This document shows, in pieces, positions 1 through 31,491 of a DNA stretch of 31,491 nucleotides. Where the stretch lies: the NCBI GenBank assembly GCA_903832165.1, contig CAILAQ010000043.1:1-31491 (forward strand), written 5' to 3'. A model generated the notes under the pieces. The model did not search any database, had not been told where the DNA came from, and saw only the letters and a list, made by a program, of their open reading frames with translations. Source of the DNA: an uncultured Bacteroidota bacterium (GTDB taxonomy: Bacteria > Bacteroidota > Bacteroidia > Bacteroidales > UBA12481). Position numbers and translations under genes: made by a program. Each line of letters begins with the position of its first letter. Positions within the stretch are counted from its first letter, which is position 1.

Positions 1-1053
1 TATGGCGGTACCAACGATACGGAAAGTTCAGGAATCCTTAATTTCATCCGTATTGAGTTCCCGGGTATTGCCTTCCAGCCAGATAAAGAAATCAATGGTC
101 TTACATTCGGCGGTGTCGGAAGCGGAACATCTGTTGATTATGTTCAGGTTTCCTATTCCGGAGATGATTCCTTCGAATGGTTCGGCGGCAGTGTGAACTG
201 CAAGCACCTGATTACATTCCGCGGATGGGATGACGAATACGACACGGATTACGGTTACCATGGCATGATTCAATACGCTGTAGGTCTTCGCGACCCGGCT
301 ATTGCTGATCCGGGTTCGGGGTCAAATGGATTTGAATCGGACAACGATGCTACCGGCTCTGCATCAGAACCTCTTACCAGTGCAGTTTTCAGTAATTTCA
401 GCCTGTTCGGCCCGTTGGTTACCCCTGAAACTCAGATCAACAGTAACTTCAAGCGGGGTGCTCATCTCCGGAGGAATACCGCATTGAACCTCTATAATAC
501 CATCTTCTCCGGTTTCCTCGTTGGCCTCTACATCGAGGGACCTTCCATCACCAATGCCAAAAACAATTTGCTGAAAATCGAGAATACGGTTCTGGCAGGC
601 TGTAAAACCAATTTCGGAGCAGCGGCCAATGATCTCTGGACTGTTGACGAAGAGACAGCATGGTTTAATAGCGCCACTCGTAACAACCAGCTGGTGACAA
701 ATAACGGAGATCTGGCCATTACAGATCCATTCAACTTGTTGGCACCGAACTTCGTTCCGATGAGTACTTCCACGATGCTTGGCGGATCCTATTGGAACGC
801 AACAGGCATTAATGTGGTACCGGTGGCTGAAACCCTTGTTGTCTATCCAAACCCGGTAAGCAGCACCCTCCATTTTGGCGGGGACATCGCTGTAAAATCG
901 ATAAGATTGATCAACATTACAGGACAGGTGGTCATGGAAACGCGTATTACCAACAATCAGCTTTCCGTTGGGGATCTCAATCCGGGCCTCTATATTATTC
1001 AAACCATCCTCGAAAACGGTAAAATCGCAACTCAGAAAGTTTACAAGCAATAG
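1..1053 (+). CDS. T9SS type A sorting domain-containing secreted protein (5' truncated; beta-helix-like repeats)
   Basis: Frame 1 is open from base 1 (YGGTNDTESSGILNFIRIEFPG...GDDSFEWFGG...DDEYDTDYGY), so the gene starts before the window. C-terminus YPNPVSSTLH...L..GLYII...TQKVYKQ is a typical Por/T9SS CTD. Confidence 0.85.
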   Translation, partial: YGGTNDTESSGILNFIRIEFPGIAFQPDKEINGLTFGGVGSGTSVDYVQVSYSGDDSFEWFGGSVNCKHLITFRGWDDEYDTDYGYHGMIQYAVGLRDPAIADPGSGSNGFESDNDATGSASEPLTSAVFSNFSLFGPLVTPETQINSNFKRGAHLRRNTALNLYNTIFSGFLVGLYIEGPSITNAKNNLLKIENTVLAGCKTNFGAAANDLWTVDEETAWFNSATRNNQLVTNNGDLAITDPFNLLAPNFVPMSTSTMLGGSYWNATGINVVPVAETLVVYPNPVSSTLHFGGDIAVKSIRLINITGQVVMETRITNNQLSVGDLNPGLYIIQTILENGKIATQKVYKQ

Positions 1054-1075
1054 TCGATTTATCTTTTCATAGCTC

Positions 1076-1109
1076 AAAAGGCTGCCCTCTCAGGAGGGTG
1101 GCCTTTTTT
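1076..1109. terminator. Bidirectional intrinsic terminator
   Basis: AAAAGGCTGCCCT-CTCAGG-AGGGTGGCCTTTTTT hairpin with A/T tails between convergent genes. Confidence 0.8.
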
Positions 1110-1152
1110 AATACCCGTTCAGGCAGAGTTGATATCAGTCCGGAAATGATTC

Positions 1153-1854
1153 TTAATCGATGGAAGAGGCGGTAAATCTGTATCCAACCCCCTTAATGGT
1201 CTGGATACAATCTTCGCCTATTTTTTCCCTTATTTTGCGGATATGTACATCGATCGTACGTTCACCAATTACCGCATCATCGCCCCAGATGATCCCGAAG
1301 ATTTCCTCACGGGTTTGCAACCTGCCCGGTTTTGAGGCTAAAAGCATTAACAGCTCAAATTCTTTTTTAGCAAAATGCTGCTCCTGCCCTGAAATCGTAA
1401 CAAGGTACTTCATCCGGTCAATGATGATATTTCCGAATTTATACAGATGATCATCATTCTCCTGTAAACTGGAGGAATTCCTTCTCCTGAGAAGCGCATT
1501 TAACCGGCTTACCAGAACCTTGGTTTTTGTTGGCTTGATAATATAATCGTCTCCCCCGGCAGAAAATCCGGCAATTTGAGAGTAATCTTCACCTCGTGCA
1601 GTCAGGAAGGCGATCAATACGTCCTTCAGATCAGGCAGTTTTCTGATCTGTTCGCAAGTCTCAATGCCGTCGATACCGCGCATCATCAGGTCGAGCAAAA
1701 TCAGATCGGGTTTGAATTCCTGTGCGAGCCGGATACCATCGACGCCATTGGTGGCCTTTTCTATGGTGAATCCTTCCTGAGTCAGACTGTATCCCAGGAA
1801 CTCGAGTATATCGGGTTCATCGTCTATCAGCAATATCCGTGGTGATTCAGCCAT
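1153..1854 (-). CDS. OmpR/PhoB-family response regulator (PhoP/RprY-like)
   Basis: REC domain (LLIDDE, DLILLDLMM, FLTA, YIIKP) plus winged helix (RTIDVHIRKIREKIG...TIKGVGYRF). ATG at 1854 preferred over 1896 because a TACATTTG -7 element lies at 1876-1883. Confidence 0.9.
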   Translation of the reverse strand: MAESPRILLIDDEPDILEFLGYSLTQEGFTIEKATNGVDGIRLAQEFKPDLILLDLMMRGIDGIETCEQIRKLPDLKDVLIAFLTARGEDYSQIAGFSAGGDDYIIKPTKTKVLVSRLNALLRRRNSSSLQENDDHLYKFGNIIIDRMKYLVTISGQEQHFAKKEFELLMLLASKPGRLQTREEIFGIIWGDDAVIGERTIDVHIRKIREKIGEDCIQTIKGVGYRFTASSID

Positions 1855-1875
1855 AAAAATTAATTGTTTTATAAG

Positions 1876-1930
1876 CAAATGTAGAGCATCGGTCAACTAA
1901 CCATGTTACCCTAATATTAAATCCATATTT
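1876..1930 (-). promoter_or_regulatory. Promoter of the response regulator with 11-bp-phased boxes
   Basis: Minus strand: AAATATG-gatt-TAATATT-aggg-TAACATG-N18-TACATTTG (Bacteroidota -7 consensus TAnnTTTG). Confidence 0.6.
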
Positions 1931-1999
1931 AATGAAGGAATTAATCTGCTGAAATCTTAACGATTAGATCACCTGTCGGTCAGCGATCGGGATAATTGT

Positions 2000-2054
2000 T
2001 AACATTAAAATAATATTGTGGATTTAATTAGGTAATCTTCACGATGTATGTTTG
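2000..2054 (+). promoter_or_regulatory. Promoter of the CarboxypepD_reg-like gene with 11-bp-phased boxes
   Basis: TAACATT(2000)-TAATATT(2011)-ATTTAAT(2022)-TAATCTT(2033)-TATGTTTG(2047-2054, -7 element). Confidence 0.6.
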
Positions 2055-2075
2055 CGGCAAGAAATTAAGCGCAAA

Positions 2076-2426
2076 ATGAAAAAAATTATTTCGACCATAT
2101 TTTTGGTAGCTTTGATGCTGCCGGTTTTTGCCGATGGAAAAAACAACGAATCGAAGAACATTAAAGTGGTCACCGAGGTTGCTGTACTTATGGGAACTGT
2201 GATAGATCAATCCACCGGTGAAACATTGCCGGGCGCCCAGGTTAAGATTAGCGGTCTGGACCAGACCGTATACACCGACCTCGATGGGAACTTTGAAGTG
2301 AAAGGAATTATTCCGGGTAATTACAACCTCCAGGTTTCTCTTGTTTCGTATAAGGAAAATAAAATCAAGGACCTGGTTGTCAGTGCAAACAAGAATAGCG
2401 CTCTTAAAGTGGAGCTTAAACGATAG
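2076..2426 (+). CDS. Secreted carboxypeptidase-regulatory-like (CarboxypepD_reg-like) domain protein
   Basis: Signal peptide MKKIISTIFLVALMLPVFA; motif GTVIDQSTGETLPGAQV...TDLDGNF...PGNY.L.VSLVSY. Confidence 0.8.
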   Translation: MKKIISTIFLVALMLPVFADGKNNESKNIKVVTEVAVLMGTVIDQSTGETLPGAQVKISGLDQTVYTDLDGNFEVKGIIPGNYNLQVSLVSYKENKIKDLVVSANKNSALKVELKR

Positions 2427-2443
2427 GTTATCTGTTGGCAGAA

Positions 2444-2914
2444 ATGAAAAAAGCAATTTTAGTCCTATCTGGCCTGATCTTGTTTCTGACTGGCTACAGC
2501 CAGATCACCCAGGGCGAAAACGGCCTTTATTATGGCAAGGACAATAAGCTTTTTTCCGGCGATTATCGGGAGTATTGGGACAACGGCCAGCTGAAACAGC
2601 AGATGCTTATCACCGATGGTAAAATGGACGGCCAGGTCACACTCTGGTACCGGACTGGAACAATAATGGAAATCCGCATGTTTGAGAATGGGTTGAGAGA
2701 AGGGCAATGGATTTCTTATAATGAACTGGGTCTGAAAACCGGGGAAGCCGGTTACGCTGCTGATCTTAAAGAAGGATCGTGGCGCGTGTGGGATGAAAAG
2801 GGCATATTGCGGTATGAAATGTTTTATCGCAAGGGACAAAAAGCCGGTCTCTGGACTATGTATGATGAAAACGGGAATAAGGTAAGTGAGAAGAGTTATT
2901 CAGACGAAAAATAA
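2444..2914 (+). CDS. Exported MORN-variant repeat protein (often auto-annotated YwqK-like)
   Basis: Signal peptide MKKAILVLSGLILFLTGYSQ; repeats DG.V.LWYRTG, EG.W.SYNELG, EG.W.VWDEKG, AGLW.MYDENG. Confidence 0.75.
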   Translation: MKKAILVLSGLILFLTGYSQITQGENGLYYGKDNKLFSGDYREYWDNGQLKQQMLITDGKMDGQVTLWYRTGTIMEIRMFENGLREGQWISYNELGLKTGEAGYAADLKEGSWRVWDEKGILRYEMFYRKGQKAGLWTMYDENGNKVSEKSYSDEK

Positions 2915-3075
2915 TTTCTCCCGGAATTATTGAAAAAATCCTGACAGGAATTTTCCTGATCGTTAAGGGTGCTGTCACCATAAATCAGATCGGTCCGGTG
3001 ACAAGTGAGCGTGCTTTATTTAATTCCTTATTAAAAGTAGCACAAGCTTTCTTACTTTTAGGCAACCTTAACATC

Positions 3076-4929
3076 ATGACAAACATTAAAATCATCACTC
3101 TGGCGACCCTTGCAATGGTCACCTTAGCCAGTCCGCAGAATAAGAAACAGCCGAATACCGATCAGCTAAAGCCCATAACGCTGAAACAAACGGAACTGTC
3201 AGGCGAGATCGGGCGGCGGATCAACGACCTGATATATAAGAACTACATGGTCATCGATCTCGATGGCTTTTTTACCGAGCCATACCGGGTGCGCCCCTTC
3301 ACCGACAATTATCATTATGTCGGGGTGGGAAAGGTGATTGATGCGGGGAGCCTTTTTACCGCTTACACCGGCGATCCGAAAGTGGCTGAACGAACAGCAC
3401 ACCTGATCAACGGAATCATTGATACCCGCGATGCAGATGGCTATATCGGCACATTCAAACTGCTGCCCGGAGGTAAGCAGAACCATTTCAACTGGGCGTT
3501 ACATGAGCAGGAATATCTGCTCCTCGGGCTGGTCAGGAATTTTCTGACCACCGGGAATAAAAAATCGCTGGAGGATGCCCGCAATCTGGGTGATTATGTG
3601 ATCGCCACCTTCGGAAAGGATCCCAAGCCCGAGGAGGTATGCACCGCCGGTCTTCCGGAGGGATTTATAGCCCTGTATAAGGCAACCGGTGATAATCGTT
3701 ACCTGGACTTTGCTGCCAATATCAAACACGGGAATTCACAGGGCGAAGTGCAGTGTGCGTCGCTGCTTACCTGGAAGCAGACCTTTGAAACGGAAGCTTC
3801 TCATGTTTATGTGATGCTGGCGCGATGTTACGCGCAGACCGAATTGTACCGGTCCATGAATAAGCCGTCGCTCCTGGATATGTCGGAATACATGCGCCAT
3901 GAATTGCTGCGTACTGGTGGAGGCCTTAATGTTGTCGGTTCTGCATCGGACGGAGAGTGGTTCTCCTACACGCAGAATGGTGCAGGGCAAATCGGCGAAT
4001 CGTGCGTTACCGCTTATCTGGTACGATGGCTGGAAAGTTTGATGCGTCTGGAGGGAGATCTCCGTTATGGGGATATCATGGAGCGCACGATATATAATGC
4101 GCTCTTCGCGGCGCAGGATCCGGAGGGCAGGAAGATCAGGTATTTCACCCCGTTTACCGGACCGCGCGTCTATTGGGGCCAGGACGGTTTCTGCTGTCCC
4201 GGTAATTTCCGCCGGATTATGGCCGAACTGCCACAAAAAGTATACTATCAGTCGGCCGATCAAGCCATTGCAGTCAATCTTTTTACTACCTCGGCAACCA
4301 CTATTGAGCTGAACCCTGATCTCTCGGTAACACTCTCCCAGGAAACCGACTACCCAAACAGTGGTCAGGTAGTTTTCAGAGTGACGCCTTCTAAAGAGGC
4401 CACCTTTGCCTTACAGCTGCGTATTCCGCGGTGGTGCAAAAACGCCACGGTTAAAATCAACGACAAGGGACCGGTTACAGTACAATCCGGCATCAATCCT
4501 TACGAGATCCGCCGCAAATGGAAAGCCGGCGATGTGGTGACCCTGGAGATGCCAATGGAATGGCGTTTCATTAAGGGCCACCAGTTGCAGGAGGGTAAGG
4601 TTGCCCTCGCCCGCGGCCCCGTGATATACTGTCTGGGTACCGCCCAAAACGAGGAAATCCTGAAGAAATATCCGAATTTCAGCGGAATCATTGTTGATCC
4701 GGCTGTTTTGGGTGAACCTGAAGCAGACCATTCCATCCGTCCCGATGGGAAAAAAGTAATACTCAAGGCAAGAGTTGAAGCCCCCGGCGCCTGGAGCAGG
4801 GGTGCACCGTATCTGACACTCACCTTCACCGAATTTATCGATCCTACTGGTATCGTTACCTATTTCCATTTGCTCGACCTGAACAAAGCCGTGGAAGACG
4901 AACTGATGGTGGACTGTTTCCGGAAATGA
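3076..4929 (+). CDS. GH127/GH146-like glycoside hydrolase (beta-L-arabinofuranosidase-like)
   Basis: Motifs GE.F, GESC, YGDIMERTIYNALFAAQ, FCCPGN, QETDYP.SG, LRIP.WC, ALARGPVIYC. Signal-like N-terminus from ATG 3076. Confidence 0.85.
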   Translation: MTNIKIITLATLAMVTLASPQNKKQPNTDQLKPITLKQTELSGEIGRRINDLIYKNYMVIDLDGFFTEPYRVRPFTDNYHYVGVGKVIDAGSLFTAYTGDPKVAERTAHLINGIIDTRDADGYIGTFKLLPGGKQNHFNWALHEQEYLLLGLVRNFLTTGNKKSLEDARNLGDYVIATFGKDPKPEEVCTAGLPEGFIALYKATGDNRYLDFAANIKHGNSQGEVQCASLLTWKQTFETEASHVYVMLARCYAQTELYRSMNKPSLLDMSEYMRHELLRTGGGLNVVGSASDGEWFSYTQNGAGQIGESCVTAYLVRWLESLMRLEGDLRYGDIMERTIYNALFAAQDPEGRKIRYFTPFTGPRVYWGQDGFCCPGNFRRIMAELPQKVYYQSADQAIAVNLFTTSATTIELNPDLSVTLSQETDYPNSGQVVFRVTPSKEATFALQLRIPRWCKNATVKINDKGPVTVQSGINPYEIRRKWKAGDVVTLEMPMEWRFIKGHQLQEGKVALARGPVIYCLGTAQNEEILKKYPNFSGIIVDPAVLGEPEADHSIRPDGKKVILKARVEAPGAWSRGAPYLTLTFTEFIDPTGIVTYFHLLDLNKAVEDELMVDCFRK

Positions 4930-4993
4930 TTCGCTTTTAGCAATTAAGATCCGGAGTTTCAGTATTTTTGAGATTGACACAGATTAAGAAAAA

Positions 4994-5494
4994 ATGAAAA
5001 ACAGATTAACATTTGTGGTTATTGCCATATTGACAATAACTCTGGCAAGTTGTGGGGAAAATTCGCAGGAGCAGGACAAAACCGCAATTGACAAAGCGAG
5101 GTTGGACTTTATGGCTGCATTCAATAAAAGTGACGCAAATTCAATGGATCCGTTGATCGACCAAAACGCTGTTTGGCTGGTCCCGGGCTTTCCAACCGTT
5201 ACTGGCAAGGATAAAATCGTGGCAGCCTATGCAAGTGTTTTTACTACTGCTCAGGGGAAGCTCGACCTGCAACCCGGCGAAATTCTGCTGAGTGAAGGCT
5301 GTGCTGTTTTGAGCGGCGACTTCACCAGAACCCAGAAACTACTGGCAGATCATACGGTCAGTTATTACGCTGGCAAATACCTCATGGTTCTTAATAAAGG
5401 GAAAGATGGCAGCTGGAAGTTTACCCGTGATATCTGGAATGACATGGAGGTTACTGATCTCTCATCGAAAACGCCCGTTACGCAATCCAAATAG
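4994..5494 (+). CDS. SnoaL-like/DUF4440 (NTF2-fold) lipoprotein
   Basis: Lipobox LASC; NTF2-like pattern AAFNKSDA...DAVW..PG.P.VTGKDKI...GKYLMVL.K.KDGSWKF.RDIWN. Confidence 0.75.
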   Translation: MKNRLTFVVIAILTITLASCGENSQEQDKTAIDKARLDFMAAFNKSDANSMDPLIDQNAVWLVPGFPTVTGKDKIVAAYASVFTTAQGKLDLQPGEILLSEGCAVLSGDFTRTQKLLADHTVSYYAGKYLMVLNKGKDGSWKFTRDIWNDMEVTDLSSKTPVTQSK

Positions 5495-5551
5495 TGATCA
5501 GCTACACCATAAAAGTAGCACAGGCATCCATAATTTTGTCTAAAAATCGTC

Positions 5552-6100
5552 ATGAGACTATTTACCGGATTTCCGGTCGGAATCCAATTCACCCAGGCTA
5601 TATCAGCCCTCAGCCATTCAAATGGTATAATCAACGGACTTCGTTGGGTACCCGGAGTCAACCTGCATGTAACCGCCTGTTTCATTGGAGAGGTATCGCC
5701 CGATAAACTCACCGGGATCAAAACAGCTACAGGCGAGATTTGCTCCAATTTTCAGCCAATGACTCTAAACCTGAAGGAAATCTGCATCTGGCCCAAAAGA
5801 AAACCATATATGGTGTGGGCTTTATACGAAGAACATCCGGATTTTACCTCGATATACCGGCAGCTTGAATCTTCGCTCATCGGCGTTTCCGGGCAAGGGT
5901 CGGTAAAGCCACATATCACCCTGGCCCGTTTCAAGGATTTCACCGATATCTCACAAATTCAATTAACCGGAACGGTTTTCCCTGACACTATTTTATGTGA
6001 CCGGCTGATTCTCTTTGAATCGCGCCTGGCACCGGAAGGGGCAACATATCTCAAGCTAGGAGAGTATGGGTTGAATTCCTTATTATCTTGTGATTGCTAA
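5552..6100 (+). CDS. thpR: RNA 2',3'-cyclic phosphodiesterase (2H phosphoesterase)
   Basis: MRLF start, two HxT motifs (NLHVT, KPHITLAR), LFES.L.PEGA.Y. Confidence 0.85.
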   Translation: MRLFTGFPVGIQFTQAISALSHSNGIINGLRWVPGVNLHVTACFIGEVSPDKLTGIKTATGEICSNFQPMTLNLKEICIWPKRKPYMVWALYEEHPDFTSIYRQLESSLIGVSGQGSVKPHITLARFKDFTDISQIQLTGTVFPDTILCDRLILFESRLAPEGATYLKLGEYGLNSLLSCDC

Positions 6101-6643
6101 ATGTCCAAAGTGATCCTATATATTGCCACCTCGCTGGATGGATTCATTGCCCGTCCCGACGGGAATCTGGATTGGCTTACCGGGCTGCCCAACCCCGATC
6201 AGCTGGATCATGGATATGGCGATCTTCTTGCGCAAACTTCATGTATTATCATGGGGCATAGCACCTATCAGGAAATTCTTGGATTCGGTATTGATTGGCC
6301 CTATACAGGAACAGAAACCTGGGTGATGACCGGCAATCCCGACTTCAAGCCTGCTACCCCCGATACCTTCGCTTTATCAGGTGATATAGAAACAAAATTT
6401 GAGGCGATCCGGTTACGGCAACTAAAGAATATCTGGCTGGTGGGCGGTGGCCGTGTTGTTACCTGGTTTCTGAATCGCGATCTCATCGATGAGATTATCA
6501 TCGCCATCATCCCGTGCATCCTTGGGACGGGCATCCGGCTGTTCCCCGATGACCCAAAGGAAAGCCAATGGAAGCTGGTAAAATCCGAGTCCTTTTCCAC
6601 CGGGGTGGTGAACCTGAGCTACAGGCGCGATATGAACCCTTGA
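6101..6643 (+). CDS. Dihydrofolate reductase family (RibD C-terminal-like) protein
   Basis: YIATSLDGFIA.PDG.LDWL, IMG..TY, IWLVGGG, LIDEI.I.IIP.ILG.GI.LF. Confidence 0.85.
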   Translation: MSKVILYIATSLDGFIARPDGNLDWLTGLPNPDQLDHGYGDLLAQTSCIIMGHSTYQEILGFGIDWPYTGTETWVMTGNPDFKPATPDTFALSGDIETKFEAIRLRQLKNIWLVGGGRVVTWFLNRDLIDEIIIAIIPCILGTGIRLFPDDPKESQWKLVKSESFSTGVVNLSYRRDMNP

Positions 6644-6682
6644 TCGCTTATCTGAACTAGATATTCCTACAGTTCCGGGTGG

Positions 6683-7105
6683 TTATTTCGGGTCAAAATC
6701 CACCATCCATTCAATACCGTATTTATCCCTGAACATGCCGAAATAGGTGCCCCACGGGCTCTCCTCGATAGGTACTTCAATTTGGCCACCTGACGAAAGT
6801 CCGGCAAACAGTTTGTCTGCCTCCTCCTTGCTTTCTGCGGATATTACGATTTTGCTCCTGTTTTCATTTTCATTCGTCCTTCCCATACTTTCCGGGACGT
6901 CATTGGCCATTAAAAAGCTGTTCCCGATCGGTAAAGCGATGTGCATGATCTTATTGGCTTCATTTTCCGATAGCGGGAATCCGGGTATTGAAAGATCTTT
7001 GAAACGTCTGATTATTGCGAACTCTCCGCCGAATACCGATTTGTAAAAGGTAAATGCCTCTTCGGCATTTCCGTTGAAGTTTATATGAGGATTTATTTGT
7101 GCCAC
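6683..7105 (-). CDS. VOC family protein (PhnB/3-demethylubiquinone-9 3-methyltransferase-like)
   Basis: PHINFNGNAEEAFTFYKSVFGG, IMH..L.IG..LM..D, PWG..FG..RDKYGIEW. GTG start. Confidence 0.85.
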   Translation of the reverse strand: MAQINPHINFNGNAEEAFTFYKSVFGGEFAIIRRFKDLSIPGFPLSENEANKIMHIALPIGNSFLMANDVPESMGRTNENENRSKIVISAESKEEADKLFAGLSSGGQIEVPIEESPWGTYFGMFRDKYGIEWMVDFDPK

Positions 7106-7268
7106 TTTGATATTATTTATTGCCAGTCAATGTCATGCAAACGTGATCAAGAATCTCTTCCTCGATATCAAGGTAAATATGCATGAATGAAATAATGTTC
7201 CTCATTTCAATAAAACCAGCTCAATTTCAAAATCTAACAATTTAATTTTAAAATTGTTCTTCCCAATC

Positions 7269-7293
7269 GCCGCGCCCTCACGGGCATGGCTAC
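7269..7293 (-). repeat. GTAG-tagged REP-like palindrome
   Basis: Minus strand GTAG-CCATGCCC-GTGA-GGGCGCGG-C, an imperfect hairpin after a GTAG tag. Confidence 0.5.
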
Positions 7294-7339
7294 CATCTGA
7301 TCTTGAAAGGGCGAATATCAGGGAAGGTTACAAAAGAAA

Positions 7340-7370
7340 AACGACTTACCGCAATCTGCTGTAAGTCGTT
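7340..7370 (-). terminator. Intrinsic terminator downstream of tRNA-Val
   Basis: AACGACTTAC...GTAAGTCGTT 10-bp perfect inverted repeat; on the minus strand it is followed by TTTTCTTTTG. Confidence 0.75.
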
Positions 7371-7382
7371 GATTTTCACCTG

Positions 7383-7457
7383 TGAGACATACTGGATTCG
7401 AACCAGTGACCTCTTGCCTGTCAAGCAAGCGCTCTAAACCAGCTGAGCTAATATCTC
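7383..7457 (-). tRNA. tRNA-Val (GAC)
   Basis: Cloverleaf: acceptor GAGATAT/ATGTCTC, D arm TAGCTCAGCTGGTTTAGAGC, anticodon stem CTTGC/GCAAG with loop TTGACAG, T arm GGTTCGAATCC. CCA not encoded. Confidence 0.95.
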
Positions 7458-7465
7458 AGAGCCTG

Positions 7466-7497
7466 CAATATTAGGGATTTTCCGTAAACCCGCCAAA
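7466..7497 (-). promoter_or_regulatory. Bacteroidota sigma-A-type promoter of tRNA-Val
   Basis: Minus strand TTTG-N20-TAATATTG, matching TTTG-N19-21-TAnnTTTG with one mismatch. Confidence 0.6.
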
Positions 7498-7552
7498 TGC
7501 CCGTTTTACCGATTATTCATTTTTACTAACTTGCACCCCTAAATTTTTAGCT

Positions 7553-8185
7553 ATGAAAAGAATTGCACTAGCAGTAATGATTTTACTAACAATCAGTATG
7601 ATGAACGAAAATCAGGCACAATCCACTAAGGTGAAAATGAAAACTACCCTGGGCGATATCACGCTCGTCCTCTTTGATGATACCCCCGGCCACCGGGATA
7701 ACTTCATCAAACTGGTGAACGAGAAGTTCTACGAGGGTATCCTCTTTCACCGCGTAATCCCCGGTTTCATGATCCAGGGAGGCGACCCAACCACCAGAGT
7801 CAGTAAGCCCGGACCGCAGCTCGGGACTATCCCGGCTGAATTCCGTCCGAATAGGTACCATAAAAAAGGAGCCCTTTGCGCTGCCCGGACCGAAAACCCC
7901 CAAAAAGCTTCCTCCGGTTCCCAATTCTATATCGTGGTCGGTAAAGTGGCTTCAGAGGCCAGTCTGACCCAGCAGGAAACATCCGGCGCCCATACCAAAT
8001 TCACTGTCGAACAGAAGAAAGACTATACCACCATCGGCGGTACCCCTTTCCTCGACAATAACTATACCGTTTACGGCGAAGTCACCCAGGGCCTCGATAT
8101 CGTTGACAAAATCGCCGCCGTTACCTGCAATAATACCAAGCCGGTGACTGATGTGAAAATTATTTCGATGACGATTGTAAAATAA
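7553..8185 (+). CDS. Cyclophilin-type peptidyl-prolyl isomerase, exported
   Basis: Signal peptide; TP.HRDNFIKL, FYEG..FHRVIPGFMIQGGDP, SSGSQFYIV, P.LD.NYTVYGEV..G. Confidence 0.92.
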   Translation: MKRIALAVMILLTISMMNENQAQSTKVKMKTTLGDITLVLFDDTPGHRDNFIKLVNEKFYEGILFHRVIPGFMIQGGDPTTRVSKPGPQLGTIPAEFRPNRYHKKGALCAARTENPQKASSGSQFYIVVGKVASEASLTQQETSGAHTKFTVEQKKDYTTIGGTPFLDNNYTVYGEVTQGLDIVDKIAAVTCNNTKPVTDVKIISMTIVK

Positions 8186-8186
8186 T

Positions 8187-8257
8187 GGGTGTCGGGTATC
8201 GGGTATCGGGTATCAGGCAGCTCTTGCCCGAAACCTGAAACCCGAAACCTGAAACCC
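8187..8257. repeat. Inverted pair of heptamer tandem arrays
   Basis: GGGTGTC-(GGGTATC)x3-AGGCAGC ... CCGAAAC-CTGAAAC-CCGAAAC-CTGAAAC; the arms are imperfect reverse complements. Confidence 0.8.
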
Positions 8258-8272
8258 TTTTAAAGGAATATC

Positions 8273-9292
8273 ATGTTAGATAGGGTTAAACAGCTAATCG
8301 CTGAGGTGGAGAAGTTCGATACCGATATGGCGGAGGTGGCGGAAGAGTTCCGCATTCGCATGTTGGGGAAAAAGGGCGAAATAACGGAGCTTTTTGAGAA
8401 ATTCAAGGAGGTGGCTCCGCAGGATAAAAGAGCTTTCGGTCAGGAACTGAACGTTCTGAAAACCATTGCAATAAATAAGCTTAAGGAACTCCAGGAAAAG
8501 CACAAAAAGAGCTTCCGGATCGATCCGACCATCGACCTTACCCTCCCCGGCGACCCGATGCCCCTCGGCTCACGTCACCCGGTATCGCTCGTGCGTAATG
8601 AGATCATCGATATTTTCAGCCGCCTGGGTTTCACTATATCCAACGGCCCGGAAATTGAAGACGACTGGCATGTGTTCTCTGCCCTCAACTTTCCGCCGGA
8701 ACACCCGGCCCGCGATATGCAGGATACTTTCTTTATCGAGTCGGACCCTGATATCCTCCTGCGTACCCATACCTCATCGGTTCAGGTCCGCGTGATGGAA
8801 AAACAGAAGCCGCCCATCCGTACCATCAGCCCCGGTCGCGTTTTCCGCAACGAAGCCATCTCCGCCCGCTCACATTGTATATTCCATCAGGTGGAAGGCC
8901 TGTATATCAATAAGAATGTATCATTTGCCGATCTGAAACAGACATTGCTTTTCTTCTCAAAAGAGATGTTCGGCAAGGATACCCAAATCCGCCTCCGCCC
9001 ATCATTCTTCCCGTTCACCGAACCATCCGCCGAAATGGACGTATCATGCACCCTCTGCGGCGGTAAAGGCTGCAACATGTGCAAATACACCGGCTGGCTC
9101 GAAATTCTCGGCTGCGGAATGGTCGATCCCAACGTACTCGACAGTGTCGGCATCGATAGTCAGGAATACACCGGCTTCGCCTTCGGAATGGGGATTGAAC
9201 GGATTGCCTTACTAAAGTTCGGAATCAAGGACATCAGACTGCTCTTTGAGAACGACGTCAGATTCCTCCGCCAATTTACTTCCGCCCTGTAA
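8273..9292 (+). CDS. pheS: Phenylalanine--tRNA ligase alpha subunit
   Basis: GSRHP, HPARDMQDTF, LLRTHTSSVQ, FHQVEGL, RLRPSFFPFTEPSAE, GFAFGMGIERI. Confidence 0.98.
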   Translation: MLDRVKQLIAEVEKFDTDMAEVAEEFRIRMLGKKGEITELFEKFKEVAPQDKRAFGQELNVLKTIAINKLKELQEKHKKSFRIDPTIDLTLPGDPMPLGSRHPVSLVRNEIIDIFSRLGFTISNGPEIEDDWHVFSALNFPPEHPARDMQDTFFIESDPDILLRTHTSSVQVRVMEKQKPPIRTISPGRVFRNEAISARSHCIFHQVEGLYINKNVSFADLKQTLLFFSKEMFGKDTQIRLRPSFFPFTEPSAEMDVSCTLCGGKGCNMCKYTGWLEILGCGMVDPNVLDSVGIDSQEYTGFAFGMGIERIALLKFGIKDIRLLFENDVRFLRQFTSAL

Positions 9293-9380
9293 CAGGCTTC
9301 GCTCGCGCTCAGCTATCAGGCGCTGCGTGCTAACAGGTTCGATTCGCTCACTAATAGGCTCGGCTACGCCTCGCTAATTA
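9290..9380. repeat. Mini-array of TAWYAGG heptamers separated by GC-rich 10-17 nt segments
   Basis: TAACAGG(9290), TATCAGG(9314), TAACAGG(9331), TAATAGG(9352), degenerate TAATTAT(9375). Confidence 0.6.
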
Positions 9381-9791
9381 TTTAAGAACGATTTCGTACG
9401 TTAATTTAACCGCTCCCTTCAAGGTGGCCGCCACCCCGCAATACTTATCCTGCGACATATCTACACACTTCTGCAGCTTCTCGGCGTCAAGGTCTTTGCC
9501 GGTGAACTGAAAAATCATGTGTATCGCCTGGTATTTCATCGGATGTTCCTCAGCTATAGATCCTTTCATAATGATCTCGAGCGATTCCACTTCCTGACGC
9601 ATTTTCTTCGCCAGCGAAACCACATCCATACCCGTACAGCCACCCATCGATGCCATCAATAACGGCTTCGGCGTTGGTCCCTGATGCTTGCCGCCCACTG
9701 CCGGCGTGGCATCCATCATCACTTTATACTCATCTATCTGAGCTTCAAAGGCCATATCGCCCTTCCATACTACTGAAATCTGCTTTTCCAT
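9378..9791 (-). CDS. OsmC family protein
   Basis: GPTPKPLLMASMGGCTGMDVV...S.DKYC.VAATL; both conserved Cys present. Confidence 0.88.
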   Translation of the reverse strand: MEKQISVVWKGDMAFEAQIDEYKVMMDATPAVGGKHQGPTPKPLLMASMGGCTGMDVVSLAKKMRQEVESLEIIMKGSIAEEHPMKYQAIHMIFQFTGKDLDAEKLQKCVDMSQDKYCGVAATLKGAVKLTYEIVLK

Positions 9792-9882
9792 AGCTTCTTT
9801 TTCGGTTAATATACAACGTTTTCAACTAATGCAGAACATATTTATTAAGTTACATAATTGTAAACGGCTTGTTGAAAATTTT

Positions 9883-9890
9883 TATATTTG
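9883..9890 (+). promoter_or_regulatory. -7 promoter element of the Crp/Fnr gene
   Basis: TATATTTG matches TAnnTTTG, 5 nt before ATG 9896. Confidence 0.45.
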
Positions 9891-9895
9891 TCGTT

Positions 9896-10597
9896 ATGAA
9901 AATCGTTCCGCATGTTCCGATTTGTGACGAGTGCATAATCAAAGGTCATTCCATTTTCAAGGACCTGACTACCGACCAGCTCGACTCCGTCCATTATGGC
10001 AAAGGCAGCAGCCTTTACAAGAGAGGCAACATCGTTTACCATGAAGGTCACCGCATTAACGGATTTTATTGTGTGCAGGACGGCATAATCAAGATTTATA
10101 AAACCGGCATCGACGGCAAAGAGCAGATCATTCGTTTCGCCAAAGCCGGTGATATTATCGGCTTCCGCTCCGTGCTCAGCAAAGAACTAGCCTGCACTAC
10201 AGCCAAAGTAATTGAAGATTCCGTGCTCTGTTTTATCCCTTCGGAAAACCTGTTTCAGTTAGTGAAGGAAAATTCAACTTTCTCGATGCAGCTCATGCAG
10301 CTCACCTGCCGCGAACTCGGCGAAGCCAATAATTTCATTACCGATATCGCCCAGAAAACCGTTCGCGAACGCCTCGCCGAAATACTCCTGATCCTGATGG
10401 ATACCTTCGGCCTCGACCAGGACAAAGTGCTGAAAATTTCCCTTACCCGCGAAGAAATGGCCAATATGGTCGGTACCGCAACCGAATCGGTGATTCGCCT
10501 TCTCAGCGAGTTTAAGCTCGATAACCTCATCGATCTGCACGGCCGCAAAATCAGCCTGATCGACCTTCCCGGCCTGCGAAAAATCGCCAATATGTAA
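9896..10597 (+). CDS. Crp/Fnr family transcriptional regulator
   Basis: N-terminal CxxC (CDEC), cNMP-binding domain (G.IKIYK...G.IIGFRS), HTH TREEMANMVGTATESVIRLLS. Confidence 0.9.
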   Translation: MKIVPHVPICDECIIKGHSIFKDLTTDQLDSVHYGKGSSLYKRGNIVYHEGHRINGFYCVQDGIIKIYKTGIDGKEQIIRFAKAGDIIGFRSVLSKELACTTAKVIEDSVLCFIPSENLFQLVKENSTFSMQLMQLTCRELGEANNFITDIAQKTVRERLAEILLILMDTFGLDQDKVLKISLTREEMANMVGTATESVIRLLSEFKLDNLIDLHGRKISLIDLPGLRKIANM

Positions 10598-10603
10598 AGC
10601 CCG

Positions 10604-11539
10604 ATGTTCGATAACCTGGAAATTCTCGATTCTATCCGCCTGAATTTCAGTCCCGCAGGTTTGATTATCATGAACTTCACCATGGCGGTCATTATGTTCG
10701 GTATCGCTCTGGATCTGAATATCAAACAATTTCGTGAAATCATCGAACAACCTAAATCCTTGATAACCGGACTGGTATCTCAGTTCATACTCCTTCCGGC
10801 CGTTACCTTTCTGCTCATAAAAATAATTAACCCCTCCCCCGCCGTCGCTCTTGGTATGATCCTGGTGGCTGCCTGCCCCGGCGGAATCATCAGCAATTTC
10901 ATCACTTCCCTGGCAAAAGGCAACGTGGCACTCTCCATCAGTATGACCGCGTTCACCACCATCGCTGCAATCATTCTCACGCCTGCCAATTTTGCCCTCT
11001 GGGGATATTTATATGCCAGAACCTCTCCACTGCTCCGGCCTCTCCAAATCGACCCGCTGCAGATGTTCCTGACGGTGCTTATCCTGATGGCCATTCCTAT
11101 CACCCTCGGCATCCTCTTTACCCGCTATTTTCCCGATACGGCAAAGAAAATCATGAAACCTTTCCGCATCTTCTCCTTTCTGGCCTTCGTTGCCTTCGTT
11201 GTCATGGCTTTCTCAAATAATTTCGACCATTTCCTGAATTATGTCCCCGCGATATTTGTTATTGTTTTGATACATAACGCACTGAGTACTTTCACCGGCT
11301 GGTCGGCTGCCAAAATTATGAAACGCCCCCAAAGAGATATCCGCTCGATAGCCCTCGAAACAGGTATTCAGAACAGCGCACTCGGACTCATCCTGATATT
11401 CAATCCGAAAATATTCCCCCCGGATCTCGATCTGGGCGGAATGGCCTTCATCGCCGCCTGGTGGGGTATCTGGCATATCATTGCCGGACTGATCCTGGCC
11501 GGGCTCTGGTCGAAAAGGCCTTTATCTGTTGTACCCTGA
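10604..11539 (+). CDS. Bile acid:sodium symporter (BASS) family transporter
   Basis: MFGIAL.L, ACPGG.ISN, GNVALS.SMT, ETGIQNS; about 9 hydrophobic segments. Confidence 0.9.
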   Translation: MFDNLEILDSIRLNFSPAGLIIMNFTMAVIMFGIALDLNIKQFREIIEQPKSLITGLVSQFILLPAVTFLLIKIINPSPAVALGMILVAACPGGIISNFITSLAKGNVALSISMTAFTTIAAIILTPANFALWGYLYARTSPLLRPLQIDPLQMFLTVLILMAIPITLGILFTRYFPDTAKKIMKPFRIFSFLAFVAFVVMAFSNNFDHFLNYVPAIFVIVLIHNALSTFTGWSAAKIMKRPQRDIRSIALETGIQNSALGLILIFNPKIFPPDLDLGGMAFIAAWWGIWHIIAGLILAGLWSKRPLSVVP

Positions 11540-11557
11540 CTTTCAAAATCTGAATTC

Positions 11558-12913
11558 ATGAGAAAAGTTGAAAATTTTACATTTGGATACCTGTTCGTGA
11601 GGCTATGGCCAAGATTCTCCTTCAAGCATATTTTTTACCGCCGGACAGAAATCCGCGGACTCGATAAATTCCGCAGTAACGATCCGCTCATTTTTGCCCC
11701 CAATCACCAGAATGCCCTCATGGACGCCCTGGTTTTCGTGACAACCCTGCCGCAGCAGCCGATTTTTCTTGCCCGTGCCGATATCTTCAAGCCAGGTCTC
11801 CTCACCCGGTTCCTGAATTTTATCAAAATGATGCCCGTTTACCGCATCCGCGATGGCTATGAAAATCTGGCCAAAAATCAGGAAGTGTTCGACCGCTGTA
11901 CCGAAATATTGCGCACCGGCCACTCCCTCTGCATGTTTCCTGAAGGCAACCACGGCGACAAGCGCTTTTTCCGCCCGCTGAAAAAAGGGTTGGCCCGAAT
12001 CGCCTTCGAAGCCGAGGACGCGTGCGACTTTAAACTTGGTCTCATGATTGTCCCTTGCGGAATCGACTATTCCAATTATGAAAATGTTCGGGGCCGCCTC
12101 ACGGTCAGCTACGGCGATCCTATCACCATAACCGATCTGAAAGAGGTGTACCGCAGCGATCCGCAAACCGCTCTCAAAGAGCTGAATAATCGCATACGAA
12201 TCAATATCGAGCCCCACATGATCGAGATCCCCTGGGAGGATATTTATTTTATGGTGATGGACCTCAGGATAATGTACGGCAAGCGCTTCCGTGAACTGAA
12301 AAATCTTCCGGGAAAAACCCTCTTCAATAAATTCGACGCAGATAAGGAGATGATCCGCATGATCGGTACCCTCCGCGAAACCGAACCGGAAAAAATTGCC
12401 AGCCTTAACAGCCTGGTGATGGAATACTGGAAACTTTTGAAGAAACACAATTTCCGCGACCACACCGTCGAAAATCAGCCATACGGACCGCTGCGCCTGA
12501 TATGGAACACCATCATACTGGCCATCGGATTTCCGCTGCACCTCTATTCCCTGATCAACAATTACCACCTGTTCCGTATCCCGATGATCCTGTCGCGCAA
12601 GCTTTTCAAGGATCCCCAGTTCTGGTCAACAGGCGCTTTTGTAATCAGCATGATCGCCATGCTGCCGCTAAGCTATGCCATTCAAACCCTCATTGTCGGA
12701 CTGATATTCAAATCCTGGTTGATCTGCCTTGCCTATTGGGCCACCCTGCTGCCCGCATCGCTGTACATGCTCCACTACATGTTCGAAAACCGCAAATGGC
12801 GCTCACGTATCCGATTCATGTGGATGAAAGGCAGGAAAAACAAGGATATTGACAGGCTGACTGAGCTGCGAAAAGAAATTTTAATCAAAATGGACGGTTT
12901 GGTTAGGGAGTAG
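11558..12913 (+). CDS. 1-acyl-sn-glycerol-3-phosphate acyltransferase family protein
   Basis: NHQNALMD (HX4D), FLARADIF, FPEG motifs; C-terminal membrane segments. Confidence 0.88.
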   Translation: MRKVENFTFGYLFVRLWPRFSFKHIFYRRTEIRGLDKFRSNDPLIFAPNHQNALMDALVFVTTLPQQPIFLARADIFKPGLLTRFLNFIKMMPVYRIRDGYENLAKNQEVFDRCTEILRTGHSLCMFPEGNHGDKRFFRPLKKGLARIAFEAEDACDFKLGLMIVPCGIDYSNYENVRGRLTVSYGDPITITDLKEVYRSDPQTALKELNNRIRINIEPHMIEIPWEDIYFMVMDLRIMYGKRFRELKNLPGKTLFNKFDADKEMIRMIGTLRETEPEKIASLNSLVMEYWKLLKKHNFRDHTVENQPYGPLRLIWNTIILAIGFPLHLYSLINNYHLFRIPMILSRKLFKDPQFWSTGAFVISMIAMLPLSYAIQTLIVGLIFKSWLICLAYWATLLPASLYMLHYMFENRKWRSRIRFMWMKGRKNKDIDRLTELRKEILIKMDGLVRE

Positions 12914-12989
12914 GTAGTACTCAGTCGGCAGTCTTCAGTACTCAGTACTCAGTACTCGGTACGACAGCATAAAGGTCCCCGCTTCAAAA

Positions 12990-13061
12990 TGTCGTGGTAA
13001 GGGGCGGGGTCCCCGCCTCCGGCTTCGCCTTCGCGGAGATGACAACTCTATCGGGGGCAAT
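12990..13061 (+). repeat. 72-bp REP-like unit, left-arm copy
   Basis: TCGTGGTAAGGGGCGGGGTCCCCGCCTCCGGCTTCGCCTTCGCGGAGATGACAACTCTATCGGGGG, inverted relative to 13433-13576. Confidence 0.9.
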
Positions 13062-13079
13062 TAGCGCGTTAAAATCTGG

Positions 13080-13370
13080 TCAAAGGGTAGAGGTGATATC
13101 GTTCCAGCCAGGGTTGGATTTGTTAATAAGGTTGTCTTTCCACTCGCGATTCCATTTTTTCAGTTGTTTCTCACGCTTAATGGCTTGATCAACATACTTA
13201 AATGACTCGTAATAAACAAGCTTACAAATGTTGTATCTCCAAGTAAATCCCGAATTCAAATGACTTTTGTATTCAGAAATTCGCCTTTTAACATCATTTG
13301 AAAACCCGACATAAATAACCTTGTTATTTTCAGTAGACATGATGTAAACAAAAAATGAATAGGTACCCAT
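13080..13370 (-). CDS. Small stand-alone GIY-YIG nuclease (Slx1/UPF0213-like bacterial group)
   Basis: FVYIM...IYVG.S.D..RR..E, KLVYYE, AIKREKQLKKWNREWK..LI.K.NP.W.D. Visibly AT-richer than its neighbours. Confidence 0.9.
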   Translation of the reverse strand: MGTYSFFVYIMSTENNKVIYVGFSNDVKRRISEYKSHLNSGFTWRYNICKLVYYESFKYVDQAIKREKQLKKWNREWKDNLINKSNPGWNDITSTL

Positions 13371-13432
13371 TTGCTTCTTTTCTCATTATAGACGCAAAAA
13401 AGTCACCCAAATGGAGAAATCTATCTTACATA

Positions 13433-13576
13433 TTTACCCCCGATAGAGTTGTCATCCCCGCGAAGGCGAAGCCGGAGGCGGGGACCCCGTCCCTTACCAC
13501 GAAATTTACCCCCGATAGAGTTGTCATCCCCGCGAAGGCGAAGCCGGAGGCGGGGACCCCGTCCCTTACCACGAAA
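13433..13576. repeat. Two identical tandem 72-bp REP-like units
   Basis: TTTACCCCCGATAGAGTTGTCATCCCCGCGAAGGCGAAGCCGGAGGCGGGGACCCCGTCCCTTACCACGAAA at 13433-13504 and 13505-13576, no mismatches. Confidence 0.95.
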
Positions 13577-13635
13577 CTACGCGGGGACCTTTACGCTGCC
13601 TTACTGAGTACTGAGTACTGAAGACTGAAAACTAC

Positions 13636-16185
13636 CTACTCCCTCACCACCTTAATCACCTTCCGGTCTTTTCCGTTAATCACTGCCACCAGGTAAACCC
13701 CCGCCGGAACCCCACTCATGTCTATCTGAACGTTGCTGCCCGACGAAAGTCTCTCTGTCTTTATCATTCTTCCGTCTAAAGTGAGCAAAGTCATCAGCAG
13801 CTCACTCTGTTCCATACTTCCTGCGGAGATGTTTAGTCTTTCCCTGCAGGGGTTAGGATAAGCCGAAACGGTAATTCCGCCGCCCGCAGCAATATCTTCC
13901 ACACCGTTGAACACAGCGATTTTGAAGTCCCAGATGCCCCGGCCGTAAGTGCTGAACCTTGCCGTACGCAACACCGGAATATAATCAACCCCCCAGTAAG
14001 TCTGCTGCGGAGCCGACAGGCCCGACAGTTCGTACCACTGATCTTTCGCCACGATATAAACCCACGGACCAACCTCGGAGGCCGCGAAAAGCAAGCTACC
14101 GTCTGAATTGCAGGTCATCTCATAAATCAGGCTGTTCTTCAGCCCTTTGTTCATCATCTGGAACGTAAGGCCCCCATCGTGCGATACCCACACAGGCGAG
14201 CCCGAATATCCGCTCCCGGCAAGCCAGATGGTGTTGATGTCGCGCGGCGACGGTACAATGCTGTTTCCATAAAAATAGTGACTGTCCGGACCGCGGTTCG
14301 TGGATTGGGTATACGTGGTGCCACGGTCGGTGGACGTGAAAAATTTACCGGACGAATTGAGCACGTAACGATAGTCTTTATTGATGGGCGAAAAAGCCAT
14401 GGAGGCAATGCGGGTATTTGGATCGCCATTGCTGAAATCCGTCGGCAGCTCGGAGTAAGTGATGCCGGCTGTGGTATAGGTGAGATACCATAAATGAGCT
14501 CCGGTAGTGGAGGTTCCACCGGCCAGATATACCCGCTCGGGGAAGTAAGGATCCGCCAGGAGAGGAGGCATCCAGTACTGATTCTTCATCTTCATATCGT
14601 CGAAACCCTTGGTCGACATGGCATTGCTTACTGAAGCATCAGGATAGTACATGGCAAATCCGGGATATACAGTCCACATGCTGTTGCCCCCGTCGCCCGA
14701 TACAATATGCCCGTAATCGCCGCTGATCGTCTGGTCGAACTTCACTGCCCTGTCATTCACCTCCCAGCTCTTCTGAAATCCCTGATCCTGCGAACCAACG
14801 TAAATTACATTTGTCTTGGTCCGATGGGTATAACTTCCATAATACTGACTGATATTCAATCCGTTAAGTGATACGTTCGTCACTCCAGCCAATTGATTTT
14901 CTGAACTATAGGATCCCCCGTCGGTGCTCACATAAGCCAGATCGGTACCATCGGGCTTTTTAAAAAACTCCACCTCTGGGATATCGGCATGAAGCTTGTG
15001 TGCCATATCACCGTAATAGTCGCCCCAGCCATTCACATAAATCCAGGTAACTCCGCCATCATTGCTGTACTGAACCTCCATGCCCCCGAAGGCAATCAGG
15101 TTCGGATTGGTTGGCGAGGCGCCGAAACTGTTCGACATGAAGGGTCCCTGGTCCACCGATCCGCGATAAGTCCAGCCGGTACCTCCTGGAGCCGATCCGT
15201 AAAAGCGGCTTGCCTTGTCGAGCCGGAACATCGCATAAAGACCGGTAACCGAGGAAATCGTGTTGCCCGCCAATTGTACCTGGTTGATTTCACTGGTGGC
15301 GAAATTCAGATTCACATCGGCAGTTTTCAGCCAGGCAGTGGAATCCTGCAGGGAGTATACCTGATTTTTATCGATCAGGTACAAGGAATCTGTGCCGAAT
15401 CTGTTCGTCCAGATATCGGACAAATTCGATCCGTTGCTTTTGACAATCCGTGTAAAAGTGGCGCCGAGATCTTTCGACCGGAACAGAAAAAGCGAGGGTG
15501 ATTTGTATGCCAGTATATAAAGAGTGCCATCGGCCTGACTCACCGAGCGAATCAGGTTGTATCCGTTATAATAGGATGATAATCCGCCGCTTAACTTCCA
15601 TGTGATGCCCATGTCGTCGGAATAATTCATGCGAACCCGGTCGTTCGATGCCAGCACTCGGGTACCACCGGCAAACGGAAAAGCTCTGATAAACTGAATA
15701 TTACTGATTCGGTAAGGATCGGAAATGGTTTTCCAGTTCTGCCCGTCGATGGTTCCCACAAAAATCTGTCCGCCATCTGCGGCTGCATACAGGCGGTTAT
15801 TGGTAAAGTCGACGTCAACACAATGCACCCGGCCAGCCAGATTGCTGCTTCCTTTTTCTATCCACTGCCCAGTCAGGGAACCATCGGCTATTCTTTCGAT
15901 CACCCCACTCTTGAGCTGTCCTGTGCGTGCGGCCTCCTGCAACGCGGGCAGCCGTTCCTGGTACATTTCGAACCTGGTCTGCTGGTCCATTTCGCGCCAG
16001 TCAACTCCTGGTGCGGCCTGGTGCATGGCATCAATCCACTCCTGCCTTTTGATTTGGTTATCAGATTCTTCGGACATAATTTCAACCGGCTGCGGCTTAA
16101 CAGTTTGTTTCGTGAGCAGAAGTCCTGTAAAAACTGCCGTGCCGGCTATCAGCAGCGTGACAGCCAAATAAATATATCGCTTCAT
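13636..16185 (-). CDS. T9SS-secreted BNR/Asp-box beta-propeller (VPS10-like) protein
   Basis: Signal/anchor MKRYIYLAVTLLIAGTAVF; Asp-boxes SDDMGITW, SKDLGATF, SNDGGVTW, STDRGTTY, SHDGGLTF; CTD AYPNPC...GVYLV...KVIKVVRE. Confidence 0.8.
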   Translation of the reverse strand: MKRYIYLAVTLLIAGTAVFTGLLLTKQTVKPQPVEIMSEESDNQIKRQEWIDAMHQAAPGVDWREMDQQTRFEMYQERLPALQEAARTGQLKSGVIERIADGSLTGQWIEKGSSNLAGRVHCVDVDFTNNRLYAAADGGQIFVGTIDGQNWKTISDPYRISNIQFIRAFPFAGGTRVLASNDRVRMNYSDDMGITWKLSGGLSSYYNGYNLIRSVSQADGTLYILAYKSPSLFLFRSKDLGATFTRIVKSNGSNLSDIWTNRFGTDSLYLIDKNQVYSLQDSTAWLKTADVNLNFATSEINQVQLAGNTISSVTGLYAMFRLDKASRFYGSAPGGTGWTYRGSVDQGPFMSNSFGASPTNPNLIAFGGMEVQYSNDGGVTWIYVNGWGDYYGDMAHKLHADIPEVEFFKKPDGTDLAYVSTDGGSYSSENQLAGVTNVSLNGLNISQYYGSYTHRTKTNVIYVGSQDQGFQKSWEVNDRAVKFDQTISGDYGHIVSGDGGNSMWTVYPGFAMYYPDASVSNAMSTKGFDDMKMKNQYWMPPLLADPYFPERVYLAGGTSTTGAHLWYLTYTTAGITYSELPTDFSNGDPNTRIASMAFSPINKDYRYVLNSSGKFFTSTDRGTTYTQSTNRGPDSHYFYGNSIVPSPRDINTIWLAGSGYSGSPVWVSHDGGLTFQMMNKGLKNSLIYEMTCNSDGSLLFAASEVGPWVYIVAKDQWYELSGLSAPQQTYWGVDYIPVLRTARFSTYGRGIWDFKIAVFNGVEDIAAGGGITVSAYPNPCRERLNISAGSMEQSELLMTLLTLDGRMIKTERLSSGSNVQIDMSGVPAGVYLVAVINGKDRKVIKVVRE

Positions 16186-16201
16186 GGTAAAATAGGTGTA
16201 A

Positions 16202-17224
16202 TCAGAATAATCTTGATTGCGATTCGCCGGGAACCTTGCCCAGGTGAATATAAGCTTTTTCCGTGGCTTCACGACCGCGTGGCGTGCGTTTAAGATAACC
16301 TTCCTGAATCAGGAATGGTTCGTAAACCTCTTCGATAGTACCCGGCTCTTCACCCACGGATACCGCAATGGTATTGAGCCCTACCGGACCGCCGCTGAAT
16401 TTGTTCACCAGGGTATTCAAAATGCGGTTATCCATTTCGTCGAGTCCATGTGCATCAATGTTCAGTGCATTCAATCCATGCCTGGTAATCGCTATGTCGA
16501 TTTTACCATCGCCTTTTACCTGCGCAAAATCCCGGATCCTCCGAAGCAAAGCATTGGCAATCCTCGGTGTTCCCCGGCTGCGCGTGGCAATCTCAATGGA
16601 AGCATCATCGGATATCTGAACGTTCAGTATGGAGGCCGACCGCTTGACAATGCGGTTGAGTACCTCTTTGTTGTAATATTCAAGGTAACAGGTAATCCCG
16701 AATCTGGCCCTTAACGGACTGGTAAGCAGGCCCGAACGGGTAGTTGCACCAATCAGCGTAAAAGGATTCAGATCGAGCTGGATCGATCGTGCCCCCGGCC
16801 CCTTATCGATCATGATGTCAATCCTGTAATCCTCCATGGCCGAGTACAGGTATTCTTCAACTACAGGACTCAGCCTGTGTATTTCATCGATAAATAATAC
16901 ATCGCCCTTCTCAAGCGAAGTAAGCAATCCTGCCAGATCACCAGGCTTATCCAGAACAGGGCCCGATGTCATTTTCATGCCAACACGCAATTCTTTGGAA
17001 ATAATATGCGAAAGGGTGGTTTTTCCTAGTCCGGGGGGGCCATGCAGCAATACATGGTCAAGCGCCTCGCCACGCATGGTGGCAGCCTGAACAAATACCC
17101 GAAGATTGCTGATGACTTTTTCCTGACCCGAAAAATCGGAAAACTCTATCGGCCTTAACTGCCGTTCAATTTCCTGATCATCGGTTTGTTCGTCAGGTTC
17201 CCTGAAATCATAGGGTTCAGACAT
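16202..17224 (-). CDS. ruvB: Holliday junction branch migration helicase RuvB
   Basis: [59 protein letters not shown]. Confidence 0.98.
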
Positions 17225-17226
17225 AA

Positions 17227-17619
17227 CTATTTGATTATCCCTAAATTCCTGAACGATTGAGCCAGTAATTCGATATTGAGAGGTTTGGCCAGATAATCAT
17301 CCATGCCATAAGAAAGACAACGCTCACGGTCGGCATTAAAAGTATTTGCAGTCAAAGCAATGATCGGAACCCGTAGATTCCTGGCCTGCTCGAAAATCCT
17401 TATTTGCCTGGTGGCTTCAAGCCCATCCATTACCGGCATCATGATATCCATGATGATTAACGAGAATCTTTCCGGTTCCACCTCATATTTTTCAATGGCT
17501 TCCAATCCATTACTGGCAAGCTCGATTAAAAAACCGAACCTGCGTAAACTCGATTCCATAAGCTTTTGATTCAGCTTATTGTCCTCGACCAGCAATATCG
17601 TCTTACCACTTGGCTCCAT
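17227..17619 (-). CDS. Single-domain (REC) response regulator
   Basis: [39 protein letters not shown]; no output domain. Confidence 0.88.
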
Positions 17620-17696
17620 AAATACCAACACTCAATTTGTGTAAATTTAGGAAATATTCCCAAAATTAACGGAAAGACGAACTAATTAGAAATTTA

Positions 17697-19253
17697 TTAC
17701 CGGTTTTCTGTCTCAAGGTTTACACGGACTCCGTTAATTTTGACCAACGCATCATTTGCATAGACGTACGAAATGACAACGTTACCTTCCGTGTCAAAAA
17801 CCCACCAGTTTTTGTCCCTCAGCCCCATGCGATAATTTTGTTCTTCCCTGATTTTTCCATTCTCGTAAAAGAGCTTATGCTTTCCGTCGGGTAATCCCTG
17901 AACATAATTTCCTTCGAACTTCACCACCCCATCAGCATAATATTCCTTCCATATACCATCTTTCAAACCTGCCTTATAGGAACCCTTTTGCGTAATATTT
18001 CCGATTTTATAGATCCACGCCCCCTCCTCAAGTCCTTCAATATATTCACCCTGAGCCAATACCACGCTATTCTCATCATATTCCGTGGATAAGCCATCTT
18101 CATGGCCGCGGATATAATTTTCCTCCCTCCGCAATACTCCGTTTGGAAAATACCAGGTCCATAAGCCGTCTTCCATTCCATTCAGATAATTACCTGTCTG
18201 CTCCGGTTTACCATCAGTATAATAAAATTTCCAAACCCCTGAACGTTTATCATTCTTGTAATTTCCCTCTAAACGGACCTGACCACCGGCGTAAAAAAAC
18301 TGCCAGAATTCCTCCTTGGTGCCCTTTTCATCGGTGACTCCTGCCGATATTACCTGACCGCTGTTGCTGAACTCCTTAATCTCCACTGTTGCCTTTCCCG
18401 GCTGATATTTCCGGTGCGTGCCTACAGGAATAGTATTCAGATAGCTGCCGCTCTTCAAAAGATTGCCGGTGCTGTCATATTCATTTTTTATTTCTGCAAC
18501 GATCTCCTGATTTCCGCCGCTCTCTATAAGCTTGCCGTTTTCGTAGAATTTGGAGGAAATAAGTTTTCCAGCCTGACTGTATTCGCGGGTGTATCCGTTC
18601 AATACCCCGCTCTTGTAATTTTCTTCGGTGCGTATATTGTCGTTTTCAAAATATTCTCGCCATACCCCCTGCTTAATTCCTTTATTATCAGTCTGATTAA
18701 TAAATTCCCTGTCGATAAGAAAATCATTGTGATATTTATAAACAATCTGTACTATCCCATGGATCAACTCGCGGGTTAACCCCTCTTTCTTGCCATCTTT
18801 GTACCGGACGATTCGCTCTGTTTCACCCTGCTTGTTATAATAGGTTGATAGTCCCTGTTTCTGATTATTCAGATAAAGTTCTTTGAACAATGGGACCGCT
18901 TTTAAAATATCATTTTTATTAATAATCTGATATTTAGTGTGATATCCACTTCTTTTTCCATCGAGATAATTGATTTCCTCCGTCAGAAAACCCTGCTCAT
19001 CATAAAATTTCCAAACGGAGTCGAGTTGAAAATTTCTTCGGTTTCCTTCTGATTTTGTTTTCCCGTTAATGTGATAGGAAATCCATTTTCCATCAGGTTT
19101 ACCCTCTTTGATCATCCCCTCGCTGGAAATCTGCTTGTTGCCATAATACAGTTTCGTGTAACCATCAGCCATATTTTCCTGGCCGTACAGTCCGTGACTG
19201 ATCAGAACAAAGAGGAGTGCTATTCCGGCACCCTTTACTCTCTTTATTATCAT
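17697..19253 (-). CDS. Large exported MORN-variant repeat protein
   Basis: Signal peptide; many G.W..YY.xG...EG.Y..G repeats throughout. Confidence 0.8.
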   Translation of the reverse strand: MIIKRVKGAGIALLFVLISHGLYGQENMADGYTKLYYGNKQISSEGMIKEGKPDGKWISYHINGKTKSEGNRRNFQLDSVWKFYDEQGFLTEEINYLDGKRSGYHTKYQIINKNDILKAVPLFKELYLNNQKQGLSTYYNKQGETERIVRYKDGKKEGLTRELIHGIVQIVYKYHNDFLIDREFINQTDNKGIKQGVWREYFENDNIRTEENYKSGVLNGYTREYSQAGKLISSKFYENGKLIESGGNQEIVAEIKNEYDSTGNLLKSGSYLNTIPVGTHRKYQPGKATVEIKEFSNSGQVISAGVTDEKGTKEEFWQFFYAGGQVRLEGNYKNDKRSGVWKFYYTDGKPEQTGNYLNGMEDGLWTWYFPNGVLRREENYIRGHEDGLSTEYDENSVVLAQGEYIEGLEEGAWIYKIGNITQKGSYKAGLKDGIWKEYYADGVVKFEGNYVQGLPDGKHKLFYENGKIREEQNYRMGLRDKNWWVFDTEGNVVISYVYANDALVKINGVRVNLETENR

Positions 19254-19690
19254 TATAGTTTTTATATAAATCTGATGATAATAATAATAGCCTGTTAATA
19301 CTGTTGATAAGTCAGAATTCCGGATGAAAAATCCACTATAATACGCGGAATTTCAGTTTATCAGCAATACAAAAATAGACAAAGAGTTTTGTGAATACTA
19401 TGTTGATTGCTTTTTGTATCTGATGAAAAATTTCTCTTGCATTTATAATTTCAAATTTTATAGGAGCAGCAGATGATACGATGCAAGTGAAAAAGTAAGT
19501 TTTTTTTGTGCAGATATCAGAATGGGGCTGTTGATAACCTTTATGATATTTTATCTGTTGATTCTTTGATGTTTGAGTGATTAGAATGAATTTAGACGGG
19601 AAATATTCAGACACCTTTTCGTTAAATTGGGCCTGATAATGAGTCAATTTAGATCAGTGTTAACAAAATATTAAAATTGTGGAAAAAAAA
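19254..19690. other. Putative chromosomal replication origin (oriC)
   Basis: Minus strand of 19261-19310: TTATCAACA-GTATTAACA-GGC-TATTATTATTATCATCAGA-TTTATATAAA (tandem DnaA boxes, GGC, trios, AT tract). More boxes at 19358, 19529, 19678. GC skew flips here and flanking genes diverge. Confidence 0.75.
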
Positions 19691-20131
19691 ATGTTCGAAA
19701 AGATAGGTTTGGCATGCGATCATGCAGGTTTTAAAATGAAGGAATATCTGCGCATTTGGTTAATAGATGAGGGTTACGCAGTTATGGATTTTGGATGCAA
19801 TTCATCAGAGAGCTGTGACTATCCTGATTTTGGACATCCGCTGGCCGAAGCCGTTTCCAATGGATCCTGCACAGTCGGAATAAGCTTGTGCGGAAGCGGC
19901 AATGGCATAAATATGGTTGTTAACAAATATCCGAAGATTAGATCAGCCCTTTGCTGGAATAAGGAGATTGCCAGCCTGGCCCGTCGTCATAATGATGCTA
20001 ATATTTGTGCATTACCTGCCAGATTCATTACGCCGGGCGAAGCTCAGTCTATTTTACAGGAATTTTTAGAGACCGGTTTCGAAGCCGGGCGTCATGCCCT
20101 CAGAATAAAGAAAATTCCTCTTAATTATTGA
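19691..20131 (+). CDS. rpiB: Ribose-5-phosphate isomerase B
   Basis: IGLACDHAGF.MK, DYPDFG, LCGSGNG..MVVNK...IRSALCW, ARRHNDAN, F..GRH..RI.KI. Confidence 0.95.
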   Translation: MFEKIGLACDHAGFKMKEYLRIWLIDEGYAVMDFGCNSSESCDYPDFGHPLAEAVSNGSCTVGISLCGSGNGINMVVNKYPKIRSALCWNKEIASLARRHNDANICALPARFITPGEAQSILQEFLETGFEAGRHALRIKKIPLNY

Positions 20132-20137
20132 TCCCGC

Positions 20138-21514
20138 ATGGAGAGCAAAGCAAAAATATTTCATACAAAATCTGAAGAGATTGCTTTCGACCGTGAACAC
20201 CGGCGAATACTCAATTATAATATAGGCCAGTATGATAAGGCTGTGGATAAAGGCCGGAAATTCTTTCGCGACATGGACATTGTCCGCGAGCAGGCGTCGA
20301 AAATCAAGGAGTATGTGCTGCAGGAATTTGAACAACTGCTCGTCCGTTTTGAAAAGAATGCCCGCGGAAACGGTTGTGAAGTGCATTGGGCAGCGGAAGC
20401 TGCCGATGTTTATAAAATATTGACTCAAATCATTGCTTCAGAGGATGTGCAGACAGTAGTGAAAATGAAATCGATGATTTCAGAAGAGCTTGAAATCAAC
20501 CATTTTTTGAATAAACATAAAGTCGAATCTTTCGAAACTGATCTTGGTGAATTCATTGTCCAGCTGGCTGGCGAAAAACCTTATCATATCGTTACTCCTG
20601 CCATGCATAAATCAAAGGAGGATGTGGCCGCACTTTTTCATCAGAAATATGGTATGGATCCCGAATCTAAACCTGAGGAGATCACCGCTTTTGTAAGAAA
20701 TTTTCTTCGTGATAAATTTATGAATGCCGGGATGGGAATCACCGGAGCTAATTTTTTGATTGCCGAAACCGGTTCTGTGGCACTTACTGAAAATGAGGGT
20801 AATGGAATGATGACTTTTTCCTGGCCTAAAACATTAGTGGTCATTGCCGGGATAGAAAGGTTGCTGCCTGAACTGGCCGATCTCGACCTGTTCTGGCCAC
20901 TGTTGGCTGTCCATGGGACGGGTCAGCATGTTACTGCTTATAATTCAATACTATCCGGACCGGCCAAATCCACCGAGGGTGATGGTCCCAAGCGTATGGT
21001 TGTCATTTTATTTGATGGGGGCCGTACGCGCCTTTTTCAGGACATTGATATGGTGCCGGCACTCAAATGTATACGCTGTGGCGCTTGTCTGAATGCCTGC
21101 CCGATATACAAAAATGTCGGGGGTCATACTTATCAGACTACCTATACCGGACCTATCGGATCGGTGATATCAAGGTATATGGATGACAGCCAGGATATGG
21201 GATTTCTGAATTTTGCCTCGAGCCTGTGCGGCAAATGCACCGATGTTTGTCCGGTAAAGATCCCGCTGCATAAGCTGTTACTCGCAAACAGGCATAAAAT
21301 AGTTGAATCGTCGGACAACGTGGGTGTTGAGCGATTTTTCTTCAGTAATTACCGAAAATACATGATGAGGCGACGAAAGCTGGAGCGTATTAACCCTAAA
21401 TGGAAAAATAAGGCGATGACCACCATCGGCATGAAAGTTTGGGGACCCAGAAGAGATCCGCTCGTTTTTGCCAAGGAATCATTTCACCTGACCTGGAAAA
21501 AGAAGGGATTTTAG
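20138..21514 (+). CDS. lutB: LutB/LldF family Fe-S lactate utilization protein
   Basis: KSM.SEE, ETDLGEFIVQL..EKPYHIV.PAMH, GITGANFLIAETG, LKCIRCGACLNACP, SSLCG.C..VCPVKIPL. Confidence 0.85.
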   Translation: MESKAKIFHTKSEEIAFDREHRRILNYNIGQYDKAVDKGRKFFRDMDIVREQASKIKEYVLQEFEQLLVRFEKNARGNGCEVHWAAEAADVYKILTQIIASEDVQTVVKMKSMISEELEINHFLNKHKVESFETDLGEFIVQLAGEKPYHIVTPAMHKSKEDVAALFHQKYGMDPESKPEEITAFVRNFLRDKFMNAGMGITGANFLIAETGSVALTENEGNGMMTFSWPKTLVVIAGIERLLPELADLDLFWPLLAVHGTGQHVTAYNSILSGPAKSTEGDGPKRMVVILFDGGRTRLFQDIDMVPALKCIRCGACLNACPIYKNVGGHTYQTTYTGPIGSVISRYMDDSQDMGFLNFASSLCGKCTDVCPVKIPLHKLLLANRHKIVESSDNVGVERFFFSNYRKYMMRRRKLERINPKWKNKAMTTIGMKVWGPRRDPLVFAKESFHLTWKKKGF

Positions 21515-21540
21515 TCGAAGGCTCAGGGGTAGCCACCGCA

Positions 21541-21939
21541 CTATTTTCTGTCGATATACTTCTGGAAGAATGGCCTGAAAAAAAGATAATAAATGGTAAG
21601 TCCGGCCAGTCCGCCAACCAGATCGGAAAAGAAATCCATGATGTCAGCAGAGCGGTTAATGAATAGTTTTTCCTGAAGAATTTCAATAAGCCCGCCGTAA
21701 AAGGCAACAATCAGCATGGTGAGCAGCGGTCCGGATAACTGGAAAATTGTTTTTTTCGTGAGGTCGAATTCAGCGCAAAGAAAGAATGCCAGCGGAAAAT
21801 AGAGTCCGGCATGTACAATCTTATCGAAATTAGGTATGGTAAAAAAATGGATTTGTGGAAGCGACCCACCCGGAATAGCGCATAGTACAAGTATCAGGAG
21901 AGCCCAGATCAGACTAATAATAAATAACTTTCGTATCAT
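21541..21939 (-). CDS. VanZ family membrane protein
   Basis: DKIVHAGLYF.L, YGGLIEILQ, RSAD..DF..D..G. Confidence 0.85.
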   Translation of the reverse strand: MIRKLFIISLIWALLILVLCAIPGGSLPQIHFFTIPNFDKIVHAGLYFPLAFFLCAEFDLTKKTIFQLSGPLLTMLIVAFYGGLIEILQEKLFINRSADIMDFFSDLVGGLAGLTIYYLFFRPFFQKYIDRK

Positions 21940-22002
21940 TAACGACCAAAATGTGAATACAATTATAGTTAAAAATGAGCGATTTAAGTTAAATATGCTT
22001 CT

Positions 22003-23130
22003 ATGAGCGGCATTTATATCCATATCCCATTCTGCAAAAGCAAGTGCTTTTACTGCGACTTTTTTTCGGTCATTAAGAGCGAAGGCCGGGAGGGATTTGC
22101 CGGATTGCTGATGGAAGAGATCAAGCTTCGTTCAAATTATCTGGTTAATAAACAGATTGATACAATATATTTCGGAGGGGGTACCCCTACCCTTCTCCAT
22201 CCGGCACTTCTGGGAAGCATAATCACCCGGCTGAAGGAAATATTTGACGTAAATTCAGATGCTGAAATCACCCTGGAAGCTAATCCCGATGACCTTTCAC
22301 CAGAGGTGCTGAGCAATTATCTGAAAACCGGTTTTAACCGGATCAGCATCGGAACACAGTCTTTTTTCGATGAACACCTTAAGCTCATGAACCGCAGACA
22401 TGATGCTGACCGGGCGATCGAATCCGTACGAATGGCCTGGGAAGCGGGATTCCGGAATATCAGCCTCGACCTGATTTACGGCATTCCGGGTATGACGGCT
22501 GAAGAGTGGGAACAAAACCTGAAAGTAGCAGCCGGTTTGCCCGCCTGTCATATTTCAGCTTATCACCTGACTATTGAGCCGGGAACCCGGTTCGGACGGC
22601 TGAAAAAGGCCGGTCTGTTTTCTGAAATACCTGACGATGAGAGCGTTGGGCAATATCAAAAACTGCTTGAAATATTGAGTGATAACGGCTTTGAGCAATA
22701 TGAAATCTCCAATTTCGCCAGGAATCAGCAATACAGCCGTCATAATACCAAATACTGGACAGGCGAACCCTACCTCGGACTTGGCCCGTCTGCACATTCA
22801 TTTGATGGAACCGATCGTCACTGGAATCCCGCGAGCCTCTCAAAATATACGGCGGATATCCGTGAAAATAAATTGCCGAAGGGAGAGCTGATCAACCAAA
22901 ATATGCATAGGAATGAATACGTGATGACTCGTTTACGGACAGCAGCAGGCATAAGAAAAGATGGTTTTCAGTCAGCTTTTGGTGAGGCAGCCTGGCTCAA
23001 TCTGCTTGATATGGCAGGTGAACCTATCAGAAAAGGGTACCTGGTTTATGAAAATGAGCGGCTCTCTTTTGATACTGCAGCCTGGTTCCGCAGCGATGGA
23101 ATTCTGTCGGACCTGTTTGAGATTGGATAG
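22003..23130 (+). CDS. hemW: Radical SAM heme chaperone HemW
   Basis: GIYIHIPFCKSKCFYCDF, TIYFGGGTP, EITLEANP, ISLDLIYG.PG, YEISNFA, HN.KYW...YLGLGPSAH. Confidence 0.92.
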   Translation: MSGIYIHIPFCKSKCFYCDFFSVIKSEGREGFAGLLMEEIKLRSNYLVNKQIDTIYFGGGTPTLLHPALLGSIITRLKEIFDVNSDAEITLEANPDDLSPEVLSNYLKTGFNRISIGTQSFFDEHLKLMNRRHDADRAIESVRMAWEAGFRNISLDLIYGIPGMTAEEWEQNLKVAAGLPACHISAYHLTIEPGTRFGRLKKAGLFSEIPDDESVGQYQKLLEILSDNGFEQYEISNFARNQQYSRHNTKYWTGEPYLGLGPSAHSFDGTDRHWNPASLSKYTADIRENKLPKGELINQNMHRNEYVMTRLRTAAGIRKDGFQSAFGEAAWLNLLDMAGEPIRKGYLVYENERLSFDTAAWFRSDGILSDLFEIG

Positions 23131-23188
23131 TTTTAGGGTATATCCACGGTTTGATATTATTTCTACTTTAACCCAAAATTTAAAGGCT

Positions 23189-24529
23189 ATGAAAAATCGG
23201 AGAGATTTTCTGAAAACGGCAGCTTTATCAGCAATTGGTGTAGCTGCTGCTCCTGCATTAAATGCCGCGGTTAGGGACGGGGTCCCGACTTTGCATAGTG
23301 CCGCGGTTAGGGACGGGGTCCCCGCCTCCGGCTTCGCCTTCGCGGGGATGACAAAAGATGGTGCAGAGCAGATTCAGGCTGATCTGTTGAAAAATTTGCC
23401 GGAAATTGTGCGGGAAGATTACCTTGCGCGGCAGGAAAAGGCCCGCGAATGGATGCTTAAATCGAACATTGATGCCCTATTCGTAGAGGGAGGAAATAAT
23501 CTGGGCTATTTTACTAATACCGCATGGTGGAGCAGTGAGCGGGTTTTTGGCTTCCTCCTGAGTCCGCATGCTGAGATGGTCTGGATCTGTCCGGCCTTTG
23601 AAAAAGCACGTGCTGAGGAAGTTATCGAGTATGGTAAAGATATCAGGGTATGGCATGAGCATGAGAGCCCCTACTCTATTTTCGCTGATTACCTGAAATC
23701 AATCGGCAAGCCGGGCGGAAAAATCGGAGTCGACCCCAATGCCCGTAGTTTTGTGAATGAAGGAATCCGCAGAGCTGGTGGTGCGCAGGTGGTTGATGGT
23801 TCCGTGATTACCGAAAATACCCGGGCCGTGAAAACAGCCAAGGAAATTCAATTAATGGATGTGGCCAACCGCATTACAAAGCTGGCCTTCAAAAAAGGAT
23901 TCGCTCAGCTGCATGAAGGAATGACTACCGGTGAGTTCAGCAAGATAGTTTCTCAGGCTCATACCGATATGGGTGTTTTGGGCGGCGGCGGACCGCTCTT
24001 CGGTACCAACGCCGCTTTTCCGCATGGAACAAAATTTATTAAAACCCTGGAGCAGGGCGATGTGGTGTTAGTGGATGGTGGTTGTTCGTTAAAAGGTTAT
24101 AAATCAGATGTTACGCGAACCGCCATCTTAGGCAAGCCATCCGATGAGCTGAAAAAGGTATTTGAAACGGTATGGAATGCCCAGCAGGCAGCCTTTAAAG
24201 CGATACATAACGGAGCGATTTGTGGCGATGTGGATGCTGCAGCACGCAAGGAAATGGCTAAGGGCGGATATGGCGCCGACTATGAATATTTTACTCATCG
24301 CCTGGGTCATGGTATCGGTACTGAAGGCCACGAATTTCCATATCTGGTAAGAAATAATAAACTGAAAATGACTACCGGAATGACCTTTACAAACGAGCCG
24401 GGACTCTACCTGTACGGTAAGTTTGGCGTGAGAATCGAGGATTCACTGGTGGTGACCGATAACGGCTGCAAAATTCTCGGCGGCATGCCTTGTTTGTCGA
24501 TGGATAATATACTCAGTGATTCTCTGTAG
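23189..24529 (+). CDS. Tat-exported Xaa-Pro peptidase (M24B family) carrying an in-frame REP insertion
   Basis: MKNRRDFLK twin-arginine signal; metal ligands VD.G, SDVTRT, HRLGHGIG.EGHE, TNEPG, GVRIED. Confidence 0.9.
   Translation: MKNRRDFLKTAALSAIGVAAAPALNAAVRDGVPTLHSAAVRDGVPASGFAFAGMTKDGAEQIQADLLKNLPEIVREDYLARQEKAREWMLKSNIDALFVEGGNNLGYFTNTAWWSSERVFGFLLSPHAEMVWICPAFEKARAEEVIEYGKDIRVWHEHESPYSIFADYLKSIGKPGGKIGVDPNARSFVNEGIRRAGGAQVVDGSVITENTRAVKTAKEIQLMDVANRITKLAFKKGFAQLHEGMTTGEFSKIVSQAHTDMGVLGGGGPLFGTNAAFPHGTKFIKTLEQGDVVLVDGGCSLKGYKSDVTRTAILGKPSDELKKVFETVWNAQQAAFKAIHNGAICGDVDAAARKEMAKGGYGADYEYFTHRLGHGIGTEGHEFPYLVRNNKLKMTTGMTFTNEPGLYLYGKFGVRIEDSLVVTDNGCKILGGMPCLSMDNILSDSL
23263..23354 (+). 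repeat. In-frame REP-like unit preceded by a partial duplicate
   Basis: 23305-23354 matches the GIY-YIG-associated unit at 49/50. TGCCGCGGTTAGGGACGGGGTCCC occurs at 23263 and 23299 (36-bp period). Confidence 0.92.
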
Positions 24530-24578
24530 ATTCTTCCTAAATTTGGCCCCATAATATAAACGGTCAATTAAGGGTCAA

Positions 24579-26066
24579 TTGAATCAGGTTAAAAAACTCG
24601 CGGGTCAAACGATGGTCTATGGATTGGGTAGTATCCTCCCCAGGGTGCTGAATTTCCTTATTCTAACCAGTTTCTATACCTCAATATTTGGACCGAAACC
24701 CTATGGAGTTCTCAGTGAACTGTATGCCTGGCTGGCCATTGCCCTGGTAATTATTGAGTTCGGCATGGAATCCGGCTTTTTCCGCTTTGCAAAGGATAAG
24801 CTGGATGAGCGGAAAGCCTTCAGCCATGCGATTGGTTTAATCTCCATCCTTTCCCTGTTTTGGATGGGGCTGGTTTATGTTTTCATCAATCCAATATCGG
24901 AGTCCATTCATTACAGCGGCAATCAGAATTACATTATCTGGATGGCCTGGATTGTGGCTATCGACTCGATGGCCCTCGTGCCTTTTGCCAAGATCAGGCA
25001 AGATGGAAGGCCACGAAGGTTTGCACTGCTGAAGATGTTTAACGTACTGATTAACATTGCTCTGGTAATAACATTCCTGCTGATTTTTCCATGGATTCAC
25101 AAACATACCGGCGGGCTGCCCGGGTGGTTGTACAATCCTGACCTCGGCGTGGGATATGTTTTCCTGTGCAACCTGATTACAAGCGCCCTGATGTTCGTTT
25201 TGCTGATACCGGAATTGCGCAGTTTTCAGTGGTTGTTTGACCGGAAGTTTTTGATCAGGCTGCTGAAATACTCGGCTCCGCTGGTGATTGTGGGGCTGGC
25301 CGGATCGATCAATGATTCAGGCGATAAGATATTTGTGAAGTTCCTGACAGGTGATCAGGGGCAGGTTGGCATCTATTCATCCAACTACCGCATAGCAGTG
25401 CTGATGATGTTGTTTATACAGATGTTCCGATATGCATTTGAACCCTTCCTTTTTAAAGTTTCGAAGGATAAGGATTCCGGGGAAACCTATGCCCTGGTGT
25501 TACGCTATTTTGTGATTACCGGACTCATTCTTTTCCTGATCACCTCGCTGTATATCGATATTTTTAAGGTGGTACTGCTGCGGCAGAAAGAATTTTGGGT
25601 GGGTCAGGCCGTGGTGCCGATCGTATTGTTGGGCAATTTCTTTCTTGGGGTCTATTATAATCTGTCGGTCTGGTACAAGGTTAAGGATCTCACTCGCTAT
25701 GCTGCAATCATGGCACTTACCGGCGCAGTGGTAACAATCGTCCTGAACTGGACCCTGGTACCGGAAATTGGATATATGGGGGCTGCCTGGGCAACTCTTG
25801 CCTGCTACACTACCATGATGGTAATCTCCTATTTCTGGGGCCGGAAGATCTACCCTATCCCCTATCAGACAGGATTGTTACTGGCCTGGACCGCTCTGGC
25901 CCTTGCTCTTTACGCGATATCGGTTTTGATAAAGCCAGAAAATTTCTTTATTCGCCTGGCATGGGACAGTTTACTGATGCTGGTTTTTATTGTGGTGGTG
26001 GGTTTAAAGGAAAAGGCAATGGTGCAGTCGATCTGGCAGCAGGTCAGAAATCGTGGCCGTAAATAA
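24579..26066 (+). CDS. Polysaccharide biosynthesis / oligosaccharide flippase (MOP superfamily)
   Basis: [45 protein letters not shown]; many TM segments. TTG start. Confidence 0.85.
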
Positions 26067-26089
26067 CTTATGATCAAATTGAACGTTTT

Positions 26090-26524
26090 ATGAAGGTGAA
26101 AATTGTTAATCATTCAAAGCATGAACTGCCGGCGTACAGCACAGAGCTGTCGGCTGGCATGGATATCAGGGCAAATCTTGAAGCGCCTGTAACTATGAAG
26201 CACATGGACCGAAAACTGATTCCCACAGGACTGTTTATCGAGCTTCCGCAAGGCTTTGAGGCACAGATTCGTCCACGAAGTGGTCTTGCCCTGAAAAGAG
26301 GCATTACCGTACTGAATTCTCCCGGAACCATCGATGCCGATTATCGCGGCGAGGTAGGGATTATACTGATAAACCTGTCGGGCGGCGATGTGATTATTGA
26401 GGACGGTGAACGGATTTGCCAGATGATTATCAGCAAGCACGAAACGATCAGCTGGGAGGCCGTTGAAACGCTCGCAGTGAGCGACCGTGGCGCAGGAGGA
26501 TTCGGCCATACCGGGGTGAAGTAG
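26090..26524 (+). CDS. dut: dUTP diphosphatase
   Basis: [43 protein letters not shown]. Confidence 0.97.
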
Positions 26525-26641
26525 GGGAGGGACCCGCGGGTCCTCCCTCTTGAAATGACAACAGGGAGACTGGGGTTCTATCAATAGCCTCCATCTTCAG
26601 ATGGGGGAATACAGGGCAGAAGGCACAAGGCAGAAGGCATA
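26521..26641. repeat. Composite intergenic repeat cluster (GTAG-hairpin, second hairpin, heptamer array)
   Basis: GTAG-GGGAGGGACCCGCGGGTCCTCCC...ATGACAA; CCTCCATC-TTCA-GATGGGGG (26588-26607); GGGCAGA-AGGCACA-AGGCAGA-AGGCATA (26614-26641). Confidence 0.65.
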
Positions 26642-26648
26642 AATTAGG

Positions 26649-28391
26649 ATGAAGGAAAAGATAAAATGTTGTATGAATTATAAAGTAATAGCGTTGGGGT
26701 TAGCGGTAATGCTGACGGTTGGATTCTCGCAGGAGATTGTTGCGCAGGAGTCTGTGATTTCGGATACCACCCAGCCGGCCATGGTGAAGTATAAGTATTA
26801 TTTCGCTGAGGGCCTTCGGTTTAAGTTGCTGGGAAATCAGGAGCAGGCAATGCAGATGTTTCAGAAATGCGCAGAGCTCGACCAGGCTTCAGGATCATCA
26901 TTCTATGAGCTGGCTTTGCTCTATTCGGAAAAAAAAGACTATGCCGCCGCTACTGGATATGCCCGAAATGCCTGGAAACGCGATCCGACCAATAAATGGT
27001 ACGGTCTGATGCTGGTGGAGAACCTTAAAATGCAGGGCAAACCTGCTGAATGCGTACCCATTTATAATCAGCTGCAGAAGGTCGATCCCAATGAACTGGA
27101 GTTTAAAACGGCCGAAATTGAAATGCTTATCCAGGCGAAACAGGAAAACGAAGCAATAAAAAAGATTGATAAGCTTCGTAAGGATATCGATATGGAGCGC
27201 TGGGGGACAGTAAAGAAAAAGGATATCTATTTCTCCGGCAATAAGTTCGATAAAGGAACCAAAGTATTGCTCGATTGGCTCAAAAAGTATCCTGACGATG
27301 TGGATATCCGTGGAATCCTGGCTGAAGCTTATGCGTCAAAAGGCAAAAATGATGAAGCCATGGCTCAATATAAGATCTTGAAAGATAAAGATCCGGATAA
27401 CCCTTCCATCAGTTTTTCTCTGGGCCAGTTCTATTATCAAACAGGGAAAAAGAAAGAAGCTCTGGAGGAATTCCTGACAGGTTTTCAGTCTGCCGATGTT
27501 AATCCTGCTATCAAGTTAGAAATCATTAAGGCTTATATTTCTGCTCAGGAAAAACAGCAGAATCTTGATGATGAGGTGGTTAAACTTATAGAAACTCTGT
27601 ATCAGGTAGACAAAGGCTCCCCGGAGGTGGACCTGTTGTATGCCAACTTTTTATACTCAGGGGAAAAACTGGTGGAGGCGGAACCTATCTACCGGAAACT
27701 CACTCGGAGTGATCCGGGAAATTTTATGATATGGCAAAATCTCCTGTTCATTCTGAATGAGCAGAAACGGTTCGGCGACATCCTGAAAGTGAGTGACAGC
27801 GCCCTGATCTATTTTCCGGGTCAGGGATTGTTTCATCTGTTCAGGGGAATTGCCGCAATCGATAAAAAAGACTTTCCGGTGGCCATTTCAGCGCTGAACA
27901 AAGGGCTGGGAATCCCCGGACAAAATGCCGAGATCATCAAGCAATTTTACCTTTTACTGGCCGAGGCATTGTACAGGAATGGCAATATTGCCGACGCTTT
28001 CACGAATTTCGACCAGATGCTGGTACTGGAACCTGAGAATGCGCAGGTGCTGAACAATTATAGTTATTATCTTGCACTGGATGAAAAGGATCTGGATAAA
28101 GCTTTGGAAATGATAACGAAATGTGTTAGCCAGGAGCCTGAGAATCCTACCTACCTTGATACCTTTGCATGGGTTCTTTACCAGCGAAAAGAGTATCTAA
28201 AAGCGCTGGAACCGATGGAAAAAACCATGAAGTTATCGAAGAATCCGAGCGGCGAAGTGATGGAGCATTATGGTGATATTCTTTATAGAAACGGTAGAAC
28301 CGAAGAAGCGAAACAATCGTGGATAAAGGCGAAGGAGTCGAAAGAAGCTTCTGATAAGATTGATGGTAAAATAAGTAACGGGCTGAAATGA
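26649..28391 (+). CDS. Tetratricopeptide repeat protein, exported
   Basis: Signal peptide from alternative ATG 26673; TPRs; NA.VLNNYSYYLA, NPTYLDTFAWVLY, EHYGDILY motifs. Confidence 0.85.
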   Translation: MKEKIKCCMNYKVIALGLAVMLTVGFSQEIVAQESVISDTTQPAMVKYKYYFAEGLRFKLLGNQEQAMQMFQKCAELDQASGSSFYELALLYSEKKDYAAATGYARNAWKRDPTNKWYGLMLVENLKMQGKPAECVPIYNQLQKVDPNELEFKTAEIEMLIQAKQENEAIKKIDKLRKDIDMERWGTVKKKDIYFSGNKFDKGTKVLLDWLKKYPDDVDIRGILAEAYASKGKNDEAMAQYKILKDKDPDNPSISFSLGQFYYQTGKKKEALEEFLTGFQSADVNPAIKLEIIKAYISAQEKQQNLDDEVVKLIETLYQVDKGSPEVDLLYANFLYSGEKLVEAEPIYRKLTRSDPGNFMIWQNLLFILNEQKRFGDILKVSDSALIYFPGQGLFHLFRGIAAIDKKDFPVAISALNKGLGIPGQNAEIIKQFYLLLAEALYRNGNIADAFTNFDQMLVLEPENAQVLNNYSYYLALDEKDLDKALEMITKCVSQEPENPTYLDTFAWVLYQRKEYLKALEPMEKTMKLSKNPSGEVMEHYGDILYRNGRTEEAKQSWIKAKESKEASDKIDGKISNGLK

Positions 28392-29185
28392 GCATGAACA
28401 GGAAAGTTAAATATGCAGGTATTTTTTGCCTGGTCGCACTGACCATGTTTTCCTTTAACGGCTGCTCTCTCTTCAAAAAATCAACGGTTGCGGGAAAAAC
28501 TATGTCGGAAGATGAAAATGTGGTGAGAAAAGCGGTTAATGCGCAGCCTGAATGGAAGTTCGTGGAAATAAGAATGACCGGAAGAGCAGATGAGGATGGT
28601 AAGAAAATTGGTTTTATGGGTACCATCAAACTTGAGAAGGACAAGCAGATTTTTGTCATGATGCGTTCTTCAATCGGTATTGAGGTGGCCCGGATTTATG
28701 CCAATCGCGACAGCGTCTGGATCACATCGAAAATGCTTGGAATCAAGGAAAAAGGGAATTGGAAACTGATTGCTGCAAAAATCGGTTATCCTGTGGATTT
28801 TTATGCCGTTCAGGGTATTTTCAATCAGGCACTGTTCACCTCGGCCGGTGACCAATTAAAGGATTTAATTGAAAATCTGGTTATAAAAGGCGATAAGGAT
28901 AATCTGCGGCTGGTAACAATGAGCCGCCTGCCGGAGGAAGAAAACGGAATTAAATATTCTAATGAATTTGTGCTTGACAAAGAGACTTTTCTTATTCAGG
29001 ATTCAAAAATGCGTGACATAAAAGGACAATGGATTGCTGATGTCAAGTATTTATATAATAAGGAGAACGTGATAAAGAAAATTGAATTGAAAGGCATCGA
29101 TTCAGAACGTAATTTTGCCGTGGATGTAAATATTGTTAAAAAGGAAATAAAAGAAACCCTGGATTTTAATTTCGATAGATTTTGA
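28388..29185 (+). CDS. DUF4292 domain lipoprotein
   Basis: Lipobox FNGC; KDKQI....S.GIEVARIY..RDSV, GYPVDFY.VQ.IF. Position between the TPR and EnvC-like genes fits the usual Bacteroidota cluster. Confidence 0.7.
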   Translation: MSMNRKVKYAGIFCLVALTMFSFNGCSLFKKSTVAGKTMSEDENVVRKAVNAQPEWKFVEIRMTGRADEDGKKIGFMGTIKLEKDKQIFVMMRSSIGIEVARIYANRDSVWITSKMLGIKEKGNWKLIAAKIGYPVDFYAVQGIFNQALFTSAGDQLKDLIENLVIKGDKDNLRLVTMSRLPEEENGIKYSNEFVLDKETFLIQDSKMRDIKGQWIADVKYLYNKENVIKKIELKGIDSERNFAVDVNIVKKEIKETLDFNFDRF

Positions 29186-30372
29186 AGTACATAAGAACAT
29201 TTTCCGGCGTATTTTTGGGAGTAATTTTATCAATAAATTGCTATTGCCAGGATATAAATTCATTACGTTCGCAGCGAGAGAAAAGCCTGGCGGAAATTGC
29301 CCGGATAGAGGAATTATTAAAACAAACCCAGGCTAATCGTCAGAATGAACTTAATAGCCTTCAACTGATTAATGGAAAAATCACACGGAGAAATAAGATC
29401 GTCACCGGAATCAGTAATGAAATATCGATGCTCGACCAGCAGATCAGGCGTAATGAATCTACCATAGGTTCGCTGGATACTGAAATTCAGGTGCTGAAGA
29501 AGGATTACGCCAACGTGATTTATAAGACAAACCTGAATCACAATGCATACCATCAGTCGCAATATATATTTGCCTCGGCAGATTTCAGCCAGGCGTTCAA
29601 AAGGTTGAAGTATATGCAGCAATATGCCCGGTTCCGCAAAGCGCAGGCAGAGAAAATCGAGGCCAAAACCAACGAGTTGAAGAATATCAACCGACAGCAG
29701 GAGGAAAACAAGAACCAGCGAAGGGACCTGCTGCTGGATGAAAAGCGGGAAATGGTCAAACTGAACAGCGACCGGAAAGATCAGGAGGGTGCTGTTCAGT
29801 CCCTGCAGAGGAAGGAGAAACAGGTAAAGAAGGATCTCGACGCTCAAAAGGCTACCTATAAGAAACTGGAAAAAGAAATTTCGCGCCTGATAGCGGCCGC
29901 TACTGGCTCCGAAGTGAGCAGCTCGGGTATGCGTATGACCCCCGAGGAGAAAATTATATCCAATGAGTTCAGTCAGAATATGGGACGGCTACCCTGGCCG
30001 GTTGCACGCGGAATCATCTCGCAGTCGCATGGCCGGCAGAATGCACCTGGATTGAAAGGCGTTGAGATAGACAACCCGGGGATCAGCATTGTTACAGAGG
30101 ACGGGGCTGTTGTTCAGGCGGTTTTCGAAGGAAAAGTTTCATCCGTCATGCTGATGGCAGGAGGAAATATCTGCGTATTGATCAAGCATGGCGAGTACTT
30201 TTCAGTGTACGTCAACATCACCGACCTCAAAGTCAAGGTGGGAGATCATGTGAAAATCAAACAGGAAATTGGCCGGGCAACACATACTGGCAAGGATGGA
30301 AGTCCTGAATTTAATTTCCAGATCTGGAAAGGACAAAGCAATCAGGATCCGGAAAAATGGCTGGCAAAATGA
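29182..30372 (+). CDS. EnvC-like murein hydrolase activator (coiled coil + M23 domain)
   Basis: Long coiled coil, F.QAFKRLKYMQQY, G.LPWPV..G, V.AVFEG.V, IKHG.YFSVY.N, F.IW. TTG start. Confidence 0.85.
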   Translation: MKYIRTFSGVFLGVILSINCYCQDINSLRSQREKSLAEIARIEELLKQTQANRQNELNSLQLINGKITRRNKIVTGISNEISMLDQQIRRNESTIGSLDTEIQVLKKDYANVIYKTNLNHNAYHQSQYIFASADFSQAFKRLKYMQQYARFRKAQAEKIEAKTNELKNINRQQEENKNQRRDLLLDEKREMVKLNSDRKDQEGAVQSLQRKEKQVKKDLDAQKATYKKLEKEISRLIAAATGSEVSSSGMRMTPEEKIISNEFSQNMGRLPWPVARGIISQSHGRQNAPGLKGVEIDNPGISIVTEDGAVVQAVFEGKVSSVMLMAGGNICVLIKHGEYFSVYVNITDLKVKVGDHVKIKQEIGRATHTGKDGSPEFNFQIWKGQSNQDPEKWLAK

Positions 30373-31491
30373 GAACGCGAAAAGGTATTACCGACGATGA
30401 AATTGTTGAAAGTAAGCTCCGCCAGTTTATCAATAAATATTACCGCGTAAAGATTTTTCAGGGACTCATAATCACTGTTTCTGCCTCACTTATTATTCTG
30501 CTATTACTGGTTATTTCTGGCAATATTTTTTCTGGTAAGAGGGAATTGTACAACATTCTTTTGTGGGTCGGCATCGGTATTTCCGGAGGAATTGCAGGGC
30601 TGTTTGTTATCAGGCCATTATTGCAACAGCTGGGTTTTATCAGGGGACTGAATTTTAGGGAAGCCAGCAATATTATCAGGCAAAAGCATAAATCCATTGA
30701 GGACAGGATAATTAATATCATTGAGCTTGCCCGCGAGAAATCTGGTCAGAATAATAAACTATACGATTTTGCCATCACTCAGAAGGCTGATAATATCCGT
30801 GAATTTAATTTTGATGAGGCTGTTTCATTCAGAAAACTGTTTGTTTTTATTTCAAGATTGGCAGCGCTGTTGGCAATCTTAGCTGGTGTATGGCTGATAA
30901 AGCCGGATTTCATCAATAGGGGAATCGGACAGATGCTGTCAGTGAATAAGCAGATCGCAGCACACTCTAAAACAGTGTTCGTTATCCTGAATGATTCCCT
31001 GGAGGTTGAATCAGGCAAGGATTTCCTGCTCAGGTTTAAGGTAATTACTGACTTTCCTGGTGAAACAGTCACTTTAAGGATGAGTTCCACTGAGGTGAAG
31101 ACGAAAAAGGTGGCAGAAGGCTTTGAATACTTGTTTAAAGCGGTGAATTCGGCGGTTTCCTTCTATTTGGAATGTAACGGAGTGGTTTCTGAGGAATATG
31201 TGGTTAAAACCCTTAAAAAGCCTGAAATAAGCAATATTCAATTGAAATTGATTCCGCCCGGATATACGGAATTAGAGAGCACTGTCATCGAAGGCGACGG
31301 AAATGCCGAGGTGCCTGCCGGCTCAGTAATTATATGGACAATAAAAACGGTTAACACTGACGAAGTTTTACACTTTGATGAATCAGGTGGCGGTACTGGT
31401 TCAACCGGTACAGAAAAATCAGAGATGCCTCAGGGTTCGCGATATGAGGCATTAAAGGGTAAGGATAATAAATGGAATTATCAGAAAACAA
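30369..31491 (+). CDS. DUF4175-like large membrane-anchored protein (3' truncated; missing from the ORF track)
   Basis: ATG 30369 overlaps the previous stop (ATGA); frame open to window end: MRTRKGITDDEIVESKLRQFINKYYRVKIFQG...IEDRIINIIEL...PPGYT...GDGNAEVPAGS.I.W. Confidence 0.75.
   Translation, partial: MRTRKGITDDEIVESKLRQFINKYYRVKIFQGLIITVSASLIILLLLVISGNIFSGKRELYNILLWVGIGISGGIAGLFVIRPLLQQLGFIRGLNFREASNIIRQKHKSIEDRIINIIELAREKSGQNNKLYDFAITQKADNIREFNFDEAVSFRKLFVFISRLAALLAILAGVWLIKPDFINRGIGQMLSVNKQIAAHSKTVFVILNDSLEVESGKDFLLRFKVITDFPGETVTLRMSSTEVKTKKVAEGFEYLFKAVNSAVSFYLECNGVVSEEYVVKTLKKPEISNIQLKLIPPGYTELESTVIEGDGNAEVPAGSVIIWTIKTVNTDEVLHFDESGGGTGSTGTEKSEMPQGSRYEALKGKDNKWNYQKT

Follow-up and report, generated by a model that had tools for sequence, protein, structure and literature searches.

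The locus lies in a window of 31,491 nucleotides (the whole stretch of DNA that was analysed) from an uncultured Bacteroidota bacterium, whose assembly, in 955 contigs, is a MAG obtained from a lake-water metagenome. Analysis of this window revealed, at 13080-13370 on the minus strand, a 96-aa single-domain GIY-YIG gene (ssn) located between two arms that are inverted block by block. The features of the locus, including the hairpin repeats (SRM), are as follows:

11558..12913, plus strand: left flanking gene, acyltransferase (Pfam PF01553, E 1.6e-20), convergent with the right flank
12901..12918: outermost inverted block GGTTAGGGAGTAGGTAGT, in which the acyltransferase gene has its final codons and stop
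12916..12962: heptamer array AGTACTC/AGTCGGC/AGTCTTC, left copy (inverted partner 13602-13630)
12963..12982: AAAGGTCCCCGC block, left copy (inverted partner 13581-13600)
12987..13063, minus strand: one inverted repeat unit downstream of ssn, 94% complementary to the 72-nt unit
13008-13043: SRM core of the downstream unit, forward relative to ssn, 40 nt past the stop codon
13080..13370, minus strand: ssn, Ssn-family GIY-YIG nuclease (Pfam PF01541, E 1.2e-16)
13371..13431, minus strand: ssn leader, from the upstream hairpin unit to the start codon, probable promoter
13432-13503 and 13504-13575, plus strand: two identical tandem 72-nt repeat units upstream of ssn
13451-13486 and 13523-13558: SRM hairpin cores of the upstream units, long-loop, reverse relative to ssn
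13581..13648: right outer arm, with the GCGGGGACCTTT block, the heptamer array and the VVRE* end of the gene for the T9SS-sorted protein
13636..16272, minus strand: right flanking gene, BNR/sortilin-like with a T9SS C-terminal sorting domain (Pfam PF18962, PF15902)
23302..23354, minus strand: dispersed long-loop SRM copy, located in frame immediately behind the Tat signal of a peptidase gene

Every inverted block of the original prediction, as well as the dispersed copy announced near 23305, was recovered at its place. The outer blocks (12900-12982 and 13581-13649) matched at 85% and include a perfect 26-nt heptamer block (12929-12954 and 13602-13627), while the SRMs are positioned 81 and 153 nt upstream of ssn in reverse orientation and 40 nt downstream in forward orientation, the downstream core having one stem mismatch (TCTCCGC). 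The spacing and sequence of the leader are conserved in the orthologue of congener G012, where short-loop hairpins of canonical length occupy the matching positions, including the one 81 nt before the start codon. The acyltransferase tail LVRE* is common to congener G017, and the G012 protein ends in KLMKS*. As had been claimed, ssn is AT-richer than its surroundings, with a GC content of 34.7% compared to 49-51% in the flanking genes and 45.7% in the genome. The GIY-YIG gene stands alone between the arms, where no HUH/Y1 (Tnp_1/IS200-like) transposase gene was found. One independent Logan contig of 459 nt covers ssn and extends into both flanking repeats; none was found across 13465-13546, and the precise count of tandem units may thus depend on the assembly.

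Membership of the nuclease in the Ssn family

The Pfam GIY-YIG domain covers residues 6-78 of the protein, in which the GIY-YIG catalytic residues Y9, Y20, G22, R30 and the metal-binding E67 were invariant in the alignment and the Ssn-specific C-terminal motif REKQLKKWNRxWK..LI..NP was present. Compared with Neisseria-genus proteins that have canonical NTS on their flanks, identity was 42-48% (tblastn E to 1e-28), and the genome search retrieved matches in 20 of 61 Neisseria-genus genomes, with E down to 8.7e-25. In all ten Neisseria-genus loci that were fetched, canonical NTS or SRM lay next to the gene. Identity was 45% to a homologue that lies next to NTS in a MAG of a gammaproteobacterium and 38% to an SRM-flanked homologue of Sphingopyxis, whose TCCCCGC stem is identical to the one found here. 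The Ssn family (CDD cd10448; SsnA of Neisseria meningitidis) and its NTS/SRM repeats have been described with a homology criterion of E < 1e-10 (Chenal et al., Nat Commun 2025, PMC11893778). The present E values fall below this threshold with the NTS-flanked Neisseria-genus proteins as proxy for SsnA, and membership in Ssn/cd10448 rests on these homologues rather than on N. meningitidis SsnA itself. Taken with the repeats described below, the locus is very probably an Ssn/SRM locus, that is, an Ssn-family GIY-YIG gene (cd10448, prototype SsnA) accompanied by its cognate NTS-like hairpin repeats.

The original prediction had regarded the enzyme as a structure-specific nuclease of the Slx1 type. 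A Slx1/UPF0213-type protein resolving cruciforms of the long inverted arms is very improbable, even though cruciform extrusion of the arms is conceivable, UPF0213/YhbQ and Slx1 also have a small GIY-YIG domain, and the nearest solved structures are, weakly, those of UPF0213 (PDB 1zg2, E 1.5e-4). Identity to the one UPF0213-type Neisseria protein aligned was 18%, compared to 42-48% for the Ssn proteins with flanking NTS; no SRM was found near the gene of that protein, and the Ssn-specific C-terminal motif is present here. Moreover, the cleavage activity of characterized Ssn enzymes is restricted to single-stranded DNA, is directed at one strand just 5' of the hairpin, and is absent on double-stranded DNA (PMC11893778), whereas Slx1 acts together with Slx4 on branched duplex DNA. 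The activity expected of an Ssn nuclease also excludes RNA. A GIY-YIG homing endonuclease (I-TevI, Seg) was also considered and rejected, given the single domain of 96 aa, which lacks the C-terminal DNA-binding domain of such enzymes, and a TIGR01453 score far below the cut-off.

The repeat family and its pairing with the nuclease

Folding of the 72-nt unit yielded the TCCCCGC/GCGGGGA stem with the nested GGC/GCC hairpin that had been predicted, with a fold-energy z-score that was not significant by itself. The repeat core GTCATCCCCGCG..GCGGGGACC corresponds to NTS with one compensated stem change, from T:A to C:G. A relaxed hairpin pattern gave 140 matches on 104 contigs of the genome and none in the reversed genome, so the proposed repeat family amounts to about 140 copies. 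In these copies the variable stem position was compensated in 138 of 140 stems. Of the unconstrained stem dinucleotides, 74 of 76 were complementary, for an expectation of 1/16. The strict published SRM pattern gave 49 genome matches compared to 15.1 in dinucleotide shuffles; it fits the short-loop copies of the host genome and fails for the three copies flanking ssn only on account of the loop, which measures 15-16 nt in these copies and may not exceed 5 in the pattern. The long-loop variant with the nested hairpin is confined to three sister species (48, 34, and 5 copies), would be overlooked by the published pattern and may be used to probe the rules of recognition. The host genome also contains 36-44 copies of NTS type (TTCCCGC), and no ssn flanked by such repeats was found in it.

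The dispersed repeats were mostly located downstream of genes, with 45 copies between tandem, 24 between convergent, and 5 between divergent genes; the copy at 23302..23354 has variable forms in the orthologues of congeners G012, G008 and G017. The AAAGGTCCCCGC block was also found beside SRM units on contigs C706, C353 and C672, and inverted heptamer arrays surround SRM units elsewhere too (C103, C672, C840 and C645).

The sole paralogue in the genome (61% identical, on C61) is likewise bracketed by inverted hairpins. As expected from the original prediction, homologues are flanked by inverted repeats of their own that co-vary with them: about 21 of 30 family-level homologues had an upstream hairpin in reverse orientation at approximately 76-170 nt and a downstream one in forward orientation at approximately 13-76 nt. 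The flanking stems match on the two sides of each gene and differ between paralogues (TCCCCGC, TCCCGAC, TCCCGGC, TCCCTGC and TCCTCGC), and the stem type tracks the protein clade. In this genus, the repeat families have diversified along with the nuclease paralogues. These paralogues with distinct compensated stems constitute a ready panel of enzyme/site pairs for the tools for cutting ssDNA that are being developed from the Ssn family. The gene also co-occurs with the repeat: of the 18 related genomes in which 9 or more SRMs were counted, 17 contain ssn, and the four congeners without ssn had 0-4 SRMs each. In congener G020 (92% complete), 220 SRMs and no Ssn-type gene were found.

A coincidence, in which an unrelated small nuclease gene happens to occupy a repeat-rich convergent intergenic hot spot, is barely credible. 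The gap between the acyltransferase and T9SS genes does accumulate repeats, as in congener G021, where SRMs and a tandem array of approximately 66 nt occur without ssn, and in other congeners with 18-nt periodic arrays. Against this stand the upstream-reverse, downstream-forward geometry with near-constant distances and matched stems, shared by both paralogues and about 21 of 30 homologues, and the same pairing in Neisseria and Sphingopyxis.

Proposed working of the cassette and relation to the published system

The conserved cassette consists of a reverse SRM, a leader of approximately 80 nt, ssn, a spacer of approximately 40 nt and a forward SRM, and is set within a larger mosaic of intergenic repeats that includes the heptamer arrays and the AAAGGTCCCCGC block. 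By homology to the characterized enzymes, the ssn product is predicted to bind the SRM hairpin only in single-stranded DNA, such as that arising during replication, repair or DNA uptake, and only on the strand reading GTCAT-stem-loop-stem. Cleavage would take place 5' of the hairpin, at a distance of a few nucleotides and probably inside the conserved AGAGTT that precedes GTCAT. Since the arms are inverted, the cleavable strand would differ between the two sides, with both cuts falling on the gene-proximal side, and the approximately 140 dispersed repeats would be further substrates of the nuclease. Candidate roles of the system are ssDNA restriction or recombination control, and/or repeat propagation.

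The original prediction had proposed a REPtron-like system of nuclease and repeat. Its core, a specific and recurrent pairing of gene and repeat, held, but the system is already published: the NTS-ssnA-NTS layout and the parallel with REP/RAYT/IS200 were noted in PMC11893778. As the Ssn system was thus described in Neisseria in 2025, the locus is a further example of this Ssn/hairpin-repeat system and not a new kind of element. It shares with the published system a single-domain GIY-YIG protein of approximately 95 aa with the REKQLKKWNRxWK motif, inverted GTCAT-stem-loop-stem hairpins on both sides of the gene, tens to hundreds of mostly intergenic copies of the hairpin, and the co-diversification of nuclease and hairpin variants. 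It differs in that the flanking copies are long-loop with a nested GGC/GCC hairpin and are missed by the published pattern (loop of 5 nt or less), that the conserved unit comprises 58-72 nt compared to 28 nt for NTS, and that the cassette lies between inverted heptamer arrays. In addition, the host encodes a T9SS sorting domain, which points to Bacteroidota, a phylum not discussed in the main text of PMC11893778. The locus extends the system to a freshwater genus, apparently of Bacteroidota.

The acyltransferase/T9SS gap and the mobility of the cassette

The empty acyltransferase/T9SS junctions anticipated in relatives were found in eight congeners, with gaps of 12-220 nt and no SRM, while an ssn cassette occupied the gap in six. 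Descent of the six occupants from a single lineage was rejected by the AU test (p 0.0002); they represent three or more ssn lineages, and the occupant of G008 has the opposite orientation. These observations bear on a nuclease-driven spread of the repeat, originally proposed here and raised as a hypothesis, without demonstration, in PMC11893778. In its fullest form, the SRM-ssn-SRM cassette would itself be mobile, with Ssn as a transposase or homing-type nuclease that also mobilizes gene-less repeats, and thus the GIY-YIG counterpart of IS200/IS605 and REPtrons. The empty and filled gaps, the differing lineages and reversed orientation of the occupants, the AT-richness of ssn relative to its host, the expansion of the long-loop variant in three sister species and a repeat abundance that tracks ssn presence all agree with such mobility.

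On balance, mobility of the cassette was considered unlikely. The gap comparison among congeners disclosed neither a target-site duplication nor defined element ends, the flanks being too diverged to define boundaries, and the public contigs contained no excision or inversion joint, which is a weak test. Genomes G000 and G012 carry an orthologous cassette at the same place and in the same orientation, which implies vertical inheritance, and recombination between paralogous cassettes via their repeats could also produce a replacement of lineages. Furthermore, the gap gathers other repeats too, as in G021, and G020 retains its SRMs with no ssn found.

The likeness to known mobile elements is also partial. 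As in REPtrons, an extragenic palindrome that is dispersed in the genome stands in inverted copies on both sides of a single-copy nuclease gene, and the repeats lie mainly at the 3' ends of genes, in mosaics with other repeats. The likeness is one of layout only: REPtrons encode RAYT, a HUH/Y1 transposase, whereas the enzyme here is a hydrolytic GIY-YIG nuclease, for which strand transfer is not a known activity and which, forming no covalent tyrosine-DNA intermediate, has no obvious means of rejoining strands. The 'peel and paste' elements IS200/IS605 similarly have subterminal hairpins that are recognized in single-stranded DNA and cleaved a short distance away; however, they rely on TnpA (HUH) and carry both hairpins on one strand, whereas the arms of the present cassette are inverted, with a different cleavable strand on each side.

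If the cassette were mobile after all, Ssn would provide the first instance of a REP-like repeat family driven by a GIY-YIG enzyme. It is equally doubtful, though conceivable, that the cassette re-invades or overwrites permissive convergent gaps and seeds repeat sub-families, the long-loop variant having arisen in the ancestor of the three species before multiplying to dozens of copies. For the Ssn/SRM locus as preferred here, the different ssn lineages within one gap hint at cassette turnover, and their succession at a single site offers comparative material on whether cassettes and repeats move.

The ssn locus and its family

Re-analysis of the region revealed the same blocks and open reading frame as described in the original prediction, namely a GIY-YIG gene between arms that are inverted block by block. 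The features are as follows.

Features of the ssn locus in the window
11558-12913, + strand: acyltransferase gene, left neighbour, convergent with the right neighbour
12916-12962 and 13602-13630: inverted pair of heptamer arrays, with a perfect 26-nt match between the arms
12987-13063: one inverted repeat unit left of ssn, 94% complementary
13080-13370, - strand: ssn, 96-aa GIY-YIG ORF (Pfam GIY-YIG, E 1.2e-16)
13432-13575: two identical 72-nt units right of ssn
13636-16272, - strand: right neighbour, whose BNR/sortilin-like product has a T9SS sorting tail

Outside the repeat units, the further inverted blocks are a AAAGGTCCCCGC block, the heptamer array and an outer 18-nt block that carries the stop codons of both neighbours. 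The gene is AT-richer than its flanks, as had been noticed (34.7% GC vs 49-51% in the neighbouring genes). The source is a fragmented MAG from lake water (955 contigs, 4.9 Mb), and the count of tandem 72-nt units at ssn may depend on the assembly. An Rfam search of 12500-14000 matched no RNA family.

The Ssn family (Chenal et al., 2025; PMC11893778) corresponds to cd10448 of CDD and comprises single-domain GIY-YIG proteins; its members are site-specific nucleases that act only on ssDNA and cut one strand directly upstream of a hairpin repeat. This repeat is generally named SRM (Ssn-related motif) and its Neisseria form is NTS, CGTCATTCCCGCGMAVGCGGGAATCYRG; an SRM lies near 71% of Ssn homologues and on both sides of 42%, and the NTS-ssnA-NTS layout was likened by its own authors to insertion sequences and REP/RAYT (PMC11893778). 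The ssn protein matched proteins in 20 of 61 Neisseria-genus genomes (E down to 8.7e-25, identity 42-48%), and NTS or SRM adjoins the gene at every fetched locus, the link to SsnA being drawn via these homologues and not via the exact N. meningitidis SsnA sequence. No ssn homologue was found in the species representatives N. lactamica NS19 and N. mucosa, where the small GIY-YIG protein resembles UPF0213 and its gene lacks an adjoining NTS. An NTS-adjacent homologue from a gammaproteobacterial MAG was 45% identical to the ssn protein, and SRM-flanked homologues in Sphingopyxis also matched it. Conservation includes the catalytic residues as well as the REKQLKKWNRxWK..LI..NP motif at the C-terminus. 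The possibility of a UPF0213-type enzyme was rejected, a UPF0213-type protein being only 18% identical; NCBIfam gave no model above cut-off, and a PDB sequence search returned weak UPF0213 matches only and no solved Ssn structure.

On the basis of the Neisseria homology, the flanking NTS/SRM, the catalytic residues and the C-terminal motif, the protein belongs to the Ssn family by all sequence criteria tried, and would accordingly be predicted to have cleavage activity. The pairing of a nuclease with flanking repeats is real. The system has already been described, in 2025 (PMC11893778); the locus is a further example of it, with a modest new repeat variant.

A dispersed hairpin repeat and its long-loop variant

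The expected dispersal of the 72-nt unit was borne out by a genome-wide family: 159 short-BLAST matches on 90 contigs of the 955-contig, 4.9-Mb MAG (G000, the genome of the window), and 140 copies on 104 contigs with a relaxed hairpin pattern, which matched nothing in the reversed genome used as control. The short-loop core, TGTCATCCCCGCGAAGGCGGGGACCCCG, differs from NTS by a single compensated change in the stem and fits the strict published SRM pattern. Short loops were present in 81 hairpins, while in 56 the loop was extended by 12 nt and forms a nested GGC/GCC hairpin. The variable stem pair was C:G in 94 hairpins, T:A in 44 and uncompensated in only 2, and when the stem dinucleotide was left unconstrained it was complementary in 74 of 76 matches. 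The hairpin structure is supported by these compensatory changes, fold-energy z-scores of single units being not significant. By a crude ORF call, hairpins lay mainly between tandem (45) and convergent genes (24), rarely between divergent genes (5).

The strict published pattern misses the copies flanking both G000 ssn genes, owing to loop length or loop base, and does not catch the long-loop repeat; these copies are treated as an SRM variant rather than a failure. Within the genus, long-loop copies occurred only in the three closest species (48 in G000, 34 in G017 and 5 in G012). The orthologous cassette of G012, with an 88% identical protein at the same site and in the same orientation, carries hairpins of the short-loop form, spaced from the gene exactly as in G000.

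The T-type copies are approximately NTS itself. Their NTS-like stem (TTCCCGC/GCGGGAA) was observed in 36-44 hairpins across G000, flanking neither ssn gene of the assembly, so that either the cognate nuclease is absent from the assembly or both stem types are cross-recognised. At 23263-23354 of the window, an SRM-derived stretch lies in frame directly past the twin-arginine signal of a peptidase gene. Orthologues in G012, G008 and G017 bear shorter or longer SRM-derived versions, and the insert is therefore old and variable and no fresh insertion. As a clean insertion/empty-site case it was uninformative, since every orthologue examined has a variable version.

Pairing of gene and repeat across relatives

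Only two small GIY-YIG genes of the Ssn type were found in G000. The second, on contig C61, is 61% identical to ssn, likewise lies between convergent genes and is enclosed by a diverged hairpin in inverted arms of 82 nt. The survey covered 30 family-level homologues from 41 relatives, and approximately 21 of the 30 had a reverse hairpin ~76-170 nt upstream and a forward hairpin 13-76 nt downstream. The stems agreed on both sides of each homologue and varied among paralogues (TCCCCGC, TCCCGAC, TCCCGGC, TCCCTGC, TCCTCGC), and stem type tracked protein clade in a homologue tree from which the interrupted, long-branched G018 copy was excluded. This agrees with the original prediction that homologues would be flanked by their own co-varying inverted repeats. 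Nine or more short-loop hairpins were present in 18 related genomes, of which 17 have an Ssn-type gene, and the four congeners lacking the gene had 0-4 hairpins. In G020 (same genus, 92% complete), which has 220 short-loop hairpins, no Ssn-type gene was found and the sole GIY-YIG match was weak (E 5e-6); either ssn is unassembled there, or the repeats persist without the gene. The association of the hairpin repeat with the ssn gene is specific.

Occupancy of the gap and repeat mosaics

The convergent acyltransferase/T9SS gap held an ssn cassette in six congeners and was empty in eight, and the empty junctions looked for in relatives thus exist. The six occupants were not monophyletic (AU p 0.0002; the interrupted G018 copy was excluded from the tree), and in G008 (L195, contig C3) the cassette in the orthologous gap is inverted relative to the flanking genes, as would be expected if the inverted repeat arms recombine and flip ssn. 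Non-monophyly together with this inversion suggests that cassettes were replaced or re-inserted. The same pattern would be expected if paralogous cassettes recombine with one another, and is also explained by the tendency of this gap to gather other repeats, as in G021, where it contains SRMs and a tandem array without ssn. Cassette turnover is suggestive but unproven. In public contigs, which break at repeats and miss rare variants, no excision or inversion joints were seen at the ssn locus, and the apparent skips were not excisions but different mosaic loci, C103- and C672-like.

The outer arms are not unique to the ssn locus: hairpin units at several further loci likewise lie between inverted heptamer arrays. 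Arrays of 7-nt units (CAGTACT, CAGTCTT, CAGTCGG, CAGTAGG) recur as inverted pairs at many loci, enclosing hairpin units and other short palindromes in BIME-like mosaics.

Heptamer-array loci in G000
C103:780-1040
C672:720-760
C840:165-480
C645:1760-2060
C733
C542

Terminal CAGTAGG-type units often abut gene ends and are able to provide TAG stop codons. The reading of the outer 18 nt as a gene end duplicated in inverted orientation held only in part: both gene ends share only the outermost ~14 nt ('RE', stop codon, GTAGT), 'GLV' belongs to the acyltransferase itself, and the same tail occurs in the sister species G017.

In the complete genome of G021 (L217:1250-2330), two SRMs immediately follow the T9SS-gene stop without ssn, and are followed by ~12 tandem copies of a ~66-nt unit (…CCAACCCCGGAGGGGTGGCAGGATTATAGCTGCGTATGTTCCCTGCCACCTGATCTAA…). 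Convergent gaps in the genus often hold palindromic arrays of ~18-nt units (GCTAAYNGG plus a GC-rich spacer), a TAA/TAG-rich repeat family distinct from SRM.

GCTAAYNGG-type arrays
L031:1233-1304 (G000, contig C61)
L201, L203, L204 and L207: acyltransferase/T9SS gaps of G020, G014, G004 and G007
9290-9380 of the window, for comparison

Follow-up and report, generated by a model that had tools for sequence, protein, structure and literature searches.

A probable DnaA-dependent chromosomal origin with a box/trio unwinding module between a MORN-repeat gene and rpiB in an uncultured Bacteroidales bacterium

Architecture of the intergenic region

The window analysed here is a stretch of 31,491 nucleotides (31.5 kb) from an uncultured lake-water Bacteroidales lineage. 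It contains an intergenic gap of 438 bp between the start of a gene for a secreted MORN_2-repeat protein and the ATG codon of rpiB, which encodes ribose-5-phosphate isomerase B (Table 1). Both genes are transcribed outward from the gap. With a GC content of 28.6%, compared with approximately 46% for the contig, the gap is as AT-rich and as divergently flanked as the original prediction had described it. A search of the gap against Rfam gave no credible match.

Table 1. Coordinates of the genes and sequence features at the locus (positions in the window).
Feature	Position	Strand	Remarks
Left flank, secreted MORN_2-repeat protein gene	17697..19253	-	Pfam PF07661, E = 5e-36
AT-rich tract, candidate DNA-unwinding element	19241..19272		Almost pure A+T; overlaps first codons of MORN gene (ATG 19251-19253, minus)
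Intergenic gap	19254-19691		438 bp, between MORN gene start (19253) and rpiB ATG (19692)
Putative DnaA-trio tract	19273..19290	+	5'-TGA TGA TAA TAA TAA TAG-3' = 3'-GAT AAT AAT AAT AGT AGT-5'
CC spacer	19291..19292		Counterpart of the BUS 'GC-rich gap region'; (G/T)NC in relatives
Weak trio-proximal DnaA box	19293..19301	-	GTATTAACA (plus strand TGTTAATAC), 3 mismatches to TTATCCACA; TGTTRAWAN in relatives
Strong DnaA box	19302..19310	-	TTATCAACA (plus strand TGTTGATAA), 1 mismatch to TTATCCACA; invariant in genus
Box-like TTATCAGCA	19358..19366	+	Opposite orientation to other boxes; TTATCAACA or TTATTAACA at same place in congeners
Two weak box-like 9-mers, TGTGAATAC (19390) and TGTTGATTG (19401)	19390..19409	-	2 mismatches each; block kept in genus alignment
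Second perfect TTATCAACA box	19529..19537	-	Plus strand TGTTGATAA; TGTTNATAACCT kept in 10/10 aligned congeners
Weak box-like TGTTGATTC	19556..19564	-	2 mismatches; partly conserved
TTTTCCACA box (TGTGGAAAA at 19678)	19678..19686	-	1 mismatch; just upstream of rpiB ATG 19692
Right flank, rpiB	19692..20131	+	Pfam PF02502, E = 6e-52

Read on the plus strand, the module at the left end of the gap consists of an AT-rich tract, a period-3 tract, a spacer of 2-3 bp, a weak box and the strong box TGTTGATAA, in this order. The minus strand of 19261-19310 had been given as TTATCAACA GTATTAACA GGC TATTATTATTATCATCAGA TTTATATAAA and the trio tract on the plus strand as TGA TGA TAA TAA TAA TAG. Both readings agree with the letters, and the tract is followed by CC TGTTAATAC TGTTGATAA.

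We compared the module with published rules for the basal unwinding system (BUS) (Richardson 2019; Pelliciari 2021, PMC8287927). These require a DnaA box with at most two mismatches, often with a weaker second box adjoining, and a short gap. The second tandem box is optional and may contain up to four mismatches, the upstream box being the better match. Three or more trios centred on an adenine have to follow on the correct strand, no more than 16 bp from the box; the spacer measured from the better box peaks at 10-13 bp with a mode of 13, and 3'-GAT-5' is favoured beside the box (PMC8287927). Cryo-EM has identified the central adenine as the specificity determinant and showed a preference for 3'-GA-5' over 3'-AA-5' (PMC10721633). 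At the locus, TTATCAACA with one mismatch is followed by GTATTAACA with three, and the trios 3'-GAT AAT AAT AAT-5', which are the four box-proximal units of the tract, start 11 bp from the strong box. In BUS notation the site reads AATAGTTGT / CATAATTGT / CC / GAT AAT AAT AAT (AGT AGT). The proposed likeness to the Bacillus subtilis unwinding module is thus borne out in the order of the parts, the ranking of the boxes, the 11-bp spacer, the GAT-led trios and the AT-rich tract.

A nearest-neighbour scan identified 19241-19290 as the least stable 50-bp duplex and 19242-19271 as the least stable 30-bp duplex of the whole 31.5-kb window, with a dG of -47.4 at the minimum compared with a mean of -67.2 (sd 4.9). 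The least stable duplex therefore directly adjoins the boxes, as would be expected for the easily melted AT-rich element of an oriC; in Bacteroidota relatives the AT content at the equivalent position is 84% or more. At 19244-19287 the trio tract (ATGATAATAA) and the initial codons of the MORN gene (TTATTATCAT, minus strand ATGATAATAA) make up an imperfect palindrome around a TTTTTATATAAA core, so that trio-like triplets lie on both strands beside the AT core.

Further box-like 9-mers had been predicted at 19358, 19390, 19401, 19529, 19556 and 19678, and all of them are present at these positions. Their frequency was evaluated by counting TTATC[A/C]ACA-type boxes in the gap and in 3000 dinucleotide-preserving shuffles of it. 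Two exact boxes were observed where 0.03 were expected, and 13 boxes with at most two mismatches where 5.4 were expected. For at most one mismatch there were five boxes against an expectation of 0.55; of these, TGATGATAA at 19273 lies within the trio tract and is probably no box. In any mismatch class, the observed number was reached by at most 10 of the 3000 shuffles. The gap is also the top-ranked 450-bp box cluster of the whole 4.9-Mb assembly, and the only site in it where a box with at most one mismatch is accompanied by at least three canonical trios (5'-TA[A/G]-3') within 16 bp. The tandem-box pattern has one match each in genomes G000, G018, G011 and G003, and a longer module pattern has one match each in five further Bacteroidota genomes. 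The locus thus combines a box cluster above chance with a single copy per chromosome and conservation in relatives, as an oriC should. AT-rich intergenic DNA readily yields TTATC-like 9-mers and TAA repeats, and a resemblance to an origin might in principle arise by chance; the shuffle tests and the uniqueness of the site in the genome speak against this.

The TTATCAACA box variant is not confined to Bacteroidota, since triple tandem boxes of the CTGTTGATAA type (…CTGTTGATAACCTGTTGATAATGTTGATAAC…) occur in a conserved context in Clostridia (Congzhengia and Oscillospiraceae records; loci L181, L184, L193, L197, L199, L208-L210, L227 and L229, and further L231, L234-L236, L238, L242 and L248).

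Conservation of the module and its genomic context

A DNA search of 40 relatives showed that, outside the genus, the module is the only intergenic part that still matches. Aligned across 19 relatives, it shows hardly any variation, in contrast to the freely diverging DNA on its right. No fewer than five additional box-like elements keep their place within the genus, among them the second perfect box at 19529; the box at 19678..19686 is kept only in the three closest relatives among those aligned that far. Scanning one genome per species revealed many Bacteroidales records with the same layout, Paludibacter MAGs included, and public records carrying the module are labelled Proteiniphilum, Porphyromonadaceae or Bacteroidales. 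Por_Secre_tail and further markers assign the organism itself to Bacteroidota.

A degenerate tandem-box pattern was rejected for mapping this distribution as too unspecific: it occurred in 77 of 301 genomes of the order (approximately 105 matches), only about twice the approximately 45 matches of the reversed control. Such a background also lends some weight to chance resemblance, but the near-invariance of the module across genera amid diverging flanks effectively refutes this explanation, and we regard its probability as negligible.

The claim that the tract is built of 3'-GAT/AAT-5' trios was only partly confirmed. It applies to four units in the present genome, but to just one or two in congeners. 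Where the canonical register accommodates one or two units, as in G018 (…ATGATGATAATGATAG CC…) and other congeners, a shift of two bases brings all units into agreement with NAN and makes the spacer 13 bp. A strict scan for canonical trios, which found the module in its own genome, accordingly missed it in G018, G006, G005 and G025. Among 34 distinct Bacteroidota sequences of the same layout, the motif A-T-R is repeated five times, with frequencies of 0.71-0.79 for A and 0.79-0.91 for T, counted only at positions left free by the search pattern. On the sequences compared, the kept feature is a five-unit A-T-R period-3 tract and not strict GAT/AAT.

As the original prediction had proposed to check, the module was found to be conserved upstream of rpiB in relatives, and adjacency to the MORN gene and/or rpiB extends over several families. 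This adjacency is also compatible with a divergent promoter or operator: the TGTTGATAA-type repeats would then be bound by a transcription factor distinct from DnaA and acting on the MORN gene and/or rpiB. The position of the site between divergent genes, the overlap of the AT tract with the MORN start codon and a TAnnTTTG-like -7 element of rpiB near 19616-19625, kept in congeners, all fit such a role. On the other hand, in G025, which belongs to another family (39% GC, JAQTZA010000003.1), the module lies between nadA and an unrelated plus-strand gene with neither the MORN gene nor rpiB near, and in G039 rpiB is located 21 kb from the module. These contexts argue that the module is not a MORN/rpiB operator. 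Moreover, the repeat is a DnaA box with one mismatch in exact BUS spacing and polarity, it is present in single copy in each genome searched and it coincides with long-range skew switches (see below). A promoter or operator is therefore a very unlikely explanation. The AT-rich gap beyond the module of G025 contains extra TTATCAACA boxes.

The sequence at 19616-19641 (TTAAATTGGGCCTGATAATG) is kept throughout the genus, as TAAATTTG in most congeners, and resembles the Bacteroidetes -7 promoter element (TAnnTTTG) for rpiB, placed inside the origin region.

No dnaA gene adjoins the module, as had been stated. An intact dnaA is located on another contig of the same genome (C135) and not on the 31-kb contig, and no box cluster was found beside it. 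In the closed genome of G018, dnaA lies at 3.671 Mb (L027, G018:C1:3,671,287-3,671,772), approximately 2.51 Mb from the module on a 5.38-Mb chromosome. The rpmH-dnaA-dnaN context of dnaA-linked origins is thus absent. In Bacteroidetes oriC is commonly far from dnaA (PMC4755523, citing DoriC), and an origin away from dnaA follows a known rule of this group and is not new. The dnaA gene of G018 is situated approximately 50-130 kb from the terminus-type skew switch of this chromosome (3.7-3.8 Mb), almost opposite the origin (see also L065-L067, L087 and L088).

Strand composition around the module

The assembly consists of 955 contigs, the longest of which is the 31-kb window, and the skew evidence comes from this window and from contigs of relatives. 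Within the window the cumulative GC skew reaches its minimum at 19.0-19.5 kb, at the module. In G005 (contig C3, 200 kb) the contig-wide cumulative minimum lies within 1-2 kb of the module, and in G006 (contig C2, 521 kb, of which 400 kb were read) the raw minimum falls in the 2-kb bin adjoining it. To separate the coding effect, a replication term was calculated as the third-codon-position skew averaged over plus- and minus-strand genes. For G006 this term stayed below zero in each 60-kb window between 60 and 280 kb and was positive from 260 to 440 kb (one window being near zero), with the switch at the module. In G025 (contig C20, 218 kb) the skew is uniformly negative over the 200 kb on the left, has its cumulative minimum approximately 4 kb from the module and rises over the last 16 kb. 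At short range, the analysis covered 15 Bacteroidota loci with flanks of 1.5 kb or more on either side; at 12 of them the skew within 3 kb was negative to the left and positive to the right, a result which is partly driven by divergent gene orientation.

The skew minimum expected at the module was hence found in three relatives (G006, G005 and G025), while the picture is ambiguous in G018 (OW818688.1), a closed congener of 5.38 Mb with the module at 1,161,475. Sampling the skew of this chromosome every 100 kb located a terminus-type switch at 3.7-3.8 Mb and an origin-type switch somewhere between 1.1 and 1.5 Mb. A continuous reading from 0.9 to 1.52 Mb showed a sharp local minimum at the module, but the deepest minimum lay 280 kb from it, at approximately 1.44 Mb. 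Most genes from 1.16 to 1.44 Mb are oriented head-on to a fork leaving the module. The replication term changes sign three times, from minus to plus at the module, back to minus at approximately 1.3 Mb and to plus again at approximately 1.44 Mb.

The block of G018 from 1.28 to 1.44 Mb (L042, L043 and L096-L101) is collinear with G006, and its genes have a third-codon-position GC skew opposite to that of their G006 orthologues; it gives rise to the second, deeper cumulative minimum. A simple inversion relative to G006 was ruled out, as the block is collinear and flanking inverted repeats are lacking. An alternative origin at 1.44 Mb was likewise rejected: at or near this position neither a box cluster nor a BUS-like site was found, only REP-like hairpins. 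Replichores drawn from the module measure 2.59 and 2.79 Mb, compared with 2.31 and 3.07 Mb from 1.44 Mb, a balance that mildly favours the module. More speculatively, the discordant block could be the mark of a recent change in how this region replicates.

The hairpins at the second skew minimum of G018 form a run of ACCCCTAAAGGGGT-type repeats (L102:5840-6320, corresponding to 1,445,840-1,446,320). Short REP-like repeats gave many extra matches across the genomes of the congeners in the comparisons of G018 and G006.

An additional exact copy of the 18-bp tandem box (TGTTAATACTGTTGATAA) is present in G006, 91 kb from its putative origin (L155:5282-5299, G006:C2:365,282). This copy directly follows a coding region, has neither trios nor an AT tract, and is absent from the genome to which the window belongs. 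It may be a secondary DnaA-binding site.

The deepest minimum of G018, 280 kb from the module, and the trio-less box of G006, by which tandem boxes are seen to occur outside the module, would both be understandable if the gap were a DnaA-binding locus other than the origin. It would then serve titration or regulation in the manner of datA or DARS, or DnaA control of the flanking genes, with the true origin elsewhere, for example at the equivalent of 1.44 Mb in G018. Trios next to an extremely unstable AT-rich tract are, however, the layout of an unwinding and not of a titration site. In addition, the module is present once per genome, the 1.44-Mb position lacks a box cluster or BUS-like site, and the skew minima of the long contigs of G006, G005 and G025 coincide with the module. 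A datA/DARS-type locus would be expected to lack an unwinding module and to lie apart from a skew switch; the gap differs from this in having trios and the least stable duplex and in its coincidence with skew minima in the window and these three relatives. We consider such a non-origin function unlikely.

Proposed function and significance

We conclude that the gap most probably serves this Bacteroidales bacterium as its DnaA-dependent chromosomal origin (oriC), as originally predicted. This reading is supported by the architecture of the module, its uniqueness, its duplex instability, its conservation independent of the flanking genes and the coincidence of skew minima with it, seen in the window as well as in three relatives. 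It is mainly the skew discordance of G018 that keeps our confidence from being higher.

By analogy with B. subtilis, DnaA binding, unwinding and initiation would all take place at the module. DnaA-ATP would dock on two adjoining boxes, the strong one (TTATCAACA, 19302-19310) and the weak one (19293-19301), and would oligomerise over the 2-bp spacer onto the plus-strand trios (19273-19290), capturing one strand. DnaA on the trios would then promote opening of the unstable AT-rich tract at 19241-19272. The boxes between 19358 and 19686, whose positions are conserved in congeners, may assemble the remaining DnaA complex. The forks would subsequently exit both ways, co-oriented with the divergent flanking genes.

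The basal unwinding system of B. subtilis comprises DnaA-box 6/7, the DnaA-trios and an AT-rich 27-mer (PMC6669920, PMC8287927, PMC10721633). Both sites have the same order and polarity, namely a strong box, a weaker box, a short G+C spacer, trios and an AT-rich tract. They also share 3'-GAT-5'-led trios on the strand bearing the 5'-TGTGGATAA-3'-type boxes, with the better box upstream. They differ in the box variant, which is TTATCAACA with A at position 6 in the present locus, and in the spacer, which is 2 bp here and 4 bp in B. subtilis. Most trios of the present locus are 3'-AAT-5', with a central G in the distal units; work on B. subtilis has shown 3'-AAT-5' to be less efficient than 3'-GAT-5' (PMC10721633). 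Finally, the module is not placed between dnaA and dnaN, and it is predicted from sequence.

Among Bacteroidales, the predicted oriC of Prevotella intermedia OMA14 (PMC4755523) likewise combines a box cluster with a GC-skew transition and lies far from dnaA. It was obtained with Ori-Finder using Escherichia coli boxes on a closed genome, and no unwinding module was described, whereas the present origin is predicted in a MAG of 955 contigs with support from relatives. The predicted BUS of Prevotella ruminicola 23 (Table S1, PMC8287927) comprises an upstream box AATAGTTCT (TTATCAAGA) and a second box, a 4-bp gap, eight trios and a 12-bp spacer; it shares with our locus the layout and the A at box position 6. 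In the same table the entries for Paludibacter and Tannerella (both with ACAAGGTGC) and for Bacteroides helcogenes have other 'standard' boxes and low trio scores, unlike the clean module that the present genome shares with Paludibacter MAGs. A literature search with the sequence of the box variant returned nothing on Bacteroidales origins. BUS-type box/trio modules are already predicted for Bacteroidales (PMC8287927), and the locus is very probably an oriC of the kind usual in this order, well supported and equipped with a canonical box/trio module. The known origin mechanism is unchanged by this finding.

A possible generalization, which we put forward only tentatively and hold to be rather doubtful, is that the TTATCAACA tandem box together with the five-unit A-T-R tract represents the unwinding module of the whole order. 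If this were true, published origin and BUS calls in Bacteroidales that rely on other 'species-specific' boxes, for example those of Paludibacter and Tannerella (Table S1, PMC8287927), may be misplaced. The G tolerated centrally in the distal units may then reflect a shifted or relaxed DnaA-trio register.

For this uncultured lake-water lineage the analysis provides a well-supported origin call and a signature composed of the AT-rich tract, ATGATGATAATAATAG, NC, TGTTRATAN and TGTTGATAA, which occurs once per Bacteroidales genome where it is found. The signature could be used to check automated origin predictions in an order with noisy skew, where the position of dnaA gives no guidance. It could also help to orient MAG scaffolds and anchor metagenomic estimates of replication rate (peak-to-trough).

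Follow-up and report, generated by a model that had tools for sequence, protein, structure and literature searches.

An in-frame hairpin repeat behind the twin-arginine signal of an M24 peptidase from a lake-water Bacteroidota

The peptidase locus

The window is the whole stretch of DNA that was analysed, 31,491 nt, and comprises an entire contig (C43) of genome G000; this genome was assembled from lake-water metagenomes and consists of 4.9 Mb in 955 contigs with 45.7% G+C. The features of interest are an M24 Xaa-Pro peptidase gene, a segment of repeat DNA within its 5' part, and a small GIY-YIG nuclease gene ~9.9 kb from the peptidase copy, which is itself bracketed by the repeat (Table 1). 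The peptidase reading frame is open from the ATG at 23189 to 24529, and Pfam recognizes Creatinase_N at residues 81-214 and Peptidase_M24 at residues 222-424. Orthologues of the peptidase begin at the same MxNRR, and the gene stands in a conserved order of radical-SAM gene, peptidase, polysaccharide-synthesis gene and dUTPase gene.

The N-terminus of the peptidase passes the NCBIfam Tat model TIGR01409 with 17.5 bits (cut-off 16.7) at residues 3-24, and TatC is encoded on another contig of the genome (C437, 213 bits); the twin-arginine signal and the Tat machinery that characterize a Tat-exported protein are thus both present. In the AlphaFold2 model, pLDDT is below 50 at residues 4-59 and reaches at least ~90 over most of the chain beyond ~residue 70. 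The low values at residues 4-59 place the insert outside the predicted peptidase fold, and disorder is predicted for the ~29 residues that the repeat codes; with the Pfam domains starting at residue 81, the insertion lies outside the folded core, as is characteristic of Rickettsia palindromic elements (RPEs).

Table 1. Features of the window and further in-frame copies of the repeat in the genome
Feature	Coordinates	Strand	Support
M24 Xaa-Pro peptidase gene, 446 aa + stop	23189..24529	+	Pfam, orthologues
Twin-arginine signal peptide, residues 1-26 (MKNRRDFLK...APALNA)	23189..23266	+	TIGR01409
Head module: 5' part of repeat, left arm only, short-loop type (CCCGAC), then 12-nt joint	23263..23298	+	
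Complete terminal repeat unit, long-loop variant	23299..23354	+	Identity to other genome copies
Hairpin: 7-nt arms 23319-23325 / 23342-23348, 16-nt loop with 3-bp mini-stem	23319..23348	+	DNA folds, both strands
In-frame ATG (Met54) from repeat tail	23348..23350	+	Sequence
Repeat copy left of GIY-YIG gene, orientation as in peptidase copy	12985..13072	+	Sequence match
96-aa single-domain GIY-YIG nuclease gene (Ssn-like)	13080..13370	-	Pfam GIY-YIG, E = 1.2e-16
Two tandem 72-nt repeat units right of GIY-YIG gene	13431..13575	-	Sequence match
In-frame copy between FeoA and FeoB			Orthologue alignment
In-frame copy in oxidoreductase, between Fer4_20 and NAD-binding domains			Orthologue alignment
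In-frame copies at two sites in T9SS-sorted M1 peptidase			Orthologue alignment
In-frame copy in loop of GH92 N-terminal domain			
Less certain in-frame copies: PQQ-propeller protein, epimerase, glycosyltransferase, 1166-aa ORF			

The repeat segment within the peptidase gene

Positions 23263-23354 consist of a partial head module and a full hairpin repeat unit, both in frame behind the Tat signal. The head module codes roughly for AAVRDGVPTLHS and the terminal unit roughly for AAVRDGVPASGFAFAGMT; the first 24 nt of the segment (23263-23286) are identical to 23299-23322 at a spacing of 36 nt. The hairpin and tail of the terminal unit (23315-23352) are identical to other copies in the genome, 38 long-loop copies being found at one mismatch or fewer. 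A 43-nt core (23310-23352) is identical to 13451-13493 and to 13523-13565 on the minus strand, and differs at two positions from 13001-13043 on the plus strand; a match to this core occurred in 0 of 100 shuffles. Over the longer span of 23302-23354 against 13449-13501 (53 nt) the identity is 96%, with the two differences at 23304 and 23308.

Read on the minus strand, 23319-23356 presents TGTC-AT followed by the stem, and thereby the unpaired terminal tag (here TGTC) that defines CGTC-tagged REPs. The stem of the peptidase copy has 7 bp (TCCCCGC/GCGGGGA); the closing pair is the only T-A pair, and the preceding A stands opposite C. Shuffled GC-rich sequence folds about as favourably as the hairpin does (z -0.1 to -1.2), so the case for a hairpin is carried by covariation and not by energy. 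The sequence of the tail contributes GMT at the Met54 position in all four species that carry the insertion.

The observations made in a sequence-only reading of the window are confirmed. It had matched 23305-23354 to the unit at 13433-13576 at 49 of 50 nt, and 23308 is indeed the only difference within that span; the 24-bp partial copy at a 36-bp period (23263 and 23299), described there as frame-neutral, is borne out by the identity and the open frame. The same reading had placed the repeat in frame behind a twin-arginine signal, with which the uninterrupted frame and the TIGR01409 match agree, and about 10 kb from the nuclease gene, close to the distance given above.

The repeat family in the genome and genus

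A profile search of the genome with nhmmer returns 149 hits, which fall at 135 loci and are spread over 101 contigs. Most loci are intergenic; ~9 of the 135 (roughly 7%) lie in frame within genes, counting only genes with Pfam or orthologue support, and in copy number and distribution (high-copy, mostly intergenic, a minority in frame) the family resembles CGTC-tagged REPs. Copies are modular, with zero to three head modules at periods of 31-36 nt, each ending in the left hairpin arm only, and a terminal unit composed of the head core GGGACGGGGTCCC, a G+C-rich stem of 6-7 bp, a loop, the tail ATGACAA and, often, a short extension. The repeat unit is one asymmetric hairpin with unlike ends. The loop measures 4 nt in 67 copies and 16 nt in 42, and the stem arms covary: CCCCGC/GCGGGG is found in 66 copies, TCCCGC/GCGGGA in 34, CCCCGT/ACGGGG in three and CCCGAC/GTCGGG in two. 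Between four and five of the six reading frames are free of stops at repeat loci, versus two to four in random segments of equal length.

Nine of the 19 species genomes of the genus, G000 included, have between 6 and 60 matches to the 13-nt head core, and the remaining 10 have 0-3; outside the genus there is a single match, in one of the 119 other families of the order that were sampled. No Rfam family was returned for 12800-13750 at E up to 1, and a literature search with the repeat-derived peptide string VIPAKAGI found nothing. Alignments of intergenic copies from G000 with those of G014 and G009 are too diverged, and their gaps too unclean, to define the ends of the insertion or a target-site duplication.

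GIY-YIG is the sole catalytic domain that Pfam recognizes in the 96-aa nuclease, with a weaker overlapping match to T5orf172, and NCBIfam gives weak matches only, to generic GIY-YIG-containing families. The only other GIY-YIG paralogue of the genome lies on contig C61 (3990-4277). Both genes have copies of the repeat on both sides, within 28-122 nt, which is the arrangement of repeats around small single-domain GIY-YIG genes that is associated with Ssn nucleases.

Elsewhere in the genome, seven further genes, real or likely, contain between them at least eight in-frame copies, of which four occupy linkers that separate recognized domains. Both orientations and several frames are represented among the intragenic copies, some of which form inverted pairs or tandem arrays with a period of 48 nt. 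The in-frame fraction of ~7% compares with a reported 2% of NTS copies that are intragenic in Neisseria meningitidis (PMC11893778); it is far below bacterial coding density, so most insertions into genes have presumably been purged by selection.

Orthologues and age of the insertion

The modal orthologue of the peptidase has 422 aa and lacks the repeat segment; an empty site is found at eight syntenic loci, seven in genomes of the same genus and one on a metagenome contig. The insertion is therefore of the kind known from RPEs, being in frame and absent from orthologues. The linker that received the repeat joins the Tat signal to the first conserved motif and is hypervariable, as fits the proposal in the sequence-only reading that the repeat had landed in a tolerant linker. 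That reading had also expected an indel of ~28-30 aa against orthologues: the segment is absent from the 422-aa syntenic orthologues of the genus and of the metagenomes, as foreseen; the net difference is smaller, at +24 aa, with ~29 residues coded by the repeat and a native linker ~5 residues shorter.

The insertion is carried by four species (G000, G005, G009 and G014). A tree of the mature domain groups them in a single clade, (G005,(G009,(G000,G014))), with support of 87/90 at the base and 100/99 inside. All four share the right-hand junction and the downstream linker, and differ in what stands to the left. G000 has a head and a long-loop unit; in G014 the long-loop unit stands alone without a head (36 nt shorter), in G009 a degraded head (15 nt shorter) precedes a short-loop unit, and G005 combines a head with a short-loop unit (12 nt shorter). 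The three indels (36, 15 and 12 nt) are all multiples of three; by comparison, head periods elsewhere in the genome (31-36 nt) often are not. The monophyly of the carriers and their common junction and linker are most simply explained by one insertion in an ancestor, and on this comparison the insertion is old: ancestral to the four species and remodelled afterwards.

Probable translation, and selection

Between G000 and G009, codons 1-22 of the signal peptide differ by eight synonymous and no non-synonymous changes, while the mature part is near synonymous saturation (dS 1.18, dN 0.036). By this codon pattern the Tat signal peptide is under purifying selection in the carriers. If the signal peptide is kept by selection, translation must continue through the repeat into the enzyme, and we infer that the repeat is translated as part of the peptidase. 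Within the insert pN is 0.18-0.26, compared with 0.04-0.07 in the mature part, and pS is 0.31-0.37, compared with 0.59-0.63. The higher pN suggests that the peptide is only weakly constrained, and the lower pS that the DNA is more conserved than the other synonymous sites of the gene; both statistics are drawn from 20-25 codons and are suggestive to that extent. The repeat-coded peptide is probably neutral.

Variant tracking and proposed conversion

The two loop variants of the repeat are unevenly distributed among the carriers. G000 has 38 long-loop copies, G014 has 26 and G009 four, while G005 has none; of the short-loop CCCGAC type there are 26 copies in G009, eight in G005 and two in G000. 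In each carrier species the copy within the peptidase gene is of the variant that dominates its genome. The copies in the M1 peptidase (site B) and in FeoAB show the same split between lineages as the peptidase copy, while the oxidoreductase copy of G009, with a CCCCGC stem, breaks it; the match to the dominant variant is therefore seen in three of the four genes compared. Stem changes at orthologous intragenic sites are compensatory, with the exception of the G009 oxidoreductase and FeoAB copies, which have one unpaired stem position each. The same stem changes alter the peptide, which reads VPAFAGMT, VPTFVGMT or VPASGFAFAGMT. The peptidase copy of G000 is a mosaic, with an arm of the short type in its head beside a long-loop unit.

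The retention of the hairpin together with the tracking of the dominant variant points to gene conversion or templated repair from other copies, by which the intragenic copies would evolve in concert; a part for the Ssn-like nuclease in this conversion is hypothesized. These patterns suggest that the intragenic copy is maintained as a DNA hairpin and not as a peptide. A further proposal is that the intragenic copies are ‘live’: they would be kept as hairpins and periodically overwritten by whichever variant is spreading, perhaps through templated repair triggered by Ssn, and a small set of linkers, those that follow signal peptides or separate domains, would be hit repeatedly and in both orientations. 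We put this forward tentatively, as a possibility that is somewhat less likely than not; if true, the repeat family would continually generate and edit linker peptides in the exported and multi-domain proteins of the genus, and would not do so merely by occasional accident.

Proposed history and alternative explanations

The history that is considered likely as a whole begins with a composite copy of the dispersed repeat, made up of a head module and a hairpin unit, which would have been inserted once into the linker between the signal and the body of the enzyme; the event is dated to the common ancestor of the four species of this Bacteroidota genus. With four to five of six frames free of stops and a site tolerant of sequence, frame-preserving versions would have survived. 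Translation of the segment would now give the exported enzyme an unstructured spacer of ~29 residues, placed at its N-terminus or close to it and probably with no function of its own. The copy would since have been re-templated from other copies by gene conversion or templated repair; the Ssn-like nuclease may have set this off by cutting the hairpin in its single-stranded form, and each conversion would rewrite a few residues of the protein (e.g., VPTFVGMT as against VPASGFAFAGMT).

One alternative is an assembly artefact, in which the repeat would have caused a chimera or a collapsed join in this fragmented metagenome-assembled genome (MAG). Of the 149 hits, 29 lie less than 150 nt from contig ends, and the repeat is probably responsible for some of the breaks that leave the genome in 955 contigs. 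The sequencing runs listed as matching the window are of lake-water DNA and are kept as contigs, with no RNA run among them; in two samples, Logan contigs run from the signal peptide into the repeat with zero mismatches, and one Logan contig runs from the repeat into the mature part of the peptidase. Logan contigs break inside the repeat, none bridging the whole of 23263-23354, and no empty-site allele is present among those aligned to the window; continuity across the repeat rests on the MAG contig and on the assemblies of three relatives. Against an artefact, one syntenic gene supplies both flanks of the repeat, the left and right junctions are each separately confirmed by Logan contigs, and homologous insertions are assembled in G009, in G014 and on a 200-kb contig of G005; an assembly error is thus considered extremely improbable. 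More weight is given to the proposal that no insertion is shared and that the linker is a hot spot, where every lineage took an independent hit from the variant then active in it, so that no conversion is needed. This would account for the agreement between the variant in the gene and the dominant variant in each species, and the FeoAB and oxidoreductase linkers, which carry copies in differing orientations and frames among species, do indicate recurrent hits. It sits poorly with the single right-hand junction and downstream linker of four monophyletic carriers, with the recurrence of the lineage split at two further orthologous sites (M1 peptidase site B and FeoAB), and with the mosaic in G000, whose short-type arm beside a long-loop unit is better fitted by partial conversion. 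Independent hits are considered unlikely, and a single insertion followed by conversion is preferred.

Two other alternatives concern the protein. The repeat could be non-coding if translation began at the ATG at 23348 or downstream of it; the Tat frame would then be relic sequence, and the repeat would act as a 5' leader or hairpin. This is the refutation that the sequence-only reading had itself named. The in-frame ATG (Met54) is present in the repeat tail of all four carriers and could yield a protein without a signal, and many REPs annotated at the N-termini of ORFs are really extragenic according to PMC3733652. The eight synonymous and zero non-synonymous changes in the signal codons, a Tat model that is still passed, indels in the insert that are all multiples of three, and the Tat signals present in all orthologues argue against a relic. 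A GC-rich hairpin just upstream of an ATG is also a poor context for initiation in Bacteroidota. A downstream start is consequently judged very improbable. In the other proposal the peptide is translated and functional, as a new signal-peptidase site or as a spacer aiding Tat export or maturation, and is under selection at the protein level. Its retention in frame across a dS above 1 would agree with this, as would the small residues coded by the head (xSA|A), which resemble cleavage motifs. The constraint on amino acids is relaxed, with pN ~3-7x that of the mature part; the length and content of the peptide vary by species, G014 having no head and G009 a degraded one; the same peptide occurs in unrelated cytoplasmic and secreted proteins; and it is absent from most orthologues. 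A functional peptide is on these grounds highly unlikely, and the reading of a translated, probably functionless spacer is retained.

Implications

The peptidase provides a clean multi-species case in which selfish hairpin DNA appears to have become protein sequence, in a free-living Bacteroidota rather than in endosymbionts, from which such cases are best known. The series of four species indicates that selection permits triplet indels only, and that the conserved feature inside the gene would be the DNA hairpin and not the peptide. For annotation, linker peptides such as VRDGVP...GMT or VIPAKAGT should be taken as a warning of repeat-derived sequence. For Ssn nucleases, the intragenic copies would offer natural, putative target sites for measuring an influence on replication, recombination or transformation.

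Comparison with known systems

The closest known class is that of the CGTC-tagged REPs (Di Nocera et al. 2013, PMC3733652). These elements carry the tag CGTC or its variants TGTC and CCTC, a stem of 8-9 bp that opens with two complementary A/T positions, and a loop of 4-5 nt, with exceptions in loop length noted in some taxa; they occur in five phyla including Bacteroidetes, and a minority are in frame in known genes, often as dimers or groups coding 20-30 residues. The present repeat shares with the class a terminal (C/T)GTC tag that precedes AT, a G+C-rich stem and a short tail, as well as its dispersal over mostly intergenic loci. It departs from the class in the 7-bp stem and 16-nt loop of the peptidase copy (a loop outside the 4-5 nt range, within which 67 paralogues with 4-nt loops fall), in the conserved head extension (core GGGACGGGGTCCC) that forms tandem arrays at 31-36 nt periods, and in the position directly behind a Tat signal, which is not described in the passages of PMC3733652 that were consulted.

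Genes for small GIY-YIG nucleases of the Ssn type are flanked by NTS, which contain dRS3, and by the related SRM hairpins; the enzymes, of clade cd10448, cleave these hairpins as single-stranded DNA and on one strand only (Chenal et al. 2025, PMC11893778). The repeat resembles NTS and SRM in its GTCAT-stem-GAAG-stem core and in the inverted copies that bracket GIY-YIG genes; it differs from NTS in that the latter are rarely intragenic (the 2% of N. meningitidis), with in-frame copies not discussed in PMC11893778. The degenerate SRM pattern of that paper, applied strictly, gives no match at 23255-23365 or in the copies beside the GIY-YIG gene, and matches when loops of up to 18 nt are permitted; in its strict form it has 49 matches across the genome, versus 16-25 in shuffles. 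Since the long-loop copy fails the strict pattern, it is filed as a loop-expanded relative and not as a textbook member. The repeat would belong to the class of CGTC/TGTC-tagged REPs, which are also called Ssn-related motifs.

Rickettsia palindromic elements had been offered as a precedent in the sequence-only reading, and the relationship is closer than an analogy: CGTC-1 corresponds to dRS3 of Neisseria, and CGTC-1 and CGTC-4 correspond to RPE-6 and RPE-4 of Rickettsia conorii, which places the latter two in the superfamily of CGTC-tagged REPs (PMC3733652), whose tag and hairpin layout the present repeat resembles. RPE-1, of ~100-150 bp, stands outside the CGTC class (Ogata et al. 2000, as cited in PMC10969869 and PMC3733652). 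The likeness to RPEs lies in selfish palindromic DNA placed in frame in unrelated genes, at loops, linkers and termini, where it does not conflict with the protein fold; the host here is a free-living lake Bacteroidota and not an obligate intracellular alphaproteobacterium. Miniature elements such as ERIC, BOX and the cyanobacterial MITEs are likewise small, non-autonomous repeats that sometimes form translational fusions (PMC10969869); the associated enzyme in the present case is a GIY-YIG nuclease and not a transposase, and terminal inverted repeats and a target-site duplication are not definable.

As in-frame intragenic copies of this class have already been published, the finding is less new than the sequence-only reading implied, and no new kind of element is revealed. 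What is specific to the present case is the Bacteroidota host, the site behind a Tat signal, and the remodelling across four species by triplets only, together with the tracking of repeat variants in coding DNA.

Abundance and coding context of the hairpin repeat

The GC-rich hairpin repeat is very abundant across the community of the sampled water, beyond the source genome (G000) alone; in run X1 the Logan contigs reached a summed depth of about 1230 across the repeat core in the Tat-exported M24 peptidase gene (23308-23341), as against 6-9 on its flanks. The conserved motif TAC[CT]TT[AG]ACCC.AAAT lies 10-25 nt 5' of the peptidase ATG, and is common to loci with the repeat in this gene and to those that lack it. 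The motif is possibly a -7 promoter element of Bacteroidota; the leader would then be very short, in keeping with a translation start at 23189.

Copies of the repeat also lie within an M1 peptidase linker, where array size differs widely among species: genome G005 has about five repeat-derived units arrayed in frame (VPAFAGMTEKG... and VPTFVGMT...), whereas G008 and G018 each have one minimal unit at this site. The FeoA-FeoB linker of G018 (locus L029) contains three tag-sense units in tandem with a 48-nt period, which would be translated as FSVIPAKAGTVIPTAP repeats; that of G008 has one degenerate tag-sense unit and one antisense unit, and that of G010 an antisense unit and a VTPAKAGA stretch. 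One internal TGA was reported in the FeoAB orthologue of G009, which could be a pseudogene or consist of two genes; an assembly error is another possibility.

Extent of the unit and related hairpin families

Runs of 7-nt tandem units (ACTGAGT, ACTGAAG and ACTGCCA types) frequently border the composite repeat loci, as does another conserved module, GGTACGA...AAAGGTCCCCGC; the hairpin unit may therefore be only part of a larger mobile or mosaic unit.

Locations of features associated with the repeat
Feature	Sequence	Position	Locus
TAC[CT]TT[AG]ACCC.AAAT motif	Window	23160-23188	Equivalent position in L004-L013
7-nt tandem runs and second module bordering composite loci	Window	12900-12982; 13581-13649	
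Same border pattern	Many other G000 contigs (e.g. C103, C230, C406, C473)		
FeoAB orthologue with internal TGA	G009 contig C33	28258-30690	L027
M1 peptidase linker array	G005 contig C43		L053
NTS-like hairpin repeat	G000 contig C406	about 11060-11090	L057

Another hairpin repeat, GTCATTCCTGCGAAAGCAGGAAC, lies near a main-family copy in G000 and resembles the Neisseria NTS more closely than the main family does; this suggests that G000 is home to more than one family of Ssn-related motifs.
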